DNA from: a virus
IMG/VR virus record: IMGVR_UViG_3300021375_001810
Length of the DNA stretch: 64,000 nt
Strand: one strand, 5' to 3'
Part shown: positions 1 through 64,000 of the stretch, one piece after another
Layout of the letters: every line of letters begins with the position of its first letter
How positions within the stretch are numbered: position 1 is the first letter of the stretch
Notes under the pieces: generated by a model
What the model was told of the DNA's origin: nothing
Seen by the model: the letters and a program-made list of their open reading frames with translations, nothing else
The model's database searches: none
Position numbers and translations under genes: made by a program

Positions 1-36
1 TCAACAACATACAAGACTTGATAAGGAGCAAGGATC

Positions 37-240
37 ATGGCTGAACAAAAAATTACATTTGAAGAATCTCTTGAAGATGATGATTGGGGTTTGATTGTTA
101 GTAATACTGGCGAACTTAAAGGATTATTCATTCCTGATGGTAAAGACGAAGATGACGTACCAGAAGCCATTGTAAAACTATGTGCTACATACTTTGGAGT
201 GTCTGAAGAAGAATTTTATGAAGGACCAACGGTACACTAA
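37..240 (+). CDS. hypothetical acidic phage protein
   Basis: ORF with upstream AGGA; stop overlaps next start (TAATG). Confidence 0.7.
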   Translation: MAEQKITFEESLEDDDWGLIVSNTGELKGLFIPDGKDEDDVPEAIVKLCATYFGVSEEEFYEGPTVH

Positions 241-479
241 TGACACCGCAAGAAATTTTTGAATACAAACAACGTTGGATGCCAGGCTACCCTGTAAGAC
301 TACACAGTGATCTACGGTCCAAAGGAAAAGACTGGTGTAAAAAATTAGATAAATGGGAATGGAATTTTAAGCAATATACTAATAACTATGAAGATACTTA
401 TTATTTTAAAAACATATATGCATCTCAAAATTTTGAGATGGAACATTCAAGGTGGGTAATATATGACGATGCCGATTGA
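240..479 (+). CDS. hypothetical phage protein
   Basis: translationally coupled ORF. Confidence 0.65.
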   Translation: MTPQEIFEYKQRWMPGYPVRLHSDLRSKGKDWCKKLDKWEWNFKQYTNNYEDTYYFKNIYASQNFEMEHSRWVIYDDAD

Positions 480-666
480 ACGTAAATGGGCCATTGATAA
501 TACAAAAAAGTTTTTACTTGATTTAATGGATCCTAAAAAAACGCCTAGAGTTCCTATGGACATTAGGCGAGAAGCTCGGAGATGTTTAAAACATTATCCA
601 GATGAGTATCATATGGAGCAAGCACAGCAACTTGCTCCAGAAGTATTTGGGGAGCATAGTGGCTAA
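463..666 (+). CDS. hypothetical phage protein
   Basis: coupled ORF in small-gene run. Confidence 0.65.
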   Translation: MTMPIERKWAIDNTKKFLLDLMDPKKTPRVPMDIRREARRCLKHYPDEYHMEQAQQLAPEVFGEHSG

Positions 667-824
667 GAAAGCACCTAAGATAGGAGACAAAGTCGAACAC
701 ACTTGTACGTTAAATGGAACATTTCAAGGTGTTGTTATAGAAGTGTTGTCGACACAATTTATATACAAAACCGCAGATGGCCACGACAGATTTTGTTTGT
801 TTAAAGAAATATGGAAAAAACTAG

Positions 825-1247
825 ATGAAAGTTAGAATAGGTCCTTATAGAAAGAACAGAGCGTTCAATATAGAAATTGAACCGTTTGACACATGGAGCA
901 TGGACCATACACTTGCTCCTATTATTTTACCTATGTTAATTCAACTACAAGAAACTAAACACGGTTCACCATTTGTAGATAACGATGATGTGCCAGAAGA
1001 ACTTCGTATGCCTGATGGCTGGTACGAATCCGAGTACAACAAGAACGGTGAAACAGATGAGAAGTTTCACGAGCGTTGGGACTGGGTAATGAAAGAAATG
1101 ATTTATGCTTTCGACTGTAAAGCAAACAAGGACGAAGTATATATGCGTTTTGATATAAAAGATCGAGACGCAATGGACAAAGAACAAGAAAGAATATCTA
1201 ACGGATTTAGATTATTTGGAAAGTATTATGAAAACCTCTGGGATTGA
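825..1247 (+). CDS. conserved hypothetical phage protein
   Basis: DTWSMDHTLA..IILPML and GFRLFGKYY motifs resemble a widespread T4-like phage hypothetical family. Confidence 0.7.
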   Translation: MKVRIGPYRKNRAFNIEIEPFDTWSMDHTLAPIILPMLIQLQETKHGSPFVDNDDVPEELRMPDGWYESEYNKNGETDEKFHERWDWVMKEMIYAFDCKANKDEVYMRFDIKDRDAMDKEQERISNGFRLFGKYYENLWD

Positions 1248-1638
1248 TTTGGAAAATTTAGACGATACTACGACACAAGAAGAATACAATAAAGTCTCTT
1301 CTGAAAGTAGGGCTCGTAATCTTGCGATGGAATTATCTAAAGAGAAAAAACGTTTAAAGCAAGAGCTTGCAGAATTACAACAGGAAAACGAAGAACTTAC
1401 TCCTACTACTCCGACTGGCACACCTGACTGGTATGTTAAATGGTTTAGCATGGTAGCGGCTGTTATAGGTGTGTTTTCTATTAGTGCAGGCTTTACAATG
1501 TTTGGACAGGTAGCATATGTACTCAGTAGTGGTGGTTGGGTATATGTAGGCATGGCCTGGGGTGATAGAGCAATCATGATAGGTAGTGCTATAAGCGGAA
1601 CAGCAGTAATGATGAATATAGTAACGAGTTTAACATGA
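1216..1638 (+). CDS. coiled-coil plus 3-TM membrane protein
   Basis: heptad-rich N-half, hydrophobic C-half (DWYVKW...). Confidence 0.65.
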   Translation: MESIMKTSGIDLENLDDTTTQEEYNKVSSESRARNLAMELSKEKKRLKQELAELQQENEELTPTTPTGTPDWYVKWFSMVAAVIGVFSISAGFTMFGQVAYVLSSGGWVYVGMAWGDRAIMIGSAISGTAVMMNIVTSLT

Positions 1639-2084
1639 AAAAGTATTACATACTAGCAGGTGTAGTTTACACCGTGTTTATAGGCTTTATAGCAAGCACT
1701 ATACAGCAGAGGCTTACAATGGAAGAACTTAGACCTCAATATGAGGAAGAGTATTGTGAAGTTGTATATGAATACACAGGCGAAGTAGGTGGCGACGAGT
1801 GGAATGAACTCTTTGCTATTGCTGTAGAGAATGAAGAAGAACGAGACGAGTTACAAGAAATAATTGACGAAGGTATAGACAAGTTATACGAAGAAGAATT
1901 TGGCGAAAGCCGTAATCAAAGTGATGCTGATGCATATATTAGTTTATTCTACAACTTGTCAGATCCTATTAATTGGTTATTTACATTATTAATTGCTACA
2001 TTTATAGCAAGTTTCTATCTAGTATTTTATAGTTGCAAACTTGCAATTGAAAGACACTTTAAAGGAACTAATAAAGATGACTGA
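1635..2084 (+). CDS. membrane protein with acidic central domain
   Basis: N- and C-terminal hydrophobic helices flanking a Glu-rich region. Confidence 0.65.
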   Translation: MKKYYILAGVVYTVFIGFIASTIQQRLTMEELRPQYEEEYCEVVYEYTGEVGGDEWNELFAIAVENEEERDELQEIIDEGIDKLYEEEFGESRNQSDADAYISLFYNLSDPINWLFTLLIATFIASFYLVFYSCKLAIERHFKGTNKDD

Positions 2085-2318
2085 CATGTTTGAAGCAACA
2101 AATCCAGATGTTAAAATTATTGCAGAGTTAGCAAAAGAAACCGAAATTGCCGATCCAATAAATTGGGGCAACTTAAATATTAGTGAAGAACAAGCATACA
2201 TTATGATGGCTAGTCATGCTGCTGAAATGGAAGTTGAGCCGTTAGTAATGAAATCATTAATAACAAAATTGTTGGTTGAAAACTTTGTTCTTAATGTTAA
2301 ACTAATGCAAAGTAAAGG

Positions 2319-2347
2319 TTGACACGTAATACGTTTTACTATATAAT
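2319..2347 (+). promoter_or_regulatory. sigma70-type early promoter
   Basis: perfect TTGACA-N17-TATAAT followed by AGGAGG RBS before 2369. Confidence 0.85.
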
Positions 2348-2368
2348 AGTTTTAAATTAGGAGGATAT

Positions 2369-2602
2369 ATGTCTACTGTTTACGAAGATAGAGTTGAAAT
2401 TTTATGCACAGACAACGGAAAAACCGTTGAAGCTGAAATAGATAACTTTAGAGAAAACCAATCGTTAAATGCATTTATTGCAGGTAACAAAATTCACATG
2501 GTATACAACGGTAAGGTGTATGTCGGAAATCAAATAGGATTAGAGTTTCAAACTACTGGTCCAAAGCAAATTGCAAAATTAAGAGGTAGATATGAAAGAT
2601 AA
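2369..2602 (+). CDS. hypothetical phage protein
   Basis: strong RBS AGGAGG. Confidence 0.75.
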   Translation: MSTVYEDRVEILCTDNGKTVEAEIDNFRENQSLNAFIAGNKIHMVYNGKVYVGNQIGLEFQTTGPKQIAKLRGRYER

Positions 2603-2795
2603 TATTGAAGTTATGGAAGGACCATATGCAAAGGCTTTGACAGAAGATGTCGAAGGTGTTCTTTATCGAGAAATTAAAACTGTACGTGTAAAAGATGGCA
2701 TGCTAACTGAGTATGTTACAAAACGTAGTTATCATGAAAGTGGCGATTATAATGATACGTCATCAATTTCACCAATTATAAAGGTAGGATCATAA
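2592..2795 (+). CDS. hypothetical phage protein
   Basis: RBS GAGG, coupled to clpP. Confidence 0.65.
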
Positions 2796-3382
2796 TGCCG
2801 TTAGTACCTATGGTAGTAGAGCAAGAGTCACGTGGCGAACGTTCATATGACATTTATAGCCGATTACTTAAAGACCGTATTGTAATGCTTAATGGTCCAG
2901 TTGAAGATAATGTTGCTAACTTAGTTGTTGCTCAAATGTTATTTTTAGAAAGTGAAAATCCTGATAAGCCTATTAATTTTTATATTAATAGTCCGGGCGG
3001 TGTAATTACAAGTGGCATGAGCATTTATGACACTATGCAATATATCAAATCGCCTGTTCATACTATTGTAATGGGACAAGCATGTTCAATGGGTTCATTC
3101 CTTGCTCAAGCAGGTGAGCCAGGCAAACGTAAGATGTTGCCATATGCTCGTCATATGATTCATCAGCCAAGCGGTGGTTCACGTGGTATGCAAAGTGATA
3201 TTGAAATTCAATATCAAGAAATAACTAAAATGAAAACTATCCTTACTGAGTTGTATGTTAAACATAATTCAAAAGGTAAGACATACGAAGACTTTGAAAG
3301 AGACATGGATCGTGATACATTTATGTCTGCTCAAGAAGCACTTGACTATGGATTAGTTGATCAAATTGTGGAGAAAAAATAA
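2795..3382 (+). CDS. clpP: ATP-dependent Clp protease proteolytic subunit
   Basis: [28 protein letters not shown], catalytic Ser (ACSMG), His (MIHQP), Asp (DRD). Confidence 0.97.
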
Positions 3383-3567
3383 TGCCTATTCCGGAAAGAG
3401 TAACAGTACCAGAACCTAGAGACCCAAGCAAGAAACATTTTTATATTAGTCTTGTAAAAAGTGGGGTTAGAATTGTAGCAGGAATTGCTCTTTTCATGGG
3501 TGGTTATGCGGCCGCTGGTGTGTTGTTTATCGGAGCAGAACTTTTAGGTATTGCGGAGGAATTATAA
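3382..3567 (+). CDS. small membrane protein
   Basis: hydrophobic C-half, coupled ORF. Confidence 0.65.
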   Translation: MPIPERVTVPEPRDPSKKHFYISLVKSGVRIVAGIALFMGGYAAAGVLFIGAELLGIAEEL

Positions 3568-3878
3568 TGAGTGCAGCCGCTATGAGAGTTGACGAACTAA
3601 AAGAGTTTGTTGCTGAGAAAAAAGGTATTCCAACTGAAGAAGCACTAACTAAAATGTTACAAGAAAATGTTTTAGTAGTAACATTCAATAAACTTGATGG
3701 TGCTGAAAGAGTAATGACATGTACAAAATCGTTCAAAGTCATTCCAGAAGAAAATCACCCTAAAGACAGTAACACGAAACCTAAATTAGGTACTGTCACA
3801 GTTTGGGACACAAACGCTAAAGGTTGGCGTAGTTTCAAATATGATCGTGTAACAAAAGTAGAAGAAGGGAACGTTTAA
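3567..3878 (+). CDS. WYL_2/DUF2693-like SH3 beta-barrel protein
   Basis: VTFNKLDG.ER.M.CT and VWD....GWRSF motifs. Confidence 0.75.
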   Translation: MSAAAMRVDELKEFVAEKKGIPTEEALTKMLQENVLVVTFNKLDGAERVMTCTKSFKVIPEENHPKDSNTKPKLGTVTVWDTNAKGWRSFKYDRVTKVEEGNV

Positions 3879-3886
3879 ACTTATTC

Positions 3887-3976
3887 GGAGAGTTGGCTGA
3901 GTGGTCGAAAGCGGCACCCTGCTAAGGTGTTATACGGGCAACTGTATCGAGGGTTCGAATCCCTCACTCTCCGCCA
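3887..3976 (+). tRNA. tRNA-Ser(GCT)
   Basis: cloverleaf, CACC-CT-GCT-AA-GGTG anticodon arm, long variable arm, GTTCGAATC, encoded CCA. Confidence 0.95.
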
Positions 3977-3980
3977 AGAT

Positions 3981-4054
3981 GCGGGTGTAGTATAATGGTA
4001 TTATCACAGCCTTCCAAGCTGAGGACAGGGGTTCGATTCCCCTCACCCGCTCCA
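3981..4054 (+). tRNA. tRNA-Gly(TCC)
   Basis: GCGGGTG/CACCCGC acceptor, CT-TCC-AA loop, TCCA end. Confidence 0.95.
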
Positions 4055-4097
4055 TTAACTAGTAGTACAAACTAATAAGTAATCAGAGGTTACATTT

Positions 4098-4388
4098 ATG
4101 AAGATTCGCCCATTACACGATCGAGTGATCGTACGTCGTGAGGAAGAAGAAAAGAAAACAGCAGGTGGTATTTTCCTACCTGGTACAGCACAAGAAAAAC
4201 CTAACCAAGGAGAAGTAATTGCCGTCGGCAGTGGAAGGGTTTTAGAAAACGGAGAAGTTACTCCAGTCGATGTTAATGTCGGTGACATTATTGTATTTGG
4301 TCAATTTGCCGGTAGTGATAAGATTGATGCAGACGGTGAAGAACTAATTATTCTTAGCGAAGGCGATATTAAAGCCGTAATTGAATAG
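4098..4388 (+). CDS. groES: co-chaperonin GroES (bacterial-like)
   Basis: [33 protein letters not shown]. Confidence 0.96.
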
Positions 4389-4455
4389 AAAGGAAGCGTA
4401 GAGCCGCTTTAGAAAAGAAGGCAAGTAAGCGTCGATAAATAATTGACGCAATTAT

Positions 4456-4531
4456 GCTCCCGTAGCTCAGCAGGCAGAGCAACTGATTTGTAATCAGTAG
4501 GTCGTTGGTTCGATTCCGACCGGGAGCTCCA
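4456..4531 (+). tRNA. tRNA-Thr(TGT)
   Basis: GCTCCCG/CGGGAGC acceptor, TT-TGT-AA loop, CCA. Confidence 0.95.
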
Positions 4532-4537
4532 CTTTTT

Positions 4538-4612
4538 TCCGCAGTAGCTCAGTGGTAGAGCAGTTGACTGTTAATCAATTGGTCGTAGGTTCGACCCCTA
4601 CCTGCGGAGCCA
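4538..4612 (+). tRNA. tRNA-Asn(GTT)
   Basis: TCCGCAG/CTGCGGA acceptor, CT-GTT-AA loop, GCCA. Confidence 0.95.
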
Positions 4613-4681
4613 TCTTTTTACTTGACACATCTATTATTAGATGTTATGTTAGTATAGTAGAAACAAAGAAAGGACCCTAAG

Positions 4682-4987
4682 ATGAGAGAATGGGTATACA
4701 ACTGTTGGAATGTAGTAATGGATCACGAAAAGAATCCACTAAGTAATATTCCGGATTTTAGTACACGACATATGATCATGCAGGTACTAGCATGGATGTG
4801 GTGTATTGTGTTTGCTATCATCGTAGGTAGCATGTGGGCAGGCGTCATTAGTATGGTGCTTCATGCATTGTTGCTAGGTGCGATTGCAGTTACAGTAGTA
4901 ACATTTGAAACAGCAAAACGCAATCCAAAAATGTTTGTACGTGATAATATAATTAACTCTCGCGGTGTTGGTGGCGAACATGAGTGA
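4682..4987 (+). CDS. membrane protein (W..VMD...NPL..IPD family), paralog of 10008..10418
   Basis: two TM helices; motif shared with second copy. Confidence 0.75.
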   Translation: MREWVYNCWNVVMDHEKNPLSNIPDFSTRHMIMQVLAWMWCIVFAIIVGSMWAGVISMVLHALLLGAIAVTVVTFETAKRNPKMFVRDNIINSRGVGGEHE

Positions 4988-5306
4988 TTACACTTGCGAC
5001 AACTGGGTAGTTATCAAGATGAAAGGCGATGATCCTCACTATCGTCTTCTTGTTGGAACATCTGGCGGTTACTTAGATGGCGACAGTTGGCGTATGAACA
5101 GCGGTATCACGGGTGTAGAGAAACAGGCATATCTGTATGGATTCTATGGTAGTTCTGGTTCTGTGTATTGGTGCCATCAAGGAGGTTACGGGTTGCGTAT
5201 GAATAACGCCGGCGTGTATAATCAACTTAAAGAACGCTTTGGGGATACAGTTGAACTGATGCCTGAAGATACAGACTGGATGAATATGGATTGGATTATC
5301 ACTTAG
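4980..5306 (+). CDS. conserved hypothetical phage protein
   Basis: GGYLDGDSWRMNSGI and GSSGSVY motifs; ATG at 4980 preferred over 4965. Confidence 0.7.
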   Translation: MSDYTCDNWVVIKMKGDDPHYRLLVGTSGGYLDGDSWRMNSGITGVEKQAYLYGFYGSSGSVYWCHQGGYGLRMNNAGVYNQLKERFGDTVELMPEDTDWMNMDWIIT

Positions 5307-5309
5307 AGG

Positions 5310-5343
5310 TTGACACAACAAAATAAAGAGTGTATTATAAATA
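5310..5343 (+). promoter_or_regulatory. overlapping sigma70 (TTGACA-N17-TATTAT) and late (TATAAATA) promoters
   Basis: motifs at 5310-5315, 5333-5338 and 5336-5343. Confidence 0.7.
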
Positions 5344-5369
5344 CATAATAAGGAATACGGAATACTAAC

Positions 5370-5429
5370 ATGTCACAGACTAACACAATTTATATTACAA
5401 ATTGGCCACCTACCGGGGGTATGTCTTGA
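5370..5429 (+). CDS. putative leader peptide MSQTNTIYITNWPPTGGMS (19 aa)
   Basis: ATG..TGA ORF between promoter and terminator; below ORF-track cutoff. Confidence 0.5.
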   Translation: MSQTNTIYITNWPPTGGMS

Positions 5430-5457
5430 CGTGACTTTTTAAAAAGTTATTTTAAGC

Positions 5458-5494
5458 AAGCCCCTAGCAGTTAATTCGGTTAGGGGCTTTTTTT
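5458..5494 (+). terminator. intrinsic terminator (candidate attenuator)
   Basis: AAGCCCCTAGC / GTTAGGGGCTT stem followed by a T7 run. Confidence 0.85.
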
Positions 5495-5584
5495 ATAAAC
5501 TACACTACGCCTTACTGCAATAAGGTGTTTTTGCAGAGACAGAGGCCTCGAAAGGGCTAAAGATAGTGTAGTTCATAAAAAAAG
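5487..5584 (+). ncRNA. structured RNA of unknown function directly 5' of tRNA-Trp
   Basis: 21-bp closing stem with one mismatch (5487-5507 / 5564-5584) enclosing two hairpins and a possible pseudoknot. Confidence 0.55.
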
Positions 5585-5588
5585 TTTT

Positions 5589-5663
5589 ATGTGAGTGGTG
5601 TTAATGGTAGCACAGCGGTCTCCAAAACCGTTAGTCGGGGTTCGAATCCCTGCTCGCATGCCA
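5589..5663 (+). tRNA. tRNA-Trp(CCA)
   Basis: ATGTGAG/CTCGCAT acceptor, CGGT-CT-CCA-AA-ACCG, GCCA end. Confidence 0.92.
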
Positions 5664-5713
5664 ATTACCACTTTCTTGACTTTTAATTAAAAAGAAGTAT
5701 AATTATATTATAT

Positions 5714-5789
5714 GGGGCTGTAGCTCAGTTGGGAGAGCGACTGGTTTGCATCCAGTAGGTCGTAGGTTCGATCCCTATCAGCTCCACCA
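5714..5789 (+). tRNA. tRNA-Ala(TGC)
   Basis: GGGGCTG/CAGCTCC with G3.U70 identity pair, TT-TGC-AT loop, ACCA; own TTGACT-N16-TATAAT promoter at 5676-5703. Confidence 0.95.
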
Positions 5790-5797
5790 TTTTAATT

Positions 5798-6253
5798 ATG
5801 AAAGAATTAGTAGTTTTAGTAGGAGCACTTTTGTTAGCAAGAGTGTTACCTATATTAGATCCAAGTTACGCAAACTTTACCCCATTGTTTGCTGTAGCAA
5901 TATTCTTTCCGTTAACACAAAATAAACTATTATCTTATTCTGTACCGCTAGGAGTAATGTTTTTATCAGACTTATTCTTAGGTTTTAGTGCAATAAATTT
6001 AGTAGTGTATTTTGTGTTAGCACTTATCATATCATTATCACGTAGCATTAACAATTATGTTTATACTAGTATTATTGGTATAGGACTGTGGCATGTTATT
6101 GTAAACTTCTTTGTGTGGTTATCAAATCCTAGTATGTCATTATTACAAACTTATGCAATGGCTATACCATTTGACTTTAAACTGTTACTAAGCACATTAG
6201 TATATGGTACAGCATTGTCATTATTATTACAAAGGAAACATGCTTACACTTAA
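5798..6253 (+). CDS. DUF6580-like putative transporter membrane protein
   Basis: R......NFTP..A.A.F, P...M..SD...G, NF.VW, Y..AIPF motifs; multi-TM. Confidence 0.75.
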   Translation: MKELVVLVGALLLARVLPILDPSYANFTPLFAVAIFFPLTQNKLLSYSVPLGVMFLSDLFLGFSAINLVVYFVLALIISLSRSINNYVYTSIIGIGLWHVIVNFFVWLSNPSMSLLQTYAMAIPFDFKLLLSTLVYGTALSLLLQRKHAYT

Positions 6254-8057
6254 AAAAGGAAGAATTAAAAAAGATTTGAAAAGATTATTTAGAATTGACA
6301 ATATTATAACTATGGGCTTAATAGCACTACTGTTTTTTGGATTACGAGCCAATGCAGATGACCATTTAACATACCATGGACACACAGTTGACCCATTAGA
6401 AATTACAATATATGCATACCGTACAGCAAGTGATCACAGAGCAAAAACATACAGTTCAAATGTAATAGAAGCAGACGAACTAGACGATATAGAAGTATCT
6501 GGAGTTGACTTACAAACAACTGGACCTAAAGGACAACAAACAAGTTTGTTTATTAGAGGTACAAATAGCAATCATTCATTAATTGCTATTAACGGTATTA
6601 GTATTAAAGACCATAGTACAATTTCTGGAAATGACGATCTAGGACAAATAGGAATATTAGGGTTTGATCAAATTGAAATTATAAAAGGCCCGGCTGGTTC
6701 ATTGTATGGACCTGATGCTGTTGGAGGTGTAATTAACTTACAATCAGGTATTAATTATAATAATGAATTAAAGTATACACTAGGATCAAACAACCTAAAG
6801 AAACAAAATTTAAGTCTTGGTGAAAGTGTAGGTGCTCATCTTTTTAGCCTTGATATTGAAAAAGAATCTAGTGATAGTATCAGTGTAGCAGAAGGTCCTG
6901 AAACTGATCCATATGTATTTCGTAATTACAACTTTGTATACGAAACATATTTAGACAATGGATATGTGTTAACTGGAAATTTAATTGGTAGAAATAACGA
7001 TAGCAATCTTGACGGAGGTGGTGTTGATGATCTTGACTATACAGGTAATTGGAAATTTAACAATAGACAAATAGCACTAAAGAATAAAACTACTGCGTTT
7101 GTTTATAATAATTCAGAACATAAAAGACAATACACAGATGACGGATTGGTTAGTAACTATAACAGTATTAGCGATACATTTTTAACACATAAAACGTCTA
7201 CAATAAACGAAATAGACTTTACATATGGACTAGAGTACGTAACTTCTAAAGCAGATTTTGAAGTTAATTTGCCATATTATACTTCATTAGTAAATGCAAC
7301 ACGTAATAATACAGGACTATTCTTTGGTAGTGATTATGTAATAGACGGTACTGTTGGGTCGTTTGGTGTAAGATATGACAATGCTAGTAACTTCAAAAAC
7401 GAATGGACATATAGAGTTGGTATAGCAAGAGGCAATTATAGGTTAAGTCATTCAACAGGATTTAAAACTCCTACCGTTTACGAAATGTATGGTATAGATA
7501 ATTACGGTTTTGAAGGCAATCCAAACTTATTTTCTGAAACTAGTAAGTCTTATGAAATTGGATATAATGACGGAGCATTAGATGTTGCGGTGTTTACTAC
7601 TTCAGTTAAGGATACATTGACATACGAAGGTTCAACATATAACAATAAAGGTACAAGTAGACACAATGGTGTAGAAATACAATATACAAATACGTTTGGT
7701 CCAGTAACTCTAGTAAACGGTTATACATTATTGTTTACAGAAGATACAAACGGACAGGATCTTTTGCGTCGACCAAAACATAGTTACAACGGTAATATAT
7801 ATTATGATGTTGACAGTACTACTAGACTAAAACTTAATGCAAGGTATGACGGAAAGTATGACGATATTCACAGTTCGACTTGGCAAAGAACAGAAATGCC
7901 GTCAGTATCACTTTTTGATGTGTCATACCAAAAGTATGTGGACAACATTTTATTTGAAATAAAGGTTGACAACGTAACTAATAAGCGTTATAATAAACCA
8001 CATGGATACAAGCAGACAGGTAGAACATACCTTGCTAGTATTGCATACATATTTTGA
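6240..8057 (+). CDS. TonB-dependent outer-membrane receptor, BtuB-like
   Basis: signal peptide ending ANA, plug motifs SLFIRGTNSNH and IEIIKGP.GSLYG.DAVGGVIN, C-terminal Phe; ATG 6240 has AAGGA RBS. Confidence 0.9.
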   Translation: MLTLKKGRIKKDLKRLFRIDNIITMGLIALLFFGLRANADDHLTYHGHTVDPLEITIYAYRTASDHRAKTYSSNVIEADELDDIEVSGVDLQTTGPKGQQTSLFIRGTNSNHSLIAINGISIKDHSTISGNDDLGQIGILGFDQIEIIKGPAGSLYGPDAVGGVINLQSGINYNNELKYTLGSNNLKKQNLSLGESVGAHLFSLDIEKESSDSISVAEGPETDPYVFRNYNFVYETYLDNGYVLTGNLIGRNNDSNLDGGGVDDLDYTGNWKFNNRQIALKNKTTAFVYNNSEHKRQYTDDGLVSNYNSISDTFLTHKTSTINEIDFTYGLEYVTSKADFEVNLPYYTSLVNATRNNTGLFFGSDYVIDGTVGSFGVRYDNASNFKNEWTYRVGIARGNYRLSHSTGFKTPTVYEMYGIDNYGFEGNPNLFSETSKSYEIGYNDGALDVAVFTTSVKDTLTYEGSTYNNKGTSRHNGVEIQYTNTFGPVTLVNGYTLLFTEDTNGQDLLRRPKHSYNGNIYYDVDSTTRLKLNARYDGKYDDIHSSTWQRTEMPSVSLFDVSYQKYVDNILFEIKVDNVTNKRYNKPHGYKQTGRTYLASIAYIF

Positions 8058-8117
8058 AGGATTTACCTTTAGAATTAATAACCGAAGGTAAGACTTCACA
8101 ATAGAGAGAAAGATAGA

Positions 8118-8315
8118 ATGGTAACAGGAAAAGTAAAATGGTTTGATGCAACTAAAGGATTTGGGTTCATTACCCCAGACGATGGCGGAGCAGATGTATT
8201 TGCACATCACTCAGGCATCAATGGAGATGGATACAAGTCTTTAGCAGAAAACCAAGAAGTTACATTTGAAATAATTGAAGGCCCTAAAGGTCTACAAGCA
8301 ACCAACATCACGTAG
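8118..8315 (+). CDS. cspA: cold-shock protein
   Basis: GKVKWF...KGFGFI (RNP1), DVFAH (RNP2), GPKGLQA. Confidence 0.95.
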
Positions 8316-8327
8316 TATAACTTAGTA

Positions 8328-8402
8328 GGCCCGTTCGTCTAGTGGTTAGGACACATGGTTTTCATCCATGCAACAGGAGTTCGATTCTCCTACGGGCTAC
8401 CA
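8328..8402 (+). tRNA. tRNA-Glu(TTC)
   Basis: GGCCCGT/ACGGGCT acceptor, CATGG-TT-TTC-AT-CCATG, CCA. Confidence 0.93.
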
Positions 8403-8408
8403 TTTTAC

Positions 8409-8483
8409 GGTCTGGTAGTTAAACGGTTATAATTCCGCCCTGTCACGGCGGCGTTCGGGGTTCGATTCCCCGTCAGACCGCCA
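8409..8483 (+). tRNA. tRNA-Asp(GTC)
   Basis: GGTCTGG/TCAGACC acceptor, CCGCC-CT-GTC-AC-GGCGG, GCCA. Confidence 0.93.
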
Positions 8484-8490
8484 TTAGTGG

Positions 8491-8519
8491 TTGACATTTA
8501 ATCTATTAGAGGTTATAAT
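8491..8519 (+). promoter_or_regulatory. sigma70-type promoter for ligase
   Basis: perfect TTGACA-N17-TATAAT. Confidence 0.85.
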
Positions 8520-8555
8520 GTATATAACAATTAGGCAAATACAAAGAGGCAACAT

Positions 8556-9896
8556 ATGCGAACACAACCACAAGACATAATATCAAAACTTGAACAACAC
8601 AATAGCAGATTGGACAAAGAGGCTATTGTATTTGGTGCAATGGGCGAAGGACTCGACGAGTTCTTTGAAGGTGTTCAAATGGCTCTTGATCCACTAGTAA
8701 CATTTGGCGTTAAGCAAGTACCTGAAAAAGCAGAAAACGAAGTATTATCTGCACAAGGTTGTGAGTGGAAAATATTTAAAGAACTTGCAGATAAACTTAT
8801 TGCAAGAGAACTTACAGGACATGCGGCAAGAGATGCTATTGAACTTGTAATGTCAACAGCAACCGCAGAACAATGGAATGGCTTTTACAGACGTATCTTA
8901 ATTAAGGATTTACGTTGTGGTGTAAGTGAAAAGACTGTAAACAAAGTTGCCAAAAGGTTTAATCCTAAAGGCGAAACAAAATATATGATTCCTACATTCA
9001 CATGTAGTCTAGCACACGACTCTGCTAACCACGAAAAAAAGATGGTTGGTAAAAAGCAAATTGAAATCAAACTAGATGGCGTAAGAGTCATTACTATTAT
9101 CCAAGGCGACAAGGTAGAAATGTTTAGTCGTAACGGTAAACAGTTTCATAACTTTGGACATATTATTGAAGAAATTGAAACTGTAATTAAAGATCACCCT
9201 GTACCTTATCCGCTAGTATTAGATGGAGAGGTAATGAGTGCTAACTTCCAAGATCTTATGAAACAAGTACATCGTAAAGATGGTAAACAAACTACTGATG
9301 CTGTATTGCATTTGTTTGATACTATTCCTTTAGGTTGCTTCAAAGCAGGTAGTTGGGATAAGCCGCAGAGCTTTAGAAGTCAAATTACTAAGCATTGGGT
9401 AGAAGACCATGCAGACGTCTTAGAGCACGTACAAGCGTTGGATTGGGAAGATGTAGACTTAGACACTCCTGAAGGCCAAGAACGCTTTGTAGCGTTAAAT
9501 AAAGCGGCTGTAGACGGTGGTTACGAAGGAGTTATGATTAAGGACGTTGATGCTCCTTATGAATGTAAGCGAACTCATGCATGGCTTAAAGCAAAGCCGT
9601 TCATTGAGGTAACATTAGAGGTAAAGGATGTCGAAGAAGGAACAGGACGAAATGAAGGACGACTTGGTGCATTTGTTTGTGAAGGAATTGATGACGGAAA
9701 GAAAATTAATGTTAATGTCGGCAGTGGCTTTAGTGATGCTAATCGTGACGACTTTTGGAATAGTCGCACTGATATCACAGGTCAACTTGTAGAAGTAAGA
9801 GCTGATGCTGTAACACAAAACCAAGACGGAACTTATAGTTTACGTTTTCCAAGATTTAAAACATTCCGTGGCTTTGAGCCCGGAGAAAAATTATAA
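8556..9896 (+). CDS. ATP-dependent DNA ligase
   Basis: KLDGVR adenylation motif, LDGE, EGVMIK, WLKAK, C-terminal SLRFPRF OB-fold. Confidence 0.96.
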   Translation: MRTQPQDIISKLEQHNSRLDKEAIVFGAMGEGLDEFFEGVQMALDPLVTFGVKQVPEKAENEVLSAQGCEWKIFKELADKLIARELTGHAARDAIELVMSTATAEQWNGFYRRILIKDLRCGVSEKTVNKVAKRFNPKGETKYMIPTFTCSLAHDSANHEKKMVGKKQIEIKLDGVRVITIIQGDKVEMFSRNGKQFHNFGHIIEEIETVIKDHPVPYPLVLDGEVMSANFQDLMKQVHRKDGKQTTDAVLHLFDTIPLGCFKAGSWDKPQSFRSQITKHWVEDHADVLEHVQALDWEDVDLDTPEGQERFVALNKAAVDGGYEGVMIKDVDAPYECKRTHAWLKAKPFIEVTLEVKDVEEGTGRNEGRLGAFVCEGIDDGKKINVNVGSGFSDANRDDFWNSRTDITGQLVEVRADAVTQNQDGTYSLRFPRFKTFRGFEPGEKL

Positions 9897-9997
9897 TGAA
9901 TAATTTTGAATTATTATTTGTTAGTTTACTAGTTGTTACATGGATGTCATACGGTATTCATGTAATAAAAGAGTTTATAAGAAATCACGTTGATTAG
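9896..9997 (+). CDS. small membrane peptide (33 aa)
   Basis: TAATG-coupled to ligase stop; single TM; below ORF-track cutoff. Confidence 0.55.
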   Translation: MNNFELLFVSLLVVTWMSYGIHVIKEFIRNHVD

Positions 9998-10007
9998 GAG
10001 AAAGGAA

Positions 10008-10418
10008 ATGATACAACCGAGTTTAAAAAAGCCAAGTCTATTTAGACGAACTACAATGAGTCTCGTAAGTGGCTGGAGACGAGTAATGGACGTTAAATAT
10101 AATCCACTAAAATATATCCCAGACCCAAGTTTACAAACTTACTTTATGTTGGTATTGTTTACTATATGGAGTGTATGGTTTGGATTCTTAGCCGCAAACT
10201 ACCTAGGGTGGTTTGGTTATAATACTGTAGCAAGTATTATTGTTCATTTTGCAATCTTAGTACCACTGGCAATGACTAATGCAATCTTTGTTGATGCAGA
10301 ACGTGATGGTCATAAATGGTTAAAGGAATGGAAAGCAGAACAGTCACGATACAACATTGTTGTAAATAGACTTAAGACTAAAAATTTAACTATTTGGAAC
10401 CCTAATAAAGAGGCATAA
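10008..10418 (+). CDS. membrane protein (W..VMD...NPL..IPD family)
   Basis: paralog of 4682..4987; ATG 10008 with AAGGA RBS. Confidence 0.75.
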   Translation: MIQPSLKKPSLFRRTTMSLVSGWRRVMDVKYNPLKYIPDPSLQTYFMLVLFTIWSVWFGFLAANYLGWFGYNTVASIIVHFAILVPLAMTNAIFVDAERDGHKWLKEWKAEQSRYNIVVNRLKTKNLTIWNPNKEA

Positions 10419-10419
10419 A

Positions 10420-10683
10420 ATGAAACATATCTTATATTTTGTAAAATGGAACTTTACAGATATGCAACCTCATTCAAAACGAATGATAGCATATTTTGCG
10501 ATTGCAATTCTAAGTGCTATATTTGTTCATGAAGATTTATTTTTTCTTGCACCAATATTAATCTTCATTGATCTTACGCAAGATATTATTCGGCATCGAT
10601 ATGCTGATTTTAAAAAAGAACAAAACGAACTTGTTCAAACTCTTAAGACGCCTTATAATAAAAAAAAGCATCTAAAAGAGTAA
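10420..10683 (+). CDS. hypothetical membrane protein
   Basis: ORF with RBS GAGG and hydrophobic segments. Confidence 0.6.
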   Translation: MKHILYFVKWNFTDMQPHSKRMIAYFAIAILSAIFVHEDLFFLAPILIFIDLTQDIIRHRYADFKKEQNELVQTLKTPYNKKKHLKE

Positions 10684-10684
10684 G

Positions 10685-10924
10685 ATGGACAGATACGTTC
10701 TGTATACGTTCAACATGGCAGACGTAGAGGATCCTGAACTCTACGTTTCTGCACCAATCTACAAGTGGCAACAAACACCAGAAGGAAAACTTTGCATGAA
10801 GCACGGTTCAGACATTTCATACCAGATTAGCCCCGATGATTATTCGTACGGATATAAAGTAACATTAACAGGATATATAAACGACAAGTACGTAACTTAT
10901 CTTTCATTGAAGAAAAAGAATTAG
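10685..10924 (+). CDS. hypothetical phage protein
   Basis: DVEDP.LY...P...WQ motif ORF. Confidence 0.65.
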   Translation: MDRYVLYTFNMADVEDPELYVSAPIYKWQQTPEGKLCMKHGSDISYQISPDDYSYGYKVTLTGYINDKYVTYLSLKKKN

Positions 10925-10989
10925 AAAAGACTTGACTTTTTTTATTTTTGTATATATACTTTTTATAAACTTGATTCGGAGATTGAAAA

Positions 10990-12294
10990 ATGGCACTGCC
11001 AAAGACTAAAAGAAAAAAGCCTAGAGCTGCTCCCCGGCTTCAACGTGGAGCAAAACTTAAGGAACCTTCATGGGAGGGCTGGGAAGAGTGGACTGGCGAG
11101 CAGATACATCGCTTTAGACGTCATACACATGATTGGTATTACGAACACTTTAAGCCTGTAGACTTATACTCGTATGTTCCTAAGTGGATGGAAGACAACG
11201 GTTATGATAAAGAGAAAATCAAGGCCGTAAAAGCCGCTCCGGGCAGAGCTCTTAGTATTACAGCAAGTATTGTTGCACGTATGGATATGATGGGTGCGCC
11301 AAAAAAGACAGATAAAGAAGCAGCACATTGGGAAAGTCTTCCAGGTACTAGAGGTGAGCTTCGATGTTCAACTGAATTTTTAAAACTACGAGTTGACGAA
11401 GCAATCGTTGAAGGCAAAACAGCACTTAAGAATAAAGTTGAAGAAAAGAAAAAAGAAGATAAGTTAGCAAAACCTGTACTAACTATTCAAGATCGTATTC
11501 TTTTACAAGCCCATGCCGCATGTGAAGCGATTGATGAGTGGTTAGATGGACATGTAGAAGATCCGAAAACATTTAAAGTTGACGATTTTGATATTAATAA
11601 ACATTTCATTAGACAAAAAATAACTCAAGCTCATGCTAGAAAAATTAAAGAAATTTATAGTTCAGAATTACGTGAAGTAGTTGACTGGCACAATATTCCT
11701 ACTTCAGGACAACTTAAAAAGTTAGCCGAAAAGAACTGGAAAGAAGCGGATGACTGGGAACAGTTAAAAGAAGGTTACTCACATAGAAGTAAAAAAGAAA
11801 TGGCTACTTGGCTGAAGGCTTTAGAAAAGATTATGTCAGCATGTGACATGGTTATTGAGAGTGCTAAAGCAACACGTAGACCACGTAAAGCAAAAGTATA
11901 TAGTGCAGAAAAACTAGTACAGAAACTAAAGTTTAAAAAGTCAGATGACAAGTACAGTATTGTAAGTGTTAATCCTGCAGACATAATATATGCTAGTGAA
12001 CTTTGGGTGTTTAATTGTAAGACACGTAAACTTGGCAAATATATTGCTAAAGATCCAGATCCGCAAAAGATGCAACGTCCTGGTAGTGGACTACAAGTTA
12101 AAGGCACTACTATTACAGGGTTCCACGAGGATGAAAGTATACAGAAGACTTTGCGTAAGCCAGAAGAACAACTTAAAGAGTTTAAAAACTCAGGAAAGGT
12201 TGCGTTGCGTAAGTTTATGGATGACATAAAAACCACCGATACAAAGCTCAACGGGCGTATAAATGCGGAAACCATACTGTTGAAGGTATCTTGA
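10990..12294 (+). CDS. large conserved hypothetical phage protein
   Basis: 434-aa ORF with its own TTGACT-N17-TATACT promoter and GGAG RBS; C-terminal KTLRKP..NGRIN motifs. Confidence 0.8.
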   Translation: MALPKTKRKKPRAAPRLQRGAKLKEPSWEGWEEWTGEQIHRFRRHTHDWYYEHFKPVDLYSYVPKWMEDNGYDKEKIKAVKAAPGRALSITASIVARMDMMGAPKKTDKEAAHWESLPGTRGELRCSTEFLKLRVDEAIVEGKTALKNKVEEKKKEDKLAKPVLTIQDRILLQAHAACEAIDEWLDGHVEDPKTFKVDDFDINKHFIRQKITQAHARKIKEIYSSELREVVDWHNIPTSGQLKKLAEKNWKEADDWEQLKEGYSHRSKKEMATWLKALEKIMSACDMVIESAKATRRPRKAKVYSAEKLVQKLKFKKSDDKYSIVSVNPADIIYASELWVFNCKTRKLGKYIAKDPDPQKMQRPGSGLQVKGTTITGFHEDESIQKTLRKPEEQLKEFKNSGKVALRKFMDDIKTTDTKLNGRINAETILLKVS

Positions 12295-12305
12295 TAAATA
12301 CTTAC

Positions 12306-13448
12306 ATGAGCGATATCGATAAGAACAATTTAAACACAATAGAACAGGGGTTTGCACAACTTAACGATGTGTTAAGAGTCCTTTCTAATAAACCAGTCAC
12401 TGTAGACTCACTACCAGATAGGAGCATAAGTGGCGATAAAATTTACGCAGGTAAAATTGCAAAATTTCAAAGTATTGGCATAAAAGATGATGCTACACAA
12501 CTAATAGTTCAAGTCGATGATGACGGTATAACTACCGATAATATTGATGTTGAAAACATTGTTGGTGAAACTACTGTTACAGGTAGGCTTCACATGCGTC
12601 AAGGCGCTCAAGTACATGGCAATATTTTTGTTGATGGTGAAATGACTGTTACTAAACTTCACGTTAATGAATTAATTTCAGACGTAAGACAAGAAAGAAA
12701 CAGTCCTTTAACTTTTACACCCGACGACAACGGATCGATTAACGGAAAAGGTTTGTTGTTTATAGGTGATGGACACACTAGACAATTTGTGTATCAAGGT
12801 AGTAAGTTTTTCTCAACTGAAACTATCGATTTACACAAAGACTCGTCTTTTGCTATCGGAGGAACCAGTGTTCTTTCGCAAGACACGTTAGGTACTAACG
12901 TCCTTAGTAGTAGTTTAAGAAAAGTCGGAACACTAAGAGACCTAAAAACAACAGGTTCATTAGATGTTGATCAGTTTATATTCTGGGACACGAATACAAT
13001 GCGTTTAGGTATTGGTACAGATGCAGGTAATGCACTTGTAAGTATCGTAGACGGTGATTCAGAATTTATTATACAACCAGATACTAACAGTGTTACTATG
13101 GGTTCGTATACTACAACTGATTTAAATATTGTTACGGACAATACAACTAGATTATCTATTTCCGAATCTGGTAAAATTACTATAGGATCAAATATTGAGT
13201 CTAAGACTGTTGTACAAGGAAAATTAGGAGTTAATATAACACCTGATTGCGATGTAACTACAGCAGGCCCAGTTCGGTTTGAAGGCAAAAAGTTCGAAGT
13301 TGGAAATGATATTCCAACTACAGGATCATACAGAAAAGGTGATATAGTATGGTCTGACAATCCTAAGCCAACTGGTTATGTTGGTTGGATTTGTGTTCGT
13401 GAAGGTACTCCAGGAAGCTGGAAGCCTTTCGGACAGATTGCTTCTTAA
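12306..13448 (+). CDS. virion structural / fibre-like protein
   Basis: beta-rich Gly/Thr repeats, C-terminal GDIVW..P...GYVGW.C...G..G.W motif; ATG 5 nt after GATAAATA. Confidence 0.7.
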   Translation: MSDIDKNNLNTIEQGFAQLNDVLRVLSNKPVTVDSLPDRSISGDKIYAGKIAKFQSIGIKDDATQLIVQVDDDGITTDNIDVENIVGETTVTGRLHMRQGAQVHGNIFVDGEMTVTKLHVNELISDVRQERNSPLTFTPDDNGSINGKGLLFIGDGHTRQFVYQGSKFFSTETIDLHKDSSFAIGGTSVLSQDTLGTNVLSSSLRKVGTLRDLKTTGSLDVDQFIFWDTNTMRLGIGTDAGNALVSIVDGDSEFIIQPDTNSVTMGSYTTTDLNIVTDNTTRLSISESGKITIGSNIESKTVVQGKLGVNITPDCDVTTAGPVRFEGKKFEVGNDIPTTGSYRKGDIVWSDNPKPTGYVGWICVREGTPGSWKPFGQIAS

Positions 13449-13468
13449 ACTAAGAACTGGAATAAAAT

Positions 13469-13810
13469 ATGCGAAAAGACTCAAATTTCTATGAGAAAAT
13501 CAGAACTGTAACATCACGACAAGCAAACACATGGAAAATATTTGGTAAATCAGTACCACTGATTGTTCTCTCGGTCTTCTTTCTATTACATGTATTTGGT
13601 TTTAATACACTGTCAGAACAACTATTAGTAGTTGGGGGTGCATTTTTCTTTGCTGTCGCCTGTGTATGGTGGTGGTGGGCAATTAATGTAATGGTACAGG
13701 TTGCAAACTTAATGACTCGAGCAACTGAAAAGTTTGAGGAAGTTAAAGATGACATAGTTGATGTCAAAAAAGAAATCAAGTCTCGAACAAAAAAATCTAA
13801 CAAAAAATAA
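13469..13810 (+). CDS. 2-TM membrane protein with C-terminal coiled coil
   Basis: hydropathy pattern. Confidence 0.65.
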   Translation: MRKDSNFYEKIRTVTSRQANTWKIFGKSVPLIVLSVFFLLHVFGFNTLSEQLLVVGGAFFFAVACVWWWWAINVMVQVANLMTRATEKFEEVKDDIVDVKKEIKSRTKKSNKK

Positions 13811-13828
13811 TTTTCACTAAATATTTTT

Positions 13829-14413
13829 ATGTATGTATTCGGAAACGGCGAAAGCCGATCAAAAATCAATATAGATTCCTTATCTGGACTAAAGTTTGGA
13901 TGTAATGCTATTATGCGTGATTACCAAATGGACCATTTAGTTTGTGTTGATCGAAGAATGGTTGACGAAGCCGTTAAATCTAACGCAAATCAACATACAA
14001 TAATTTATACCAGAGAAGATTGGATTCAAAGATACGAAGGTATTGAAAGAGTTCGAACAGTTCCTAAGTTACCCTACAACGGAATGACAAGACCCGACCA
14101 ACCGTTTCAGTGGGGGAGCGGACCTTATGCATTACTACTAGCCGCAATGAAGTCAAAAGGCGACATAGTTAGCCTAATAGGTTTTGATTTATATAGTAAA
14201 ACACAAAATGTTAATAATATATACAAAGGTACACCTAACTATGCTAAAGTAGAAAGCAGAAACATTGACCCAAGATATTGGATACATCAAATTGGTATGG
14301 TGTTTAAATGTTTTCCAAAAGTTAAGTTTAATATCTATCAAGATCGTTATTGGGAATTACCAGATTATTGGAATTTTTCCAATATTTCACTTGACAACCT
14401 AAACAATTTGTAA
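13829..14413 (+). CDS. CstII/Maf-like (DUF115-type) Rossmann glycosyltransferase-related protein
   Basis: VFGNGESR, GCNA, SG..A, LIGFD motifs. Confidence 0.6.
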   Translation: MYVFGNGESRSKINIDSLSGLKFGCNAIMRDYQMDHLVCVDRRMVDEAVKSNANQHTIIYTREDWIQRYEGIERVRTVPKLPYNGMTRPDQPFQWGSGPYALLLAAMKSKGDIVSLIGFDLYSKTQNVNNIYKGTPNYAKVESRNIDPRYWIHQIGMVFKCFPKVKFNIYQDRYWELPDYWNFSNISLDNLNNL

Positions 14414-14419
14414 TATAAT
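14391..14419 (+). promoter_or_regulatory. sigma70 promoter for queD
   Basis: perfect TTGACA-N17-TATAAT. Confidence 0.85.
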
Positions 14420-14430
14420 AACTATTATAC

Positions 14431-14478
14431 AGAGGACTTTAATACGTCGACCCTCTTTAAATACTCCGCCGTTATTTA
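14431..14478 (+). promoter_or_regulatory. candidate preQ-type riboswitch-like pseudoknot in queD 5'UTR
   Basis: AGAGG/CCTCT stem, A-containing tail, loop-tail complementarity next to RBS. Confidence 0.45.
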
Positions 14479-14492
14479 TATAGGAGAATAAC

Positions 14493-14972
14493 ATGGCTTA
14501 TTATAGCACTAAAACATACGGACACAACATCGGACTATCAGCGGTGTTCCGTCAACCTAAGGCAATGCATTCACATTGTCATTTACTTCATGGATATAGT
14601 TTACAGTTCAAATTTGTATTTGGATGTTCAGACTTAGATGAGAAAAACTGGGCGGTTGACTTCGGCGGATTGAAGCCGCTAAAGGCTTGGCTCGAAGATA
14701 GTTTTGATCACAAGACAGCAATTGATATTGCAGACCCAGAACTAGAAACTTTTAAAGCATTAGAAGAAAAAGGTCTAGCAGAGATTAGAACTTTTGATGG
14801 TGTTGGTTGTGAGAAGTTCGCATATCACGCATGGAAGTTTGCTGATGAACTTATTAGAGAAATTAGCGATGGACGTTGTTGGTGTGAATCAGCTGAATGT
14901 GCAGAGCATGGTGCTAATAGTGCAATCTATACACCATACTCAGTGCAAAAGATGTCACACGTAGATGGCTAA
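14493..14972 (+). CDS. queD: 6-carboxy-5,6,7,8-tetrahydropterin synthase (QueD/PTPS)
   Basis: C..LHGY, VDFGGLK, FDH, G.E, C-terminal E...NSA.Y. Confidence 0.9.
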   Translation: MAYYSTKTYGHNIGLSAVFRQPKAMHSHCHLLHGYSLQFKFVFGCSDLDEKNWAVDFGGLKPLKAWLEDSFDHKTAIDIADPELETFKALEEKGLAEIRTFDGVGCEKFAYHAWKFADELIREISDGRCWCESAECAEHGANSAIYTPYSVQKMSHVDG

Positions 14973-15777
14973 GACATATATACCAGGAGAAACAAAGGAG
15001 CAACGTAAAGCCCGTAAAGCAATTGAAAAGGGCCTTGCTACTAAAGTTGTTGCTGAAGAACGTAACACCAGCGACAGACGCTATATCCTTTGTCTAAAGC
15101 ACGGTCAGAAGTACTCTGCAGATTATGTAAACAAGTTATACAATATGACACAGCGTCATTGTACACTTGAACATGAATTTGTTTGTATTACTGAAGACCC
15201 TGCTTACCTCCTTCCTGGCATACAAACTATTCCTTTGCCAAAAGGTCTCGAAGGCTGGTGGAACAAGCCTTACATGTTTTCAAAAGACTTACCTATTAAC
15301 GGCACAATACTTTACTTAGATTTAGATGTTGTAATATCTTCCAATATAGATAAGTTGTTCACATACCAACCTGATCACTGGTGTACTGTTAGAGACTATA
15401 CTAGAGCAATGCGACCAAAGTGGCCTAAATATAACAGTTCTATTGTTAGATTTAAAACAGGACAGTTGGCACATGTATGGGACGAGTTTGAAAAGAATCC
15501 TAAAGAAGTTATGAGACAGCATTTTGGTGATCAAGATTGGTTATATGCTTCTACACGAAAACAACAAGCAATGCTGTATCCAGATAGTTGGACTCAGAGT
15601 TGGAAATGGGAAGTAAGAAAAAGTAGAGATTGGGCACCTGGAGGCAAAAGAGGCAGTCGAACATTTAGACTTATTGAAGATGTAGTTCCAAGAGTTGAAT
15701 GTTGCGTTGTAGTTTTTCATGGTGATCCAAATCCAGAAATGTGTAAAGATCCGTGGGTGGTAGAAAATTGGAAATAA
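14965..15777 (+). CDS. GT-A fold glycosyltransferase
   Basis: GWWNK, LYLDLDVVI (DxD), NSS, GDQDW, FHGDPNP. Confidence 0.85.
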   Translation: MAKTYIPGETKEQRKARKAIEKGLATKVVAEERNTSDRRYILCLKHGQKYSADYVNKLYNMTQRHCTLEHEFVCITEDPAYLLPGIQTIPLPKGLEGWWNKPYMFSKDLPINGTILYLDLDVVISSNIDKLFTYQPDHWCTVRDYTRAMRPKWPKYNSSIVRFKTGQLAHVWDEFEKNPKEVMRQHFGDQDWLYASTRKQQAMLYPDSWTQSWKWEVRKSRDWAPGGKRGSRTFRLIEDVVPRVECCVVVFHGDPNPEMCKDPWVVENWK

Positions 15778-16478
15778 AGAAACATTATATTTTTGACGTT
15801 GACGGAACACTAACGCCTAGTCGTAGAAAAATAAACGACGACTTTGCAGTGTTCTTTTCAGACTTTTGTGCTAACAATCTTGTATACCTTGTTACAGGTA
15901 GCGATAAAGAAAAAACAATAGAACAAATTGGAGAAGAAATATACAGTTTATGTGAACGTGTATATAACTGTTCAGGCTGTGATGTTTGGGAAGGCGAGTT
16001 TAACGTAAGATCAAAAGAATGGAGTTTGCCAGAAGTAGCAAGAAATTGGTTGCGTAAAGAAATACAATTATCAGAGTTTTGTTTACGTACAGGTAATCAT
16101 ATTGAAGAACGAGCAGGTATGGTTAACTTCAGTACTGTAGGACGCAATGCTACACTAGGTGAACGTAAGTTATATGTAGACTTTGATACAACGACAAACG
16201 AACGTAATAGAATTGCTAGAGAATTCAATTTACAATTTCCAGCAATGGAAGCCAAACCAGGTGGTGAAACAGGTATAGATATATCGCCAGTAGGTTGGGA
16301 TAAGAGCCAAATACTAGTTGATTTTGATCCTAAAGATGAAATATACTTCTTTGGTGATAGAATGGATAAAGATGGAAATGACTATCCACTTAAAAGAGAA
16401 ATCATTGACAAGGACCTAGGAATATGTTATAATATTAACAATTATAACGAAACATGGAATATATTAAAACATCTATGA
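15753..16478 (+). CDS. HAD-IIB phosphomannomutase (eukaryote-type PMM-like)
   Basis: FDVDGTLT, VTGSD, IEERAGMVNFS..GR, GG..GIDI.P.GWDK, FFGDR....GNDY. Confidence 0.88.
   Translation: MGGRKLEIKKHYIFDVDGTLTPSRRKINDDFAVFFSDFCANNLVYLVTGSDKEKTIEQIGEEIYSLCERVYNCSGCDVWEGEFNVRSKEWSLPEVARNWLRKEIQLSEFCLRTGNHIEERAGMVNFSTVGRNATLGERKLYVDFDTTTNERNRIAREFNLQFPAMEAKPGGETGIDISPVGWDKSQILVDFDPKDEIYFFGDRMDKDGNDYPLKREIIDKDLGICYNINNYNETWNILKHL
16405..16433 (+). promoter_or_regulatory. sigma70 promoter inside the PMM 3' end, upstream of uvsE
   Basis: perfect TTGACA-N17-TATAAT. Confidence 0.75.
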
Positions 16479-16625
16479 TACTAAGACGCATAAAAAACTG
16501 GGCTGATGTATGCAAAGTACACTGGAAAGAAATTATATCTCTTGCTATCGCACTTCACTGGATAATGGATTTACTAATTATTATCCCATTATCATTACTA
16601 ATAGGTTATTTTACCGGAGTACACT

Positions 16626-17717
16626 TTGGACATGGACACTAAACGTATAGGCTTTGCATGTAAATTCATGCACAACGACCAAACGCAAAAGAAAAAATTA
16701 CTAGAAGAAATTCAACGACCGCTAAATACTCGTAGCACAACAGTACAGTGGTTGAACAGACAAACACGTGATGTTGCTGAAGAACGCTTGTGGGATATTA
16801 TGGTTCACAATATTGCGTCATACGGAAAGTTAATTGATTATGTGGGAAGCCTTCCTCGAGAGCTTAGAATGGTCAGACTGGGTAGTGATGTACTTCCTGT
16901 TTATACCCAGCATGAGTGGTCTTATTATTGGCGTAAGCCCGATGTGGTTGCATACTGTGAGAAAGAATTTGCAAAAGTCGGACAAAAAGCGAAAGAGCTC
17001 GATGTTAGACTCTCCATGCACCCAGGCCAATTTACAGTCCTTGCTTCGGATAATCCGGAAATAGTAGATAGGAGCGTAGAAGAATTTGAATATCACACCG
17101 ATGTCATACGCTGGATGGGATACGGCAAACAATTCCAAGATTTTAAGTGCAATGTACACATCAGCGGCCGCCAAGGTCCAGCCGGTATCAAAGCAGTCCT
17201 CCCAAGATTATCTCAAGAAGCGAGAAACTGCATTACGATCGAGAACGACGAAATGTCGTGGGGTGTCGACGCAAGCCTCGAACTTGCAGACGACCTTGCA
17301 CTTGTACTCGACATACACCATCACTGGGTCCGTACAGGAGAATACATTCGTCCAACCGACGCTAGATTTGCTCGCATGATAGATTCATGGCGTGGTGTGC
17401 GTCCTGTTATACATTACAGTTACAGTAGAGATGAATGGTTGCCCGAAGGCTTCACACATGAAAGTTTACCTAACATGGAAAACTTACTAGAAGCAGGACA
17501 CAAGAAACAAAAACTAAGAGCCCACAGTGATTGGTATCCTAACAACGAAGCAAATGACTGGGCATTAGAATTTTTAGATTATGCAGACATTATGTGTGAG
17601 AGTAAGATGAAAAATCTTGCCAGCATTGATTTGTATAAATATTATGACGCAAGGAAAGACTATGAGCTATTTGAACAAAATGTACGGGAACAAGGGCGCC
17701 AGCTCGAAACACTCTGA
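16626..17717 (+). CDS. uvsE: UV-damage endonuclease
   Basis: IGFAC, RLSMHPGQFTVL, NVH, IENDE, VLDIHHH, HYS, AHSD, MCESKMK. Confidence 0.92.
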   Translation: MDMDTKRIGFACKFMHNDQTQKKKLLEEIQRPLNTRSTTVQWLNRQTRDVAEERLWDIMVHNIASYGKLIDYVGSLPRELRMVRLGSDVLPVYTQHEWSYYWRKPDVVAYCEKEFAKVGQKAKELDVRLSMHPGQFTVLASDNPEIVDRSVEEFEYHTDVIRWMGYGKQFQDFKCNVHISGRQGPAGIKAVLPRLSQEARNCITIENDEMSWGVDASLELADDLALVLDIHHHWVRTGEYIRPTDARFARMIDSWRGVRPVIHYSYSRDEWLPEGFTHESLPNMENLLEAGHKKQKLRAHSDWYPNNEANDWALEFLDYADIMCESKMKNLASIDLYKYYDARKDYELFEQNVREQGRQLETL

Positions 17718-17961
17718 AAAAGAGTCGACAAAAAATCCTAACCGCGTAGCGGGTGGACTTAAAGGTCAAGGTGTCGACCATTTCACTATGTTAGGTGAAG
17801 ATGGCTCAGAGTTACAAATTCCAAGTCAGCGTTATGTATCTAGTTTGGAAGAACAAATAAGAAAACAGCGAGCAGCCTTAAACGTTCTAGAACGTAAACT
17901 GTCTCGCTGTGAAAAAACCATTGAGCAGCATACAGCTGCTATTGCTAGATCTACTTCTTAG
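17662..17961 (+). CDS. hypothetical coiled-coil protein
   Basis: ATG 17662 with AAGGA RBS after TATAAATA. Confidence 0.6.
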   Translation: MSYLNKMYGNKGASSKHSEKESTKNPNRVAGGLKGQGVDHFTMLGEDGSELQIPSQRYVSSLEEQIRKQRAALNVLERKLSRCEKTIEQHTAAIARSTS

Positions 17962-18190
17962 AAGCGTTAAATACTTCTTTAACTAAATCGTCTTTCTTTT
18001 TCCTCTTGTCAATTTCTATACCAAATTCTCTACCTTTTTCTTCAAGTTGAGCTTTAGTTAGTTTAACAAGATCTGCTTTTTTTACTGTAGCCTTTTTAGC
18101 TGCTGTCTTTTTAGGTGTTGACATTACCTGGTCTATTACGACAGGTACTGACCCAGCATCACTAAAAAAACTTTTAAGCCATTTAAACAT
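17951..18190 (-). CDS. small basic protein with Rho-N/HeH-like C-terminus
   Basis: L.KLTKAQLEE..RE.GI..DKR.KK.DLV; GGAG RBS before ATG 18190. Confidence 0.65.
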   Translation of the reverse strand: MFKWLKSFFSDAGSVPVVIDQVMSTPKKTAAKKATVKKADLVKLTKAQLEEKGREFGIEIDKRKKKDDLVKEVFNASKK

Positions 18191-18223
18191 AATAATCTCC
18201 ATAATATATATTTCTGGTACATT

Positions 18224-18235
18224 TATTTATAAATA
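18224..18235. promoter_or_regulatory. palindromic bidirectional late promoter TATTTATAAATA
   Basis: TATAAATA reads on both strands between divergent genes. Confidence 0.65.
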
Positions 18236-18256
18236 CTAGTACAGGAGATACTAAAA

Positions 18257-18439
18257 ATGGCTAATAGAATGGTTGGAACAAAAAGTTTAAAACTTGATAG
18301 AATTACAGGTTTACGTGCAGATGCACAAAATGGAGTTGGAGTAATGACCAAAGTGCCAGTTATTAAACCTGTAAAATTAAAAGATGAAAAGAGAGATATG
18401 TCTAACGTATCAACTTTTCGAGGAGCAAAAACATCATGA
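18257..18439 (+). CDS. hypothetical protein
   Basis: AGGAG RBS. Confidence 0.65.
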   Translation: MANRMVGTKSLKLDRITGLRADAQNGVGVMTKVPVIKPVKLKDEKRDMSNVSTFRGAKTS

Positions 18440-18603
18440 TTAGAGAATGGATTAAATCACGTTTAGAAGAGCGTACATCTTGGGATGGAGCAATGCTTAT
18501 AGGCGTTGGCGTTATTGTATTAATTGCAGGACCTTTTGCTAAGTTAGCGGCTTATGGCGCTATTGCATACGGTGCTTGGACTATCTGGAAAAGAGAAGAC
18601 TAA
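18436..18603 (+). CDS. small 2-TM holin-like protein (55 aa)
   Basis: MIREWIKSRLEERTSWDG.. then two TM; ATGA-coupled; absent from ORF track. Confidence 0.6.
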   Translation: MIREWIKSRLEERTSWDGAMLIGVGVIVLIAGPFAKLAAYGAIAYGAWTIWKRED

Positions 18604-18605
18604 TA

Positions 18606-18866
18606 ATGGCAACTGAAGACGTTGGTGCATATATCATTGAAATGAACGAATCCGATAACGAACGTGCAACTAATGGCGTTTCAAAAAAGTTATGGAATGT
18701 TGCTATTACTAACAAAGAGACTAACGAAACTATTGAAATAGATGATATCGTTAGTCCTTATGCTAGAGAAAAGTGGTGTGCAACTGTGTTTAAAAATGCT
18801 AAAGAGGGCTTAGATCACGAAGATGGGCCTGATTGCTGTTATGTAACAGCTCGTTACAGATCATAA
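18606..18866 (+). CDS. hypothetical protein
   Basis: ATG at 18606 after upstream stop. Confidence 0.6.
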   Translation: MATEDVGAYIIEMNESDNERATNGVSKKLWNVAITNKETNETIEIDDIVSPYAREKWCATVFKNAKEGLDHEDGPDCCYVTARYRS

Positions 18867-19148
18867 TTTACTAATATCTAAATTACTTGAAACGCTCATG
18901 TCCCAAACATGTTTGCGTTCGACTCCCTTTTTCTGTGCAAAAACCTTACTATCACAGTTCTTACATACATGAAAGTAGTTGTTTGTTAACCGCTTAGGGT
19001 CCATACTTCCTCTTGGTCGTTCAAACTCTGTATTACAGTTATCACAACGTAATACTACATGAGTAGACTCTCTAATGTAAGAATGTTTTTTCCCGCATTT
19101 AGAATGCCTTACATGCCGCTTCTTTTGTTTGTATTCTTTTATAAACAT
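18861..19148 (-). CDS. Zn-ribbon protein
   Basis: CDNC and CKNC pairs; TAAATA-N5-ATG on minus strand. Confidence 0.7.
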   Translation of the reverse strand: MFIKEYKQKKRHVRHSKCGKKHSYIRESTHVVLRCDNCNTEFERPRGSMDPKRLTNNYFHVCKNCDSKVFAQKKGVERKHVWDMSVSSNLDISKL

Positions 19149-19205
19149 AACTATATTTACATTAAGATTATAAAAACTATCGATAAATAACAGTAAGGAG
19201 ACGCA

Positions 19206-19589
19206 ATGATTTTACCTATTACACTCACAAAAAATGCAAAAAACAAAATTAACGAGCTTTGTGCTACTAATGCAGAGCATTTTGGAGTGCATTTAAGCCT
19301 TAAAGGTGGCGGATGTGCTGGTTTTGAATATGACTGGGGTATGATAGTAAAAGAAGATGTTAGTCCAAACGATGAAATTATTAATACAGGTGAAGGAAAT
19401 TTAGTTATAGATTCTATGGCTCACATGTATTTGTTTGATTGTACAATAGATTATGAAACAGATGTATTTCAAACACAATTTGTAATTAATAACCCTAACG
19501 CACAGAGTGCATGTGGGTGTGGAATTAGTGTAAACTTCGACATGGATGCTGTCGAAAAAAATAACGAGAAAATAACGGAGCTCACATAA
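19206..19589 (+). CDS. iscA: A-type Fe-S carrier (IscA/HesB)
   Basis: ITLT..A, GGGCAGFEY, NPNA.SACGCG.S. Confidence 0.92.
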   Translation: MILPITLTKNAKNKINELCATNAEHFGVHLSLKGGGCAGFEYDWGMIVKEDVSPNDEIINTGEGNLVIDSMAHMYLFDCTIDYETDVFQTQFVINNPNAQSACGCGISVNFDMDAVEKNNEKITELT

Positions 19590-19590
19590 A

Positions 19591-22500
19591 ATGGCACAAG
19601 GTAAACAAGACATTAATATCGGCGTTGAAGGTAATGACGGAACCGGCGATAGTATTAGAGAAGCGTTTAGAAAGGTAAATGATAATTTTACCCAACTATA
19701 TGCTGTATTTGGACAAGGTGGTTCGATATCATTTACTGAATTTAGTGATACTCCAACACTAACACAACTCCAAGAGAATCCTAGTACATTTTCAAGACCT
19801 ACTTTACCAGTAGTAGACGTTGCTGCTGAAGGTAGCAAGTTAGAATTTAGAAAATTAGTTAGTAACAGTTTCCTTGATGCATCTATCGATGATACTGTTA
19901 CATTTAGTTTAACACAAGGCGGTTACATTGTTGTAACAGCGGCTGGCGGACAACTAGAAGAAGACGAAAAACCAAAAATTAATTCAACTGGTGGTGGTAT
20001 TAATGCTTCAGGAAATATTATTGCTGGTATGCCAACCAGTCTTAATGACATTGAAAGTAAATTATCCGTTCTTAATGCTGCACACGATGGTGCAGGATAT
20101 ACAACTGACAGTGTTGCAATATCAAAAGGATTTGCAGATACCAATTATCTAAAGTCAACTGGTGGCGGCACTGGCGCACAAATTAGAGTTCGTACTGAAG
20201 ATCAAATCTTTACAGAAGATTATTCATTCACTATTGATAGTTTTACAGCAGGCGTTGCCAATATTACTGGTAGAACTGTAGACGGAACATTAATTACTGT
20301 TCCAGCAGGTCACGGACTTGATAGTGGTGCTAATGGTTTACCATTTAGATACGAAACTACAGGCACAAGTGCAACAGCAACACCAGCATCAAGTGCCGTT
20401 GCTCAACCACTTACAGATCTAAATCCAGTTTATGTTAGAGTTGCAAGTGCAACATCACTAGAATTTTATGAAAATGCTGAGGCTGCAAAAAATGCTACAG
20501 CAAATAGAAAGATCAGTTTCCAAGCAGGTACTGGTTCGGGAACACAATCACTAGTTGATGCAGAATATCAACCAAGTATACTAGACGGTAAGTTCCTTGC
20601 TAACGAAGCGATGCCTAGAGAGGCTGCACTTAGACGTCAAGGTGACCAAATGGATGGTACACTTTACCTTGACAAGCACCCAGGTGACTTAGCAAACATT
20701 ACAACAGGCTTAGAAGATTTACAAGCCGCTACTAAATTTTATGTAGACAACACAAGTTATGCAAGTAACGTAAACTTGTTTGTTAGTTTACAAGGTGACG
20801 ATAACCAAGTTAATACACCGGCAGGTAAAGAAGGTAGAGCATTAAGTTATGCCTATCGTACACTGAATGCTGCATTACAAAAAGCAGAAGAAATTATTGA
20901 AACAAGTAAGTTGGAACCTGGTCCGTATATGCAGACCATTACTATTAACGATACTACTCCAACTCATGTATTAAGTGGAAACACAAACACACTAGGATTT
21001 AAAGTTCCGGCAACATATAACGGACAACAAACAGCAAACTTTAAAGCATTAATGGATAATAACAAAGCATTTGTTCAAGAAGAAGTTATTGCTTGGACTA
21101 ATGCACAGATTGCAGCAGCTAATGCAGCTGTTAGTTTAGATCCTAATGTTCCAGCAGAAGCAGAATTAATTAAATGGAAAAACTTTACCTACGACGAAGA
21201 TATTTGTAAACGTGATGTAGGATTAATTTACGAAAGTTTAAAACTTGATGTTATTAGTGGTACTAACGCAAACAAACTTTCAAGACAAGCAGGTTTAAGA
21301 TACTATAGTAATGCCAGTGGTGCTATTGCTATTGGGCCACAAAAATCACAAACACTTGCATCAATTGCAAAAGTTGAAGAAATTACTAGACAGTATGTTT
21401 TAACTAATTCGCCATGGCAAGGTGGTGTAGGTAACCCAGGTGTTTATCAAACTGATGTACAGCAGAATGTTGTTGCACCAGGAACGCCAGCACCTGCAGA
21501 TGCTATTGCAAGAGTAGGTGATCTTTTTGATATTATTGAAGGTATTATTAATAACGGTATAAGTGGTGCACCGGTATTACAAGAAGGTTCTGTATACGTA
21601 ATTGAAGTTGACAACGGTGGCAACGGCAACGTATACCAAGGTCAAGCAAGTAACACAGATTTAATTCCAGGTAAGGTTATTACAGGATCTAAGTCAGGTG
21701 CTGTATCAAGAATTGTAAACTATTATAGAGGCGACGAACTAGGCGGAGCAGGCAATGACCAAATTGAACTTCAACTTGAAGAACCAATAGAATTTATTGC
21801 TAGGTCTGATCCGGGTGTTGCTACAGCTGATGATCCAACTTATGAAGCAGGTGATGTACTTGAGTTTGGTAATAAAGTAAGTCAACAAAATATTACAGTA
21901 TTTTTAGAAACTGGTATATTCTACGAAGACTATCCGTTACGTGTTCCAGCAAACGTTTCCATTAAAGGTGACGAATTTAGACGTACACACATTCGACCAA
22001 GAAATCGTGTATCACAGTCAAGATGGGCTAATCAATATTTCCACAGAGACAACTACTTTGATAATATGACACTACACAATCATAGTGTAGAAATTGAAGG
22101 TGAAGTAGAAGTAACATTATCGCAAGCGGTAACTGTTAATATAGGTGATAAGGTTACACAAACTGTTGCAACAGGAACAGCAATTGGTTTTGTACAAGAA
22201 AAGGCAACTAATTCAAACACTATAGTTGTACAATATTTTGACGGGTATGATCCAGTAACTAATAACGGTGTTCCACCAAGCGAAACAGGAAACGGATATG
22301 CTGATGTAGTTCAATTTGATACTGTAGTAAACAACAATATTTCAATTAATAATTCTGTACAAAGCGGAACATACTTAACAACAGCGCCAACACAGTATTC
22401 AAGAGATACAAACTTTGGTTATCATTATGCTCTTGACCCAAGACGCCCAATTAACACTCAGGCGAACAGTGTAGTTAATGCAGGAGGCTATACTAATGCT

Positions 22501-25500
22501 GTTTCTATCTTAGAAAAAAATAGAGATGCTATTGTACAAGAAGTTTTATTATTCTTAGATGAATCGTCAACTAATAATTTAAACAATGGTGGCTTTGGTG
22601 ATTATACTCAAGTTGAACTAACACTAACGGGCAACGTAACATTTAGCAGAGGCGACACAGTTACACAAGCAGGAAGTGGAGTAACTGGTAAAGTAAAAAG
22701 TGATAGCACTGGAAATTCAGTAATTATTGTAGGACCAGATGGTATATTTGATACTAGTGGCGAACTTTCAGTAGGTGGAGTAAGCAAAGGAGCAAATAGT
22801 GTTCCGGCTACAGTACCAGCGGCAGTTGCATTTACATATGGTCCAAAATGTGCAAGAGACTTAGGACTTATTGTTGATGCATTGGCATTTGACTTAGAAA
22901 AAGGTCTTGTTGATCAGTCGCTTGAAGCACAAGGAAGATACTATGCAGGTGCTGTAGAAGTAGGTCAAGAAGTTATAACTTCAGCAGCCATTTTAGAAAT
23001 TGGTAACATTGCACAGGCACTACTTGGTGCATCAGCAACACCAGTTGGAACTCCAAGTGTTCCAAGTTCAAGACAGGCGGCATCAGCATGGGATATTGCA
23101 GTGACAACATCACAACTTGCTGAAGCAGGAACAAGTACTATTGTTTCTGGATTATTAAATATTATAGTATTTGCGTTTAACAGCGAATACAATCCACCTA
23201 AGCACAACAAAGATATGGATGTCTTCTTAATGAATGACGCAACTATCTTACGTAACATGACTGTACAAGGTCATGGTGGATTTATGTGTGTACTTGATCC
23301 AGATGGACAGATACTTACTAAATCACCATACATACAAACAGGATCAAGTTTCTCACAATCAATAAACAAACAAGCATTTAGAGGTGGTATGTTTGTTGAT
23401 GGTTTTGTAAGTAACATGCCATTAGAAATTGTTGATAACATTACAAGTGCAGGTGTTAATGCACCATTTGAAATATTTGTAAGAAGTAGAAGAGATTCTA
23501 AACAAGTTAATAGTAACGGAGTAGGACTTGGATTATTTGCAAGACGTCCTCAACTACCTGCACCATTCTATGTAAACGGTGTACGTTACCAAGTTAATGC
23601 TATTAGAAACTATGACCCTACTAACGGTACAGCAGAACTTATACTTGATAAAAATTCAAACCCAGATGCAAATGATGAAGGACAAGGTTGGATTGGTGGA
23701 GAAAATTATCCAATCGTACTTCAAACAGCTGGTAACAGATCTATGCTTGGTAATGACTTTACGCAAGTTAATGATTTAGGTTACGGACTATTATGTACTA
23801 ACAATGGTATATCTGAAATGGTTAGTATGTTTACATACTACTGTCACGCAGCTTATTATGCAAATAACGGTTCAGAGATTAGATCGTTAAATGGATCAAA
23901 CGCTTATGGTAACTTTGGACTAGTTGCTGCAGGCGGTGACCCGAACGAAGTTGCACAAACTGGTTCATTAGCATTTAATACTTCACAAACAGGTAAAGTA
24001 TATCTGAACCCAAGTGCTAGTGCAAACGCTAACGCATTACAAACATTTATATATGCATATGATACAGATTTTGCTCCTTTACCAGAAGGTGAAATTGATG
24101 TAACATATAACGAAGAAAAAGAGATTGCTAGTATATCAGCAGCTAATCCTGTTGTATTAAATGTTGAAGCTCATGGATTTGTAGAAGGACAACGAGTACT
24201 TGTATCTGACAGTAATATTCCTACTACTGGTGGAGGTGCTAACCCAGGACTAGACGGAATTCGATATGTTGGTCCTAACCCATCAACAGGAACTTTAACA
24301 CTTTACACTGACGCATCATTGACTACAACATTAAACGGTTCGTCATATAATGCAGGTTCGTTAGGTAATAATGCTGCAATACAAGATGCCGGCGGTACAG
24401 CAACATCATCAAGTAGATTTGAAGTTGTATCTGTTACTGATGCACAATCAGCAGACGGTGTTCCGGGCGTTAACGAAGTTAAACTTACTCTAAGTGGAGC
24501 ATTAACTAATGTTCCTTACAACACAAGAGTAACTATTACAGCAGGAACTGGACAGACAGCAACGGCTCCTTTAGGTAGAATAACTAGACCAATTAAAGAT
24601 GGTGTTAATAACAGTACAATTTATGTAACACTACCAGAAAATAGAGATCAGTTTAGTGTTGGAGACACAATATACACAGACGGTACTACTACAAGTAGAA
24701 CTATTGCAAGTATTGAAACTAACTTAGATAAAGCAGGGCGTAAAACTATTATTGGTGTAACAAAAGCAAACCCTGTTGTACTCGAAACTATTGGACATAA
24801 CTTTATAGACGAAGACGCAATTACTATTGTCGACGGTTCAGGAATAACAGAATTAAATGGAACGTATTATGCTAAAGTTAGCACAACTACAGGCGGAACT
24901 ACTAACGATAAACGATATGTAGAACTGTATAGTGATTCAGCATTAACTACACCAGTGAACGGAACAGGATGGGGCGGATCATACACAGCAAGATCAGGTA
25001 AAGTATTTTTAACTGAAATCGGCGGCAACCCACTAATTGGTGAAAACGGTGCTGTATGGAAACTGTCGTTCTCTAACTCAACTAATGACGAGTCAGTAAG
25101 TACAGGCGGCTTAGCAAAGCCATTGTTTGCTGGTGAGTCAATAAGTATTAGAGCAAGAGCCAAATTTATCTTAGACAATGTACAAACTGTTCCAATTAGA
25201 CCTTCAACAGCAGTTGTGTTTGAAGAACAGCCAGAAAATACTTATCGTTCTATTAACTTTGACGTAACTCCAATTAGTACTTTTGATAATGCAGGTGAAG
25301 CAACTTTACCAGATGGTCAAAACATACTTACATTTGATAGTAACTATGATTATATTAGACAAAGAGTTGAGTATAATAACTATAAAGCACAGTTTAAACT
25401 AGTACTTGCAAGTGCTATAACTGGTGCAATAGCAGAAGGATCTGTTGTTAGACAAGGGTCTGCATCTGGTACAATAACAAAATCTGAAGGCATAGGTACA

Positions 25501-28500
25501 GAAGACCTTTATATTAAAGACTGGAACGGTACTGATTTTACTGTAGGCGGAGGAAACATTGAACACGATGCCGCTGGTGACGGAAACTTTAGTAGTGTTG
25601 GCGGACTGGCAGGAAGCGGCGCTGTTAAATTAAGTTACTTAACAACAAACGGATTTAAAGAATCGTTTGGTGGTACACCAGGTGATAGATACATTGCTAT
25701 TCCAGCATTAGGTACAGAGTCTACAGTAAGAATTCAAAATGCAGATATGATATTTGCATGGAAAGACAGAGTACATAAAGTTCTTGCATATCACGATGGA
25801 GCAGGAACAAGTATTGGTTCTATCGGAACAAGAGAAGCAGGAGAACCTAATTCACATGCAACAGGATTTGCGTATTTAGAAATTGACCGTAATCCAGTAA
25901 GTAACAAATATTATGATCCAGACGAAACAGCACCTACTACAGGTATTGCTGATACATTAAATCTTGGCAATGAAAGTGATAATGTTAACCTTGCAATTGG
26001 TGTTCCAGCAGGTGAAGGCGCAGAGATTACTGTTAACATTTCATTATGTAGAGCAACAGGACATGACTTTAGTAACATTGGTACAGGTGGATTTAATACA
26101 TCTAACTATCCAAATATTATCTTTGGACAACCTGCTTCAGATAAGACAGCAATCGTAACAAGTGATCCAACAGTAACAAAAGCACAAGTTTGGGAAAGAA
26201 ACAAAGGGCGTGTGTTCTTTGCATCAACAGACGAAGATGGATTCTTTAGAGTTGGTAAGTTCTTTACAGTTGACCAGGGTACTGGTACAATATCATTTAC
26301 AGCACAAATTAACATCTCAGGTCTAGACGGACTTGGATTTAAAGACGGTGAAATTATTAGTAAGTTTACAAGTAGTTTCACACAGGCAACAGCAGAACTT
26401 AAAAATGTCCCTACAGAAGTTGCTGTAGTAGATTACATTAATAGACGTTTAGGATTTGATGAATTTAACGTAGCAGATCCTGCACCACTTACAACAGTAA
26501 TGAGTGCAACCAATCCGCAATTAACACCAGTAACAGTAGGTGGAGAAACTACACATACACTGAACATGACAAATGGTAGAATTACTTTACTAAAACGTCC
26601 TGTTGCAGATACTGATGCGGCAACCAAAGAATACATTGATAACAGAATATTTGCAAATGATGAATTTGAAGATCTTCGTAACGTAAGTTTTTATCAAACA
26701 GATTACAATAACCAAAATGGTCAAAGTGATTTAATTGTACTAACAGGTAAAAAGAAAATATATGTCAAGTACGTTGCAGGAACTATGTTCTCAGTAAACG
26801 ATGTTATATATGGTGAAGATACTAATAGTGCAGGACGTATTGTTGACATTAGTGATACGTTTAAATTTGATAATGGTGAAAATAGTACAGACACAGCATC
26901 AGGACTTGATGTACAAGTTATAACTTATACTGTTTTACCATTAACAATGGTTAACTTAGATGCAACTGGAACTGTTGCTGTAAGAGGACAACTGTTAAGA
27001 CAACCTTCAACAGGCGCACAAGGTTATGTATTACATCCACAAACTGTAGTTGGATCAGGTAAAACAAGTGCTACACAGATAATTCTAAGAGAAGTAACAG
27101 GATCATTTAATGGTACTGCTATTGAACTTGTAAACAATCCAGGTGGTAGTGAAACTGTAGTTGCAACATCAGCATTGGTTACTAGCACAGCAGCTATTGC
27201 AGACGGTGTAAGTGGAGATCCTATAGACTTCCAAGCAGAAACTATATCAAACGGAAGTGTATCAAGAAATACTACACAAGGTAGAGATGGTCTTGCTGTA
27301 TATCCAATGGTTGAAGTTGCAAACGCAAGTGAAAGCAAAACTGGTAATCCTGGTGATGCATCACGTAGTGATATTAACATAACAGTAACTAGATCAGAAG
27401 ATGCTACAAGTGTTAACTTACAATATCAAGCAGAAAGTTTACTAGATGCAGATGTTAATACAAACGCAGACATACAACAACAAAAACTATTAATGCAAAA
27501 GGCTCCTGTATTACAGGACAGTGACGACTTTGAAGACTTTACTACTAATGGTAGAAGAGTAAGTCAAGCAAACAAAGGTATTGCTGCGTTCTCTGCAGAT
27601 GCATTTGCTGAAGATCAAATATTTGTATTCACAGGATCTATTAGTGCAAACGTAGGCGATATTATAACACAAGGTTCTAGTACTGGTTACATTGATAAAG
27701 TTATTAATGGCACTACTCTTAAAGTTAGAACAAGTGATACATTTGTTACAGGTGGAGCAACAACATGCTTTATTACACCAATAACAACATTTAACTTACC
27801 TGGAAGTGCTAACGCTGTACAACAGACTTCAAGCATAAAAGGAACACCGGTTGATTCAACTAGAACTATTACTACAATAGAAAAAACTGGTTTTGTTAAT
27901 GTTAAAGATAGAGGTATAACATTTGATAAGATTCAAGATATTCCAGAAAAAACTGTAATTGGTAGAGGTGACATTGGTGACCCTGCATACAATACAGACG
28001 GTATACCATACGCTGTTAGTTTTGATCAAATTATTGATTTAGGCGGGGCAATACAAGATAAGGATTTTGCAAACAGTACAATTACAGAAGTTGGCGGTTG
28101 GGTAATACAAACCGAAGGACTTGTTAGTGTTGCAAACGGTGCAACTGTAAGTTCAGGTGGTGTTAGTGCAACTGTACAAGGCGCTGTTACAAGTGAAAAT
28201 AAAATTATTGTTATAAATGCAACTAGTACTTTCCCAGGAACAGGAACACTTGCAGGAGTAACAGCAGACAGTCATGCATCTGCAGCAACTATTGTAAGTG
28301 CAACTCAATTCTCAAGTTCGGGTGAAGCACTAGTTAAAATGGCTGAAGGTGTATATGGTACTACACAGATTACTAAAGCAGGTGAAGGTAACCAATTAGT
28401 ACGTACACTTGATAGTAACGATCAAAACGATCTAACATTTGTTTCAGCAAACACTGAAGGATTTATTAATGTTAAAGGATTGTTAGTTGATAGTCGTAGA

Positions 28501-31248
28501 GCATTAGATACACGTACTGCCAGTGGCGATACATTCTTAGACATTTATACACCAAACGAAAATTTAGCAATGAGCATATCAGGTGTTACTCCTGGCGCTA
28601 GTGAAGTTGACGAAAGTATAGTTGAAATTCCTACAGCAAGTGTTGACATTGGTGACATGGGTATAAGAGTAGAGCAAGTTACTTTACCGGCAACAGGCAA
28701 AAACGGTCATGCCAGTGTGTTCCAACAGAACGCATCTGGTAATACGCCAGCAAATAGTAAACCACATTTGGCTGTTGATTGGGTGTTTACAAACTTTATT
28801 CAAGACCCAGACGATCTAACAGCAACTGGTTCAGGTATTGCATTAGGTGCAGTTACACCATTAACAACTGCTGGTCAAACAGCAATTATTGCTAACGGTA
28901 AAAAAGCATTATTAGCAGATGCAACAGGAGTTGTACTAAGATCAGGAGACGTCGATGTACTAACAGCATTATCAGGAACAACCACAGTTAAAAATGCATT
29001 TACTGTTGAAGGTAATACAACACTTGGCAGTGGCGATGATACATTAAGTATTGGGTCAACTATCATTACTGATGTTGACTTGCAAAGAACTAATGCAGAC
29101 TCCGCAGGTTATACTTTAGACATTATTAAGAAAACAAGTAGTGTTGCAAACGCAGACGGTGTTGGTACTATTAACTTTAGAAGCAATGATAGTGCAGGAC
29201 CAATTGCTACTTTACATACATACGGTGCTATAAAATCAACAATAGCCGATATTGCAACTGCAAGTAAAGATGGTAAACTTGAATTACAAGTACAAAGAAA
29301 TAATACTCTTACTACAGCAATAGCAATTGACGATGAAGTTGATGTTACTGGCGTATTAAATGTTAGTGGCGCACTAAATGCAGCTAGTACATTGAATGCA
29401 AACTTAACTACTGACGCAACTAGCACATCTTCAGGATCATTGATTGTAGATGGTGGTGCAGGTATTGCTAAGAAACTATACGTCGGTGGCAACTTTGACA
29501 TAGGTGGTAAGTTTAATGTAACAGCATCTAGTGGTAATACAGATATTGACGGTACTCTTGTTGTCAACGATACAACTGATGCATCAAGTTCAACAACAGG
29601 GTCAGTAATAATTGACGGTGGTGTTGGCATTGCTAAGAAATTGTATGTTGGAAGTGATTTAGATGTTACAGGAAATGCTGTAATTGACGGTGACTTAACC
29701 GTTAGTGGAAACTTTGACTTAGGTGATGATGTTACTGCTGATACATTTACTATTGCAAGTACACTTGACACACCACATATTAAAATTAGAAATACACAAG
29801 AAAACAACGGTGTTAGTGATAATATAATTGAATTCTTCCATGACACAGCAACACCAGCTGATAACGACTACTTAGGTTCATTACACTTTAAGATGGACAA
29901 TTCGGCAATTGCCACTGACGGTGGTGTTAATTCTGAAATGGTTGTTAGAGCTGTTGATGTAACTGGAGGCAGTGAAAAATCTACGTTTGACTTCTTAACA
30001 GCTAGTGGAACTAATGCATCTGCATTAAAATTCCAAATTGGTACTGATGCAGTTATAACTCATGCAAGTATTTTGCCTGATGCAAATGAGTCAGTGGACC
30101 TTGGTGCTGCTGGTCAAACGTTTGGACAAGTACATGCATCAGCATTTGTTGGACCAGTAAATGGGGATATTACAGGTGATATTACAGGTGATGTAACTGG
30201 TGACTTAACTGGTAATGCTGACACAGCAACTAGTTTGAAGGACGGCTCAGCTAATGAAGTACCGTACCAAAGCGCCACAGGCACAACTAGTTATGTAGCA
30301 GCAAACACAACAGCAACACAAAAATTCTTAGCAATGACTAATAGTGCAGCTCCAGTATGGGACACACTTGATGCAAGTGCTGTTGACAGTGGTACATTTG
30401 CTGATGCTAGAATACCAAGTTTAAATGCAAGTAAAACTAATGCTGGTACATTTGATGCTGATAGAATACCAAATTTAAATGCAAGTAAAATTAATGCTGG
30501 TACGTTTGATAGTGCTAGATTACCTGACTTGGCAGTTAGCGACTTTGGTGGTGCAGCTGTTCAAACAGGCACTGAAGTTGCAGCTGATGGTACAAGTTTA
30601 ACTGACAACGATACTTCATTCTTAACAGCGGCCGCTATTAAAAACTTTGTTGAAGGTAAAGGATATGCTACAAGCTCAGGTGGAGTTTCAGATGCAACGA
30701 ACGCAGCTAATTTTGCTGTTAACACTGCAGGTACACCAACTACTGGTAGTTTTAATGTTGTATTAGTTGCTAGTAACACTGGTAATAATGCGGCAAGAGT
30801 AGACAGCGGAGGACTTAGTTTTAATGTTGGTAATCAAACACTTAATACTACAGCATCGTCAGCAAACTACGCTGACTTGGCAGAGAAATATGTAGGCGAC
30901 GAAGCATACGAACCAGGTACTGTTGTTGTATTTGGCGGTGATGAAGAAATTACTGCGTGTACAATAAAAGGTGATCGTAAAGTAGCAGGTGTTGTATCAA
31001 CTGATCCTGCATACTTAATGAACAATCAGTTAGAAGGCGATACTGTTATTCCATTAGCACTAACAGGGCGTGTTCCTTGTAAAGTAATTGGTACTGTTGC
31101 TAAAGGTGACATGCTTGTAACTAGTGCTGTTCCTGGATATGCTATTGTTGATAACGATCCTAAGATGGGTACTGTAATTGGTAAGGCTGTAGGAACAAAA
31201 GAAGATGACGGCAAAGGCACTGTAGAAGTTGTAGTTGGTCGCTTATAA
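19591..31248 (+). CDS. giant multi-domain tail/baseplate-associated fibre protein (3885 aa)
   Basis: N-terminal gp9/gp10-like GNDGTGDSIREAF.KVN.NF, beta-helix/pectin-lyase-like segments, fibre repeats, C-terminal ADLAEKY...GRVPCKV chaperone-like domain. Confidence 0.85.
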   Translation: MAQGKQDINIGVEGNDGTGDSIREAFRKVNDNFTQLYAVFGQGGSISFTEFSDTPTLTQLQENPSTFSRPTLPVVDVAAEGSKLEFRKLVSNSFLDASIDDTVTFSLTQGGYIVVTAAGGQLEEDEKPKINSTGGGINASGNIIAGMPTSLNDIESKLSVLNAAHDGAGYTTDSVAISKGFADTNYLKSTGGGTGAQIRVRTEDQIFTEDYSFTIDSFTAGVANITGRTVDGTLITVPAGHGLDSGANGLPFRYETTGTSATATPASSAVAQPLTDLNPVYVRVASATSLEFYENAEAAKNATANRKISFQAGTGSGTQSLVDAEYQPSILDGKFLANEAMPREAALRRQGDQMDGTLYLDKHPGDLANITTGLEDLQAATKFYVDNTSYASNVNLFVSLQGDDNQVNTPAGKEGRALSYAYRTLNAALQKAEEIIETSKLEPGPYMQTITINDTTPTHVLSGNTNTLGFKVPATYNGQQTANFKALMDNNKAFVQEEVIAWTNAQIAAANAAVSLDPNVPAEAELIKWKNFTYDEDICKRDVGLIYESLKLDVISGTNANKLSRQAGLRYYSNASGAIAIGPQKSQTLASIAKVEEITRQYVLTNSPWQGGVGNPGVYQTDVQQNVVAPGTPAPADAIARVGDLFDIIEGIINNGISGAPVLQEGSVYVIEVDNGGNGNVYQGQASNTDLIPGKVITGSKSGAVSRIVNYYRGDELGGAGNDQIELQLEEPIEFIARSDPGVATADDPTYEAGDVLEFGNKVSQQNITVFLETGIFYEDYPLRVPANVSIKGDEFRRTHIRPRNRVSQSRWANQYFHRDNYFDNMTLHNHSVEIEGEVEVTLSQAVTVNIGDKVTQTVATGTAIGFVQEKATNSNTIVVQYFDGYDPVTNNGVPPSETGNGYADVVQFDTVVNNNISINNSVQSGTYLTTAPTQYSRDTNFGYHYALDPRRPINTQANSVVNAGGYTNAVSILEKNRDAIVQEVLLFLDESSTNNLNNGGFGDYTQVELTLTGNVTFSRGDTVTQAGSGVTGKVKSDSTGNSVIIVGPDGIFDTSGELSVGGVSKGANSVPATVPAAVAFTYGPKCARDLGLIVDALAFDLEKGLVDQSLEAQGRYYAGAVEVGQEVITSAAILEIGNIAQALLGASATPVGTPSVPSSRQAASAWDIAVTTSQLAEAGTSTIVSGLLNIIVFAFNSEYNPPKHNKDMDVFLMNDATILRNMTVQGHGGFMCVLDPDGQILTKSPYIQTGSSFSQSINKQAFRGGMFVDGFVSNMPLEIVDNITSAGVNAPFEIFVRSRRDSKQVNSNGVGLGLFARRPQLPAPFYVNGVRYQVNAIRNYDPTNGTAELILDKNSNPDANDEGQGWIGGENYPIVLQTAGNRSMLGNDFTQVNDLGYGLLCTNNGISEMVSMFTYYCHAAYYANNGSEIRSLNGSNAYGNFGLVAAGGDPNEVAQTGSLAFNTSQTGKVYLNPSASANANALQTFIYAYDTDFAPLPEGEIDVTYNEEKEIASISAANPVVLNVEAHGFVEGQRVLVSDSNIPTTGGGANPGLDGIRYVGPNPSTGTLTLYTDASLTTTLNGSSYNAGSLGNNAAIQDAGGTATSSSRFEVVSVTDAQSADGVPGVNEVKLTLSGALTNVPYNTRVTITAGTGQTATAPLGRITRPIKDGVNNSTIYVTLPENRDQFSVGDTIYTDGTTTSRTIASIETNLDKAGRKTIIGVTKANPVVLETIGHNFIDEDAITIVDGSGITELNGTYYAKVSTTTGGTTNDKRYVELYSDSALTTPVNGTGWGGSYTARSGKVFLTEIGGNPLIGENGAVWKLSFSNSTNDESVSTGGLAKPLFAGESISIRARAKFILDNVQTVPIRPSTAVVFEEQPENTYRSINFDVTPISTFDNAGEATLPDGQNILTFDSNYDYIRQRVEYNNYKAQFKLVLASAITGAIAEGSVVRQGSASGTITKSEGIGTEDLYIKDWNGTDFTVGGGNIEHDAAGDGNFSSVGGLAGSGAVKLSYLTTNGFKESFGGTPGDRYIAIPALGTESTVRIQNADMIFAWKDRVHKVLAYHDGAGTSIGSIGTREAGEPNSHATGFAYLEIDRNPVSNKYYDPDETAPTTGIADTLNLGNESDNVNLAIGVPAGEGAEITVNISLCRATGHDFSNIGTGGFNTSNYPNIIFGQPASDKTAIVTSDPTVTKAQVWERNKGRVFFASTDEDGFFRVGKFFTVDQGTGTISFTAQINISGLDGLGFKDGEIISKFTSSFTQATAELKNVPTEVAVVDYINRRLGFDEFNVADPAPLTTVMSATNPQLTPVTVGGETTHTLNMTNGRITLLKRPVADTDAATKEYIDNRIFANDEFEDLRNVSFYQTDYNNQNGQSDLIVLTGKKKIYVKYVAGTMFSVNDVIYGEDTNSAGRIVDISDTFKFDNGENSTDTASGLDVQVITYTVLPLTMVNLDATGTVAVRGQLLRQPSTGAQGYVLHPQTVVGSGKTSATQIILREVTGSFNGTAIELVNNPGGSETVVATSALVTSTAAIADGVSGDPIDFQAETISNGSVSRNTTQGRDGLAVYPMVEVANASESKTGNPGDASRSDINITVTRSEDATSVNLQYQAESLLDADVNTNADIQQQKLLMQKAPVLQDSDDFEDFTTNGRRVSQANKGIAAFSADAFAEDQIFVFTGSISANVGDIITQGSSTGYIDKVINGTTLKVRTSDTFVTGGATTCFITPITTFNLPGSANAVQQTSSIKGTPVDSTRTITTIEKTGFVNVKDRGITFDKIQDIPEKTVIGRGDIGDPAYNTDGIPYAVSFDQIIDLGGAIQDKDFANSTITEVGGWVIQTEGLVSVANGATVSSGGVSATVQGAVTSENKIIVINATSTFPGTGTLAGVTADSHASAATIVSATQFSSSGEALVKMAEGVYGTTQITKAGEGNQLVRTLDSNDQNDLTFVSANTEGFINVKGLLVDSRRALDTRTASGDTFLDIYTPNENLAMSISGVTPGASEVDESIVEIPTASVDIGDMGIRVEQVTLPATGKNGHASVFQQNASGNTPANSKPHLAVDWVFTNFIQDPDDLTATGSGIALGAVTPLTTAGQTAIIANGKKALLADATGVVLRSGDVDVLTALSGTTTVKNAFTVEGNTTLGSGDDTLSIGSTIITDVDLQRTNADSAGYTLDIIKKTSSVANADGVGTINFRSNDSAGPIATLHTYGAIKSTIADIATASKDGKLELQVQRNNTLTTAIAIDDEVDVTGVLNVSGALNAASTLNANLTTDATSTSSGSLIVDGGAGIAKKLYVGGNFDIGGKFNVTASSGNTDIDGTLVVNDTTDASSSTTGSVIIDGGVGIAKKLYVGSDLDVTGNAVIDGDLTVSGNFDLGDDVTADTFTIASTLDTPHIKIRNTQENNGVSDNIIEFFHDTATPADNDYLGSLHFKMDNSAIATDGGVNSEMVVRAVDVTGGSEKSTFDFLTASGTNASALKFQIGTDAVITHASILPDANESVDLGAAGQTFGQVHASAFVGPVNGDITGDITGDVTGDLTGNADTATSLKDGSANEVPYQSATGTTSYVAANTTATQKFLAMTNSAAPVWDTLDASAVDSGTFADARIPSLNASKTNAGTFDADRIPNLNASKINAGTFDSARLPDLAVSDFGGAAVQTGTEVAADGTSLTDNDTSFLTAAAIKNFVEGKGYATSSGGVSDATNAANFAVNTAGTPTTGSFNVVLVASNTGNNAARVDSGGLSFNVGNQTLNTTASSANYADLAEKYVGDEAYEPGTVVVFGGDEEITACTIKGDRKVAGVVSTDPAYLMNNQLEGDTVIPLALTGRVPCKVIGTVAKGDMLVTSAVPGYAIVDNDPKMGTVIGKAVGTKEDDGKGTVEVVVGRL
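30391..30530 (+). repeat. 54-nt (18-aa) tandem repeat x2.6, GTF.A.RIP.LNASK.NA
   Basis: direct repeats at 30391, 30445 and 30499. Confidence 0.85.
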
Positions 31249-31276
31249 TAAATACATGTACACAGGAGTTAAATAG

Positions 31277-32011
31277 ATGGCATTAAAAACAATTAATTTA
31301 GGAAATGTTGCTAACGACGGAACAGGTGACGATTTAAGAGAAGCATTTGAAAAGGTTGTATTTAACTTTTCTGATTTAGATGCTAGAACTCCTGAAGCAA
31401 CTACTGTAACAAATTTAGGAACAGGAAGCGGACTTTACTTTGATACAAACGTAAACGATTTAAGATTTAAATCATTAATCGGCGGACAAAATGCAACACT
31501 AACATCAACAGATAATGAAATTACAATTGACGTTGATGCAGGTGTAACACAGTTTGTCGTTGCAGGAGACACCGGTAGTTTAACGGTAACTGAAAATACT
31601 ACAGTTACTATACAGGGCGGAACTTTAGTAACTACTACAAGAGACGGTAATAACATTAGAATTGATTCTAGTGCATTGGGTAGTCTTTCACAAGACCCAG
31701 CACCGCAACTAAGTGCTTCTTTAGACGCAAACGGACAAAGTATTGGCAACATACAAACGCTGACAGCAGTTAGTGTACTAGGTAATCTTACTGGTAATGT
31801 TACTGGTAATGTACACAACATTGATATTAGAGAGTTAGACTTTTATCGTCAACCTAGTAACAGTTGGGACTTTGGATCTATTGGTGATGTAGCAGTTACA
31901 AATATTTACGACTTTTTATTTAAAACAGTAAACGTAGACTTTGGTGGCATTGCTTCAGCAACTCCTAACATAACACTAGATGCTGGCTCAATTAATATAC
32001 CGGCATTCTAA
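31277..32011 (+). CDS. baseplate/tail structural protein (gp9/gp10-like N-terminus)
   Basis: INLGNVANDGTGDDLREAF; GNLTGNVTG fibre repeat. Confidence 0.75.
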   Translation: MALKTINLGNVANDGTGDDLREAFEKVVFNFSDLDARTPEATTVTNLGTGSGLYFDTNVNDLRFKSLIGGQNATLTSTDNEITIDVDAGVTQFVVAGDTGSLTVTENTTVTIQGGTLVTTTRDGNNIRIDSSALGSLSQDPAPQLSASLDANGQSIGNIQTLTAVSVLGNLTGNVTGNVHNIDIRELDFYRQPSNSWDFGSIGDVAVTNIYDFLFKTVNVDFGGIASATPNITLDAGSINIPAF

Positions 32012-32029
32012 ATAAAGGAATAACCTTGA

Positions 32030-34786
32030 ATGGCGAACATCTGGACAGTACAAAATAACCTAAGTTTAGGAACATATAACGAATCAGTATCATTAAGTGG
32101 TGCTAACGCAATTCAGTTAGCAGTTCCTGTTGGTACTACAATAGCACTGATTAGCGGAAACATTCCTCCAGGTTTAAGAATTGACGGTACAACTCTTAGA
32201 GGTACTCCGCTAGAAGTTGCAAGAGAAACAGAATTTAAATTTGTACTAAGAGCAACACTTAACAACGAAGTTGAAGATAGAACTTTTAAAATTACGATTG
32301 TAGGTGCTGATGCTCCTGTGTGGGTTACACCACAAGGCGAATTAGCACTTGGTAACAATGATGCATTATATGTTTTAGACTCAAGTCCAATAAACTATCA
32401 ATTGCAAGCCACTGATAAAGATTTAGCAGCTGGACAAAATTTAGAATACTTTATAGCATCGGGGGACGGACAATTACCACCGGGTATTACATTATCATCT
32501 ACAGGCTTAATTAGTGGAGTTGTTGATCCAGTATTAGCGTTAGACAAATTAGCAGCTCAAGGTTATTATGATGATAACGCATACGGAGCATATGCATTTG
32601 ACTTTGGTACAAGACCGGCAAACGGTTATGATAGTTATTTTTATGACGTAGACACATATGACCTAAGTGTACCAACAAAGTCACCTAAAAAACTTAATAG
32701 GAATTATCAATTTACTGTAAGTGTATCAGACGGTGATACCGTGGCTAAACGTAAATTTAGAATTTATGTAGTCGGTGATGATTTCTTAAGATCAGACAAC
32801 ACTATATTACAAATTGGTGATGCGACATTTAGTGCAGATAATACACACGTTAGAACTCCTATATGGCTAACACCAGGAAACCTTGGATACCGACGTGCAA
32901 ATAATTATGTTACTTTATTTTTAGACATTGTTGATAAAGAAACACTGTCAGGATTTGTTGGGTTTACATTAGAAGATGTAAACGACGACGGTACTCCTAG
33001 TGTTATTCCTCCAGGATTAGAACTTGATAGTGCTACAGGTGAATTAGCAGGTGTTGTTCCATATCAACCAGCGGTTACAAAAGAATACAAATTTACTGTA
33101 AATGCTGTTCGTTATGCAGCAACAGGAACAACTACATTTGAAAATGTAGATATTGTTATACACGATAATGCTGTAAAAGGTGACACAGTAATTAAAATTA
33201 AGAAAAACAATAGACTTCTTGATTTATTAGATCAAACTATCACTATTAAAGGACAAACGTATTTGATAACAGAAGTTAATAATGCTATATTAGCATTTGA
33301 TACTATTACTATCAATAGACCTTTAGAAACATACACAAGAGCAGGTCTTGTGTTTACAGAAGAACTTACTGATAGCACAACTAGTACACTCGAAGCAAAC
33401 AAAAAGAAAACATTTACAGTAACATTACTAGGCGAAGTTGATTCAACTATTACATGGTTATCAGGTAGTAATTTAGGTATTATTGGAGCAAACTATACAA
33501 GTGTATTTGCTGTTAAGGCTAAAACATCTGTACCAAATGCTGTTATAAGATATACATTGACTAGTGGTAGATTACCGCCCGGACTTACACTTGCACTTGA
33601 TGGTGAAATATTTGGTAAGGTAAGACAGTTTGGTGAAAACTATTATAGATCTTTTTGGAAATCAGGAAGGGTATATAACGCTGGAGATGTTGTAAATTAT
33701 AATGGAAACTTGTATCTTGGAAATAGTACACATACTTCAAGTGGATCTTTTAGCACTGATTTAATTACTAAATGGGAGCCTTACAAATTTGTTAAATCAG
33801 GATTACCAACTTTTGATTCTGGTGAATTAGTACTTGACGGAGACAGTACAACTGTTGATAAGTCTTATACATTTACAGTTAATGCAGAAGACCAATTTGG
33901 ATTTAGTGCAACAACAAAATCATTTACTATTAATGTTGACGATCCAAATGATTTTGTGTACAGTAATTTAATTGTACAACCAATGATGAAAGAAACACAA
34001 AAAGCACTCTTTAATAACTTTATTAGTGATCCTACTATCTTTACTCCGAGTGATATTTATAGACCAAGTGACATACAGTTTGGTATACAGAACCAAATTA
34101 AAATGTTAGTGTATGCAGGAATTGAAACTAAGTTTATACAAGACTATGTTGCAGCTGCTTCTAAAAACCATAAACGTAAGAAATTTAAATTTGGTAATAT
34201 AAACACGGCTATTGCAAAAATACCAGGAACAAATGATTCAGTATACGAGGTTGTATATGTAGATATAATTGACCCAGCAGATACTAACAAAGGTGTTGTT
34301 AGAGAAAGTATAAAAATTAAAACTAATAATGCACTTAAAATTAATCAATCAAATTTTGAAACACAGGATAACTCATCAGGAACAATAGATCAAAACAGTG
34401 ATAGATTTAGACCTAAAACTAATCCTATAGACATAAGCAGCGATGCTGTCAAAATTAGTGAAAATTTAGATAACAAACGATACATAAGTAACATAACGAA
34501 TATGAGAAACCAACTTGCTAAAGTCGGTGTTTCAGATGGGAACTTCTTGCCATTATGGATGAGAACCCCACAAGAGAACAGTATTGAAGAACTAGGATAT
34601 ATTACAGCAGTTCCGTTGTGTTATTGTAAGCCTGGTCAAAGTGCTGACATAATTATAAACATTAAAAACAGTGGATTCGACTTTAGTACATTAGAGTTTG
34701 AAGTTGATAGATATGTAATTGATTCAACTAAAGGTAATAGTGAGGAACAATACATCCTTTTCGCAAACTACGAGTTTAATATTTAA
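32030..34786 (+). CDS. structural protein with Ig-like (He_PIG) repeats, baseplate-associated
   Basis: repeated G.LPPG(L/I).L...G.I.G modules. Confidence 0.75.
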   Translation: MANIWTVQNNLSLGTYNESVSLSGANAIQLAVPVGTTIALISGNIPPGLRIDGTTLRGTPLEVARETEFKFVLRATLNNEVEDRTFKITIVGADAPVWVTPQGELALGNNDALYVLDSSPINYQLQATDKDLAAGQNLEYFIASGDGQLPPGITLSSTGLISGVVDPVLALDKLAAQGYYDDNAYGAYAFDFGTRPANGYDSYFYDVDTYDLSVPTKSPKKLNRNYQFTVSVSDGDTVAKRKFRIYVVGDDFLRSDNTILQIGDATFSADNTHVRTPIWLTPGNLGYRRANNYVTLFLDIVDKETLSGFVGFTLEDVNDDGTPSVIPPGLELDSATGELAGVVPYQPAVTKEYKFTVNAVRYAATGTTTFENVDIVIHDNAVKGDTVIKIKKNNRLLDLLDQTITIKGQTYLITEVNNAILAFDTITINRPLETYTRAGLVFTEELTDSTTSTLEANKKKTFTVTLLGEVDSTITWLSGSNLGIIGANYTSVFAVKAKTSVPNAVIRYTLTSGRLPPGLTLALDGEIFGKVRQFGENYYRSFWKSGRVYNAGDVVNYNGNLYLGNSTHTSSGSFSTDLITKWEPYKFVKSGLPTFDSGELVLDGDSTTVDKSYTFTVNAEDQFGFSATTKSFTINVDDPNDFVYSNLIVQPMMKETQKALFNNFISDPTIFTPSDIYRPSDIQFGIQNQIKMLVYAGIETKFIQDYVAAASKNHKRKKFKFGNINTAIAKIPGTNDSVYEVVYVDIIDPADTNKGVVRESIKIKTNNALKINQSNFETQDNSSGTIDQNSDRFRPKTNPIDISSDAVKISENLDNKRYISNITNMRNQLAKVGVSDGNFLPLWMRTPQENSIEELGYITAVPLCYCKPGQSADIIINIKNSGFDFSTLEFEVDRYVIDSTKGNSEEQYILFANYEFNI

Positions 34787-34818
34787 TAACGATAAATAGT
34801 TGTAGGAGAACATAAAAC

Positions 34819-35445
34819 ATGGCAAGTAATATAACCAACGCAAATATAGACGCTGACTTTCCAATAGCAGGTCAGGATAACGATAGCCAAGGCTTTCGTG
34901 ATAACTTTAGTGAAATTAAAACAGGCTTAGGTACAGCGGCTACAGAAATAACATCTTTGCAAACAACTACTGCAAAGTTAAATGCAAACAATACTTTTTA
35001 CGATAGTGAAAATGCTGTTCCAGTCGAATTAATTAATCCAAGATTAAGAGAAATTACTAAAACTTATCATCAAACAGGTTCTCAAGGTAGTGCTCAACAA
35101 GTATCACCGTTTGATGTTTCTTTTTCAGGTATTGAAGGCGGACATTATCATAAAATTACAGTTGGTGCAGTATCGCCAAGTGTTAGTGCAAACATGACAG
35201 TAAATGTTAGTGGTTGGCCAGCATCAGGTGAATATGCAGAGATGCGTTGTGAAATTTTTGCTCAATCAGGACATGCTATAACAGTTACTTGGGCAGCAGG
35301 CTTAGGTAGCGTTTTAAAAACTGACGGTAACGCAATATGGGATTCATTTGTTGTTAACAGTTCAGCTAATCCGCACATTGTTGATTTTTGGACAACAGAT
35401 GGCGGTAATACTGTATATGGCAGATATCTAGGACAATATTCTTAA
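34819..35445 (+). CDS. virion structural protein
   Basis: late promoter GATAAATA, AGGAG RBS; FP.AGQDNDSQGFRDNF motif. Confidence 0.7.
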   Translation: MASNITNANIDADFPIAGQDNDSQGFRDNFSEIKTGLGTAATEITSLQTTTAKLNANNTFYDSENAVPVELINPRLREITKTYHQTGSQGSAQQVSPFDVSFSGIEGGHYHKITVGAVSPSVSANMTVNVSGWPASGEYAEMRCEIFAQSGHAITVTWAAGLGSVLKTDGNAIWDSFVVNSSANPHIVDFWTTDGGNTVYGRYLGQYS

Positions 35446-35447
35446 GA

Positions 35448-35675
35448 ATGACACACCCTCTAACAAAAGTTGGAACATTAAAGGATAACGAGTTAGAAGA
35501 TAAAATTATTGATCTAAGTTCTCGTTATTGGAAAACAACTAATCCAGAAGTACAACAACAAATCATGCTAATTCTTGATGATTATAGACAAGAACTTAGT
35601 GCTCGTCGTGCAAAACAGCAAGTTAAAGAACAAAATGGCGAAAATGATCTTGACAATTTAATTAATATCAGTTAA
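35448..35675 (+). CDS. hypothetical protein
   Basis: ORF between structural gene and DnaE fragment. Confidence 0.65.
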   Translation: MTHPLTKVGTLKDNELEDKIIDLSSRYWKTTNPEVQQQIMLILDDYRQELSARRAKQQVKEQNGENDLDNLINIS

Positions 35676-35684
35676 ACTGTATAC

Positions 35685-36215
35685 ATGCTTATGAAAACTG
35701 ACGAACTCGGTATACCACGATTCTCTAACAAAGATTTAGTCGATATGATCTATACAGGTCATATGGATAAAGTTCATGTGGTTTTGTGCGATGCAAACGA
35801 CGATGTAGATAAGTTTAACAAGGCTATGGAAGAACAGGGTCTAGACAAACTACAAAAGTATATTCCACTAGATGTAGATCAAAAGACTTTTGACGGTGTA
35901 TGTCAAGGTGAATGGTTTATGCCTGATGAATACAAAGACATTAATGTATATGAATATGTGCTGGGCAAAGCAGAAACACCTTGTCCGCAACACATACAAG
36001 ACCGTATATGGGAAGAATTAGATGCTTTTAAAGAACGTGATATGCACAACTTATTACGTTATATGATCTATCTAGTAGACTTTATGCGTGAGAATGATAT
36101 TGTATGGGGTGTAGGTAGAGGTAGTTCAGTAGCAAGTTATGTGTTATACTTAATAGGTGTACACAAAATTAATTCAATTCAGTTTGACCTGGATTGGCGC
36201 GAGTTCCTTAGATAA
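35685..36215 (+). CDS. stand-alone DNA polymerase III alpha (DnaE) palm fragment
   Basis: GVGRGSSVASYVLYLIG matches the DnaE GRGS motif; ends before the catalytic PDxDxD. Confidence 0.8.
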   Translation: MLMKTDELGIPRFSNKDLVDMIYTGHMDKVHVVLCDANDDVDKFNKAMEEQGLDKLQKYIPLDVDQKTFDGVCQGEWFMPDEYKDINVYEYVLGKAETPCPQHIQDRIWEELDAFKERDMHNLLRYMIYLVDFMRENDIVWGVGRGSSVASYVLYLIGVHKINSIQFDLDWREFLR

Positions 36216-36240
36216 ATACGTATATAATAGGAGAATTATA

Positions 36241-36654
36241 ATGGCAATGAATAAAAACGCAAACAAAGTTTACAAGACTATGAAGGGTAAAACCGTAGAC
36301 TTAGAACTTTTAAGACAAAAAAATGAAATGACTCCAGCTGTCGGTAATGCTAGAGTTAATGCACGTGGCGACGAATTAGGCCCAGGTGGCAAAATTATAC
36401 GTAAAAAAGAAGATGTACTTAGAGATTACTATGCAGATAATCCAGCAACTGTACCTGACGAAAGTGTAGGAAAAATTGTTGCAGATGAACCTGCGGCAGT
36501 AGAAGAATCAACATCTAAGCCTAAAACAACTAGAGCTCAAAAGAAAGCAGCATCTAAAGAAGTAGTAAATGAACCTACCGAAGCTGAACTTGCTGAGTTT
36601 GATGACGAATGGGTAGAAGATGAAGATGGCAATTTTGTTAAAAAAGGTGACTAA
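36241..36654 (+). CDS. conserved hypothetical late protein
   Basis: GATAAATA promoter, AGGAG RBS, AVGNARVNARGDELGPGG motif. Confidence 0.7.
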   Translation: MAMNKNANKVYKTMKGKTVDLELLRQKNEMTPAVGNARVNARGDELGPGGKIIRKKEDVLRDYYADNPATVPDESVGKIVADEPAAVEESTSKPKTTRAQKKAASKEVVNEPTEAELAEFDDEWVEDEDGNFVKKGD

Positions 36655-37100
36655 TGTCTGAATATATTGATTATGACCGATTAACACAAGGTCAAAAAGG
36701 TGTCAAAATGACACACAAGGGGAAGCCTAGAGCAATAGGTAATCGTGTACTTGTTACCGGTATGGACTTTGGTGAACAAAAAACTGAAGGCGGAATTATT
36801 ATTGCAAGTGACGATGGAAAAACTAGAGGCATCTATCCTCGCTGGGGCCAAGTATATTCAAAAGGCCCAAAGAACAAAGATGTCTATAATGTAGGACAAT
36901 GGGTTCTAGTCGAACACGGTCGATGGACTAGAAGTTTTGAATGCGACACTGGCGAAGAAGTTTTAGTACTTAGAATGGTTGAAGCAGAAAGTGTGCTAGG
37001 CTATGCAGATGAAAAACCAAATGACTTACGTCTAGGTGAAGAATACAGTGACGGTCCAGACACCGTTGACCCACAATCGTTTATACCAGAAAAGGACTAG
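36654..37100 (+). CDS. divergent GroES-like co-chaperonin (gp31-like role inferred)
   Basis: RAIGNRVLV....EQKTEGGIII, V.VG.WVL. Confidence 0.75.
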   Translation: MSEYIDYDRLTQGQKGVKMTHKGKPRAIGNRVLVTGMDFGEQKTEGGIIIASDDGKTRGIYPRWGQVYSKGPKNKDVYNVGQWVLVEHGRWTRSFECDTGEEVLVLRMVEAESVLGYADEKPNDLRLGEEYSDGPDTVDPQSFIPEKD

Positions 37101-37103
37101 TAA

Positions 37104-37409
37104 ATGAACTACGTAGAAAAAATTGCCGAATGGCATCATGACCGTAATTTAATTGACGGAAGTACTGATAAAGATCAGTATATGAAGTTGATACAAGAAG
37201 CAGGTGAACTAAGTGATAACATCTGCAAAGGAAAAGATATTCGTGACGATATTGGAGACATGATGGTTGTACTAATTAACATCATGACTAGAAACGGTAT
37301 TACAATGGAAGAATGTCTTTCCGTAGCCTATGACGATATTAAAGATCGTAAAGGAATGATGGTAGACGGTGTGTTTATTAAAGAAGCAGATCTAACCAAA
37401 CTTTCTTAA
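37104..37409 (+). CDS. MazG-like NTP pyrophosphohydrolase
   Basis: W..DRNL, KL.QE.GEL, DDIGD, AY..IKDRKG. Confidence 0.85.
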   Translation: MNYVEKIAEWHHDRNLIDGSTDKDQYMKLIQEAGELSDNICKGKDIRDDIGDMMVVLINIMTRNGITMEECLSVAYDDIKDRKGMMVDGVFIKEADLTKLS

Positions 37410-37479
37410 ATAATTCTTCCAAAAGAACTTGACTCTTTAATGCTTATACAGTATAATGTAAGCATTAAGGAGTTTTTTT

Positions 37480-37641
37480 ATGAAATTACCAACACAATTA
37501 ACAGGCTTAGGTACAATGGGGTTAACCGGAATTGTATTAATGTACCTGCATATTACTGGATCATTAGTAGGATGGGCTTGGCCTATTTTATACCTGTTTT
37601 TAATTATTGGCGGAATTGGCCAGGAGAATACTAAAAAATGA
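37480..37641 (+). CDS. small 2-TM membrane protein (53 aa)
   Basis: TTGACT-N17-TATAAT promoter (37429-37457), AAGGAG RBS, ATGA overlap with next gene; preferred over track ORF 37440. Confidence 0.7.
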   Translation: MKLPTQLTGLGTMGLTGIVLMYLHITGSLVGWAWPILYLFLIIGGIGQENTKK

Positions 37642-38174
37642 GCATACATGCTTCTATTGATCTTGAAACAATTGACACAAAACCAAGTGCTACAGTTTTA
37701 AGTTTAGGTGGTGTTAAGTTTGATCCTAAATCAAACGACGAACCACATTCAGAATTTTATATTAAAATTTGCATCGAAGACCAAGATAAGTTAGGTCGTA
37801 GTGCAAGTGATGATACAATAGAATGGTGGGGCAAACAAGATGAACAAATACGTAATGAAGCATTTGATCAAACCGGAGCCGTTAGCGTAGATGAGGCTTT
37901 AAAACAGATTAGTAAGTTTAGTGTTGGTGTTGATACATTTTGGGGACAAGGATACGGTTTTGACTATACCATAATGGAAGACATGTTCCGCCAAGGCGGA
38001 AGACCTATTCCGTGGAACTTCTGGCAAATACGGGATTCTAGAACACTTTTTGGGTGTTGTAAACAAGATCCACGCAAAGCAATACAAAATGATTTACATA
38101 ATGCATTAGCAGATGCATACTATCAATCAAAAGCAATTCAGGTTGCTTACAAAGAATTAGGAATTCAGCGTTGA
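37638..38174 (+). CDS. DEDDh 3'-5' exonuclease (DexA/Rv2179c-like)
   Basis: IDLET, GFD, RD.RT, HNALADA. Confidence 0.88.
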   Translation: MSIHASIDLETIDTKPSATVLSLGGVKFDPKSNDEPHSEFYIKICIEDQDKLGRSASDDTIEWWGKQDEQIRNEAFDQTGAVSVDEALKQISKFSVGVDTFWGQGYGFDYTIMEDMFRQGGRPIPWNFWQIRDSRTLFGCCKQDPRKAIQNDLHNALADAYYQSKAIQVAYKELGIQR

Positions 38175-38223
38175 CAAATTGTACAAACAATGTTAAACTA
38201 ATAGAAACAATACGGAGAAGAAC

Positions 38224-39138
38224 TTGAAAGAACTATGGGTAGAAAAGTATCGTCCTAAGACGATAGACGGTTATGTGTTTCGTGACGAGGCACAACGCAA
38301 TCAAGTAAAAACTTGGATTAAAGAAAAAACTATTCCACATTTGCTGTTTAGTGGTAATGCAGGCATTGGTAAAACTACACTTGCAAAATTACTATTCAAC
38401 GAACTTGAAATACAAGAATTAGATATTCTTGAAATAAACGCATCGCGAACAAACTCAGTAGATGATGTACGTGATAAAATTGTAAACTTTGTACAAATGA
38501 TTCCATTTGGGGAATTTAAGGTTGTATTATTAGATGAGGCTGACTACTTATCTCCAAACGCTCAAGCGGCGTTGCGTGGTGTTATGGAAGAGTATCATAC
38601 TACTGCTCGTTTCATTCTTACTTGTAACTATCCAAATCGTGTTATTCCCGCTTTGCATAGTAGGTGTCAAGGTTTCCACATTGCTAAAATTGACCAAACT
38701 GAGTTCACAGCTCGAGTCGCTGAAATACTTATCACTGAAGGTGTTACTCCTGATTTGGATACGCTAGATACATATGTAAAAGCAACATATCCAGACTTGC
38801 GTAAATGCATTAACACAGTACAAATGAATGTACAAGACAACAGTTTGCTAAAGCCCAATGAAGGCGATACAGGTGAAGCTGACTGGAAACTTGACATGGT
38901 TGAATTGTTTAAGGCAGGTAAAATTCAAGAGGCACGTAAGTTGTTATGTGGTGCTGTACGTCCTGAAGAGATGGAAGAAATTTATCGCTGGTTGTATGAC
39001 AACATTGAACTGTTTGGCGACAATCCGCAACAGGATAGAGCTGTACTTGTAATTAAACAAGGACTAGTAGATCATACACTAGTTGCAGATCCAGAGATTA
39101 ATTTAGCGGCAACACTTATTAGATTGGCTTCTCTTTAA
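38224..39138 (+). CDS. clamp loader AAA+ subunit (gp44/RFC-small-like)
   Basis: WVEKYRP, G.AGIGKTT, INAS, LDEAD, SRC; TTG start. Confidence 0.95.
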   Translation: MKELWVEKYRPKTIDGYVFRDEAQRNQVKTWIKEKTIPHLLFSGNAGIGKTTLAKLLFNELEIQELDILEINASRTNSVDDVRDKIVNFVQMIPFGEFKVVLLDEADYLSPNAQAALRGVMEEYHTTARFILTCNYPNRVIPALHSRCQGFHIAKIDQTEFTARVAEILITEGVTPDLDTLDTYVKATYPDLRKCINTVQMNVQDNSLLKPNEGDTGEADWKLDMVELFKAGKIQEARKLLCGAVRPEEMEEIYRWLYDNIELFGDNPQQDRAVLVIKQGLVDHTLVADPEINLAATLIRLASL

Positions 39139-39710
39139 TGCAGATCCTTGATAATATATTTCCTACAAGGCTAGTAGATGAAATTGAAAAGGCAATGTTG
39201 CATGTAGATACTCCATGGCAATATTCTGATCATACATACGGTAGAGGAAAACAACTTAGAAAAGGCGAAGTTGAAGAACATCAACTAGTACATGCCGCAT
39301 TTTATGAAGGTGACGGAACATATCTTTGGCCGTTGCTAAATGTTCCTTTGTACTTTATTGAAAAAGAACTTAGTCGAAAAATTATTAGTATACAGCGATG
39401 TAAAGTAAATACATTAATGTATACTCCACTATACGAAGATGGGTTGAATCATCCTGTACATGCAGATAGACACGAGCCAGGTTGGCATTCTATTATATAT
39501 TATGTTACAGACGGTGACAATCCTACAGTGTTTACAGATGTAAAATATCCTAATCTAGAACACGAAGAATCATCGTATAATATTGTTAACAAAGTAGAAC
39601 CACGTAAAGGTCGAGTTGTTATATTTCCAAGTGAACTATATCATGCAAGTACACCGACACAACTAAAGAAACGTGTGGCTGCTAATTATGTTGTAAAATT
39701 TGAAAAATAA
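39138..39710 (+). CDS. 2OG-Fe(II) oxygenase
   Basis: H.D...S.IYY, P.KGR.V.F.S..YHA, R. Confidence 0.8.
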
Positions 39711-40060
39711 TGAGTTACTTAGTTACAGAAGATTGTATTAATTGTAAGCATATGACATGCGTAGAAGTATGTCCTGTGGATTGTTTTTACGAAGGTAAGA
39801 ACATGTTAGTAATTGACCCAAACGAGTGTATCGACTGTGGTGTTTGTGTACCAGAATGTCCAGTAGATGCAATCATTGGTGATCAAGAACCCGGATGGGA
39901 TCCAAATAGAATAAAGGCATTAGAAATACATAATGAAAAATATGCACAAAGATGGCCAAATATTACTGAGGCTAGAACGCCTCCAGAAGATGCAGAAGAC
40001 TGGGCTGGTGTAGAAAATAAAATGGATCTGTTTTCGGAGGAACCAGGACTTGGAGACTAA
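39710..40060 (+). CDS. fdxA: 7Fe ferredoxin
   Basis: [15 protein letters not shown] and CIDCGVC.PECP. Confidence 0.93.
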
Positions 40061-40283
40061 ATTAATTTCACCGTGTATTTCCGAGTGCGACAATAACGGA
40101 GAGTTTTGTCCTGCTTGTGGAAGAACAATGGAAGAAAAGTTTGAATGGAAAGGCGGAGCAGATATAGCTCGACAAAAACAAATTTTGGAAAACTGTGCAA
40201 ACCGTTTACCAAGACAAGACTTTGAGTATTGGGAGGAGATGTACGAGCTCAAAGTTGCTGAAAAAACAAGAGAGAATAATTAA
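40050..40283 (+). CDS. DUF1289-like Cys-rich protein
   Basis: SPCI..C....C..CGRT..E...W. Confidence 0.75.
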
Positions 40284-40475
40284 AATGGCTACCCGAAACG
40301 ATATTACTGGAGACAGTATACAATCAAAAAGTAACTCTAAAAAGTTTAGAGATAATTATGATGCAATCTTTAACAAAAAAGATTACAAACATAAACAACA
40401 AGACCTAACTGAATTAAACAGTGACGGTAACAGAGAACGTGGACGCTACGGCGAAGATTTAAAAAAGGAAAAGTA

Positions 40476-41162
40476 ATGACAGAAGTAAAACTAATATCAT
40501 ACAGCATGGTATCAAAAGAAATGTTTGATGCAGATAGTAGCCTACGTGACTTACAAGGTCTTGTTGCGTATTGTGCTAGAGTCAGTAATCCTGCAAACCA
40601 AATGAACAGTGAAACTAGTGAAAAACTTATCAAGTATTTGATTAAACATGCCCACTGGTCACCACTAGAAATGGTCAATGCTTGTTTGCAAATTGATACC
40701 ACACGTGACATTGCACATCAAGTTGTACGTCATCGTAGTTTTGCATTTCAAGAGTTTAGTCAACGTTATGCTAATCCAGAAGAAATGGGCGAACAATTTG
40801 TAATACGTGAAGCACGTTTACAAGACACTAAAAATAGGCAAAACAGTATTGCACTTGATTTAGAAGATCCTGCACAGGCTGCTATTGCCGATAGATGGGT
40901 ACAAGAACAGCAAGATGTAATATGGAGAGCTCAACAAGCATATAATTGGGCTATTGAAGCAGGTATTGCAAAAGAACAAGCCCGAAGTGTATTACCAGAA
41001 GGAAATACAAAAACAAGACTTTATATGAATGGTACACTTAGAAGCTGGATACATTATATCGATCTAAGAGGCGCTAATGGAACTCAACAAGAGCATATGG
41101 ATATTGCACATGCTTGCGCCAAAGTCATCGCAGACATCTTTCCTTTAATGAAAGAAATTTAA
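40476..41162 (+). CDS. thyX: flavin-dependent thymidylate synthase
   Basis: HWSPLE, RHRx7S (RHRSFAFQEFSQRY), KEQAR.VLP. Confidence 0.95.
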   Translation: MTEVKLISYSMVSKEMFDADSSLRDLQGLVAYCARVSNPANQMNSETSEKLIKYLIKHAHWSPLEMVNACLQIDTTRDIAHQVVRHRSFAFQEFSQRYANPEEMGEQFVIREARLQDTKNRQNSIALDLEDPAQAAIADRWVQEQQDVIWRAQQAYNWAIEAGIAKEQARSVLPEGNTKTRLYMNGTLRSWIHYIDLRGANGTQQEHMDIAHACAKVIADIFPLMKEI

Positions 41163-41169
41163 TTAAAAA

Positions 41170-41198
41170 TGCCCTGCACTTAAAAAAGTTACAGGGCA
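41170..41198. terminator. hairpin between convergent thyX and phoH
   Basis: TGCCCTG / CAGGGCA stem with A/T flanks. Confidence 0.65.
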
Positions 41199-41222
41199 CA
41201 AATTAAGGATGTCTATTCTATA

Positions 41223-41948
41223 TTATTCATCTCCATATAGTTGTAATATTTCTTTGACTGCATTATGTCTTTCAATATCTCCTTGTTCAAAGCGGACTAT
41301 GTCCAAATGATTCGCCTTAGAGGCTTCTAGTAGTTTCACAAAGTCTAGTAAGCCGTTATCTAGTAGTCTATCAGCCTGAGCTAAGTCGCCTGTGACTGCC
41401 ATTCTAGATCCTTCTCCTAAACGTGTAAGTAACATTTTCATCTGATTTGGCGTAGCATTTTGCATTTCATCTGCCAGTATATAAGAATTTTTAAATGTTC
41501 GCCCACGCATAAATGCTAACGGAGCAATCTCAATTATGCCTTCTTCGATCATGCCTTCAATTTCTTTTGCATTAAAGTATTCTCTAAGAACATCAAATAT
41601 TGGTCTTGTCCAAGGAGCCATTTTTTGTTCTAATGTGCCTGGTAGAAAACCTAAATCTTCGTCGACCGATACCGCTGGTCTTGTTACGATAATTTTATCA
41701 ATAGCACCTTCTTTAAAAAGTTTTACCGCTACTTGCACAGCCAAAATGGTTTTGCCTGTTCCTGCTGGACCAATACCGAAGACTATGTCTTTCTTTTGAT
41801 CTAACAGTCTTAACACGTAGGATTCTTGGTTTAAATTTCTTGGAAGTATGTTTACTGAAGTTTTCTTTTGATAAATGTTTATGTCTACTACATTGTTACT
41901 GTAGTTGTTTACGCTTTGTCTCTGACGAGACTTCTTTTTTGCACCCAT
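41223..41948 (-). CDS. phoH: PhoH-family ATPase
   Basis: GPAGTGKT, TRP, LGFLPG, MRGRTF, DEMQN, TRLG, GD..Q. Confidence 0.95.
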   Translation of the reverse strand: MGAKKKSRQRQSVNNYSNNVVDINIYQKKTSVNILPRNLNQESYVLRLLDQKKDIVFGIGPAGTGKTILAVQVAVKLFKEGAIDKIIVTRPAVSVDEDLGFLPGTLEQKMAPWTRPIFDVLREYFNAKEIEGMIEEGIIEIAPLAFMRGRTFKNSYILADEMQNATPNQMKMLLTRLGEGSRMAVTGDLAQADRLLDNGLLDFVKLLEASKANHLDIVRFEQGDIERHNAVKEILQLYGDE

Positions 41949-42094
41949 TAAGTCCTCCCTATGGATTTATTAAGTAAGGCCTGTGTCGGGACACCGCCCT
42001 ACAAAAATATTTAGCAATCTAACGCAAGGTAAAAATACATTGTTAACTGCTTAAAACCGATAAATAAGTATACAAAGATATCAAGGATACCATC

Positions 42095-42616
42095 ATGCAA
42101 GACATAATGAACATTGTAAAGAACATTGACAACATCTACAACAGCAATACATCGTTTAATATTTTAAAGGATTTTGAACGTGTTTTAGATGAATTAGATC
42201 TATATGTGTATAAAAACTGGAAGGATGGCGAATTATGTGCTGGTCCTATTATAGATCGTCATTGGGTTACATGCTCATTTATGTGGGATAAAGATAACAT
42301 GCCAGATCCAATGGGCGGCAAACGTTTACTTGATTATGATTGCAAAGTATCCTACGGTAAAGACTATCTTATTCAACCACGTAAAATTAAAGTACCAGAC
42401 GATATTCGTCCTGGCACTAAGAAGGGTAAATTAGATAGAAAAGATATTTGGGTAGTAGAAATACAGATGCCTAAGAAACTTATAATAGATATTTACGGTG
42501 GTAAGTTTGCTACAGAAGAATATCAAGAAGAACCTGCTGTAGCACCAGATGTTGCACCAGCGCCGCAAGCGGCTGACGAAGCTGTACCTACGGCTCCAGA
42601 AGGAGAAACAGTATAA
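42095..42616 (+). CDS. conserved hypothetical late protein
   Basis: GATAAATA upstream; MPDP.GG.RL motif. Confidence 0.7.
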   Translation: MQDIMNIVKNIDNIYNSNTSFNILKDFERVLDELDLYVYKNWKDGELCAGPIIDRHWVTCSFMWDKDNMPDPMGGKRLLDYDCKVSYGKDYLIQPRKIKVPDDIRPGTKKGKLDRKDIWVVEIQMPKKLIIDIYGGKFATEEYQEEPAVAPDVAPAPQAADEAVPTAPEGETV

Positions 42617-43332
42617 TGGGATTACAAGCAGGAGATTTAAAAAACATGATGTATGATATCTTCGAAGTTGATTCGTATGCGTCTAAAATGGGCGATGATA
42701 AAAATATTGTTACACTAAGTTTTAGTGTAATGGAAAAGGCAGCGGCAGATGACTTAATGAACTTTTTAGAAAAAGGTTATTCATTTGTGTTAGATGCAGA
42801 TGCAACACCAGGTGAGCAAAGTGACGGAACTTATAAAGTGTTTGTTGAAATGGAAAGAGACAGGGATGTCCACAATAACATTTTAGAAATCGTTGACGGC
42901 GTAAAAGAACTTTCAAACATAGATGATTTTAAATTCCGTTACTATAAAGGATTTAAATCAAAGTCAGTAACAGAAGAAGAATTAACAGCAACTATACCTA
43001 ATGATCCAGCAAACTATGGACTTAGAGTAGATGAAACAAATTTAGACAATTATAAAAACTTCTTTAGTAATAGTTTTGTTGAAAGTGTCAATTTATTAGA
43101 AAACAAATTAACAATTAAAAAAGCATTTGCAGACCCGATTAAATTTGAACTTATTGACTTTGGCGAAAGAACTGAAGTGTATTCAAATATTAAAGAAACA
43201 TTAGACATTATGGAATCGTATCCTGAAGTACTCTATTTGACAAAGTACTTAGGTGACTATAATATAAGTAAGTATGGAGACAAACTTATCTTTGAAAATA
43301 AAGATAAGGCTCTCGTTTTAAAAAGGATCTAA
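42616..43332 (+). CDS. conserved hypothetical protein
   Basis: coupled ORF; SKMG.D, F.EKGY. Confidence 0.7.
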   Translation: MGLQAGDLKNMMYDIFEVDSYASKMGDDKNIVTLSFSVMEKAAADDLMNFLEKGYSFVLDADATPGEQSDGTYKVFVEMERDRDVHNNILEIVDGVKELSNIDDFKFRYYKGFKSKSVTEEELTATIPNDPANYGLRVDETNLDNYKNFFSNSFVESVNLLENKLTIKKAFADPIKFELIDFGERTEVYSNIKETLDIMESYPEVLYLTKYLGDYNISKYGDKLIFENKDKALVLKRI

Positions 43333-43334
43333 AA

Positions 43335-44222
43335 ATGAGTTTTGAATTACAAAAAGAACAGTTAGCACAACTAATACCAGGTAACAACGATGTCGATTCG
43401 TGGCACGAAGCACTGGTTGCTATTATGCCCAAGTATGGTATTAATACTGTAAGACGTGCGGCACACTTTATAAGTCAGTGTGCTCATGAAAGTAACAACT
43501 TTCGTTCATTGCAAGAAAACTTAAACTATAGTGAAAAATCACTTAATGCTGTATTTGGCAGGTACTTTGGTACTGGCGTTCATCCAGCAGGACACACAAG
43601 ACGTAATGCAGCTGAGTATGCTCGCAACCCAGAAAAAATTGCAAACTATGTATACATGGATGAATTCCGTAAGTACAAAATGGGTAACGTCAATGAAGGC
43701 GACGGTTGGTTATTTAGAGGCCGTGGCTTAAAACAATTAACAGGACGCGAAAACTATACACGTTTTGGTAAAACTGTAGATATGACAGCAGAAGAAGCTG
43801 CTGAATACGTTGCAACACCTAAAGGTGCTGTTGAGTCAGCATGTTGGTTTTGGGACGCAAATAATTTAAACTCAATTGCAGACACTGATGATGTTGTAAA
43901 AATGACTAAAAAGATTAACGGTGGTAACATTGGTCTTGAGTCACGTCAGAAGCGTTATACAAAAGCAATGGAAGTATTTGGTAACCCTGTATCATTAGCA
44001 GACGATCATGGAGATGATGATTTTGATGTAGATGATATCGGCGTACTACGTAAAGGTTGCAAAGGCGAAGGTGTTAAATTAATGCAGGAAGCATTAGGCA
44101 TTGGAGCAGATGGAATCTTTGGCCCAGGAACAGAACGGGCATTAAAAGAGTGGCAGTCTAGCAAAGGCTTAGTAGTAGACGGCATTGCAGGCCCTGCAAC
44201 ACTCGGCGAACTTTTGGGGTAA
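43335..44222 (+). CDS. endolysin: GH19 catalytic domain plus C-terminal peptidoglycan-binding domain
   Basis: F..Q.AHES, ENLNYS, RGRG..QLTGR.NY, INGG..G; DGIFGPGT and DGIAGPAT. Confidence 0.92.
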   Translation: MSFELQKEQLAQLIPGNNDVDSWHEALVAIMPKYGINTVRRAAHFISQCAHESNNFRSLQENLNYSEKSLNAVFGRYFGTGVHPAGHTRRNAAEYARNPEKIANYVYMDEFRKYKMGNVNEGDGWLFRGRGLKQLTGRENYTRFGKTVDMTAEEAAEYVATPKGAVESACWFWDANNLNSIADTDDVVKMTKKINGGNIGLESRQKRYTKAMEVFGNPVSLADDHGDDDFDVDDIGVLRKGCKGEGVKLMQEALGIGADGIFGPGTERALKEWQSSKGLVVDGIAGPATLGELLG

Positions 44223-44227
44223 TAATT

Positions 44228-44455
44228 ATGTGGAAAGAACAAGTTATGCAAGTACTGGAAGGTCATTTCGGTACTAAAAAAGAGATCACTGAAACAAGTC
44301 ATTTTTTAGATGACCTAGACGGTGACGAGATTGATATAGTTGATGTAACAGTTCAAATATGTGAAAAGTTAGATATCAATATACCTGAAGAAGAAACATT
44401 TGATATAGGAACTGTACAAGAATTACTTGATGTAGTGGAGAAACACGTTGTTTAG
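44228..44455 (+). CDS. acyl-carrier-protein-like protein lacking the conserved Ser
   Basis: acidic 75 aa, F.DDL.GD[E]ID.V....E...I.IP.E....TV.E pattern of ACP. Confidence 0.75.
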   Translation: MWKEQVMQVLEGHFGTKKEITETSHFLDDLDGDEIDIVDVTVQICEKLDINIPEEETFDIGTVQELLDVVEKHVV

Positions 44456-44933
44456 CTCTATTCGTATAGCACTTGTATTAGTGCTACTTGCATCTGCCGG
44501 TGGCGGCTATTTGTATGTTAAAAAATTACAAGGCGACCTTGATACAGCAAAAGCTAATATTATAAAACTTGAAGATGGTATCAACGAACAAAAGGCTGTA
44601 ATTGCACAACAAGAAGCAGACTTCGAAGCCATTATTAAGGTCAGAAATGATCTTGAAGATGTAAATAGAATGCTGGAGACTGCTAATAAAAACTTAAATG
44701 AAAAGTTTAATAAGTTAAATGCATCCGGTGAAAGACGTGACATTGGTGCGTTATCAACATCAAGACCAAAGTCGATAGAAAGAATTTTAAATAAAGACGA
44801 AGTTAACGAAAGACGTTGTTTTGAAATCATACAAGGTTCGGAGTTAACTGAAGAGGAACTAAATGCTACAAAAAAGTCAAAGATCAATACTGTATGTCCT
44901 GAGCTTGCTAATCCTAACTACATTCCTTACTAG
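44448..44933 (+). CDS. i-spanin (Rz-like)
   Basis: N-terminal TM, long coiled coil, C-terminal Cys, downstream of endolysin. Confidence 0.7.
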   Translation: MFSSIRIALVLVLLASAGGGYLYVKKLQGDLDTAKANIIKLEDGINEQKAVIAQQEADFEAIIKVRNDLEDVNRMLETANKNLNEKFNKLNASGERRDIGALSTSRPKSIERILNKDEVNERRCFEIIQGSELTEEELNATKKSKINTVCPELANPNYIPY

Positions 44934-45258
44934 TTGTAGTACGATTCAGCCATTAGAAGTTTTTAAGACAGAAGTAGAACGACGTCCTCTTAATTTGCCT
45001 TTACCTGCACCAGCAGAACTTGAACAAGTCCGTTGGATAATAATTAATCGAGAAAATGCTGAAGAAGTATTTGCAGATTTAGAAAAGAAAAATATTGATC
45101 CTGTTATAATAGGATTAACAGATGAAGATTACGAGAACTTCAGAAAAAATTATGCACAGATCCGTGCATATATGATAAAACAAAACTCAATCATTGACGC
45201 TTACAAAGAGTACTATGAAGGTGAGCAAGATGACCAAAAGGTTGACAACAACCAATAG
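44863..45258 (+). CDS. o-spanin lipoprotein (Rz1-like)
   Basis: lipobox LTSC, Pro-rich, overlaps i-spanin in another frame. Confidence 0.7.
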   Translation: MLQKSQRSILYVLSLLILTTFLTSCSTIQPLEVFKTEVERRPLNLPLPAPAELEQVRWIIINRENAEEVFADLEKKNIDPVIIGLTDEDYENFRKNYAQIRAYMIKQNSIIDAYKEYYEGEQDDQKVDNNQ

Positions 45259-45270
45259 TTTTGTTATAAT
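45242..45270 (+). promoter_or_regulatory. sigma70 promoter for iscS-iscU
   Basis: TTGACA-N17-TATAAT with extended -10 TG. Confidence 0.85.
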
Positions 45271-45290
45271 ACATTTTTAACTAAAAATTT

Positions 45291-46508
45291 ATGAAAAGGA
45301 TATACCTAGACTACGCATCGACCACTCCATGCGATCCGAAAGTTGCTAACTTAATGGCAAAATACCTCACCTTTGAAGGAGAGTTTGGTAACCCTGCAAG
45401 TAGAAGTCATAGTTTTGGTTGGGAGGCTGATCAAGCAATTGACACAGCAAGACAACAAGTAGCAGACCTTATTGGTGCTGATCCAAGAGAAATTGTATTC
45501 ACAAGTGGTGCTACTGAAGCAGATAACCTTGCTATCAAAGGCACAGCACAATTCTACGAAACAAATGGCAAGCACATTATCACAAGTAAAATCGAACACA
45601 AGGCAGTACTTGATCCTTGCAGAGAACTTGAACGCGACGGATTTGAAGTTACATATCTTGATCCAAATGATGACGGTATAATTACAGCAGATATGGTTGC
45701 TAATGCAATCAGAGAAGATACTATACTTGTAAGTATTATGTTTATTAATAATGAACTTGGTACTCTTAACGATATAGAAGGCATTGGTAAACTATGCTTC
45801 GATAAGAAAATTACATTTCATGTAGATGCAGCTCAGGCTACAGGCAAGGTTGAAATTAACTTAGCAGAACTTCCTGTAAATTTAATGAGTTTGTCCGCAC
45901 ACAAAACATATGGTCCAAAGGGTGTAGGAGCATTGTATATCAGACGTAAACCACGTGCAAGAATAAGAGCACAAATGCACGGTGGTGGTCACGAAAGAGG
46001 CAATAGAAGTGGAACATTACCTACACATCAAATAGTAGGAATGGGCGAAGCATACAGGATTGCTAAAGAAAGATTTGAACAAGACAAGGCTCATGTAAAT
46101 ATGTTGCATGATCGCTTGTTAGAAAGAGTCAACGAAGTTGACGAAGTGTATTTAAACGGAAGTCTTAATCACAAAGTTAAAAACATTCTAAATGTTAGTT
46201 TTAATTTTATTGAAGGCGAAAGTTTGATTATGGCTTTAGAAAATGTTGCTGTTAGTAGCGGTAGTGCATGTACAAGTGCAACACTTGAACCAAGTTATGT
46301 ATTACGTGCTTTGGGCAGAGCAGACGAACTAGCACACAGCAGTATACGATTTAGTTTTGGAAGACAAACTACAATCGAAGATATTGACCAAACAGCAGAT
46401 ACATTATTAGACGTAGTTGAAAAATTAAGACAACTATCACCATTATGGGACATGTACCAAGACGGCGTTGACATGGAAGCGTTCAACTGGGACGAGTACA
46501 TGCATTAA
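45291..46508 (+). CDS. iscS: cysteine desulfurase IscS
   Basis: [21 protein letters not shown] (PLP Lys), SSGSACTS (catalytic Cys), SPLW C-terminus. Confidence 0.97.
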
Positions 46509-46518
46509 GGAAATTATT

Positions 46519-46944
46519 ATGGCATATTCAGAAGAAGTAACAAAAAGGTTTAAAGGTGTATTATCAGATCCTGAAGGATTTAATGTAGGAAAGTTTGATC
46601 CAAAAGATCCTAAAGTAGCAACAGGAATGTCTGGAGCACCGGCTTGTGGTGACGTAATGCGTCTACAACTTAAATTAGACGAAGATGATAAAATTGAAGA
46701 TGTAGTTTTTAAAACATATGGTTGTGGAAGTGCTATAGCAAGTTCAACAATGTTTGTTGAAATGCTTAAAGGTAAAACAGTAGACGAAGCAAGACAAATT
46801 AAAGATAAAGATATTGCAGAAGCATTAGATTTGCCGCCGATCAAAATACATTGTTCTGTACTAGCAGAAGATTCAATCAAAAAAGCAATTGACGATTGGG
46901 ATAAAAAGAGAGAAATAAGACAACACAACGGAGGACCTAAATAA
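46519..46944 (+). CDS. iscU: Fe-S scaffold IscU
   Basis: MAYS, GAPACGDVM, FKTYGCGSAIAS, LPPIKIHCS; ATG 46519 with AAGGA RBS. Confidence 0.96.
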   Translation: MAYSEEVTKRFKGVLSDPEGFNVGKFDPKDPKVATGMSGAPACGDVMRLQLKLDEDDKIEDVVFKTYGCGSAIASSTMFVEMLKGKTVDEARQIKDKDIAEALDLPPIKIHCSVLAEDSIKKAIDDWDKKREIRQHNGGPK

Positions 46945-47126
46945 TGCCAGAAAAATTTAAACCATCACAAGTTATTAGAGACAAGGCCTCTGGTAAAAAG
47001 AAAACACAACACTTCTATATAAAGTCTACACCAAAGCAAGAACTTTTAGACTATTTAGATAATCATAATGCAAAGCCCAAAATAAAAACTAAAGTTAAAA
47101 AAGAACTTATTCGAAGAGGGGTATAA
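46944..47126 (+). CDS. small basic hypothetical protein
   Basis: TAATG-coupled. Confidence 0.6.
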   Translation: MPEKFKPSQVIRDKASGKKKTQHFYIKSTPKQELLDYLDNHNAKPKIKTKVKKELIRRGV

Positions 47127-47404
47127 TGAACTGGTGGGATCGATTCTTAGAGTGGAGTTGGCAAAGAGAAGCCGACAGGCAATTTGCTCAGGCCCAAACA
47201 ACTATAGATGATATAGGTCACATTACTAAGCCTGCAAAAAAAGTAATTGATGTCATGGAAGATGATATCGATCCAAATGAAGTTACAATAGAGAACGCAT
47301 ACAAAACAAGATGGATATGGTATCATACAATACTAGCAATAGGTATTTTTATGACAAACATATTATTAATAGCCATTTTAACAGCATTAATTATTAAGTT
47401 ATGA
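47126..47404 (+). CDS. small membrane protein
   Basis: C-terminal TM; coupled. Confidence 0.6.
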   Translation: MNWWDRFLEWSWQREADRQFAQAQTTIDDIGHITKPAKKVIDVMEDDIDPNEVTIENAYKTRWIWYHTILAIGIFMTNILLIAILTALIIKL

Positions 47405-47772
47405 GTATACCAGAAATAATAGGATTTAGTTTTTTATTTGTAATAGTAGCAACTGTATTGGTAATACTATCTTGGTTTATGGCAGAACTAATACACGGTA
47501 AAGGTCTTGGTACAAAAGGAATTGAAACAAAGCCTTATAGATCTAAATCAGGAAAGATTCGCACAGCGAGAAAATCTAGACAAAACCACATAGTATAGTG
47601 TCTTGTCCAAACCCAACCCCAACAAAACCCAACACTATAAGAATGACTGTTGAAGTTGAAATACCTTATGACCTTGAAGTAGTACAATACGTTGATAAGG
47701 GTAAACAAAAAATTATTGATTATATTAACAGTGACAAATTTCAGTCATACGAAATGATAATAGGACCTCATA

Positions 47773-47943
47773 ATGAAGAAAGAAAAAGTACTCCAATACG
47801 CAAATCTAGCACCAAGTGAATCTATAATAGAAAAACTAACAGAAATTCACCCAATGAAGCAAGTCTTTTGGGCTTCAATTCTTCAAATATCTGTGTTTGG
47901 GTTCATGCTTCTAGCCTTCTTTATTATAGATAAAATCAGCTAA
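47773..47943 (+). CDS. small membrane protein (56 aa)
   Basis: AGGA RBS, C-terminal TM; below ORF-track cutoff. Confidence 0.5.
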   Translation: MKKEKVLQYANLAPSESIIEKLTEIHPMKQVFWASILQISVFGFMLLAFFIIDKIS

Positions 47944-47978
47944 ATAATAGTACAATATAATAAACACGAGGGCACTTT

Positions 47979-48263
47979 ATGTGGGAAATGATTGAGAGAA
48001 TGGCGGACGACCGTCTATGGATTTATACAGCAATAGCCGGTAGTATATTTGGTGCATTGTTCATTGCATACATGCGTGATACTAAAATGGCATTATGGGC
48101 ATACAGTAAATGGGACTGGTTACTTGATTCTCTTAGAGACAGGTATGGATGGACTTGGTTAGATCAAGATCCTGATGCATGGAAGACGATCAATCCTAGC
48201 ATAGCAAACAAGATCGAAGAGATCGATGCTCGCTTATCTAAACTTGAGGGAAAGAAAAAATGA
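47979..48263 (+). CDS. late membrane protein
   Basis: CTAAATA upstream, GAGG RBS, TM. Confidence 0.65.
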   Translation: MWEMIERMADDRLWIYTAIAGSIFGALFIAYMRDTKMALWAYSKWDWLLDSLRDRYGWTWLDQDPDAWKTINPSIANKIEEIDARLSKLEGKKK

Positions 48264-48553
48264 GTGAAGACACACAAACTAAGAAAGTTAATATTGAGCT
48301 AGAAGTAGATACTAGCACTGTAGACAGTTCTAAAAACAGATATCAAGGGCTTATTGACATGGCAAGAGCTGTTGATGCTTGGAGAATATTCCCAAGATTA
48401 TTCTTAACAGTTTATATTATTTTACTTTACAAATGTGTAATTTGGTATATGGACTTAGCGGCTCCTACTATGGAACAATCAGGTTTAATTAGTATTGTTG
48501 TTGGTGCAGGTGCAGCATGGTTTGGACTATACACCGGAACTAGCAAGAAGTAG
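48260..48553 (+). CDS. holin-like 2-TM protein
   Basis: VDAWRIFPR followed by two TM. Confidence 0.55.
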   Translation: MSEDTQTKKVNIELEVDTSTVDSSKNRYQGLIDMARAVDAWRIFPRLFLTVYIILLYKCVIWYMDLAAPTMEQSGLISIVVGAGAAWFGLYTGTSKK

Positions 48554-48576
48554 CTCACTAACAAATAAGTACTAGT

Positions 48577-49407
48577 ATGGACTATTATGACGTACTAGGC
48601 GTTCCTAAAGGCGCTTCTGCCCAAGAACTTAAAAAAGCATACAAGAAACAAAGTATGAAACATCACCCTGACAGAGGTGGTGACGAAGAACAGTTCAAAA
48701 AAGTTAACGAAGCATACGCAACACTTAAAGACCCTAAAAAGAGATCTGAGTACGATAATCCAAGTCCGTTTGGACAAGGTGGACAACAAGGATTTAATGG
48801 CGGACAAGGGTTTGCCGGTTTTGAAAATATTAATGATGTTTTCAATAATATGTTTAGTGGAGGATTTCAGCCTAGAGGAAACATGGACGTAACCTTAGGC
48901 ATTAAGTTAACACTAGAAGAATCTTTTAGAGGTAAAAGTTTAATTGCTAATTACCAATTAAACACAGGCAAACAAGAAACAGTTACTATTGATATTCCTA
49001 AAGGTGCAAAGGACGGCGATACAATTAGATATCAAGGACTTGGTAATGAGTTTCCTGGACGAGGTAGAGGCAATTTAAACTGTAGGGTACAAATACAACC
49101 GCATAGACTTTATAGACGTGACGGTGACAACTTGTATACTCTACACAAAGTAGATGCACTAGGCATGATTGCTGGATGTAAAACTATAGTACAAACAATA
49201 GACGGTCGTAAGTTAGAACTAAAGATACCTAAAGGCACACAGAATCAAACGACATTCAATATTACAGATAACGGCATGCCTAATATAAACACAGGTAGAC
49301 GTGGAAACTTATATATAACTATAGAAGCAGAAATATTTAAAACTGACAGTGAAGAACTACTAAAATTGATTAGAGAGATAAATGAGAAAAGAAATGAAAT
49401 TAGTTAA
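48577..49407 (+). CDS. dnaJ: class II DnaJ/CbpA-like co-chaperone
   Basis: DYY.VLGV, HPD, G/F linker, C-terminal domain, no Zn finger. Confidence 0.92.
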   Translation: MDYYDVLGVPKGASAQELKKAYKKQSMKHHPDRGGDEEQFKKVNEAYATLKDPKKRSEYDNPSPFGQGGQQGFNGGQGFAGFENINDVFNNMFSGGFQPRGNMDVTLGIKLTLEESFRGKSLIANYQLNTGKQETVTIDIPKGAKDGDTIRYQGLGNEFPGRGRGNLNCRVQIQPHRLYRRDGDNLYTLHKVDALGMIAGCKTIVQTIDGRKLELKIPKGTQNQTTFNITDNGMPNINTGRRGNLYITIEAEIFKTDSEELLKLIREINEKRNEIS

Positions 49408-49897
49408 AAGCCCAGATCCGTGGTTAGAAAAAACAGTAAAAGAGTTTGATTTTAATGTATTAGATGCTAAGTCTATTGCAGAAGAAATGATTACACTTAT
49501 GACTACAGAAGGCGGAATTGGACTTAGTGCTAACCAAGTTGCATTAGATGCTCAAATTTTAGTAATGAAACCGCACCTGTTAGAAAATAAAGAACCGTTT
49601 GCAATGATCAATCCTACAATTGAAAGTGTAACAATTAATATGGAAAATATGCCAGAAGGATGTTTAAGTTGGCCTGGGTTAATATTATCGGTAAAACGTC
49701 CTAGAGGAATCATAGTCAAATATCTTGACACAGACGCTAAAGAGTGTATAATAGAATTATACGATTTAGATGCTAGATGTTTTTTACATGAATACGATCA
49801 CTTACAAGGGATTGAATTTGTAGATAGAGTATCGAGATTAAAATTAGATTTAGCTAAGAAAAAAATGAGAAAACAGAGGAAAAAACAGTATGGTTGA
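49382..49897 (+). CDS. def: peptide deformylase
   Basis: GIGLSANQ, EGCLS, HEYDHL. Confidence 0.95.
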   Translation: MRKEMKLVKSPDPWLEKTVKEFDFNVLDAKSIAEEMITLMTTEGGIGLSANQVALDAQILVMKPHLLENKEPFAMINPTIESVTINMENMPEGCLSWPGLILSVKRPRGIIVKYLDTDAKECIIELYDLDARCFLHEYDHLQGIEFVDRVSRLKLDLAKKKMRKQRKKQYG

Positions 49898-52133
49898 ACC
49901 AAGTAAGGAACTACAGTTAGTTTTTGATAAAGCAATAAGTGATGCTAAGTCGCTTCAGCATGAGTATGTTACACTGGAGCATATCATGTTTGCCATGCTT
50001 TGTTCTGAGAACTTTTACAATATAGTTCAAGGATACGGAGCAGATCCTGATTTTGTAAAATCAAACTTAGAACATTACCTTAAAGAAAAACTTGGTGATA
50101 TTAAAACTGAAGAAACAAAATATAAGCCAAAGAAAACATCATCTGTAGAACGTGTTCTTAATAGAGCATTTACACAAGTGTTATTTAGTGGCCGTCCTGA
50201 AATTACACTTCCTGACGTTATGTTAAGTTTGCTTAGTGAAAAGAAATCAATGGCTACTTACTATCTTGAAGAAGTAGGTATTACAAAAGAAAAATTTGCT
50301 GAATATATTAATTCAGAGTTCGAAGCTGAATACGAAGACGAAGAAATAAGCGGAGCTGCACAAAAGGCTTTACGTGCATTTACTACAAACTTAAATGACG
50401 ATGTTAAAAAGAACAAAGTTGATCCTGTTATTGGGCGAGCTGAAGAACTAGAATCGCTTGCATTGGCACTAGGTCGTAGAAGTAAAAACAATGTTCTTAT
50501 GGTAGGTGATCCTGGTGTAGGTAAAACAGCAATCGCCGAAGGCCTTGCATATAACATCGTTAATGACAATGTACCTGATTTCTTAAAAGAATTTAGTGTG
50601 TACAATCTTGACATTGGTAGTATGCTTGCTGGTAGTAAATATCGAGGCGACTTCGAAGAGCGTTTTAAACTTGTATTGACAGGCTTAAAAAGCAAAGGCA
50701 AAACTATTATGTTTATTGACGAAGCTCATATGATGAGTGGAGCAGGAGCTGCAGGTAGCAATAGTGCAAACGACTTAGCAAACATGCTAAAGCCTGCTCT
50801 TGCTAAAGGTAACATTAAAGTTGTTGCGTCAACTACGTGGGAAGAATATCGTAAATATTTTGAAAAGGACCGTGCATTAATGCGTAGGTTCCAACGTGTA
50901 ACAATTGACGAGCCTAGTAATGAAGTCACTAAAGATATTTTGCGTGGTATTAAGAAATACTATGAGGACTATCATGCAACTACTATTACAGACTCAGCAA
51001 TTGATGCGGCTGTAAAATTAAGTGTAAAGTATCAATCAGATAAGAAATTACCTGATAAAGCAATTGACTTGCTTGATGTAGCATGTTCAAGATTTAAACT
51101 GTCTAATACTCCTGAAGGAGAGCGTACAGTTAGCGAAGAAGAAGTACAATTTGAACTTAGTAAAATGATTAACATTCCAACTGAACAAGTTGCTGAAAAA
51201 GAATCTGGAAACTTAGTTAATCTTGATAAAAATATTAAGAAAGTTGTATATGGGCAAGACACTGCTGTAGACGAAGTTGTTGATAAGATACTTGTTAGTC
51301 AAGCAGGACTAAAGTCAGAAGATAAGCCTGTGGGTTCATTTGTGTTTATGGGACCAACTGGTACTGGTAAAACAGAAACAGCAAAAGCACTATCAAACGA
51401 ATTAGGTGTTAAACTTGTTAGATTTGATATGAGTGAATATCAAGAAAAACATGCTGTAGCAAAACTAATTGGTTCTCCTCCAGGTTATGTAGGACACGAA
51501 GAAAATGCAGGTTTGTTAATTACAAAACTTCAAGAAAATCCTAACTGTGTATTACTACTAGACGAGATCGAAAAAGCACACCCTGATGTTTCACAACTGT
51601 TGTTACAAATTATGGACAACGGTAAAGTTACTGGTTCAAATGGTAAAGAGGCAGACGCCCGTAATAGCATTATTATCCTTACAACTAACTTAGGTGCTAA
51701 ACAAGCAGAAAAGAATTCAATCGGATTTGGTGACGAACAAGAAGAAGTTTACGAAGATACTGAATTGAAAAAGTTCTTTGCTCCAGAGTTTAGAAACAGA
51801 CTTGACGGTGTAATTACATTTAACAAACTTGGTAAACCTGTAATGATGAAAATTGTTGGCAAGTTTCTTGTTGAACTTAAAAATATGGTTAAGGACAAAG
51901 GAGTTGTTATTAACATTACAGATGAAGCACTAGACTACTTAGTGGATAAAGGCTTCGATCCAAAGATGGGGGCAAGGCCATTACAACGTGTTATTGATAA
52001 AGAAATTAAAAGACCTTTATCAAGAGAATTGTTATTCGGTAAATTAAAAACTGGTGGAACACTAACAATCGACATTGTAAACGGTGAGGTCTCTCTAAAT
52101 GTATTAGAGGAATCGACAGTTGAAAACACATGA
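49890..52133 (+). CDS. clpA: ATP-dependent Clp protease ATPase subunit ClpA
   Basis: Clp N domain, GDPGVGKT, GPTGTGKT, no M-domain, IGF loop (NSIGF). Confidence 0.93.
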   Translation: MVEPSKELQLVFDKAISDAKSLQHEYVTLEHIMFAMLCSENFYNIVQGYGADPDFVKSNLEHYLKEKLGDIKTEETKYKPKKTSSVERVLNRAFTQVLFSGRPEITLPDVMLSLLSEKKSMATYYLEEVGITKEKFAEYINSEFEAEYEDEEISGAAQKALRAFTTNLNDDVKKNKVDPVIGRAEELESLALALGRRSKNNVLMVGDPGVGKTAIAEGLAYNIVNDNVPDFLKEFSVYNLDIGSMLAGSKYRGDFEERFKLVLTGLKSKGKTIMFIDEAHMMSGAGAAGSNSANDLANMLKPALAKGNIKVVASTTWEEYRKYFEKDRALMRRFQRVTIDEPSNEVTKDILRGIKKYYEDYHATTITDSAIDAAVKLSVKYQSDKKLPDKAIDLLDVACSRFKLSNTPEGERTVSEEEVQFELSKMINIPTEQVAEKESGNLVNLDKNIKKVVYGQDTAVDEVVDKILVSQAGLKSEDKPVGSFVFMGPTGTGKTETAKALSNELGVKLVRFDMSEYQEKHAVAKLIGSPPGYVGHEENAGLLITKLQENPNCVLLLDEIEKAHPDVSQLLLQIMDNGKVTGSNGKEADARNSIIILTTNLGAKQAEKNSIGFGDEQEEVYEDTELKKFFAPEFRNRLDGVITFNKLGKPVMMKIVGKFLVELKNMVKDKGVVINITDEALDYLVDKGFDPKMGARPLQRVIDKEIKRPLSRELLFGKLKTGGTLTIDIVNGEVSLNVLEESTVENT

Positions 52134-52767
52134 TACAACTAAACTTTTTTACGATCAATACGTATACAAACTAGTAATCAATAACGGTTTAGCCGACATA
52201 TTTCGGAATAAAAATCTAACTCATGCAAGAATGGTACTTGACAAGTTAGATAGTGCCGAGCAAGACGGTGAACCGTTAGTTGTACAACGTATGCGTAGAG
52301 AGATTCCTGTAACAACAGCTCACTTTAATGACGCAAAAAAGTTAATTCGATTCTTGTATAACTTTGACGACTATACATTACGTATTGAATTATCTCATAT
52401 GAGTATATATTCTAACTCAAAAGAATGGCTTACATCTATTAAGAATACACTAACTCCTGAGTGTTTTAGAGAGTTTTGGGAGCCTAACTCAGCATATACA
52501 CTTAAACCTAATGTTATTATAACTGACTCGTATCCTGACTTTGATTATAAAGTTACTTTAGGCAGAGCTAAAGGTACTCCTGAATTTGCTAAATTTGTAC
52601 ATAATAACCCTAATTTAATTAAGGCAGGTCCTACTCTAATTAGAAAGTGTGAAGAAAGCAGTTATGTAGACGGATATTATTTTTTTGTTAGAGATGAGAA
52701 AAGTCTTGCATTAATTAATCTATTTCTAAGTAATATTCGCCGCATCGACAAAATTGTAGCTATGTAG
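52120..52767 (+). CDS. hypothetical phage protein
   Basis: GAGG RBS, TTG start. Confidence 0.65.
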   Translation: MKTHDTTKLFYDQYVYKLVINNGLADIFRNKNLTHARMVLDKLDSAEQDGEPLVVQRMRREIPVTTAHFNDAKKLIRFLYNFDDYTLRIELSHMSIYSNSKEWLTSIKNTLTPECFREFWEPNSAYTLKPNVIITDSYPDFDYKVTLGRAKGTPEFAKFVHNNPNLIKAGPTLIRKCEESSYVDGYYFFVRDEKSLALINLFLSNIRRIDKIVAM

Positions 52768-52787
52768 TATTTTAGATAAATACTTAT

Positions 52788-53156
52788 ATGGCACAGAGCG
52801 AAACAATATTATCAAATCAATCACATCCAGGTGATAGTACAATAGAATCTCACACAGGTGAAAAGTACAAGGGTGACGGTTATTATGGCCGTGCAGACGG
52901 TTTACATACCGTACAATATAACATAACTGGGTTCCAAGGTAAGATTAAAATGCAGGCAACACTTGCAATTGACCCAACTTCTAATGATTGGTTTACATTA
53001 GATTCAACAGAACACGAAACTATTGGATTTGCTAACGATAGTGCAACTGCAACAGGTTCACATATAAAAAACTTTACAGGAAACTATGTATGGGTAAGAG
53101 CTGTTGTAAGTAGTTGGACAGATGGAACAGTTACTAGCATTCAATTAAATCATTAA
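52788..53156 (+). CDS. late beta-rich hypothetical (structural?) protein
   Basis: GATAAATA-N5-ATG; GNYVWVR. Confidence 0.7.
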   Translation: MAQSETILSNQSHPGDSTIESHTGEKYKGDGYYGRADGLHTVQYNITGFQGKIKMQATLAIDPTSNDWFTLDSTEHETIGFANDSATATGSHIKNFTGNYVWVRAVVSSWTDGTVTSIQLNH

Positions 53157-53165
53157 GGAAGCATC

Positions 53166-53762
53166 ATGGAACATTTTATAAGAGTAGTAATGGAAAAACA
53201 GGACACACTAAGCGAAGGCTTAAATGAATCAGTATTTCCAGGAAGTTATGTATTTGAATCAGAGCAAGGTGCTACAATATTTGAAATGCCTTTAGCAAAA
53301 GAACTTACATCAGAAGAAGCAGACGAATTTGCACAAAAATTAAGTGAATATGTATTTGATCAAGGTTACAATGATTTTGACATTGAAATATCTACAAATG
53401 ATAAACTTGACGAAGACGAAGAAACATACGAAGACGATGATGACTTTTTTGAAGAATATGGTGTTTTGTGGTACAACGAAGATGATGACCCGATAGACGA
53501 AGCAGAATACCGAGGACGTAAAGTTAAATTAGGCAAGCCTATGCAAGGTGATGTTAAGAAGTTTAAAGTTTATGTTAAAGACCCAAAGACAGGTAATGTT
53601 AAAAAAGTAAACTTTGGACACGGTGGTAGTAGTGTTAAAGGTAAGTCAATGAAGATTAGAAAAAATAATCCGGCTGCAAGACGTTCATTTAGAGCAAGAC
53701 ATAATTGCGACAATCCGGGCCCAAGAACAAAAGCAAGATACTGGTCATGTAGGAAGTGGTAA
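53166..53762 (+). CDS. acidic N-half plus basic DUF6321-like domain protein
   Basis: AEY.GRKV.L.KP, KKVNFG, SFRARHNC, ARYWSC. Confidence 0.75.
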   Translation: MEHFIRVVMEKQDTLSEGLNESVFPGSYVFESEQGATIFEMPLAKELTSEEADEFAQKLSEYVFDQGYNDFDIEISTNDKLDEDEETYEDDDDFFEEYGVLWYNEDDDPIDEAEYRGRKVKLGKPMQGDVKKFKVYVKDPKTGNVKKVNFGHGGSSVKGKSMKIRKNNPAARRSFRARHNCDNPGPRTKARYWSCRKW

Positions 53763-53763
53763 T

Positions 53764-54120
53764 ATGCGTATTGACGAGTTAGGAAATAATAATAGTAATT
53801 TAAGATTAGATTTTGATAACGTAGAAGACTTATGTATTTTTATACGTAATAATCCTATGTTTTATCGTAAGCAATTTTTCCCATGTATGGCTAATATATC
53901 TGATAAACTTGATGCAGGTAAAAAATGTGATCCAGTTAAAGACATAGGTCCATGCGTTGATAATGCTTGTGACGCTTATTGTGATACATATGATTTGCCA
54001 CATGACTCTAAGACATTATTTCCGGTAGACGACAGACGTGCTGCAATAGAAAAACTATATGCAGAAGAAATGCCTAATGTTAAAAAAGGAATGTATAAGG
54101 CTGAATCATCATGTTCGTAA
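53764..54120 (+). CDS. hypothetical protein
   Basis: MRIDEL leader. Confidence 0.65.
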   Translation: MRIDELGNNNSNLRLDFDNVEDLCIFIRNNPMFYRKQFFPCMANISDKLDAGKKCDPVKDIGPCVDNACDAYCDTYDLPHDSKTLFPVDDRRAAIEKLYAEEMPNVKKGMYKAESSCS

Positions 54121-55043
54121 GAGAATTATTTGAAGCAGAAAAGAAAGTAGCGGTTGCGGCATTTGGTCGTATGAATCCACCTACTATTGGACATGAAAAA
54201 CTTGTAAACAAAGTAAAAAGCCAAAGCGGCGATCATTATATCTTCCTAAGTCAAACACAAAAACCAAAAGATAATCCACTACCGTTCGATGAGAAATTAA
54301 GATTTGCCAAAGAATTTTTTCCCGGTGTTAACGTAGGACATCCGCAAGTACGTACACCAATTCAAATGTTACAACTATTAGAAAAGTTAGGATATACTGA
54401 TATTGTATATGTTGCAGGTTCTGATAGAGTAGAAAGTTTTGATAAACTGTTTAACGATTATAACGGTAAAGAATATAACTTCAATAGTATTAAAGTAATA
54501 AATGCAGGCGAACGTGATCCGGATGCAGAAGGTGCTGAAGGCATGAGTGCAAGTAAGATGAGAGCGGCTGCCGCTCAAGGAGACTTAGATTCATTTACTC
54601 AAGGTGTTCCTAAACTAGCAGCTGCAGAAGAAATGTATAATGCTGTACGTAAAGGTATGGGAATTAAAGACGAAGTTCCTGCAAACGAAATATTAGGCTT
54701 TGCTACCAAAAGCCCAAAACGTGCAACTATAAAAGTTAAAAAACGTCCACCAGAAGAAGATAGTGTAAAAGATAAAATTGCAAAACGTAGAGCAATGGCT
54801 GCTAAAGGAAATTCTCGTGCGTTTAAAGCAGGCGCACTAGATGAAGGCGACTTAGTAGTAGATAAAGGATCATTAATATCATACCTACGTGATATGATAC
54901 AAAAATACGTTATGGAAGAAAACGATGTTGAAAAACTTTCTCAACTATTAAAATTTATGGTAGGTAAAGAGATTAAGTCGCACGGTGATAAAAGATACCG
55001 TATTACTTCTGAAGATATAGTTGAGGCTTTAGATCGTGGATGA
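54111..55043 (+). CDS. HxGH cytidyltransferase-like nucleotidyltransferase
   Basis: FGRMNPPTIGH, NPL, AGSDR, MSASKMR. Confidence 0.85.
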   Translation: MFVRELFEAEKKVAVAAFGRMNPPTIGHEKLVNKVKSQSGDHYIFLSQTQKPKDNPLPFDEKLRFAKEFFPGVNVGHPQVRTPIQMLQLLEKLGYTDIVYVAGSDRVESFDKLFNDYNGKEYNFNSIKVINAGERDPDAEGAEGMSASKMRAAAAQGDLDSFTQGVPKLAAAEEMYNAVRKGMGIKDEVPANEILGFATKSPKRATIKVKKRPPEEDSVKDKIAKRRAMAAKGNSRAFKAGALDEGDLVVDKGSLISYLRDMIQKYVMEENDVEKLSQLLKFMVGKEIKSHGDKRYRITSEDIVEALDRG

Positions 55044-55251
55044 ACTTGCACAAATAGTAAAGTTAGCCGGGGTTAATGAGTTTAAAGGATATCAAGAATA
55101 TACTTTAGAGAACATGAGTCATACTGCTACTGAACTAAAGCAAAAAGAAAGAGAAATGGGTATAAAGCCCGGAGACCAAGAATGGTTTAAATTATGGTTT
55201 AGTTTACCTTATATGAACGGACCAGTAAAGTTTAGAGGACGTACAAAATGA
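55036..55251 (+). CDS. hypothetical protein
   Basis: IKPG..EWF.LWF motif ORF. Confidence 0.65.
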   Translation: MDELAQIVKLAGVNEFKGYQEYTLENMSHTATELKQKEREMGIKPGDQEWFKLWFSLPYMNGPVKFRGRTK

Positions 55252-56270
55252 ATCTTCGTCAGTTATTTGAAAGAGGAAGAATTGTTCCAGGTGTTAACAC
55301 TACGCCTGATGTTGGTCCTAACGAAATTAAAAAACAAGCTGCAAAGTTTGGATTTAAAGTAGACAAAGACGGCAGACCACAAAATCATCCTAAAAAAGTA
55401 AAAGGTTCTAAAACGAATGTTGCATTTAACTTAGGCATGACTGAAGGCAACATGCTTGCTAATCCTAAAAATACATTCCTTACAAAAGCAGATACAGCAT
55501 ACGACTTTATTAAAGTAGGTACAAACTTAGCAAACTTAAAAGATGTTCCAGCAGGCGGAAATATGGACGAGCCAGACATAATGATTGCTCCATACGCAGG
55601 TGCTAAAGAAATGAAGTATCTTATGAAGCAACTTAATCGTATTGGTTATAAAACACAAGATGCTCAAGGCTACCAAGATGCACACTATGACGAAGAGCCA
55701 ACTGGTGGAGAAGCACCTCCACAAATGAAGGGGCAAGGTCCATTAGGTAAAATTAAAATATCTAAGTTACGTGGTGTGCAAAAAGAAAGAACATACGAAA
55801 AGTTAGCAAAGCAACTTGAACGTGTATTAGAAGACGACTATGCTCCATTACAAATTGACCGTAAAGGTAGAGTGATTAACGGACATCACAGACTAGATGC
55901 ATTGCGTTTAGTAGGCGAAGAATATGCTCGTGTGCATATGATTGATGACGTAGTAGAAAACGTAAAAGAAACTTATGCTGATGATCAAAGAGAGAAAACA
56001 AAACGTCAATTAGCTAAACACGATAAAGCAATGGTTAAGTCAGCTCGTGATTCTATTAAGAAATACGAAAAAGATAAAGAACAAAAAACAGATGAAAACT
56101 TTGCTGACGGTAAGAAAAAAGGCAAAAGCAGACCTGGTAGAGTTAAGAAGTCAGGTGCTAGTTGTAACGGTAGTGTTACCAGTTTAAGAGCAAAAGCAAA
56201 GAAATCTAGTGGAGAACGTGCTAAAATGTACCACTGGTGTGCTAATATGAAGAGTGGAAAGAAGAAATAA
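55248..56270 (+). CDS. multi-module protein with ParB/Srx-like domain
   Basis: P..ID..G.VINGHHR..A; basic C-terminal ENFADG module. Confidence 0.7.
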   Translation: MNLRQLFERGRIVPGVNTTPDVGPNEIKKQAAKFGFKVDKDGRPQNHPKKVKGSKTNVAFNLGMTEGNMLANPKNTFLTKADTAYDFIKVGTNLANLKDVPAGGNMDEPDIMIAPYAGAKEMKYLMKQLNRIGYKTQDAQGYQDAHYDEEPTGGEAPPQMKGQGPLGKIKISKLRGVQKERTYEKLAKQLERVLEDDYAPLQIDRKGRVINGHHRLDALRLVGEEYARVHMIDDVVENVKETYADDQREKTKRQLAKHDKAMVKSARDSIKKYEKDKEQKTDENFADGKKKGKSRPGRVKKSGASCNGSVTSLRAKAKKSSGERAKMYHWCANMKSGKKK

Positions 56271-56272
56271 TA

Positions 56273-56473
56273 ATGTTTAGCAAACAATGTAAATTACACT
56301 TAGATGAAAAAGGCGAAACAGGACTAGAACACATGAAAGAAGCACTAAGAGCTGCTGTTAGATTACAATTACTTGTACCAGCACTAGTAGTACACAGTGT
56401 TGCACCTAGGTTCTTTACAGATACAGCAACAAGAGTAATGAAAGATATTTTGCACGAGCGTAAAGATGCATAA
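56273..56473 (+). CDS. DUF6356-like small protein
   Basis: HL...GET..EH...A......L.VH...P.FF. Confidence 0.6.
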   Translation: MFSKQCKLHLDEKGETGLEHMKEALRAAVRLQLLVPALVVHSVAPRFFTDTATRVMKDILHERKDA

Positions 56474-56502
56474 ATACAATATAAGTTAATTCGGGATTTA
56501 AA

Positions 56503-57249
56503 ATGAAGATATACGAAATTACATCAATTAAAAATAAGTCAAATCAATTAGACGAAGCATTACCTGCATTATTAATACCCGGTATTATTGCAGGAGCAAG
56601 AATTGCTGGTCCTTGGTTAGCAAAACAGGGTGCAAAGATAATTGCAAAAAGAGGTGCGGCAGCCGCAGGCGCAAAAGAATTAGGCAAACAGGCTGCTAAA
56701 CAAACTGCTAAAGGCGCAGGTGCTGTTGCAAAAGGTGTTGCTAAAGCACCAATTAAGCACCCAGTTGCAACTGCTACAGTAGGTGGCGGAGCATATGTTG
56801 CTAAGAAAGCAGGCGATGCAATTGACGCTGTTGGTGATAATATTGACGAGTTAATAGCAAAAGGTGCAGATAGTATCGATGCTATAAAAGATCAAATAAC
56901 TGCCGCATTGGGTGGTCCAGGATTTGCTAAAGTTGCAGCTTTTGCATCTAAATATGCAATTCCAGGGTTAGCTGCTGTTGCTATACTATACGGTGGTAAA
57001 AAGATTTGGGATTATGCTACTAAAGCTGGTGAATCAGATCTTGCAACAGAGAGTGCTACTGTAGGTGCTACAGCATCAGGTAACGTGGCATCAGTTGCTA
57101 ATCCAATTGCAGCTAATGCTAAAATAAAACGTGATAAAAATGGCGTTCCAATAGCGCCACAAAAGAAAAATAAAGACGGAACCGCTATTAATGCACTTGA
57201 TATGAAAAATAATATCATGGGCGGCAAAGCAATTAAGAGGGTACAATAA
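56503..57249 (+). CDS. Ala/Gly-rich probable internal virion protein
   Basis: CATAAATA promoter, MKIYEI leader, LDE followed by amphipathic helix. Confidence 0.65.
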   Translation: MKIYEITSIKNKSNQLDEALPALLIPGIIAGARIAGPWLAKQGAKIIAKRGAAAAGAKELGKQAAKQTAKGAGAVAKGVAKAPIKHPVATATVGGGAYVAKKAGDAIDAVGDNIDELIAKGADSIDAIKDQITAALGGPGFAKVAAFASKYAIPGLAAVAILYGGKKIWDYATKAGESDLATESATVGATASGNVASVANPIAANAKIKRDKNGVPIAPQKKNKDGTAINALDMKNNIMGGKAIKRVQ

Positions 57250-57250
57250 A

Positions 57251-58027
57251 ATGGCTAAAGTAGATCCAGACAAAAAACCTAAAGGAGCATTTGCTCAAGG
57301 GTTTGCAAAAGGTTACCAAGTAACAGGTAAAGTAACAGATCCTGACTCATTACGTAAAGGTATTACAGGGTTAGGTAAAAGCATAACAACTCCAGATGAT
57401 GAGAAAAACAAAATGAAAGTTACTGCCGCAGACAAGAGAATGAATACTGTTGCATATCAAAGATTAATGAAAGGCGACCCACGCTATGTGGATGCCATTA
57501 AAGAAGGTCTTGCTGATAAAGCAGACATGGCTGAACGTGACCATGAAGTACAAATGGCTCGTGCAGACTTATACAAGATTGCAAAGTATGCTATTGAACT
57601 ACACGACATGATGAAAAAAGTTACAGAAGCAGAAGGTATTGAAGGTTGGCAACAGGCTAAAATTACTAAAGCGGCAGACTACATGAGTAGCGTTTTCCAT
57701 TCATTAGATTATGATTTAAGATTTAACGAACCTCAAGAACCTACAGTTGAAGGCAAAAGCCCACACAAAAAAGGTACTAAAAAATATAAAGCACACATGG
57801 CTGCTATGCATGCCGAAAGTGTAAAAGATCCGTATAAAAAAGGATTAATGGATAAACTACACGAAGCAAAACAAAGTGTTTGTAAAGAGTGCGGGAATCC
57901 AAGTTATACTACACTCCCAGAAGAAAAGCAAAAAGGTGTTGATGGCAAAGTATGCTGGAAAGGCTACAAGCGTATGGGCACTAAGAAAAAAGGCGGTAAG
58001 ACTGTAGATAACTGCGTGAAGATGTAA
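57251..58027 (+). CDS. multi-module probable internal head protein
   Basis: DHEV.MAR..L and W.QAKITKA.DY module; CWKGY..GTK.KGGK.V.NCV module. Confidence 0.65.
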   Translation: MAKVDPDKKPKGAFAQGFAKGYQVTGKVTDPDSLRKGITGLGKSITTPDDEKNKMKVTAADKRMNTVAYQRLMKGDPRYVDAIKEGLADKADMAERDHEVQMARADLYKIAKYAIELHDMMKKVTEAEGIEGWQQAKITKAADYMSSVFHSLDYDLRFNEPQEPTVEGKSPHKKGTKKYKAHMAAMHAESVKDPYKKGLMDKLHEAKQSVCKECGNPSYTTLPEEKQKGVDGKVCWKGYKRMGTKKKGGKTVDNCVKM

Positions 58028-58029
58028 TT

Positions 58030-58596
58030 ATGGCAGACGACTTTTACAAAATGAGTTCAATGATGAAGGATTTATTTCCTTCAAATCCTCAAGCAGATAG
58101 AGAAGCACTAATGGGTATGGCTAATGGCGGGCAACCGCAACAAAGTGCTGAATCCACAAAAAACTATGTGCAAGAAAGTGTAGATGTACCACAGGGTAGT
58201 TTACAAATGGATAAGAACTATAGTGTAAACGATTTTGCTGCTCTTGCAGGTGTTACTAAAGCACAACCAAATCGTGTAGTAGAAACAATAACAGATCAAG
58301 ATTATCAACCAATTCCAGAAACATCAGACAAAGATTTACGTATTCAACAACTTGAAGAACGTGTATCTAAACTAGAGGCATTAATAAAAGAAAGACCATT
58401 ATCAAAAGGCGAAGAAAAGAAAAAGGAAAAGATTGTAAAAGGCATGAAGAAAAATAAAGGCGATTTTGAGAAGCGTTACGGCAAAGACGCAGAAGCAGTT
58501 ATGTACGCAACTGCTACTAAAAATGCCAAAAAAGAGTCATTTATCAGAGATGAACTTTATCGTAAATTAAAAGAATACGAATTTAAATCAAAATAA
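58030..58596 (+). CDS. probable internal head protein
   Basis: E.IVKGMKK....F..RYG....VMYATATK module. Confidence 0.65.
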   Translation: MADDFYKMSSMMKDLFPSNPQADREALMGMANGGQPQQSAESTKNYVQESVDVPQGSLQMDKNYSVNDFAALAGVTKAQPNRVVETITDQDYQPIPETSDKDLRIQQLEERVSKLEALIKERPLSKGEEKKKEKIVKGMKKNKGDFEKRYGKDAEAVMYATATKNAKKESFIRDELYRKLKEYEFKSK

Positions 58597-58600
58597 TTGC

Positions 58601-58629
58601 TTGACTTCTAAGCAAATTTCCTATATAAT
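58601..58629 (+). promoter_or_regulatory. sigma70 promoter
   Basis: TTGACT-N17-TATAAT, AAGGAG RBS. Confidence 0.8.
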
Positions 58630-58663
58630 ATACTAATTACAAACTAAACTCAAAGGAGAACTT

Positions 58664-58924
58664 ATGAGCAGTAGGACCTACGGCCCCGAAGAGAAGGCCA
58701 AATTAGAGCGGCTGGTAAACGAAGGCGTTACCGTGATGCAGGAAATAGAAGACTTGAATTTGGGTCTTAAAGAAACAGTTAAGGCTGTTGCAGAAGAACT
58801 AGACATTAAACCGTCTATGATTAATAAAGCAATTAAGATTGCACAAAAAGGTGATTGGGAGAAAGTAGCGAATGACTTTGACGACTTGGAAACATTGGTC
58901 GTTACTGTCGGTAAGGACAAATAA
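58664..58924 (+). CDS. T4 DsbA/GapR-like small dsDNA-binding protein
   Basis: helical 86 aa, LKE.V..VAEEL.IKP..INK.I; position before polymerase. Confidence 0.65.
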   Translation: MSSRTYGPEEKAKLERLVNEGVTVMQEIEDLNLGLKETVKAVAEELDIKPSMINKAIKIAQKGDWEKVANDFDDLETLVVTVGKDK

Positions 58925-58925
58925 A

Positions 58926-59204
58926 GTGCAAAGCATAAGAGACTTTTACACAGATAGTCTTAAATCCGACCCCATTGCACACTATGCAGAAATGATTGGT
59001 GCTGTTGCTGTTATTATTGGAAGTAGCATACTAACATGGACTGTACTTACTCCTAGACCGGATATTTTTATACCGTTCTATTTTGTAGGTAGTTGTGCAA
59101 GTTTTTTTGGAGCATATCGACGTGGACTACCTTGGGTACTAGTACTTACAGGTTGGTTCATTATTATGAACATGATAGCACTAAGTAGGCTATATATTGT
59201 ATAA
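58926..59204 (+). CDS. 3-TM membrane protein
   Basis: GTG start after AAGGA; hydrophobic. Confidence 0.6.
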   Translation: MQSIRDFYTDSLKSDPIAHYAEMIGAVAVIIGSSILTWTVLTPRPDIFIPFYFVGSCASFFGAYRRGLPWVLVLTGWFIIMNMIALSRLYIV

Positions 59205-59270
59205 CGCCAAAGACAATTGTCAGGCATGTATGAAGGTTAAGTTGGCCATAAGCAACAGGAGAAAATATAA

Positions 59271-61940
59271 TTGAGTTACGTAGACGCACTATTTGATCGC
59301 GACTCTGACATTATCAGAGTTGTCGAACGCAAAGATGGAAAAAGACATTTCCATGAATATCAAGCAAAATATACATTTTACTATAAAGACCCTCGCGGTA
59401 AGTATAAGAGCGTTTATGGCGATCCTTTAAGTCGTATTGTTTGTAAGAATACAAAAGACTTTCGAAAAGAAGTAGCAATTAATCGAGACAAACAACTTTT
59501 TGAAAGCGACATCAATCCTATTTTCCAATGTTTAAGCGAAAACTATCTTAACCAAGATGCTCCTAAACTAAACATTGCTTTCTTTGATATTGAGACAGAC
59601 TTTGATCCAGAGCGTGGATTTGCCGATCCTGCTGATCCATTTATGCCTATTACTTCTATATCTGTATACTTACAGTGGTTAGAAACAATGGTGTGTTTAG
59701 CAGTTCCGCCTAAGACACTTACAATGGAACAAGCTGAAAAAGAACTAGAAGGTATTGATAATGTAATGCTGTTTGAACAAGAAAGTGAAATGATTGATAC
59801 TTTCTTAACACTAATTGAAGATGCTGATATTTTGTCAGGTTGGAACAGTGAAGGTTATGATATTCCGTATACTGTAAACAGAACTAGTCGTGTACTAAGC
59901 AAAGACGACACTAGACGTTTTTGTCTGTGGGGCCAGTTACCTAAAAAACGTGAATATGAAAAGTATGGCAAATCAGCTGTAACCTTTGACCTAATAGGTA
60001 GAGTGCATTTAGATAGTTTAGAATTATATCGTAAATACACATATGAAGAACGACACACATATAGACTTGATGCCATTGGCGAAATCGAAGTTGGTGAAAA
60101 CAAAGTCCCTTATGAAGGCACTTTGGACCAGTTGTACAACAATGACTTTAGAAAGTTCATCGAATACAACATACAAGATACCGCACTACTGGACAAGTTG
60201 GACAAAAAACTAAGATTTATTGATCTTAGTAACGAACTTGCACACGCAAATACTGTTTTGCTACAGACCACAATGGGTGCTGTTGCTGTTACAGAACAAG
60301 CGATTGTAAACGAAGCACATCACAGAGGACTACAAGTTCCTAACAGACCTAAGCGAGATGACGAAAACACACAAGCCGCTGGTGCATATGTAGCATTTCC
60401 GAAAAAAGGATTGCATAAATGGATTGCATCAATGGATTTGAATTCACTGTATCCGTCAGTAATTCGTGCATTGAATATGGCACCCGAAACTATTATTGGA
60501 CAAATACGTCCTGAGATGTCAGATGCTCGTGTACAAGAAGATATGGGCTTAAAGAAAAAGTCGTTTGCAGGAAGTTGGGAAGGACGTTTTAGTACAGAAG
60601 AATATGAAGCAGTCATGGAACAGAAACGTGACGTTGCTCTTACTGTTGACTTTGAAAACGGACAGACTGAAGTGTTTAGTGGTGCTGAACTGTACAAGAT
60701 TATTTTTGACAATAACAATCCATGGATGCTTAGTGCTAATGGTACAATCTTTACAACAGAGTTTGAAGGTGTTATTCCGGGTATTCTTGCAAGATGGTAT
60801 AGTGAACGTAAAGACTTACAAGCACAACTTAAGAAAGCAAAAGATGCCGGTAATGCTGTTGAAACAGAATATTGGGATAAGCGACAGTTAGTTAAAAAGA
60901 TTAACTTAAACAGTTTGTATGGTGCTATTCTTAATCCTGGTTGTAGGTTCTTTGATAAACGTATTGGTCAATCAACAACACTAACAGGTCGTACTATTGT
61001 TAAACACATGAGTGCAGAAGTTAACAAAGTTATTACAGGCACATATGACCATGTTGGTGAAGCAATGATATATGGTGATACTGACTCTTGTTACTTTAGT
61101 GCTTATCCAATCTTAAAAAATGACATTGACGCAGGAAAGATTCCTTGGGATAAAGATAATGTAATTACCCTTATGGATCAGGTGTGCGAAAAAGCAAATA
61201 CAACGTTTGGCGACTTTATGATGAAAGCATTTCATTGTCCAAAGAGCCGTTCAGATGTTATTGCTGCAGGACGTGAAATTATTGCACAGTCTGGGTTATA
61301 TATTACTAAGAAGCGTTATGCGGCATTAGTTATTGACAACGAAGGCTTTAGAACAGATATTGACGGTAAAGCAGGTAAGGTTAAAGCAATGGGCTTAGAC
61401 TTACGTAGATCAGATACACCTGTGTTTATGCAAGAGTTCTTAAGTGAGATATTACTTATGGTACTAACAGACGTACCGCAAGATGAAATACTTGAACGTA
61501 TTACTGTATTTAGAAAAGAATTCAGTGAACGTCCTGGTTGGGAAAAAGGTAGTCCGAAACGTGCAAACAAAGTAGGTCACTATAAGCGATTAGAAGAAAA
61601 GCAAGGTAAGGCAAATATGCCAGGCCATGTACGGGCAAGCATTAACTGGAATACGCTGAAGCGTATGAACGGAGACAAATACTCACAAGAGATTGTTGAC
61701 GGTATGAAAGTTATTGTTTGTAAACTAAAACAAAACCCTTTAGGATATACAAGTGTTGCTTATCCAACTGATGAGCTAAGACTTCCTGAATGGTTTAAGG
61801 ACCTGCCATTTGACGATGCGGCAATGGCAGAAACTATTATTGATAATAAGTTAGACAACTTAATTGGTGTGTTAGATTATCCTTTAGAAGATACTAAACG
61901 TAATAATACATTCAATAGTTTGTTTGACTTCGGAGAATAA
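59271..61940 (+). CDS. family B DNA polymerase (gp43-like)
   Basis: FDIET (ExoI), GWNS.GYD, YN.QD, DLNSLYPS, K..LNSLYG, YGDTDS, KKRY; TTG start. Confidence 0.97.
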   Translation: MSYVDALFDRDSDIIRVVERKDGKRHFHEYQAKYTFYYKDPRGKYKSVYGDPLSRIVCKNTKDFRKEVAINRDKQLFESDINPIFQCLSENYLNQDAPKLNIAFFDIETDFDPERGFADPADPFMPITSISVYLQWLETMVCLAVPPKTLTMEQAEKELEGIDNVMLFEQESEMIDTFLTLIEDADILSGWNSEGYDIPYTVNRTSRVLSKDDTRRFCLWGQLPKKREYEKYGKSAVTFDLIGRVHLDSLELYRKYTYEERHTYRLDAIGEIEVGENKVPYEGTLDQLYNNDFRKFIEYNIQDTALLDKLDKKLRFIDLSNELAHANTVLLQTTMGAVAVTEQAIVNEAHHRGLQVPNRPKRDDENTQAAGAYVAFPKKGLHKWIASMDLNSLYPSVIRALNMAPETIIGQIRPEMSDARVQEDMGLKKKSFAGSWEGRFSTEEYEAVMEQKRDVALTVDFENGQTEVFSGAELYKIIFDNNNPWMLSANGTIFTTEFEGVIPGILARWYSERKDLQAQLKKAKDAGNAVETEYWDKRQLVKKINLNSLYGAILNPGCRFFDKRIGQSTTLTGRTIVKHMSAEVNKVITGTYDHVGEAMIYGDTDSCYFSAYPILKNDIDAGKIPWDKDNVITLMDQVCEKANTTFGDFMMKAFHCPKSRSDVIAAGREIIAQSGLYITKKRYAALVIDNEGFRTDIDGKAGKVKAMGLDLRRSDTPVFMQEFLSEILLMVLTDVPQDEILERITVFRKEFSERPGWEKGSPKRANKVGHYKRLEEKQGKANMPGHVRASINWNTLKRMNGDKYSQEIVDGMKVIVCKLKQNPLGYTSVAYPTDELRLPEWFKDLPFDDAAMAETIIDNKLDNLIGVLDYPLEDTKRNNTFNSLFDFGE

Positions 61941-61941
61941 A

Positions 61942-62052
61942 ATGAAAGTTAATATACAATTGGAAATAGATACTGACAATAGTCAAGACCTAAATACCAT
62001 TGAAGAATTAATTGCAATGCTAAGACAATTAGCAGAAAATTACGAGGATTAG
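61942..62052 (+). CDS. small hypothetical protein (36 aa)
   Basis: GGAG RBS; below ORF-track cutoff. Confidence 0.55.
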   Translation: MKVNIQLEIDTDNSQDLNTIEELIAMLRQLAENYED

Positions 62053-62054
62053 TT

Positions 62055-62249
62055 ATGGAATGGGTATTAGTATACATCACTCTTACATTTCACGGTCATC
62101 CAATAGCTGAAGAACAGGGTCGTTTTGACTCAATGGTTGAGTGCTTTAAGGCTAGAGAATACTTATCTTTAGAACTAGGTAGTACTGATGGATATTATCC
62201 TGTAGGCTCACAGGCTGTGTGTGTAACAAACTTAAAGGAAATGCACTAA
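62055..62249 (+). CDS. small hypothetical protein
   Basis: GAGG RBS; W.LV, F.SM..CF..R. Confidence 0.6.
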   Translation: MEWVLVYITLTFHGHPIAEEQGRFDSMVECFKAREYLSLELGSTDGYYPVGSQAVCVTNLKEMH

Positions 62250-62665
62250 TGGATAGAGTAGGATTCACATGTAGTACATTTGATTTATTACATGCAGGTC
62301 ATGTACAAATGTTACGTGAAGCAAAAGAACAATGTGATTATCTAATTGTTGGATTGCAAGTTGATCCAAGTATGGACAGACCTGAAAAGAACTGTCCTAT
62401 ACAAACTATTGTTGAACGATATACTCAATTAAAAGCAGTAGGATATGTAGACGAAATCATTCCTTACGGAACTGAACAAGACCTAGAAGATATTTTAAGT
62501 ATGTATACCATACATGTACGTATCCTAGGCGAAGAATATAGAGATAAAGAGTTTACCGGCAGAGATATCTGCAGAAAACGTGATATTGAAATATTCTTTA
62601 ACAAACGAGATCATAGGTTTAGTTCGAGCGACCTACGAAAACGTGTTTCTGACAGACAGAAATAA
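62249..62665 (+). CDS. glycerol-3-phosphate cytidylyltransferase (TagD-like)
   Basis: TFDLLHAGH, LIVGL, YVDE, SSS.LR; ATG 62249 with AAGGA RBS. Confidence 0.88.
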   Translation: MDRVGFTCSTFDLLHAGHVQMLREAKEQCDYLIVGLQVDPSMDRPEKNCPIQTIVERYTQLKAVGYVDEIIPYGTEQDLEDILSMYTIHVRILGEEYRDKEFTGRDICRKRDIEIFFNKRDHRFSSSDLRKRVSDRQK

Positions 62666-62674
62666 AATTAATGC

Positions 62675-62703
62675 TTGACAAAAACCTAAATATACTTTAT
62701 AAT
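62675..62703 (+). promoter_or_regulatory. sigma70 promoter with an embedded late motif CTAAATA
   Basis: TTGACA-N17-TATAAT containing TAAATA. Confidence 0.8.
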
Positions 62704-62727
62704 AGAACTTAACATAGGAGAATATAA

Positions 62728-63456
62728 ATGAAAGATATATTACAAGACGTAGTCGCACACACACATGCACTAGGTTTTCTATCACTGGTTAAAGTTAACG
62801 CTGAAACAGAAACGGCTATTGATGCAATGGCAGAAGACAGATCAGTTATTTTAACAGCAACTACACATAACCCTGTATCAGAGTTTATTGGAACGTTTGG
62901 TATGCCTAACTTAGACAAACTAAGTTTGCATTTAAAGAATCCAGAATACAAAGATAACGCAAAACTTGAAGTAGTTCAAGCAGACCGCAATGGCGAAACT
63001 ATCCCAACACACATCCACTTTGAAAATGCAACAGGTGACTTTGAAAATGATTATCGCTTTATGAACAAAGCAATCATTGAAGAAAAACTAAAGACTGTTA
63101 AGTTTAAAGGTGCATCATGGGACGTAACATTTGAACCAAGCATGGCAAGTATTGCACGTATGAAGTTACAAAGTGCTGCACACGCCGAAGAGCCTACATT
63201 TAATGTAACAACTACTGATGGTAATCTTGTGTTTAGTTTTGGTGATGCAAGTACACACGCAGGTAGTTTTATCTTCCAACATGCTGTTGAAGGTGAATTA
63301 AGTCATACTTGGAGTTGGCCTGTAGCACAAGTACAGTCTATCTTAAACTTAGATGGTAATATTACAATGAGTATTTCCAATCAAGGTGCTATGATGATTA
63401 CTGTAGACAGTGGCTTAGCAAAATACGATTACATTTTGCCAGCACAGAGTAAGTAG
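62728..63456 (+). CDS. probable sliding clamp (gp45/PCNA-like)
   Basis: about 240 aa, two-domain alpha/beta pattern, C-terminal Y.YILPA, replication context. Confidence 0.6.
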   Translation: MKDILQDVVAHTHALGFLSLVKVNAETETAIDAMAEDRSVILTATTHNPVSEFIGTFGMPNLDKLSLHLKNPEYKDNAKLEVVQADRNGETIPTHIHFENATGDFENDYRFMNKAIIEEKLKTVKFKGASWDVTFEPSMASIARMKLQSAAHAEEPTFNVTTTDGNLVFSFGDASTHAGSFIFQHAVEGELSHTWSWPVAQVQSILNLDGNITMSISNQGAMMITVDSGLAKYDYILPAQSK

Positions 63457-63459
63457 AAT

Positions 63460-64000
63460 ATGCGTAAAGACTTAACAGCAGAACAAAATGACTATGCACA
63501 TTTTCTTCCAGCATTAAGTGGTTTTTATGCAACGTATGTAGGCAAGCAGAGATTTCTAGATCCTGTAAAAGGTCCATATATTGAAGATGCTCGTATACCT
63601 GCTAATTGGAATAATGGTGTAGAAAGTCTAAACTATCTTAATAAAAAAGAAGGTGCGTTTACATACAAGTGGACACTATATTCAGCAGGTCATGCTGACT
63701 TAGATACAAATAAAATCGTCCCAAAAGAAGATATGGTGCGTAATAGAGACAGAGCAAACACATGGATACTTGGAGACTCAGGTGGTTTCCAAATTGGTAA
63801 AGGTGTTTGGGAAGGAGACTGGAAAGATCCTAACTGTCCAAAGGCACAAAAGAAACGTGACGGTGTTTTACGTTGGATGGATGCATATATGGACTATGGT
63901 ATGGTCCTTGATATTCCAGCCTGGGTAGCACGTTCACCCGAAGGTGCAAAAGCCACTGGCATTAGTACATATGATGAGGCTGTAAAAGCAACACGTATAA
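63460..64000 (+). CDS. TGT/DpdA-family transglycosylase (partial, runs off window)
   Basis: open frame from ATG 63460; ILGDSGGFQ and MVLDIP motifs of the TGT fold. Confidence 0.8.
   Translation, partial: MRKDLTAEQNDYAHFLPALSGFYATYVGKQRFLDPVKGPYIEDARIPANWNNGVESLNYLNKKEGAFTYKWTLYSAGHADLDTNKIVPKEDMVRNRDRANTWILGDSGGFQIGKGVWEGDWKDPNCPKAQKKRDGVLRWMDAYMDYGMVLDIPAWVARSPEGAKATGISTYDEAVKATRI

Follow-up and report, generated by a model that had tools for sequence, protein, structure and literature searches.

Reasons that have been offered for the presence of tRNA genes in phage genomes include compensation for codon usage, substitution for host tRNAs that have been degraded, and evasion of defences that target tRNAs; to our knowledge, none of the current ideas on phage tRNA genes includes a dedicated regulatory circuit. 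A locus in a 64,000-nt stretch of viral DNA from a marine phage (IMG/VR virus record IMGVR_UViG_3300021375_001810; hereafter "the window") raises the question of whether a phage may itself control when its tRNAs are released. An initial annotation of positions 5310 to 5663, made from the DNA letters alone, described a promoter, a 19-codon open reading frame (ORF) with a single UGG codon, a strong intrinsic terminator and, beyond it, a gene for tRNA-Trp, and suggested that this tRNA is gated by an attenuator that responds to ribosome stalling.

The classic system of this kind is the trp operon of Escherichia coli, where a translated leader (trpL) carries Trp codons in segment 1 of an RNA that can form 1:2, 2:3, and 3:4 pairings, the 3:4 pairing being the intrinsic terminator; a ribosome located at the leader stop codon masks segment 2, and output increases when charged tRNA-Trp is scarce. 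We analyzed the locus in the window and its relatives by sequence comparison, RNA folding, and tests of the correspondence between leader codons and tRNA genes. We estimate the probability that this locus is a ribosome-mediated, codon-matched attenuator with feedback control of phage tRNA supply at roughly 75%.

Results

Organization of the tRNA-Trp cassette in the window

The promoter, ORF, terminator, and tRNA-Trp gene of the initial annotation were all recovered at the same positions (Table 1) and, as judged from sequence comparison, this layout is beyond chance, being kept in approximately 90 distinct relatives. The only UGG of the leader ORF is followed directly by the codons CCA and CCU. 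The terminator hairpin is G+C-rich, with a predicted energy of -15.7 to -18.6 kcal/mol; a simple terminator scan with a loop limit of 8 misses it, solely because of that limit. A promoter scan of the window identified no promoter between the terminator and tRNA-Trp; a weak promoter-like site at 5426-5453 (TTGACG, 16 nt, TATTTT; score 9/12) overlaps the end of the leader ORF. A separate promoter precedes tRNA-Ala, and the putative attenuated unit of the window phage is bounded by it on the downstream side.

Table 1. Positions of the features of the tRNA-Trp cassette and its downstream flank in the window.
Feature	Position	Strand	Details
Promoter, sigma-70-type	5310..5343	+	-35 TTGACA (5310-5315), 17-nt spacer, -10 TATTAT (5333-5338); score 11/12
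T4-late-like motif TATAAATA	5336-5343	+	Overlaps the promoter -10
Shine-Dalgarno region	5350..5361	+	AAGGA, then duplicated GGAATAC; proximal GGA 8 nt 5' of ATG
Leader ORF, predicted	5370..5429	+	19 codons; ATG 5370, TGA 5427-5429
Putative sensor codons	5394..5414	+	UGG (5403-5405) and three codons on each side
Segment 1, G CCA CCU	5405..5411	+	G-run partner in ribosome-free RNA; full-length minimum-energy fold
Segment 2, G-run GGGGGU	5415..5420	+	Within the final codons of the leader ORF
Antiterminator hairpin, predicted	5416..5464	+	Base formed by the G-run and the leading 5 nt of the terminator arm
Intrinsic terminator, segments 3 and 4	5460..5494	+	Stem 5460-5468 with 5479-5487; U7 5488-5494
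Structured RNA spacer, 74 nt	5499..5572	+	Optional element between terminator and tRNA-Trp
tRNA-Trp (anticodon CCA)	5589..5663	+	ARAGORN call; Rfam tRNA 56.3 bits
Separate promoter of tRNA-Ala	5676..5703	+	TTGACT, 16 nt, TATAAT; score 11/12
tRNA-Ala	5714-5789		

Searches of 3500-9000 and 5440-5600 against Rfam at permissive thresholds assigned neither the leader nor the spacer to a known family of leaders, riboswitches, ribozymes, or sRNAs. The Trp_leader covariance model (RF00513) gave no match, and just sub-threshold His_leader and Thr_leader hits fell on the terminator part (E ~1); T-box models likewise remained without a match, with E cutoffs of 10 for 5440-5600 and 1 for 3500-9000.

Conservation of the cassette among relatives

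The cassette was found at 57 IMG/VR viral loci, representing 40 distinct sequences, and on at least 119 marine metagenome contigs, which contributed 54 further leader sequences, for a total of approximately 90 distinct leaders. When 5200-5800 was compared by blastn with 50,697 phage records, only the tRNAs were matched, and the cassette region is absent from G001, a 30-kb fragment that is the closest of the virus records compared. Exact-pattern scans of 185,579 prokaryote genomes found neither the 3' part of the leader nor the core of the spacer, and no cellular origin was thus seen.

Most relatives open with the same promoter arrangement as the window; the -35 element is missing in two relatives, which indicates that the promoter type is variable. 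An AGGA/GAGA element at the same spacing from the ATG is present in all aligned relatives, and the Shine-Dalgarno element, AUG, reading frame, and UGA stop codon are retained throughout. Leader ORFs are 18 to 23 codons long, and all of their indels are multiples of three. Their invariant parts are limited to the start codon, a single UGG (located 8 to 11 codons 5' of the UGA), and a G-run that is constrained as RNA (NGG GGN). Conservation of the leader ORF, which the initial annotation had proposed as a check, is therefore borne out, with UGG as its sole invariant sense codon. The peptide itself is not conserved, since the upstream codons are as variable at positions 1 and 2 as at position 3. 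The codon 5' of the Gly codon is always NGG, with position 1 free (entropy of 1.97 bits) and positions 2 and 3 fixed as GG; as this codon can hence encode G, W, R, or L, selection appears to act on the G-run as RNA rather than on the peptide.

In all 42 of 42 IMG/VR instances, tRNA-Trp lies downstream of the terminator, 0 to 129 nt past the U-tract. In several relatives, it begins 0 to 2 nt past the U-tract, leaving no space for a promoter of its own; together with the negative promoter scan of the window, this speaks against separate transcription of tRNA-Trp from beyond the terminator, an arrangement that the initial annotation had named as incompatible with its proposal. The metagenome set comprises 83 modules, of which 76 have Trp as their first called tRNA; among the remaining seven, just two evaluable modules, on contigs L213 and L303, had no tRNA at all behind the cassette. 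With these two exceptions, tRNA-Trp is the gene that directly follows the terminator in every evaluable relative.

Predicted folding of the leader RNA

The initial annotation had proposed that GGGGGU may pair either with the 5' arm of the terminator (GCCCCU) or with C-rich sequence upstream, and both pairings are found in predicted folds. Folded to minimum energy, 5416-5478 (-21.2 kcal/mol; z = -4.65; none of 200 shuffles as stable) contains the GGGGGU/GCCCCU pairing, with an inner helix predicted between 5422-5429 and 5452-5458 and an A+U-rich tip hairpin at 5431-5450, and in the full-length fold the G-run is instead paired with the upstream CCA CCU codons. Across the 40 variants, ribosome-free full-length folds show the G-run paired with the Trp/Pro codons in 36 and the terminator formed in all 40. 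The distance from the UGG to the start of the G-run is 12 to 22 nt, and that from the end of the G-run to the stop codon is 7 nt; the UGA and the last four codons make up the 5' strand of a terminator-overlapping hairpin in 40 of 40 variants. When the RNA was folded from 13 nt past the UGG, corresponding to a ribosome stalled at this codon, 4 to 6 of the first 6 bases of the terminator arm were sequestered in all 40 variants; when it was folded from 13 nt past the stop codon, a mean of 0.65 of these bases were sequestered and the antiterminator was lost. In these models, removal of the ribosome-masked stretches hence gives the switch expected for an attenuator. A divergent subfamily (L097, L188, and L201) reaches the same architecture from different sequences, with helices of 5 and 6 bp.

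Covariation, which the initial annotation had proposed to look for in both structures, was found in one of them. Five of the nine terminator pairs covary, with the observed score reached by none of 500 shuffles; by contrast, the antiterminator shows no columnwise covariation among the relatives, though 90.8% of the cells are paired. Owing to the G-rich 5' strand of the antiterminator, pairing with the terminator arm persists in 38% of composition-preserving shuffles, and the single-sequence shuffle test was not significant. The competition by the antiterminator also reaches no further than the five lowest bases of a terminator stem of 9 to 11 bp; since the terminator is in addition the ground state of every full-length fold, any regulation would have to be kinetic, and the regulatory effect of the attenuator may be modest.

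Correspondence between leader codons and downstream tRNA genes

An earlier whole-leader test on 25 modules, which used imperfect wobble rules and counted the RNA-constrained last codons, found 34 of 44 downstream tRNAs matched by leader codons as compared to 29.7±2.3 expected (p ~0.05). In the full comparison, 66 of 79 non-Trp downstream tRNAs had a cognate codon in their own leader as compared to 43.5±3.6 when tRNA clusters were shuffled among leaders (0 of 50000 shuffles), a null that, like those of the other permutation tests below, corrects only partly for shared ancestry. When each peptide family was reduced to a single representative and the best family was dropped, the match was 28/33 (expected 19.9±2.2; p = 8e-5). 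The tRNAs upstream of the leader on the same contigs, which served as a control, were matched no more often than expected (35/88 as compared to 34.8±3.1; p = 0.54).

The matching codons lie close to the UGG. The three codons on either side of it (W-3 to W+3) match 46 of 60 downstream tRNAs (27.7±2.5 in shuffles), and codons further upstream match 11 of 60 (7.7±2.0; p = 0.08); this confinement fits the prediction of a stalling mechanism. Fifty new leaders replicated the pattern, with 50/56 matched near the UGG (33.8±2.2 expected) and a non-significant 8/56 matched by far codons. By anticodon, a cognate codon near the UGG was present for Cys in 37/37, Pro in 28/28, CAU in 13/13, Ile-UAU in 6/6, and Ser-UGA in 6/7 cases; downstream Glu-UUC, Gly-UCC, Arg-GCG, and Ala tRNAs were never matched by leader codons.

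The most extensive case is L188, in which ten contiguous tRNAs (W I Y K Q C M R F H) follow the terminator and a leader run of 13 consecutive codons, MMKHIQQYCIRWF, encodes residues that correspond exactly to these ten tRNAs; the chance that all 13 residues would fall within the downstream set is ~7e-7, and 6 of the 14 tRNAs upstream of the same leader are matched. In L192, tRNA-Arg(ACG) replaces tRNA-Pro as the second gene, and the leader reads W-R-R (CGC CGC). In the window, UGG alone has a partner past the terminator, unlike the Asn, Thr, and Pro codons around it.

Discussion

A proposed mechanism of codon-matched attenuation

The central proposal of the initial annotation, i.e., that an attenuator gates tRNA-Trp, is supported at the sequence level by the conserved ORF, the covarying terminator, the lack of an intervening promoter, and the near-UGG codons that track the downstream tRNAs. 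Given also the anatomy of the cassette, the constraint on the G-run as RNA, and the compatible folds, we infer a mechanism of ribosome stalling and kinetic competition with the following direction of regulation. Host RNA polymerase would initiate at the sigma-70-type promoter and make the leader RNA, on which a ribosome would translate the 19-codon ORF. When Trp-tRNA is plentiful, the ribosome would reach the last codons or the UGA and cover the G-run as well as the 5' half of the long hairpin, so that the terminator could fold and transcription would end before tRNA-Trp. A ribosome waiting at the UGG would instead hide the C-rich Pro codons and leave the G-run, 12 nt downstream, free to form, with the first five bases of the terminator 5' arm, the base of the -21 kcal/mol hairpin, a base that a terminating ribosome would melt. 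Completion of the terminator would be delayed, polymerase would continue through the structured spacer into tRNA-Trp, and RNase P would release the tRNA from the readthrough RNA, with negative feedback on decoding capacity as the outcome. Because the near-UGG codons are those of further tRNAs in the operon (i.e., Cys, Pro, Ile-AUA, Ser, Tyr, Arg, and others), the leader may act as a multivalent test strip. On balance, we lean towards a broader view in which phage tRNA operons are commonly under direct feedback by their products, with leader codons gauging the speed at which each of them is decoded during infection, any slow codon opening the operon, sensor codons co-evolving with the tRNA set, and the whole constituting a mobile cassette, able to be placed ahead of tRNA-Trp, with an optional spacer RNA.

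Alternative explanations

An alternative account, which we regard as unlikely, is that an independent or functionless micro-ORF precedes a leaky terminator, that tRNA-Trp is produced constitutively by unregulated readthrough, and that the codon match has some other cause. In favour of this account are the thermodynamic preference for the terminator, which is the ground state of every full-length fold, the lack of covariation in the antiterminator, the frequent pairing of G-rich shuffles with the terminator arm, and the window itself, in which only UGG matches a downstream tRNA. A functionless ORF is, however, hard to reconcile with a leader whose peptide is unconserved and whose frame, UGG, and RNA-level bases are nonetheless kept. 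The placement of the stop codon and the last four codons in the terminator-overlapping hairpin in every variant likewise argues against this account, as does a codon match that is specific to post-terminator tRNAs and near-UGG codons and that replicates. A further source of tRNA-Trp could be the promoter-like site within the end of the leader ORF (TTGACG-16-TATTTT), with the terminator merely ending the mRNA of the small ORF. This site was listed by the promoter scan and its bases are conserved in most relatives; however, the same bases are accounted for by the stop codon and the hairpin, members of the L097 subfamily have a spacing of just 14 nt, and L104 has a poor -10 element. Moreover, a transcript starting at ~5460 would carry the whole terminator hairpin but no antiterminator strand and would thus terminate itself. 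We accordingly give very little credence to this site as the source of tRNA-Trp.

The remaining alternatives concern what is sensed. The initial annotation had attached weight to the Pro-Pro motif as a promoter of stalling, and a nascent W-P-P peptide could conceivably arrest the ribosome from the exit tunnel in the manner of TnaC or SecM, sensing free tryptophan or EF-P activity, with the arrested ribosome setting the RNA fold. The Pro codons vary synonymously (position 3 entropy of 1.55-1.6 as compared to 0.7-1.0 at positions 1 and 2), which suggests some selection for proline, and the leader stop codon is always UGA, as in tnaC. Relatives have W-P-S, W-P-L, W-R-R, W-C-P, or W-F-S in place of W-P-P, however, and Pro-Pro is also replaced by C-L, with all else kept; these relatives rule out Pro-Pro as an essential stalling motif. 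The replacing residues track the downstream tRNAs, and no residue other than W is conserved at the amino acid level. In addition, a ribosome stalled at either the stop codon or the second of the two Pro codons would cover the G-run and favour termination rather than release. Peptide arrest is therefore very improbable, and a more plausible role for the Pro codons is that of sensors for tRNA-Pro and of a C-rich partner of the G-run. The codon-to-tRNA match by itself would be equally compatible with T-box-like sensing, in which displayed codons pair, without translation, with the anticodons of uncharged tRNAs and stabilize the antiterminator. We find this scarcely credible for a leader that, at ~150 nt, is much too short for a Stem I platform, that has no T-box or other Rfam match, and whose Shine-Dalgarno element, AUG, frame, and stop codon are conserved with indels in threes.

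Comparison with known attenuators

The codon-matched attenuator proposed here resembles trpL in its short predicted leader ORF, the Trp codon at segment 1, and the predicted four-segment folding with an intrinsic terminator as 3:4; under the proposed mechanism, a ribosome at the stop codon would likewise mask segment 2, and output would increase with scarcity of charged tRNA-Trp. It differs in that it carries one Trp codon, as compared to two or more in classical trp leaders, in that the predicted antiterminator overlaps just five terminator bases, in being phage-borne, and in having no similarity to RF00513 in sequence or covariance model. The regulated gene also encodes a tRNA rather than biosynthetic enzymes; with the tRNA itself as the regulated product, the loop would sense and correct decoding capacity, not amino acid supply. 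Sensing of several amino acids by one leader is known from ilvGMEDA (Ile/Val/Leu) and thr (Thr/Ile), whose leaders carry codons for several amino acids of the downstream pathway, much as the near-UGG codons here correspond to several downstream tRNAs. Those leaders contain runs of codons for a few amino acids, whereas single codons for up to ten tRNAs are found here, the targets are tRNA genes, and the sensor set shifts from phage to phage with the tRNA set. Leader-peptide attenuation of a component of the translation apparatus also has a parallel in E. coli pheM-pheST, where phenylalanyl-tRNA synthetase is controlled in response to charged tRNA; there the target is a synthetase and the system cellular, whereas here the target is a tRNA gene and the system viral. 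As in T-box riboswitches, a read-out of tRNA status would choose between terminator and antiterminator; T-box riboswitches bind tRNA directly without translation, whereas neither Stem I nor a T-box motif is present in the window and ORF features are conserved. In contrast to TnaC/SecM-type arrest leaders, there is no arrest motif at the amino acid level, W alone being invariant.

Full-text literature searches for leader-peptide attenuation of tRNA genes identified no precedent, in agreement with the initial annotation, whose author was not aware of such an attenuator for phage tRNA genes. If the proposed mechanism is correct, this would be the first known case of textbook attenuation controlling the very molecule that is sensed, and the phage would monitor decoding speed codon by codon. 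The sensor codons would then reveal which tRNAs a phage expects to be limiting in its host, and the phage could answer a loss of host tRNAs, including through host shut-off, codon-usage mismatch, or tRNA-cleaving defence nucleases; the link to host anticodon nucleases, already suggested by the initial annotation, is speculative. The cassette would also represent a compact and portable tRNA-responsive switch of ~150 nt with a consensus sigma-70 promoter.

A structured RNA spacer shared with permuted tmRNA genes

The spacer between the terminator and tRNA-Trp, which is absent from approximately half of the relatives, has the helices P1 (5499-5507 with 5564-5572), P2 (5508-5514 with 5521-5527), and P4 (5544-5548 with 5554-5558), and a loop (5515-5520) that is complementary to 5531-5536. 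Eight of its pairs changed on both sides among the relatives, a level of covariation reached by none of 500 shuffles. ARAGORN made no tRNA call for the spacer, and it matched no Rfam tRNA or other family. The complementarity of a hairpin loop to a downstream strand suggested a pistol-like or other self-cleaving ribozyme as a candidate; no ribozyme model matches the spacer.

The same element occurs in related marine phage contigs as the intervening segment of permuted tmRNA genes. For phage Melnitz, a glutamine riboswitch has been reported within ssrA (PMC9004378); this identity was rejected for the spacer, as L083 matches tmRNA models only, against which the spacer stands out as an insertion. 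Intervening segments of permuted tmRNA genes are removed by tRNA-processing enzymes (PMC11915505); these segments occupy the interval from the CCA end to the 5' G, whereas the spacer in the window lies between a terminator and a tRNA. Neither PMC11915505 nor PMC9004378 describes a conserved, covarying structure in the tmRNA intervening segment. The spacer RNA thus provides a second lead, i.e., a conserved, covarying, and unclassified structure that is common to tRNA leaders and to the excised segment of two-piece tmRNAs.

The cassette ahead of tRNA-Trp

As judged from sequence comparison and modeled RNA folds, the best-supported reading of the cassette upstream of tRNA-Trp is a leader-peptide attenuator. 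The initial annotation described a promoter, a 19-codon ORF with a single UGG, a terminator and then tRNA-Trp; all of these elements are present, and ORF, terminator, folds, tRNA-Trp linkage and codon match agree with the ribosome-mediated gating of tRNA-Trp that it proposed.

Features of the cassette and its immediate surroundings in the window
Feature	Position	Basis or remark
Sigma-70 promoter, near-consensus	5310-5338	11/12 (promoter scan)
TATAAATA, overlapping the sigma-70 promoter	5336-5343	Sequence inspection
Leader ORF, 19 codons	5370-5429	GGA 8 nt upstream of ATG
Sole UGG of the leader ORF	5403-5405	CCA CCU next
Antiterminator hairpin	5416-5464	Predicted fold, -21.2 kcal/mol, z -4.65
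Terminator hairpin	5460-5487	Seven U directly 3'
Spacer RNA, 74 nt	5499-5572	Closed multi-helix predicted fold
tRNA-Trp(CCA)	5589-5663	tRNA gene prediction, Rfam
Strong promoter of tRNA-Ala	5676-5703	Promoter scan; tRNA-Ala is the next gene after tRNA-Trp

The promoter scan of the window identified no promoter-like site between terminator and tRNA-Trp, and in several relatives (e.g., the viral or metagenome contigs L154, L157, L179, and L182) the gap between U-tract and tRNA is only 0-2 nt, which excludes a separate promoter in those relatives. The attenuated unit in the window is tRNA-Trp alone; the Asn, Thr, and Pro codons beside the UGG have no partner tRNA behind the terminator, so here the logic is confined to its Trp arm. 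In the SD region of the window (5350-5363), a 7-nt stretch, GGAATAC, is present twice in tandem, which is not the case in relatives; the ATG is thereby preceded by GGA at distances of 15 and 8 nt.

Cultured phage records showed no similarity to the cassette region except in the tRNAs, and uncultured sequence was therefore searched. One contig reached via a neighbouring protein (L023) carries the same cassette at 83% identity. Pattern scans, in which conserved non-coding stretches of the cassette served as queries and the tRNA was never included, identified 57 cassette loci (40 distinct sequences) in IMG/VR; the same approach in marine metagenomes yielded at least 119 contigs with the cassette and at least 54 additional leader sequences. 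The first gene 3' of the U-tract was tRNA-Trp, at a distance of 0-129 nt, in 42 of 42 IMG/VR instances, and tRNA-Trp was the first tRNA called in 76 of the 83 metagenome modules listed; the remaining seven represent three contig ends, one uncalled Trp-like gene, one tRNA-Cys followed by tRNA-Trp, and two modules (L213 and L303) in which leader and terminator are present and the tRNA behind them is absent. In L303 a protein ORF begins immediately 3' of the U-tract; these two cassettes may be decayed or re-used. In L160 (and L175), a second mini-ORF of 15 codons with its own SD and a W-R-W motif lies between the first terminator and tRNA-Trp and could be a tandem second sensor; a remnant of the SD stretch of such a mini-ORF is found in L097.

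Conservation of the leader ORF

SD, AUG, reading frame, and UGA are retained in all aligned relatives and length differences are multiples of three; the leader ORF of the initial annotation is hence conserved as an ORF. The peptide is not: ahead of the Trp codon, variability at the first and second codon positions is as high as at the third, and the single UGG, located 8-11 codons ahead of the stop, is the only invariant sense codon. The codon preceding the penultimate Gly is always NGG, with a free first base (entropy 1.97 bits) and fixed second and third bases, such that G, W, R, or L is encoded and a run of four G is preserved; this pattern indicates selection on the RNA rather than on the protein. 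Stalling at Pro-Pro, suggested earlier as a part of the device, is not essential since many relatives lack Pro-Pro. The Pro codons after the UGG vary synonymously, which leaves room for a modest EF-P-dependent effect; they also serve as the C-rich pairing partner of the G-run and, where tRNA-Pro follows, as sensors.

RNA structures of the putative switch

The terminator is real by comparative standards, as five of its nine pairs covary among relatives with changes on both sides and none of 500 shuffles reached the observed score. To model a ribosome stalled at the UGG, we folded the RNA that starts 13 nt 3' of the UGG and ends at the terminator loop, i.e., before the 3' arm is made; one long hairpin was predicted in all 40 variants (-16 to -25 kcal/mol), in which the beginning of the terminator 5' arm is bound by the G-run (4-6 of the first six bases being taken), the stop codon lies in the inner helix, and the tip hairpin is A+U-rich. 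With a ribosome at the stop codon (RNA beginning 13 nt after it), the terminator arm was left free (mean of 0.65 bases paired). In the ribosome-free, full-length ground state 40/40 variants had the terminator and 36/40 had pairing of the G-run to the Trp/Pro codons; these two predicted folds (segments 1:2 and 3:4) correspond to the classical arrangement of four segments, the Trp codon being in segment 1. A divergent subfamily (L097, L188, and L201) has equal architecture with unrelated sequences and helices of 5 and 6 bp; absence of 1:2 pairing in this subfamily fits sensor codons spread over a longer stretch.

The proposed antiterminator pairing of G-run and terminator arm is thus predicted throughout, but columnwise covariation in the antiterminator is absent from the alignment of relatives, and 38% of shuffled leader strands still pair with the terminator arm because the strand is G-rich. 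Antiterminator and terminator overlap by only five bases, so any switch must be kinetic.

Leader codons match the downstream tRNAs

The tRNA genes behind tRNA-Trp vary among relatives, and the leader codons vary along with them. In a test that disregarded the start codon as well as the last four codons (RNA-constrained), counted only non-Trp downstream tRNAs, and used tRNA clusters shuffled among leaders as the null, 66 of 79 tRNAs had a cognate codon in their own leader (43.5±3.6 in shuffles; 0/50000); when each peptide family was reduced to one representative and the best family was dropped, the count was 28/33 versus 19.9±2.2 (p = 8e-5). Those tRNAs of the contigs that precede the leader showed no match (35/88 versus 34.8±3.1, p = 0.54); neither general codon usage nor the overall tRNA set of the phage therefore accounts for the match. 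The match is located where the mechanism requires: the three codons on either side of the UGG gave 46/60 versus 27.7±2.5, and codons farther upstream 11/60 versus 7.7±2.0. This was replicated in 50 leaders new from the metagenome matches listed, with 50/56 versus 33.8±2.2 near the UGG and no signal in codons far from it. All clusters listed with tRNA-Cys (37), tRNA-Pro (28), a CAU tRNA (13), or tRNA-Ile-UAU (6) have the cognate codon beside the UGG.

Two contigs stand out as natural experiments. In L192, tRNA-Arg(ACG) replaces tRNA-Pro and the leader reads W-R-R (CGC CGC). In L188, ten contiguous tRNAs (W I Y K Q C M R F H) follow the terminator and end at the next promoter, and the residue set of a 13-codon run of the leader, MMKHIQQYCIRWF, is exactly those ten (chance of all 13 residues falling within the set, ~7e-7 under window amino-acid frequencies); only 6 of 14 upstream tRNAs match this leader. 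We consider codon matching to be the decisive evidence for the attenuator reading. One exception, L267, has the leader peptide of the window, which lacks a Cys codon, followed by the spacer, tRNA-Cys, and only then tRNA-Trp; it looks like a recent recombinant.

Proposed mechanism

Under fast decoding, the ribosome would reach the last codons and cover the G-run, and the terminator would fold, yielding no tRNA. A ribosome waiting at the UGG, or at one of the adjacent sensor codons in relatives, would hide segment 1 and free the G-run, which would then occupy the base of the terminator arm and allow polymerase readthrough, after which RNase P would release the tRNA. Because the product is the molecule sensed, such a loop would stabilise decoding capacity rather than amino-acid supply, and anticodon nucleases are a reasonable putative context. 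The mechanism would be shared with trpL and with the multivalent ilv and thr leaders; among cases that act on the translation apparatus, pheM-pheST comes nearest. The cassette is a member of no curated leader family in Rfam, and full-text literature searches gave no account of tRNA genes controlled by leader-peptide attenuation.

The spacer RNA

The spacer belongs to a sequence family of 67 viral loci (including L083:1597-1688) that occurs behind the attenuator, ahead of tRNA-Cys without a leader (L084 and L111), and, most commonly, in circularly permuted (two-piece) tmRNA genes; in those of marine phage contigs, as located with ARAGORN and the Rfam tmRNA models, it fills the gap separating the CCA end from the 5' G. 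Covariation supports the spacer helices (8 pairs with changes on both sides; 0/500 shuffles reach the observed score), and the six-base loop CUGCAA is complementary to an invariant downstream strand, UUGCAG, with which it could form a pseudoknot. No Rfam family matched the spacer. About half of the attenuators lack it, which indicates that it is not part of the switch. Its position is invariably immediately 5' of an RNase P site; we read it as a putative processing or insulating module, and it may be a processing signal or ribozyme. Four contigs (L151, L152, L162, and L279) have a different spacer of ~65 nt in the same place, with a similar closing stem and an unrelated interior.

Mosaic nature of the cassette and genomic context

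L081 and L082, the contigs whose flanking genes are closest to those of the window (next protein 99% identical), lack the cassette: their positions 2480-2790 correspond to window 4965-5588 without the 113-aa ORF, attenuator, and spacer, and instead have two small ORFs directly 5' of tRNA-Trp, one resembling a membrane peptide. The cassette is thus a mosaic insertion or replacement and an exchangeable module.

The window belongs to a large, marine, T4-superfamily-like phage with a DNA polymerase of 45.8% identity to that of Agrobacterium phage Atu_ph07 and with PHROG matches. Related contigs carry two-piece tmRNAs with alphaproteobacterial tags, which recall the pelagimyophage/Melnitz group (PMC9004378). 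The tRNA region is interleaved with protein genes (4098-4388, 5798-8057, and 8118-8315) that include a GroES-like gene, a membrane protein and TonB-dependent receptor, and a CspA-like gene; the Rfam match of the latter to the cspA thermoregulator is weak (28 bits, below threshold). For the 113-aa ORF (4965-5306), located just 5' of the promoter, viral contigs contain 168 relatives; it also has homologues in Celeribacter phage P12053L (67%) and in Alteromonas phage V22, the latter annotated beside a YopX-like protein.

What the first reader, a model, noticed from the sequence alone, without database searches (positions are those of the whole stretch)
5487..5584. Unclassified ~100-nt structured RNA between the terminator and tRNA-Trp
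Seen: a 21-bp closing helix with one mismatch (CTTTTTTTATAAACTACACTA / TAGTGTAGTTCATAAAAAAAG) that takes in the terminator U-tract. It encloses hairpin CGCCTTA-CTGCAA-TAAGGTG, whose loop is exactly complementary to the downstream TTGCAG (pseudoknot or alternative fold). A second GC-rich GAAA-containing hairpin lies at 5544-5558. The element ends 4 nt before tRNA-Trp. I could not fit it to hammerhead, HDV/theta, SAM-II or tRNA consensus. Inference: a novel ncRNA, RNase III-type processing signal or ribozyme co-transcribed with the tRNA.
Basis: partly seen in the sequence, partly recalled or inferred. Interest (0 to 1): 0.7.

Follow-up and report, generated by a model that had tools for sequence, protein, structure and literature searches.

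The report
Pseudoknotted spacer RNA before phage tRNA-Trp
The ~100-nt element in front of this marine phage's tRNA-Trp gene belongs to a previously unclassified, strongly conserved family of pseudoknotted RNAs that ocean T4-like phages place in the discarded parts of stable-RNA precursors; its function is still unknown.

Summary

It has no Rfam family. It is absent from 50,697 deposited phage genomes and from cellular reference genomes sampled. It recurs in well over 100 marine viral contigs of the Melnitz/pelagimyophage type.

The same core fold occurs in four settings:
- as the intervening sequence of phage two-piece (permuted) tmRNA genes, which is the commonest and most diverse setting;
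- 10-18 nt upstream of tRNA-Trp/Cys (this window);
- about 10 nt upstream of tRNA-Pro;
- about 20 nt downstream of a manA-like RNA.

Five sequence subfamilies share one architecture: a closing stalk of 20 bp or more, a hairpin whose 6-nt loop forms a 6-bp pseudoknot, a variable second hairpin, and invariant unpaired ACA and AAG. 22 of 27 base pairs show compensatory changes, including three pseudoknot pairs.

Best reading: an excisable processing/spacer module of phage stable-RNA operons, with an RNase III-type stalk next to an RNase P site. A new self-cleaving ribozyme or a cargo small RNA remain live alternatives.

Earlier scan notes had flagged the phage tmRNA spacer as a variable slot and the window's upstream Trp leader as an attenuator. 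None described this motif.

The parts
5487..5507 (+). 5' strand of the closing stalk (P1). The core 9 bp are 5499-5507. 5487-5498 is the context-specific extension that reuses the terminator U-tract.
   Evidence: All 9 P1 core pairs show compensatory changes. The stalk enclosing the core has a median of 23 bp in tRNA-leader copies.
5508..5527 (+). P2 hairpin: 7-bp stem (5508-5514/5521-5527) with a 6-nt loop (5515-5520) that is the 5' strand of the pseudoknot.
   Evidence: 6 of 7 P2 pairs are compensatory across subfamilies.
5531..5536 (+). 3' strand of the 6-bp pseudoknot (or alternative helix) with the P2 loop. It lies 3 nt after P2.
   Evidence: Perfect complement. 3 of 6 pairs are compensatory and 98.8% of cells pair. 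The pseudoknot is not part of the covariance model, so the alignment was not fitted to it.
5537..5543 (+). J2/3 purine-rich junction holding the family-wide invariant ACA.
   Evidence: Alignments A1-A3.
5544..5558 (+). P3 hairpin (5 bp, loop CGAAA). It is the variable peripheral stem.
   Evidence: 4 of 5 pairs are compensatory, and length varies between subfamilies.
5559..5563 (+). J3/1 junction holding the family-wide invariant AAG.
   Evidence: Alignments A1-A3.
5564..5584 (+). 3' strand of the closing stalk (P1). The A-run 5577-5583 pairs with the terminator U-tract.
5589..5663 (+). tRNA-Trp (CCA) with encoded CCA. Its RNase P site lies 4 nt after the stalk.
   Evidence: A tRNA starts 10-18 nt after the core helix in all 21 leader-type contexts.
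5460..5494 (+). GC hairpin (5460-5466/5481-5487, 14-nt loop) plus U7: a terminator/attenuator directly abutting the element.
   Evidence: The hairpin sequence differs between loci but the pairing is kept. The simple scan missed it because the loop exceeds 8 nt.
5310..5429 (+). Upstream module found in most leader-type copies: a sigma70-like promoter (5310-5338), an RBS, and a 19-codon leader ORF (5370-5429) with a conserved W-P-P.
   Evidence: The peptide is conserved through synonymous changes in about 17 loci.

Best explanation
The element is one member of a new family of compact pseudoknotted RNA modules. Marine Melnitz/pelagimyophage-like T4-type phages embed these modules in the parts of stable-RNA precursors that are thrown away during maturation.

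Shown:
- A conserved core (P2 hairpin, 6-bp loop pseudoknot, ACA and AAG junction residues, variable P3) sits on top of a closing stalk.
- The local flanks always extend that stalk to roughly two helical turns.
- The module always lies on the strand of, and directly next to, an RNA end that must be made. It sits between the CCA end and the GGGG start of two-piece tmRNAs, 10-18 nt before a tRNA 5' end, or about 20 nt after a manA-like RNA.

Inferred:
- The module acts in cis as punctuation.
- The long stalk is a double-strand-specific (RNase III-type) cleavage substrate that opens the precursor.
- RNase P then cuts at the adjacent tRNA or tmRNA 5' end, and exonucleases trim the upstream 3' end.
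- The pseudoknotted cap folds fast and independently, so the stalk forms rather than mispairing with the neighbouring tRNA-like domains. It may also position the cut or stabilise the excised piece.

In the window, transcripts that read through the Trp-leader terminator would carry the module, and it would be removed to release tRNA-Trp.
For: - Real RNA structure. 22 of 27 pairs have compensatory changes, and 96.9% of cells pair against 29-48% in slid controls. 0 of 500 shuffles reach the observed values. Frequent G-U pairs fit only the + strand RNA.
- Position rule. 49 of 50 canonical contexts are inside a permuted tmRNA or just 5' of tRNA-Trp/Cys; the 50th is truncated at a contig end. The L299-type subfamily lies in a tmRNA IVS, 5' of tRNA-Pro, or 3' of a manA-like RNA.
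- tmRNA identity of the flanks comes from ARAGORN and Rfam RF01849/RF04321.
- The IVS is known to be removed by tRNA-processing enzymes (PMC11915505).
- The stalk enclosing the core has a median of 23-28 bp in all five context classes, built from unrelated flank sequences.
- Cellular alphaproteobacterial IVS also close with 7-13 bp helices but lack the core. The stalk therefore looks like a generic precursor feature.
- The core is 86% identical between contexts whose flanks are at chance identity of about 40%. Close relatives of the window phage lack it entirely. It therefore behaves as a transferable module.
Against: - No cleavage data of any kind exist. RNase III involvement rests only on stalk length and analogy.
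- A plain hairpin would serve as a processing stalk. The extreme conservation of the pseudoknot, ACA and AAG is not explained by a passive spacer role and hints at a specific catalytic or binding function.
- Full P2 (7-8 bp) plus the full pseudoknot with only a 2-4 nt linker looks sterically strained. The fold may switch between conformers, which a simple spacer would not need.
- The conservation figures are partly inflated, because most copies were found by matching the core.
Confidence: 0.42

Rival explanations
1. It is a new class of small self-cleaving ribozyme that cuts stable-RNA precursors independently of host nucleases. It would free the CCA end of the tmRNA acceptor piece, or detach the leader from the tRNA.
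For: - The size (about 60-nt core), a pseudoknot, a few invariant unpaired junction nucleotides (ACA, AAG) and freely covarying peripheral stems are the typical signature of small ribozymes.
- The placement is independent of context and always sits next to RNA ends that must be generated.
- From my own knowledge, not tested here: hammerhead and HDV-like theta ribozymes are known beside phage tRNAs.
Against: - No Rfam ribozyme model matches, even at E up to 10.
- The strand order does not fit hammerhead, pistol or HDV-like cores (inspected by hand).
- A ribozyme would not need the stalk of 20 bp or more that every context maintains.
- There are no biochemical data.
Confidence: 0.22
2. The core is the product: a trans-acting small RNA or protein-binding RNA. 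It has no promoter of its own, rides inside stable-RNA operons, and is liberated through its stalk by tRNA/rRNA-type processing.
For: - The same core is kept nearly unchanged in four unrelated host transcripts.
- The paired 5' and 3' ends would protect an excised RNA.
- It sits beside other orphan stable RNAs: a manA-like RNA and tmRNA.
- Phage tmRNA spacers act as a slot for varied cargo (scan notes e1-5691443, e1-5355709, e1-5390324).
Against: - No free single-stranded seed is left if the pseudoknot forms.
- No partner protein or co-occurring gene was identified.
- Accumulation of the excised RNA is unknown.
Confidence: 0.2
3. It is a ligand- or factor-sensing switch (riboswitch-like) that gates maturation or read-through. 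It would work by alternating between the P2 hairpin and the pseudoknot helix.
For: - Both P2 and the pseudoknot helix covary.
- The sum of P2 3' strand plus linker stays at 9-10 nt, suggesting two conformers.
- It lies after an attenuator in the window, and after a riboswitch-candidate manA-like RNA elsewhere.
Against: - There is no consistent downstream expression platform or gene class.
- Its position inside a tmRNA spacer is hard to reconcile with gene control.
- The glnA and other riboswitch models do not match.
Confidence: 0.08
4. It is a selfish or neutral insertion that survives because leaders and tmRNA spacers are safe harbours removed by processing.
For: - Sporadic presence or absence among close relatives.
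- Inverted-repeat ends.
- Several insertion contexts.
Against: - Compensatory changes in four helices across five subfamilies, together with invariant junction residues, show long-term selection on an RNA fold.
- There are no target-site duplications or an associated transposase.
- The stalks differ between contexts through compensated substitutions and are not identical copies.
Confidence: 0.05

Closest known systems
Intervening sequence (IVS) of circularly permuted two-piece tmRNA genes (Keiler, Shapiro and Williams 2000; PMC11915505; phage examples in PMC9004378)
   Same: Most family members are exactly this segment. They lie between the encoded CCA and the GGGG 5' end, closed by a helix that stacks on the acceptor stem, and are removed during maturation.
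   Different: Known IVS are treated as variable, unstructured or simple-hairpin spacers. Here a conserved pseudoknotted core is present, and the same core is reused outside tmRNA genes, as in this window. Cellular IVS sampled lack it, and so does the Melnitz IVS.
RNase III processing stalks of rRNA operons and phage T7 early RNA (own knowledge)
   Same: A long duplex formed by sequences flanking an excised unit inside a polycistronic stable-RNA transcript. The stalk is 20 bp or more in every context.
   Different: Cleavage is not shown. The enclosed unit is a 60-nt pseudoknotted cap and not an rRNA or a simple loop.
Small self-cleaving ribozymes beside phage tRNAs (hammerhead, HDV-like theta, pistol)
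   Same: Similar size, a pseudoknot that uses a whole 6-nt hairpin loop (as in pistol), conserved junction residues, and adjacency to tRNA ends.
   Different: No model match. The order of strands around the junction differs from pistol and hammerhead, and there is no nested double pseudoknot as in HDV-like ribozymes. Activity is untested.
Orphan phage RNA motifs manA and wcaG (Weinberg et al. 2010, PMC2864571)
   Same: Conserved structured RNAs of unknown function, found almost only in marine T4-like phages and metagenomes. One subfamily lies directly 3' of a manA-like RNA.
   Different: Unrelated sequence and fold, much smaller, and not in 5' UTRs of protein genes.
Stable species 1 and 2 RNAs (rnaC, rnaD) of the phage T4 tRNA cluster (own knowledge)
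   Same: Small non-tRNA RNAs co-transcribed with phage tRNAs and released by tRNA-processing enzymes, with function still unknown.
   Different: No sequence or structural similarity was tested or is expected. The T4 RNAs lie 3' of the tRNAs.

Membership tests
Any Rfam 15 family | Covariance-model score at or above the family's gathering score | tested here: not met
   Only tRNA, tmRNA and a sub-threshold manA match are found nearby. Nothing covers the element in the window or in related loci.
tmRNA intervening sequence | Lies between the acceptor-piece CCA and the coding-piece GGGG of a permuted tmRNA gene | tested here: not met
   The window copy is flanked by a terminator hairpin and tRNA-Trp, and the 64-kb window holds no tmRNA. 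The feature is met for 28 canonical and 25 or more other family members elsewhere.
Hammerhead ribozyme | Three-way junction with a CUGANGA and GAAA core and an NUH cleavage site | tested here: not met
   No CUGANGA is present in J2/3. The first residue of J3/1 varies between A, C, G and U. No Rfam hammerhead hit.
Pistol ribozyme | Hairpin loop forming a 6-bp pseudoknot, with strand order hairpin, P2a, PK strand, P3, cleavage linker, P2b | tested here: not met
   The 6-bp loop pseudoknot is present. However, the closing-helix 5' strand precedes the hairpin, giving a different cyclic order. No RF02679 hit.
HDV-like / theta ribozyme | Nested double pseudoknot (P1, P1.1, P2, P3, P4) with cleavage at its own 5' end | tested here: not met
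   The helices cannot be mapped onto that topology (structure plus the pseudoknot). No Rfam hit.
Glutamine (glnA) riboswitch reported next to phage tmRNAs | glnA motif consensus with an E-loop (RF01739) | tested here: not met
   No hit at E up to 10. The Melnitz glnA-like sequence lies 3' of the tmRNA and not in the IVS (PMC9004378).
RNase III substrate | About two turns of near-continuous dsRNA | tested here: met
   21 bp with one mismatch in the window. The median is 23-28 enclosing pairs in all contexts.
RNase III substrate | Staggered double-strand cleavage by RNase III | not testable with these tools
   Needs an enzyme assay or end-mapping.
Miniature inverted-repeat mobile element | Identical terminal repeats, target-site duplication and many dispersed copies per genome | tested here: not met
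   One copy in the window. The arms differ between contexts by compensated changes that include G-U pairs. No flanking duplications were seen.

The most novel reading that the evidence does not exclude
The module is a new class of self-cleaving ribozyme (or a protein-independent processing RNA). Abundant ocean phages would use it as portable punctuation to mature their own tmRNA, tRNAs and other stable RNAs without relying on host nucleases.
Probability: 0.2. Interest if true: 0.9.

Novelty: new variant of a known kind. Interest (0 to 1): 0.66.

Why it matters
Structured RNA families with full covariation support and a pseudoknot are rare finds, and this one sits in globally abundant phages of SAR11/OM43-type hosts.

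It links three things that were considered separately: the discarded spacer of two-piece tmRNAs, tRNA leaders, and the orphan manA-type RNAs. That points to a shared logic of RNA punctuation in phage stable-RNA operons.

It is small enough (about 80 nt) for immediate tests of self-cleavage, RNase III/P processing, ligand binding and structure. If it is catalytic, it would add a ribozyme class. If it is a processing signal, it would explain how permuted tmRNA precursors are opened, a step that is still poorly defined.

Tried and rejected
- Rfam at gathering and permissive thresholds, on the window and on 30 or more related loci: no family.
- BLASTN of the element against 50,697 phage records: nothing.
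- Exact-core scan of 185,579 species genomes: one hit, L153. It is only a chance terminator hairpin lacking the rest of the element.
- 80 loci syntenic through the upstream ORF: only one carries the element.
- The near-identical relatives L086 and L087 lack it.
- G001, the nearest held record, has no copy.
- The first degenerate patterns were too loose or badly formed.
- Cellular permuted tmRNA IVS: no core by architecture filter or by covariance model with filters off.
- Glutamine-riboswitch identity was rejected.
- Hammerhead, pistol and HDV-like topologies were rejected by inspection.
- The DNA-level readings of a MITE or a bidirectional terminator were rejected, because G-U pairs and internal-helix covariation indicate a + strand RNA.
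- I did not use the metagenome scan, structure prediction or complex prediction. None applies to an RNA of unknown partner.

Full report
**1. Observation.**
The sequence at 5487-5584 is as described.
- A 21-bp inverted repeat with one mismatch (5487-5507/5564-5584) is the best inverted repeat within 3000-9500.
- It encloses a 7-bp hairpin (5508-5527). The hairpin's 6-nt loop (5515-5520) is perfectly complementary to 5531-5536.
- A second 5-bp hairpin with a CGAAA loop lies at 5544-5558.
- tRNA-Trp starts at 5589.
- The MFE fold reproduces the three nested helices at -32.2 kcal/mol, with z = -5.2 against dinucleotide shuffles.
- Rfam 15 finds only the eight tRNAs in the window, and nothing credible on the element even at E up to 10.

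**2. What genome this is.**
All nearby genes are on the + strand and densely packed. Pfam finds ClpP, an ATP-dependent DNA ligase, a TonB-dependent receptor and DUF6580. The only nucleotide-level relatives among deposited phages are the Methylophilales Melnitz myophages. The window's own assembly is not held. This is a marine T4-like phage of the Melnitz/pelagimyophage group.

**3. The element is widely conserved and sits in two main contexts.**
The 20-nt inner hairpin occurs exactly in 65 IMG/VR contigs. A pattern anchored only on the 3' half finds 78, adding 13 that differ by one base in the hairpin. These resolve into 50 distinct contexts:

| Context | Count |
|---|---|
| Inside a circularly permuted tmRNA gene | 28 |
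| 10-18 nt upstream of tRNA-Trp | 19 |
| Upstream of a tRNA-Cys/tRNA-Trp pair | 2 |
| Truncated at a contig end | 1 |

In the tmRNA context the element fills the segment between the encoded CCA of the acceptor piece and the GGGG of the coding piece. ARAGORN calls these permuted tmRNAs with alphaproteobacterial-type tags. Rfam RF01849 and RF04321 match strongly, with the element appearing as an insertion in the loop of the model. That segment is the intervening sequence (IVS), absent from mature tmRNA and removed by tRNA-processing enzymes (PMC11915505).

A long tmRNA-context locus shows UvsX, a gp41-like helicase, ThyX, then the tmRNA, CsgG and curlin. This is the synteny published for Melnitz and pelagimyophages (PMC9004378). 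Both contexts therefore belong to one phage group.

**4. It is absent elsewhere.**
- No deposited phage genome has it.
- The single hit in 185,579 species genomes is an unrelated terminator hairpin.
- Of 80 loci syntenic through the upstream ORF, only one carries it.
- Two contigs that are 99% identical in the downstream gene have tRNA-Trp with no element and with different upstream ORFs.

The element is thus a module that comes and goes.

**5. Removing ascertainment bias: a wider family.**
The first copies were found by matching the core, so I scanned for viral permuted tmRNAs with IVS of 60-90 nt without specifying the core. Among 126 unique IVS, 24 have a hairpin with a 6-nt loop plus a perfect 6-bp complement a few nucleotides downstream. 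These include divergent versions with different helices but the same architecture: the L299 type, L327 and L433. A covariance model later added L430 and L409.

The pseudoknot sequence differs between them in a compensated way: CUGCAA/UUGCAG, AUGCAC/GUGCAU, CUGUAA/UUACAG, CUGCAC/GUGCAG and CUGCAU/AUGCAG. The model built only from canonical copies still finds the divergent ones at E from 1e-8 to 0.01.

On a 28-sequence alignment spanning all subfamilies and contexts:
- 22 of 27 pairs show changes on both sides;
- 96.9% of cells pair, against 29-48% when partners are slid;
- no shuffle out of 500 reaches the observed values.

The pseudoknot is not part of the model, so the alignment was not fitted to it. 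It has three compensated pairs and 98.8% pairing. The two unpaired cells are an alignment artefact of a one-base loop insertion in L430 and L409, where the pair is in fact C-G and U-A.

Frequent G-U pairs place the structure on the + strand RNA. The only universally conserved unpaired residues are ACA in J2/3 and AAG in J3/1.

**6. More contexts.**
The L299-type subfamily is as common as the canonical one, at 65 contigs. Its 39 distinct contexts are:
- tmRNA IVS (25);
- about 10 nt upstream of tRNA-Pro (4, plus L424);
- about 20 nt downstream of a promoter-driven conserved RNA of about 200 nt (10).

That upstream RNA gives a full-length but sub-threshold match to the orphan manA motif (28.5 bits, E 2e-5, gathering score 55.2). 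manA is a marine-phage RNA of unknown function (PMC2864571), and a 2026 preprint reports that it forms RNA cages.

Some contigs carry both a tmRNA whose IVS lacks the core and a separate copy of the module by a tRNA or a manA-like RNA. The window has a single copy.

**7. Anatomy bearing on mechanism.**
- *Stalk length.* In every context the duplex enclosing the core is long, with a median of 23-28 predicted pairs. It is built from unrelated flanks: the terminator U7 with a downstream A7 in the window type, the acceptor stem in tmRNAs, and other A/U runs before tRNA-Pro and after the manA-like RNA.
- *Generic versus specific parts.* Cellular alphaproteobacterial IVS also close with 7-13 bp helices but lack the core. 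Melnitz's IVS has a closing helix and about 125 nt of unrelated content that includes a small ORF. The stalk is therefore the generic precursor feature and the pseudoknotted cap is the family-specific part.
- *P2 and the pseudoknot.* The linker between P2 and the pseudoknot strand is only 2-4 nt. The sum of P2 3' strand plus linker is constant at 9-10 nt, so longer P2 stems have shorter linkers. Full P2 and the full pseudoknot are therefore either strained or alternate.
- *Conservation.* The core is 86% identical between contexts whose flanks are at chance identity. Within each context it is more conserved than the adjoining tRNA or tmRNA. Ascertainment inflates this figure.

**8. The window's local setting.**
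Most leader-type copies share an upstream module:
- a near-consensus sigma70 promoter (5310-5338, 11 of 12 matches);
- an RBS;
- a 17-22-codon ORF (5370-5429 in the window) with a conserved Trp codon followed by Pro-Pro, and an ending conserved at both nucleotide level (an invariant GGGG) and peptide level, with synonymous differences between loci;
- a GC hairpin plus U7.

The invariant GGGG is complementary to the CCCC of the terminator's 5' arm. This fits the attenuator reading that other first-stage notes gave for 5310-5663. I checked it only this far. Under that reading the module is carried only by read-through transcripts and must be removed to release tRNA-Trp.

**9. Interpretation.**
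Firmly shown: a new, widespread family of pseudoknotted RNA modules with all four helices supported by covariation. They are confined so far to marine T4-like viral contigs, and always lie in discarded segments of stable-RNA precursors next to an end that must be generated.

Most likely (about 0.4): a cis-acting processing/spacer module. Its long stalk would be cut by a double-strand-specific nuclease, and RNase P and exonucleases would finish the neighbouring ends.

The strong conservation of the cap keeps two alternatives alive at about 0.2 each. One is a new self-cleaving ribozyme. The other is that the cap is the product, a cargo small RNA released through its stalk. A ligand-sensing switch and a selfish insert are less likely.

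The diversity of subfamilies in tmRNA IVS, against a single subfamily in each tRNA-leader context, suggests the tmRNA spacer is the ancestral home and the window's position is derived.

**10. Novelty.**
Neither the tmRNA database paper, the Melnitz paper, the literature searches nor Rfam describe it. Earlier notes of this scan describe the phage tmRNA spacer as a variable slot holding other cargo, and flag sub-family-bearing tmRNAs only as tmRNAs. None reports this motif.

Noticed in passing
window 5310-5494: A conserved regulatory-looking module sits upstream of the element: a strong sigma70-like promoter, an RBS, and a 19-codon ORF with a conserved Trp-Pro-Pro. The ORF's invariant 3' GGGG is complementary to the terminator's 5' arm. 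A GC hairpin plus U7 follows. The peptide is conserved through synonymous changes in about 17 loci, which is consistent with a Trp-sensing leader (attenuator or arrest peptide) for a phage tRNA-Trp.
   Followed up: partly
L600 9923-10126; also L589, L594, L607, L612, L637; 3' end seen in L192 ~40-95: A promoter-driven conserved RNA of about 200 nt gives a full-length but sub-threshold match to the orphan manA motif (RF01745: 28.5 bits against a gathering score of 55.2). It appears to be a divergent manA-like family in pelagimyophage-type contigs, directly followed by the module.
   Followed up: partly
L101 11441-11524, L131 11224-11308, L192 324-408: Some phage tRNA-Trp(CCA) genes downstream of the module are 84-85 nt long with a long variable arm. 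That is unusual for tRNA-Trp.
   Followed up: no
L252 1560-1700 (Melnitz MZ577097.1 tmRNA IVS): The IVS of about 145 nt in the Melnitz two-piece tmRNA contains an RBS-preceded small ORF inside a helix-closed spacer. The glnA-like motif reported for Melnitz lies 3' of the tmRNA (about 1885-1935).
   Followed up: no
L299, L418, L422, L425, L468, L327 (upstream of the tmRNA acceptor piece): A T4-type late-promoter box (TATAAATA) lies just upstream of many phage permuted tmRNA genes. This suggests late transcription of phage tmRNA.
   Followed up: no
window 5798-8057: The phage encodes a DUF6580 membrane protein followed by a 617-aa TonB-dependent receptor (Plug plus beta-barrel), an unusual auxiliary gene pair. 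ClpP lies at 2795-3382.
   Followed up: no
L596 ~3580-3770 (minus strand), L618, L632, L635: About 190 nt of conserved non-coding sequence lies between tRNA-Gly and the module that precedes tRNA-Pro. It may be another structured RNA.
   Followed up: no

Follow-up and report, generated by a model that had tools for sequence, protein, structure and literature searches.

RNA operators are used by T4-type phages, the pseudoknot in the gene 32 leader being among them. We know of no riboswitch class that is confined to phages, and a search of the literature for such a class found none. Guanidine-III riboswitches (ykkC-III, RF01763), which control guanidine exporters, are pseudoknotted ON switches acting on translation; their P1 has 4–5 bp and ends in GG, L1 starts with AC, the P2 strand has 6 nt, L2 closes with AC ahead of CC..., and L3 measures about 10 nt. 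The P1 helix of the B. subtilis queC preQ1-I riboswitch reads AGAGG/CCUCU, the same as in the leader analyzed here. According to a 2024 review, preQ1-I riboswitches are H-type pseudoknots in which a specificity cytosine, preceded by A or U, stands before the 3' strand of P1 and L3 is rich in adenines (PMC11625349). In phages, riboswitches are described as rare by a paper from 2022 (PMC9004378).

Here, we analyzed a stretch of marine phage DNA of 64,000 nt (IMG/VR record IMGVR_UViG_3300021375_001810, hereafter the window), in which the leader of a queD gene carries a member of an RNA family that is new and restricted to phages. The promoter of this gene is one of two within 10 kb that match the sigma-70 consensus at all 12 positions (promoter scoring). 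The second, with a TG extension, is located at 16405–16433, within the end of a PMM-like ORF and upstream of the UvdE gene. From the predicted transcription start at about 14426, the queD leader would extend about 67 nt ahead of the ATG at 14493, in line with the perfect promoter and short leader (about 65 nt) pointed out in the initial annotation. The AGAGG/CCTCT stem, loop, tail and AGGAG ribosome-binding site (RBS) described there are all present in the sequence, with the 3' end of the loop reading ...UCGAC and the tail starting with UUAAAUAC. The loop–tail pairing had been drawn between AAUACG (14441–14446) and CGU(U)AUU (14470–14476). These bases can indeed pair, but the AAU/AUU extension is peculiar to this member, and the helix with comparative support is formed by ACG-U-CG (14444–14449) with CG-C-CGU (14467–14472). 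No terminator-like feature was found 3' of the element. In metatranscriptome contigs from four runs, queD of close relatives is covered and the leader is not; as contigs cannot show 5' ends, this is neutral on the leader. A nucleotide search of the region against the cultured phages of INPHARED, in near and distant modes, gave no match, so no isolate with the element was found.

Table 1 Features of the queD leader and gene in the window (positions in the window; columns are those of alignment A1).
Feature	Position	Strand	Description
Sigma-70-type promoter	14391..14419	+	TTGACA 14391-96, spacer 17 nt, TATAAT 14414-19; 12/12 matches
P1 5' strand	14431..14435	+	AGAGG; columns 3-7 pair with 27-31; 5 bp
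L1	14436..14443	+	Column 8 onward; A-C-U near-invariant, then variable spacer
P2 5' strand	14444..14449	+	Columns 16-24; ACG (P2b), U (fixed mismatch), CG (P2a)
L2	14450..14451	+	Columns 25-26; A, then invariant C14451 directly 5' of P1 3' strand
P1 3' strand	14452..14456	+	CCUCU
L3	14457..14466	+	Columns 32-41; UUAAAUACUC; A-rich part, then invariant A38, U40, C41
P2 3' strand	14467..14472	+	Columns 42-50; CG (P2a), C (mismatch partner), CGU (P2b)
Alternative hairpin rivalling the knot	14468..14497	+	14468-14477 with 14486-14492 and 14495-14497; minimum-free-energy fold
Ribosome-binding site	14482..14495	+	AGGAG 14482-86, AUG 14493-95 (sequence)
queD (6-carboxytetrahydropterin synthase family, phage CxxxHGY subtype)	14493..14972	+	PF01242 E 1.2e-11; phrog_2389 1.9e-37

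P1 and the loop-to-tail helix P2 together make up an H-type pseudoknot (Table 1), with the strands interleaved in the order P1-5', P2-5', P1-3', P2-3' and covariation in both helices. Overall, P2 consists of 2 bp, a fixed U·C mismatch and 3–7 further bp. Its 5' strand follows the family consensus of a P2b of 3–7 nt, an invariant U and then C-R, and its 3' strand that of Y-G, C and P2b', which in the member of the window can be extended to 14476. The variable spacer of L1 has 2–8 nt across the family (0–6 nt in the consensus architecture), and the consensus of L3 is YUAAAYAYUC (alignment A1). About ten unpaired bases, clustered at the helix junction, are invariant, with the apparent invariance of some columns being inflated because the IMG/VR members were gathered partly by sequence pattern. 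At the junction, A8 is found in 100/105 sequences, C9 in 105/105 and U10 in 84, the others being alignment gaps; C26, which is C14451 in the window, is present in 105/105 and is preceded by A (57), U (33), C (14) or G (1). In one class, P1 has just 3–4 bp and L3 is shortened by 4 nt, as an H-type knot with L3 lying along the groove of P1 would require. A local GAC/GUC pairing within the loop was considered and dropped upon inspection of the alignment, as it is not kept across classes. In a subclass (L092, L098, L101, L104, L111, L127 and others) the spacer between knot and ATG is longer (31–45 nt) and contains the conserved blocks UCAUCAAACUU(A/G)CU ... GGAG(G/A)C(A/U)AGAG-AUG; here the start-codon sequence GAUGGC is a possible pairing partner of GUCAUC, and AAACUURCU is among the conserved blocks.

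The structure was evaluated in alignment A1, which comprises 105 distinct sequences aligned with MAFFT and was in part gathered with pairing filters. In this alignment, 87% of the cells are paired in the pseudoknotted structure compared with 65% in shuffles, and the covariation score of 0.563 (0.171 when shuffled) is reached by 0/500 shuffles; slid registers of the structure all score far below the true one. P1 is paired in 93% of the cells, with pair 5-29 occurring as A-U (77), U-A (27) and C-G (1) and ten double changes at pair 4-30. In P2b, whose sequence is wholly different from class to class, the pairs nearest to the junction (19-47, 20-46 and 21-45) each occur as 4–5 pair types with 3–13 exceptions per 105 sequences. 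The R24-Y42 pair is A-U in 64 and G-C in 41 sequences, with 0/105 exceptions.

Due to the pairing filters, two unbiased checks were run. The first used 79 distinct pattern hits among the matches listed that were picked solely by the QueD-like ORF following them: the R/Y pair is A-U in 46 and G-C in 33 without a single mismatch, and all pairs of P1 and P2b are intact in 64/79, while pairing is random in 18 chance hits among the matches listed in the same scan. The second comprised 36 members obtained by protein homology alone, in which the five core pairs are intact in 36/36, two of these pairs being invariant. RNAalifold, run without a supplied structure, also predicts P2. Covariation across phage queD leaders, which the initial annotation had named as a check, is hence strong in both helices, and the conserved structure at homologous queD genes, on which its proposal had been made to depend, is found in about 150 related loci.

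Searching IMG/VR with the QueD protein yielded 80 loci, and about 55 of them carry the same element in the 110 nt upstream of queD, with differing sequences in the paired parts. A gene-blind pattern scan of IMG/VR returned at least 120 stretches, with about 100 clear members among the matches listed. Covariance model R1 detected one copy per locus at 32–63 bits in about 150 IMG/VR loci (105 distinct sequences), again among the matches listed. In the window, the model has one hit (14429–14477, 60.3 bits), and each of five whole records, which include phage genomes of 316 kb (91% complete) and 382 kb (100% complete), likewise contains exactly one. Nearly all of the family (152 members) have a QueD-type ORF within 90 nt downstream, which shares 27–100% identity with the QueD of the window; these QueDs include three with the canonical CxxxHGH motif, and 150 show CxxxHGY. 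A promoter with at least 10/12 matches ends 5–19 nt upstream of P1 in 62/103 distinct members (37 of them perfect), compared to 1/94 control windows, which places the element right at the start of the mRNA. A plain short leader without the element is found at some queD homologues. Among close homologues, this holds for L012, L024, L030, L038, L043, L064 and L069, where a strong TTGACA/TATAAT promoter is directly followed by the short leader; the element thus appears as an optional insertion between promoter and RBS. In 185,579 prokaryote species (one genome each), a strict pattern gave five hits, of which four are true members, all of them on MAG contigs in which translated matches to viral loci cover about 80%.

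The element is absent from Rfam. At gathering thresholds, Rfam 15 reports only tRNAs in the whole window, and no family fits the element at E≤10 in 141–301-nt scans of four sequence classes. For the PreQ1 family (RF00522; Rfam gathering threshold 39 bits) there was no hit at E≤10 in the four classes and none at the element in the five whole records; the sub-threshold match anticipated in the initial annotation thus did not appear, not even as a weak one. Two related records do contain weak RF00522 hits, located elsewhere than the element; the best of them (16.8 bits) falls inside the ORF of a structural protein. Further sub-threshold hits were set aside: LSU_trypano_mito is an AT-rich chance match, SCARNA15, SNORD110 and Yar_3 were judged to be chance, and freshwater-2 (16.3 bits, E 1.6) aligns just with the AAGGAGAAAACAnAUG ribosome site and not with the knot. 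Full-text searches of the literature turned up no description of an RNA motif in queD leaders or of a deazaguanine riboswitch in phages.

Weinberg and colleagues are said to have proposed in 2017 that riboswitches can be recognized by a location in the 5' UTR, a pseudoknot or multistem junction, several nucleotides conserved at 97% or more, and association with one metabolic gene. The element shows these features, with the exception of a spread over several bacterial phyla, being found in phages only. Judged by its sequence, it is a strong riboswitch candidate, and it is probably a new, phage-specific riboswitch.

The gene downstream of the element belongs to phrog_2389, which is annotated as 'QueD-like', and its match to TIGR03367 is weak. 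Its product shares about 50% identity with the QueDs of many cultured phages, including that of Pseudomonas phage Iggy (48%), which has the same CxxxHGY motif and is encoded in a FolE-QueD-QueC-QueE-DpdA cluster. PDB sequence searches with the QueD of the window and the 270-aa protein encoded downstream gave nothing useful. The neighbours of queD in the window are this 270-aa protein with a glycosyltransferase PHROG match, a PMM-like HAD protein and UvdE; as they are also common in related loci, they probably reflect synteny rather than function. The protein of about 270 aa (14965–15777) has 59 related ORFs and, among genes at the first two positions after queD, occurs most often; its sole matches are phrog_1962 'glycosyltransferase' and a faint Glyco_transf_8. 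In other phages, the genes after an element-bearing queD are varied metabolic add-ons: a DAHP/KDO8P-synthase-family enzyme, a JmjC-like protein, SAM synthetase, a radical-SAM/SPASM enzyme or an Fe-S assembly protein.

QueC, QueE, FolE and a recognisable DpdA were not found in the window. FolE and QueE are encoded in both near-complete element-bearing genomes and in two partial ones, and a QueC match above the Pfam cut-off was found in 0/5 of the element-bearing records searched. As the near-complete genomes have no QueC, these phages cannot themselves make preQ0 or preQ1. FolE and QueE without QueC fit a phiST-type pathway at the CDG level (Cui et al. 2023, PMC10516641). A 3'-open ORF at 63460–63999, without Pfam, PHROG or NCBIfam match, was considered as a DpdA-type transglycosylase. 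This was left unconfirmed, with no match by hhalign to the DpdA of phage Iggy and an unusable AlphaFold model (pLDDT 40). Its homologues in three related phage records (L208:348-1325(-), L209:408-2096(-) and L210:212-1750(+); 51–85% identity) lie 6–12 kb from folE and queE, and the family also occurs in PA5oct-like jumbo phages, where it is annotated as hypothetical.

With regard to the direction of switching, the P2 3' strand never contains the Shine–Dalgarno sequence (SD), which lies 5–30 nt past P2. Instead, this strand is complementary to the RBS in a class-specific manner, for example AAGUCAU to AUGACUU at the start codon, UGUCAU to AUGGCG, ACUCC to GGAGU or UCCU to AGGA. In the window, the bases sequestered by the alternative hairpin are the final G of the SD, the spacer, the G of AUG and codon 2. 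We computed RBS opening energies with P1 formed and averaged them over 100 members. The mean is 7.0 kcal/mol with the P2 3' strand free and 2.3 kcal/mol with this strand blocked, compared with 6.7 kcal/mol when an equal length of L3 is blocked as a control and 5.4 kcal/mol when the P2 3' strand is shuffled. For the window, the corresponding values are 7.26 (free), 1.06 (blocked) and 4.97 kcal/mol (shuffled), and 1/25 shuffles reaches the native opening energy (fraction 0.04). The fraction of shuffles that reach the native energy is 20% or lower in 64/100 members and 13/22 classes; in the sequence class of the window as a whole, the complementarity between tail and RBS is weak (shuffle fraction 0.50), though clear in the window itself. 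As the P2 3' strand pairs either with the loop or with the RBS, knot and RBS sequestration would be mutually exclusive, which predicts that the folded state is ON. Based on this nested-fold energy model, which ignores tertiary structure and kinetics, the ON direction can be assigned with moderate confidence overall and with low confidence for the class of the window.

The explanation we favor, and consider reasonably probable, is that the element (about 14426–14476 in the window, where the queD mRNA starts) represents a hitherto undescribed, phage-only family of H-type pseudoknots of about 45–50 nt, which controls translation of queD as an ON switch whose knot is held by a ligand. The invariant junction bases (A-C-U, C and A..UC at the end of L3) would be laid out as a small-molecule pocket like that of preQ1-I. 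A knot held shut, most likely by a ligand, would leave the RBS free and allow QueD to be made; upon opening of the knot, the tail would fold onto the RBS and translation would drop. Both the switching direction and the dependence on a ligand are inferred. Biosynthetic enzymes are not usually controlled by ON switches.

The invariant C makes ligands with a guanine-like face most plausible, as these could pair with it. The likeliest putative ligands would be a 7-deazapurine (CDG, 7-deazaguanine, preQ0 or preQ1), one of the pterin intermediates H2NTP and CPH4, or guanine. A more specific form of the favored reading, which we put forward tentatively, is that this phage-only class turns QueD ON for a putative ligand other than preQ1, namely H2NTP, CPH4, CDG, 7-deazaguanine or guanine; the latter might be released as deazaguanine is swapped into DNA. 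If true, the phage would time or pace the precursor for 7-deazaguanine DNA modification without QueC.

Given an SD outside P2 and a P2 3' strand that acts as an anti-RBS and predicts ON, it appears unlikely that the element is a diverged member of preQ1-I through which preQ1 or preQ0, as end products, would repress queD by feedback. The OFF control suggested by the initial annotation would thereby be reversed. The H-type topology, the AC/UC-like context of the invariant C and the A-rich L3 do all match preQ1-I, and the element is tied to a gene of the queuosine/7-deazaguanine pathway. Against this stand the missing score for RF00522 at E≤10 in four classes, the ACU of L1, the 2-nt L2 and the conserved U·C mismatch in P2, as well as near-complete element-bearing genomes without QueC.

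Alternatively, the knot could be a translational operator read by a phage or host protein, e.g. QueD itself or a RegA/gp32-style repressor. The downstream QueDs, which diverge to 27% identity and fall into two active-site subtypes, are encoded by phages ranging from T4-like to 382-kb jumbo phages, and such diversity makes a common protein partner less likely; in addition, the invariant bases are grouped at the helix junction, as in small aptamers. We therefore regard a protein operator as improbable, even though a single gene has the element at its RBS, T4-type RNA operators provide a precedent and the ligand of a riboswitch is so far only putative. A ligand-independent fold that keeps the RBS open, shields the mRNA at its 5' end or senses temperature or Mg2+ is very unlikely, as neither about ten invariant unpaired bases, the U·C mismatch nor the strict link to a single gene would be needed for it and many queD homologues do with a plain short leader, despite the position of the element a few nt from the predicted 5' end and a P2b that is long enough in some classes (6–7 bp) that no ligand may be needed to stabilize the knot.

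The riboswitch reading that we favor concerns an element that is abundant (>100 distinct sequences), linked to one enzyme of the 7-deazaguanine pathway and, with about 50 nt, short enough to be synthesised. If it binds a metabolite, it would represent a new deazapurine or pterin aptamer and the first ON-type switch in the 7-deazaguanine pathway, and phages would sense metabolites directly to regulate the supply of precursors for DNA hypermodification or queuosine. If a protein binds instead, a new phage translational operator would be defined. The element could also serve as an annotation marker of queD-bearing marine phages and as a compact regulatory part.

Among known RNAs, THF-II (the folE motif) and THF-I are small RNAs at the neighbouring pterin step that read a 2-amino-4-oxo-pyrimidine face and therefore offer a precedent for a pterin ligand; however, they are bacterial OFF switches built as a rod-like hairpin or three-way junction, and neither gave an Rfam hit for the phage element. 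The T4 gene 32 leader resembles it in that a T4-type phage mRNA begins with a pseudoknot controlling translation of the gene downstream. It differs in being a gp32 nucleation site without a conserved junction pocket, and sequence and gene context are unrelated. Guanidine-III has dimensions very similar to those of the queD-leader knot and the ON logic that is predicted for the phage element, but RF01763 gave no Rfam hit at E≤10, its conserved ACGAGG (GAGG)/CAGGAC is absent from alignment A1, and its association with guanidine exporter genes is unrelated.

The element also resembles preQ1-I. Both are H-type knots in the leader of a queuosine-pathway gene, with a P1 of about 5 bp whose loop pairs with the 3' tail; the invariant C of the phage family, mostly preceded by A or U, stands at the position of the specificity cytosine, and L3 is A-rich in both. 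In contrast, L1 starts with A-C-U in the phage family and with U or UU in preQ1-I, L2 has 2 nt instead of 4–6 nt, and P2 has 5–9 bp with a fixed U·C mismatch instead of 3–4 bp. The phage L3 contains AAA and the invariant A38, yet runs on with an invariant Y-U-C before P2, whereas in preQ1-I the last adenine of L3 contacts the ligand and the short P2 follows directly. Furthermore, preQ1-I is an OFF switch whose ligand-bound P2 hides the SD or favours a terminator, whereas the knot of the phage family does not include the SD and is predicted to act as an ON switch; the phage family is also found in phages alone and at queD alone. Of the preQ1-I-like variant first proposed for this leader, the conserved pseudoknot and its topology hold, while membership of the family does not, given the missing RF00522 match and the differing L1, L2 and P2. 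As L1, L2, P2, the end of L3 and the expression platform differ, we do not file the element under preQ1-I. Its build can be called preQ1-I-like, and its sequence would be compatible both with a common ancestry or ligand and with an independent origin.

Follow-up and report, generated by a model that had tools for sequence, protein, structure and literature searches.

An acyl carrier protein fold that has lost its serine, encoded next to the spanin genes of marine phages

The 64,000-nucleotide stretch of viral DNA analysed here (the window) encodes, among its lysis genes, a small protein with the fold of an acyl carrier protein (ACP) in which the serine that would carry phosphopantetheine is replaced by glutamate. 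The loss of this serine has been kept by selection, the rear of the protein surface has been remodelled, and the gene is linked to the spanin pair and independent of the nearby iscS. We put at roughly 60% the probability that this is a neo-functionalised ACP, which has kept its fold, along with the acidic residues at the start of helix II, and acts by docking on one ACP client during the lysis period. Few proteins in bacteria have as many interaction partners as ACP, and a non-loadable look-alike with a partial docking face is a natural probe of those ACP interactions that are independent of the cofactor. Furthermore, the spanin linkage extends over marine and enterobacterial jumbo phages, which suggests that docking of the ACP type has an unrecognised connection with the final stage of Gram-negative lysis. 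Our literature searches brought up no study on the function of a phage ACP.

The gene is an open reading frame from ATG to TAG at 44228..44455 on the + strand, encoding 75 aa, and the product is net acidic with neither a signal peptide nor a membrane segment. Its ATG begins 5 nt past the stop codon of the endolysin, a gap that leaves no room for a promoter ahead of the gene, and its 3' end overlaps by 8 nt the i-spanin start, a TTG at 44448 with GGAG 7 nt upstream. The clean reading frame running into the start of the next gene, as described in the earlier note, is therefore real. Searches of a phage database with the region (megablast) and the protein (tblastn) gave no match at E = 10, a result that is uninformative, low-complexity masking being probable; phage relatives were reached via the neighbouring virion protein and via family searches of records. 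No PADLOC model for defence or counter-defence matched, and the T4-type late promoter TATAAATA occurs 0 times in 41-46 kb and six times in the whole window, where ~9 would be expected.

All genes of this neighbourhood lie on the + strand. At the head of the co-directional string are two genes homologous to virion structural proteins of RaK2 and 121Q (42095..43332; phrog_12928 and phrog_13138; tblastn matches to RaK2 ORF168/169 and 121Q gp62/63), a homology that places the window phage among the relatives of the RaK2-like jumbo phages. The endolysin that follows at 43335..44222 (295 aa) combines a GH19-like catalytic part with a PG_binding_1 domain (phrog_181, 3e-73; PF01471, 4e-12). Downstream of the ACP-like gene lies the i-spanin (44448..44933, 161 aa; phrog_739, 1.6e-9, with phrog_89 and phrog_214), in which the N-terminal membrane segment, IALVLVLLASAGGG, is followed by a coiled coil and leaves only ~5 residues in the cytoplasm. 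The o-spanin (44863..45258, 131 aa; phrog_812, 9e-12) is, from its translation, a lipoprotein with the lipobox LTS|C, and the two genes overlap at 44863-44933, so that the pair has the features of a two-component spanin. Placement of the ACP-like gene in a lysis cassette near iscS was thus read correctly from the start, i.e., endolysin, i-spanin and o-spanin, then IscS and IscU; the gene is flanked by the endolysin and the spanins and is not part of a fatty-acid synthesis cluster. Farther on, downstream of iscU at 47126-48263, are small open reading frames of 92, 65, 56 and 94 aa with one hydrophobic segment each and no PHROG match; these are possible holin or antiholin candidates, the lysis cluster itself having no holin.

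The product is a member of the ACP fold superfamily and not an AcpP equivalog. It matches Pfam PF00550 (PP-binding) with 29.0 bits over residues 11-69, above the gathering score of 20.8, and also phrog_5934 'acyl carrier protein' (1.1e-7) and, weakly, phrog_18343 (0.018). A family profile made from the window protein and 24 homologues matched 105 solved carrier-protein sequences and aligned DDLdGDefDivDv on DDLGADSLDLVEL, with residue 34 at the position of the DSL serine. In the AlphaFold2 model, for which the family alignment was the input (mean pLDDT 94.3), helices span residues 2-14, 34-48, 54-57 and 63-74, which is the four-helix ACP bundle with its short helix III, and Glu34 opens helix II like Ser36 in AcpP. 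Foldseek searches of the PDB with this model returned AcpP-type carrier proteins (TM 0.79-0.86, rmsd 1.6-1.9 Å, 25-34% identity), and all 39 of the PDB matches listed with E <= 0.001 are carrier proteins. Whether the fold is a four-helix ACP at all, a point on which the first reading depended, is answered by this high-confidence model and its TM of ~0.85 to E. coli AcpP. The best scores against the NCBIfam AcpP models (TIGR00517, NF002147-51) were 45.2, 45.1, 43.1 and 40.1 bits, none of them reaching the respective cut-offs of 66, 71, 106 and 70.45.

The codon of residue 34, at the phosphopantetheine-serine position and the start of helix II, is GAG at 44327..44329 (+), at least two nucleotide changes away from every serine codon. 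The replacement of the DSL serine by glutamate that the earlier note reported is upheld both by this codon and by the profile alignment to solved ACPs, and the attachment serine expected of PF00550 is missing from the window protein and its clade alike. Each of the 24 close homologues (58-96% identity) has Glu or Asp in the serine column, and these two residues alone occupy it in all 26 full-length clade members, down to 39% identity. A search of 1.8 billion representatives, exhaustive and run without a profile, produced 499 hits; among 187 aligned rows (the 24 close homologues and the best 150 of the 499 representative hits), the site is Ser in 141 and E or D in 40. Relatives of the window protein make up nearly all of the E/D rows, with P0029, P0036 and P0039 at down to 39% identity among them. 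In a maximum-likelihood tree the 17 sampled E/D proteins form one clade (support 99/94), the nearest cellular outgroup of which, P0069, sits in a plsX-acpP-rnc context. Inside the clade Asp has arisen from Glu at least three times (the P0003-P0010 group, P0015 and P0039), a third residue type does not occur, and the codons at the site are GAG, GAA and GAT.

Between the window and L001, the sole relative in which synonymous sites are unsaturated, dN is 0.13, dS 1.10 and omega 0.12; the remaining pairs are at or near saturation, with dS of 0.7-2.7 or not computable and omega of 0.15-0.68. Judged from these sequences, the serine was replaced once, anciently, the replacement has been kept under purifying selection, and a carboxylate appears to be required in the marine branch. 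The serine loss is accordingly a conserved trait of homologues at 39-96% identity, and we reject a sequencing error or a pseudogene given the codon distance from serine, the fixation of E/D in a monophyletic clade and the omega of 0.12. The family is common in ocean metagenomes, single members having been seen on >100 contigs. Since the serine is absent, neither a holo- nor an acyl-ACP form is possible at the canonical site, and the protein must act by binding and not by carrying.

The ACP-like gene lies directly before the i-spanin gene in the window and in L001-4, L008-9, L005-7, L014, L015 and L016-17. While L001-4 and L008-9 have the gene order of the window, the upstream gene varies among the marine loci between a GH19-like endolysin, a GH108 endolysin with a Cys-rich open reading frame, and a virion-protein gene. 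In L005-7, where the protein is 62% identical, the order is virion-protein gene, ACP-like gene, i-spanin, o-spanin, DnaJ and ClpB, with no endolysin or iscS nearby; in L014 and L016-17 (39-48% identity) it is GH108 endolysin, Cys-rich open reading frame of 43-52 aa, ACP-like gene, i-spanin, o-spanin and MotA/ExbB; and in L015 it is virion-protein gene, ACP-like gene and i-spanin. Homologues of the i-spanin, 49-52% identical, always come after the ACP-like gene in marine loci, and o-spanin homologues, 52-60% identical, are found in every marine locus whose sequence runs far enough downstream (L005, L014, L016 and L017). The spanin pair is the sole constant neighbour of the ACP-like gene. Part of this synteny could be due to inheritance and not to function, these phages all being related.

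Two other genes near these modules deserve mention. The small open reading frame before the ACP-like gene (L014 901-1059, L016 3877-4008) encodes an acidic protein of 43-52 aa that starts MRTCQNCGREHEG, with a CxxC motif, and matches no family; it was considered as a holin and rejected, being Cys-rich and acidic and having no membrane segment. A SufE gene lies ~4 kb upstream of the module in L005 (1879-2298), a lineage without adjacent iscS-iscU, and sulfur-mobilisation genes thus differ among branches of this phage group.

The same order, i.e., ACP-like gene, Rz-like i-spanin and o-spanin lipoprotein, is found in five records of RaK2-like phages, in which the upstream genes are unrelated to those of the window: pEa_SNUABM_12 (gp158-160), fHe-Yen9-04 (g153-155) and GAP32 (gp159-161), all three with Ser at the serine site, 121Q (gp510-512) with Trp, and RaK2 (ORF009-011) with Thr. 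Upstream of the ACP-like gene is a tail fibre gene in 121Q and hypothetical genes in the other enterobacterial phages. A paper on Erwinia Eneladusviruses had already remarked that an 'acyl carrier protein' lies close to a gene resembling a spanin, and had detected the protein by LC-MS/MS (PMC7760394).

Such constancy raises an alternative, unlikely in our view yet deserving to be weighed first, in which the protein is a dedicated cytoplasmic accessory of the spanin step that, for example, holds or times the precursor of either spanin ahead of Sec export or lipoprotein maturation, or sets spanin stoichiometry by translational coupling. It would account for an adjacency that is invariant in marine and enterobacterial jumbo phages while upstream genes and spanin families change, and for the stop/start overlap with its internal GGAG. 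The closest Ser-bearing relative, P0032 (49% identity, in L028), is likewise encoded directly after an o-spanin, of the same phrog_812 as in the window. However, spanins are periplasmic, and a direct partnership with an ACP-like protein that has no export signal is topologically awkward, and the i-spanin exposes only ~5 residues to the cytoplasm. The Glu-bearing ACP of phage phiMAM1 lies 2.3 kb from the spanin, and no spanin is annotated near the ACP of an ICP1-like phage. To our knowledge, no known spanin system requires a third component.

Set against 129 Ser-bearing hits, the 26 full-length members of the clade show which parts of the ACP surface have been kept (AcpP numbering is used for both sets). 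The clade retains D31, L32, D35, D38, V40, an acidic residue at E41, the I54-P55-acidic-acidic stretch and T64-V65, and at the front of helix II the window protein has D33, D36 and D39 as the equivalents of D35, D38 and E41. The changes are A34 to Gly (96%), L37 to Phe, Ile or Met, L42 to Val, A45 to Gln (88%), E49 to Lys (100%) and F50 to Leu; A59 has become Thr and E60 Phe (88%). The E47 position (residue 45 of the window protein), 98% Glu in Ser-bearing ACPs, is Cys, Glu or Thr in the clade, and at the position of E48 it has E, K or S. On these alignments the protein would be only a partial mimic, in which the recognition helix has kept its front, but the back of helix II and helix III present a new surface. 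Of the non-loadable ACP mimic or decoy proposed initially, the non-loadable look-alike stands, on fold and serine loss, but the faithful decoy does not: a variable E47, Lys at E49 and Phe at E60, with scores below the AcpP cut-offs, speak for a remodelled binder.

MukBEF condensin occurs in gammaproteobacteria, and the phage IscS, which in the alignment is ~70% identical to that of E. coli, may point to a source in this class. It is conceivable on these grounds that the protein mimics ACP towards a host hub that does not depend on the cofactor, above all MukB or else AcpS, and MukB ATPase is stimulated equally by apo- and holo-AcpP (PMC8602292), so that a Ser-less ACP could in principle bind. 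We nevertheless regard it as improbable. The linkage to spanins and the late expression would be left unexplained, helix III and the back of helix II have been remodelled, and AcpS needs E47 and E48 of ACP (bioRxiv 10.1101/2025.01.28.635281); with the E47 equivalent lost, docking to enzymes that need this residue, e.g., AcpS, is disfavoured.

The suggestion that the protein partners the phage IscS is not supported. The genes are close together in the window, with iscS at 45291..46508 (+; TIGR02006, 675 bits vs a cut-off of 643) and iscU at 46519..46944 (+; NifU_N, 5.7e-40), and some of the residues required for docking are present. In E. coli, binding pairs D35 and D38 of ACP with R112 and R116 of IscS (PMC13343975), and the equivalents in the window are D33 and D36 on the ACP-like protein and the retained R111 and R115 on IscS, while the phosphopantetheinylated serine is missing. 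The S36T change in ACP abolishes IscS binding, and only acyl-ACP stimulates IscS (PMC13343975). An extended -10 sigma-70 promoter (45242..45270, +; TTGACA, 17 nt, TG, TATAAT) that matches the consensus at 12/12 positions lies 21 nt upstream of iscS, in the terminal part of the o-spanin gene, and this perfect promoter marks iscS-iscU as a separate transcription unit. Transcription of the Fe-S genes thus probably relies on the host polymerase in its unmodified form and does not depend on the lysis genes. Moreover, three lineages (L005-7, L014 and L016-17) have the ACP-like/spanin module without adjacent iscS, and enterobacterial jumbo phages have the same module order and no iscS in the regions examined. 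The genes iscS and iscU are neighbours only, outside the conserved module, and a role for the ACP-like protein as partner or modulator of the IscS-IscU Fe-S machinery is very improbable. With its arginines R111 and R115 retained, the phage IscS could be regulated by host acyl-ACP.

Least probable of all is a virion-associated or injected acidic protein in place of a lysis-period factor: the gene does lie downstream of two homologues of RaK2/121Q virion proteins, and an 'acyl carrier protein' has been detected by LC-MS/MS in Eneladusvirus particles (PMC7760394) and, by one peptide, in a Vi01-like phage, but the same Eneladusvirus preparation contained lysis and nucleotide-metabolism proteins (PMC7760394), so contamination is likely, and neither RaK2 ORF009 nor 121Q gp510 has a virion-protein annotation, though their neighbours do.

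The reading that we prefer, a neo-functionalised ACP that docks on one ACP client, can be put as a mechanism. The protein would be cytoplasmic, as the missing export signal implies; its gene shares one co-directional late string with the endolysin gene, and its translation is coupled to that of the i-spanin. Its D33, E34, D36 and D39 would dock onto a patch of basic residues on a single ACP client, where the carboxylate of residue 34 perhaps takes the place of the prosthetic-group phosphodiester by phosphate mimicry, and the client would be occupied or re-programmed during the lysis period. Given that the gene always travels with genes that disrupt the outer membrane, we favour either a client that takes part in supplying envelope lipid or a function in the biogenesis of the spanins. 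Our best guess for the client class would be an envelope-lipid enzyme sensitive to acyl-ACP or apo-ACP, of the PlsB, LpxA or LpxD type. PlsB is inhibited by apo-ACP. Envelope lipid supply may then be frozen when the spanins act. A freeze of lipid synthesis minutes before lysis is not known to bring a benefit, which counts against the client proposal, and the presence of S, T or W at the site in enterobacterial members means that the carboxylate is not needed family-wide, which weakens the idea of phosphate mimicry. We think it quite unlikely that the broadest version holds, in which ACP-fold proteins are a third, cytoplasmic component of the jumbo-phage spanin step, coupling the metabolic state of host envelope lipids or ACP clients to outer-membrane disruption, and the marine carboxylate mimics the phosphodiester of holo-ACP.

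A Rosetta-stone search for a partner yielded no credible fused form. The only longer hit in this search, P0180 (L034 68-490), which combines an S4 domain with a truncated ACP-like portion, lies on an 885-nt contig with 1.08x coverage and was set aside as most likely an assembly chimera. Carrier-type domains also occur in multiples in metagenomic proteins: P0042 (235 aa) has two tandem ACP-like domains that both lack the serine, the residue being D in one and E in the other, and P0043 (335 aa) has a lipoprotein-type N-terminal signal, two Ser-bearing ACP-like domains and a third with Glu.

Among known systems, the ACP-like proteins of the RaK2-like jumbo phages (phrog_18343/phrog_5934) share with the window an ACP domain encoded directly before the i-spanin and o-spanin, and in part of the group the serine is dispensable too (W in 121Q, T in RaK2). 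They differ from it in several respects. Unlike in the marine clade, the site is not restricted to a carboxylate, and the canonical DSLD is intact in Eneladusvirus and Mimasvirus members. The enterobacterial proteins are of 134-139 aa with an N-terminal extension of ~55 aa (GAP32 gp159 is annotated with 84 aa), whereas the window has the bare 75-aa domain, and their spanins belong to PHROGs 1152 and 2425 vs phrog_739 and phrog_812 in the window. Marine and enterobacterial ACP-like proteins are ~23% identical, a distance at which neither sequence nor tree settles orthology.

Serratia phage phiMAM1 (Ackermannviridae) offers a second case of Glu at the serine site, in gp092 (L020 2884-3156; motif WFDELD). 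Its gene is in a co-directional string with an Rz-like spanin, but ~2.3 kb upstream of it, with four genes in between, and the protein falls outside the marine clade in the tree. This second Glu suggests that the replacement of serine by a carboxylate arose more than once in phage ACPs. AcpP itself (PF00550; TIGR00517/PRK00982), to be compared above all in its apo form, has the same length and four-helix fold as the window protein (TM ~0.85, 30-34% identity to E. coli chains), but it has the DSL serine and a fab gene context where the window protein has Glu (E/D in the clade) and a phage lysis context.

The mitochondrial ACP-LYR complexes (NFS1-ISD11-ACP and complex I) depend on an acyl-phosphopantetheine arm that is inserted into the LYR protein, a mode of binding that is impossible for the window protein because the serine is absent. 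What NFS1-ISD11-ACP does share with it is the use of the ACP fold as a binding module, and the window model superposes on the ACP chains of 5usr and 8pk8.
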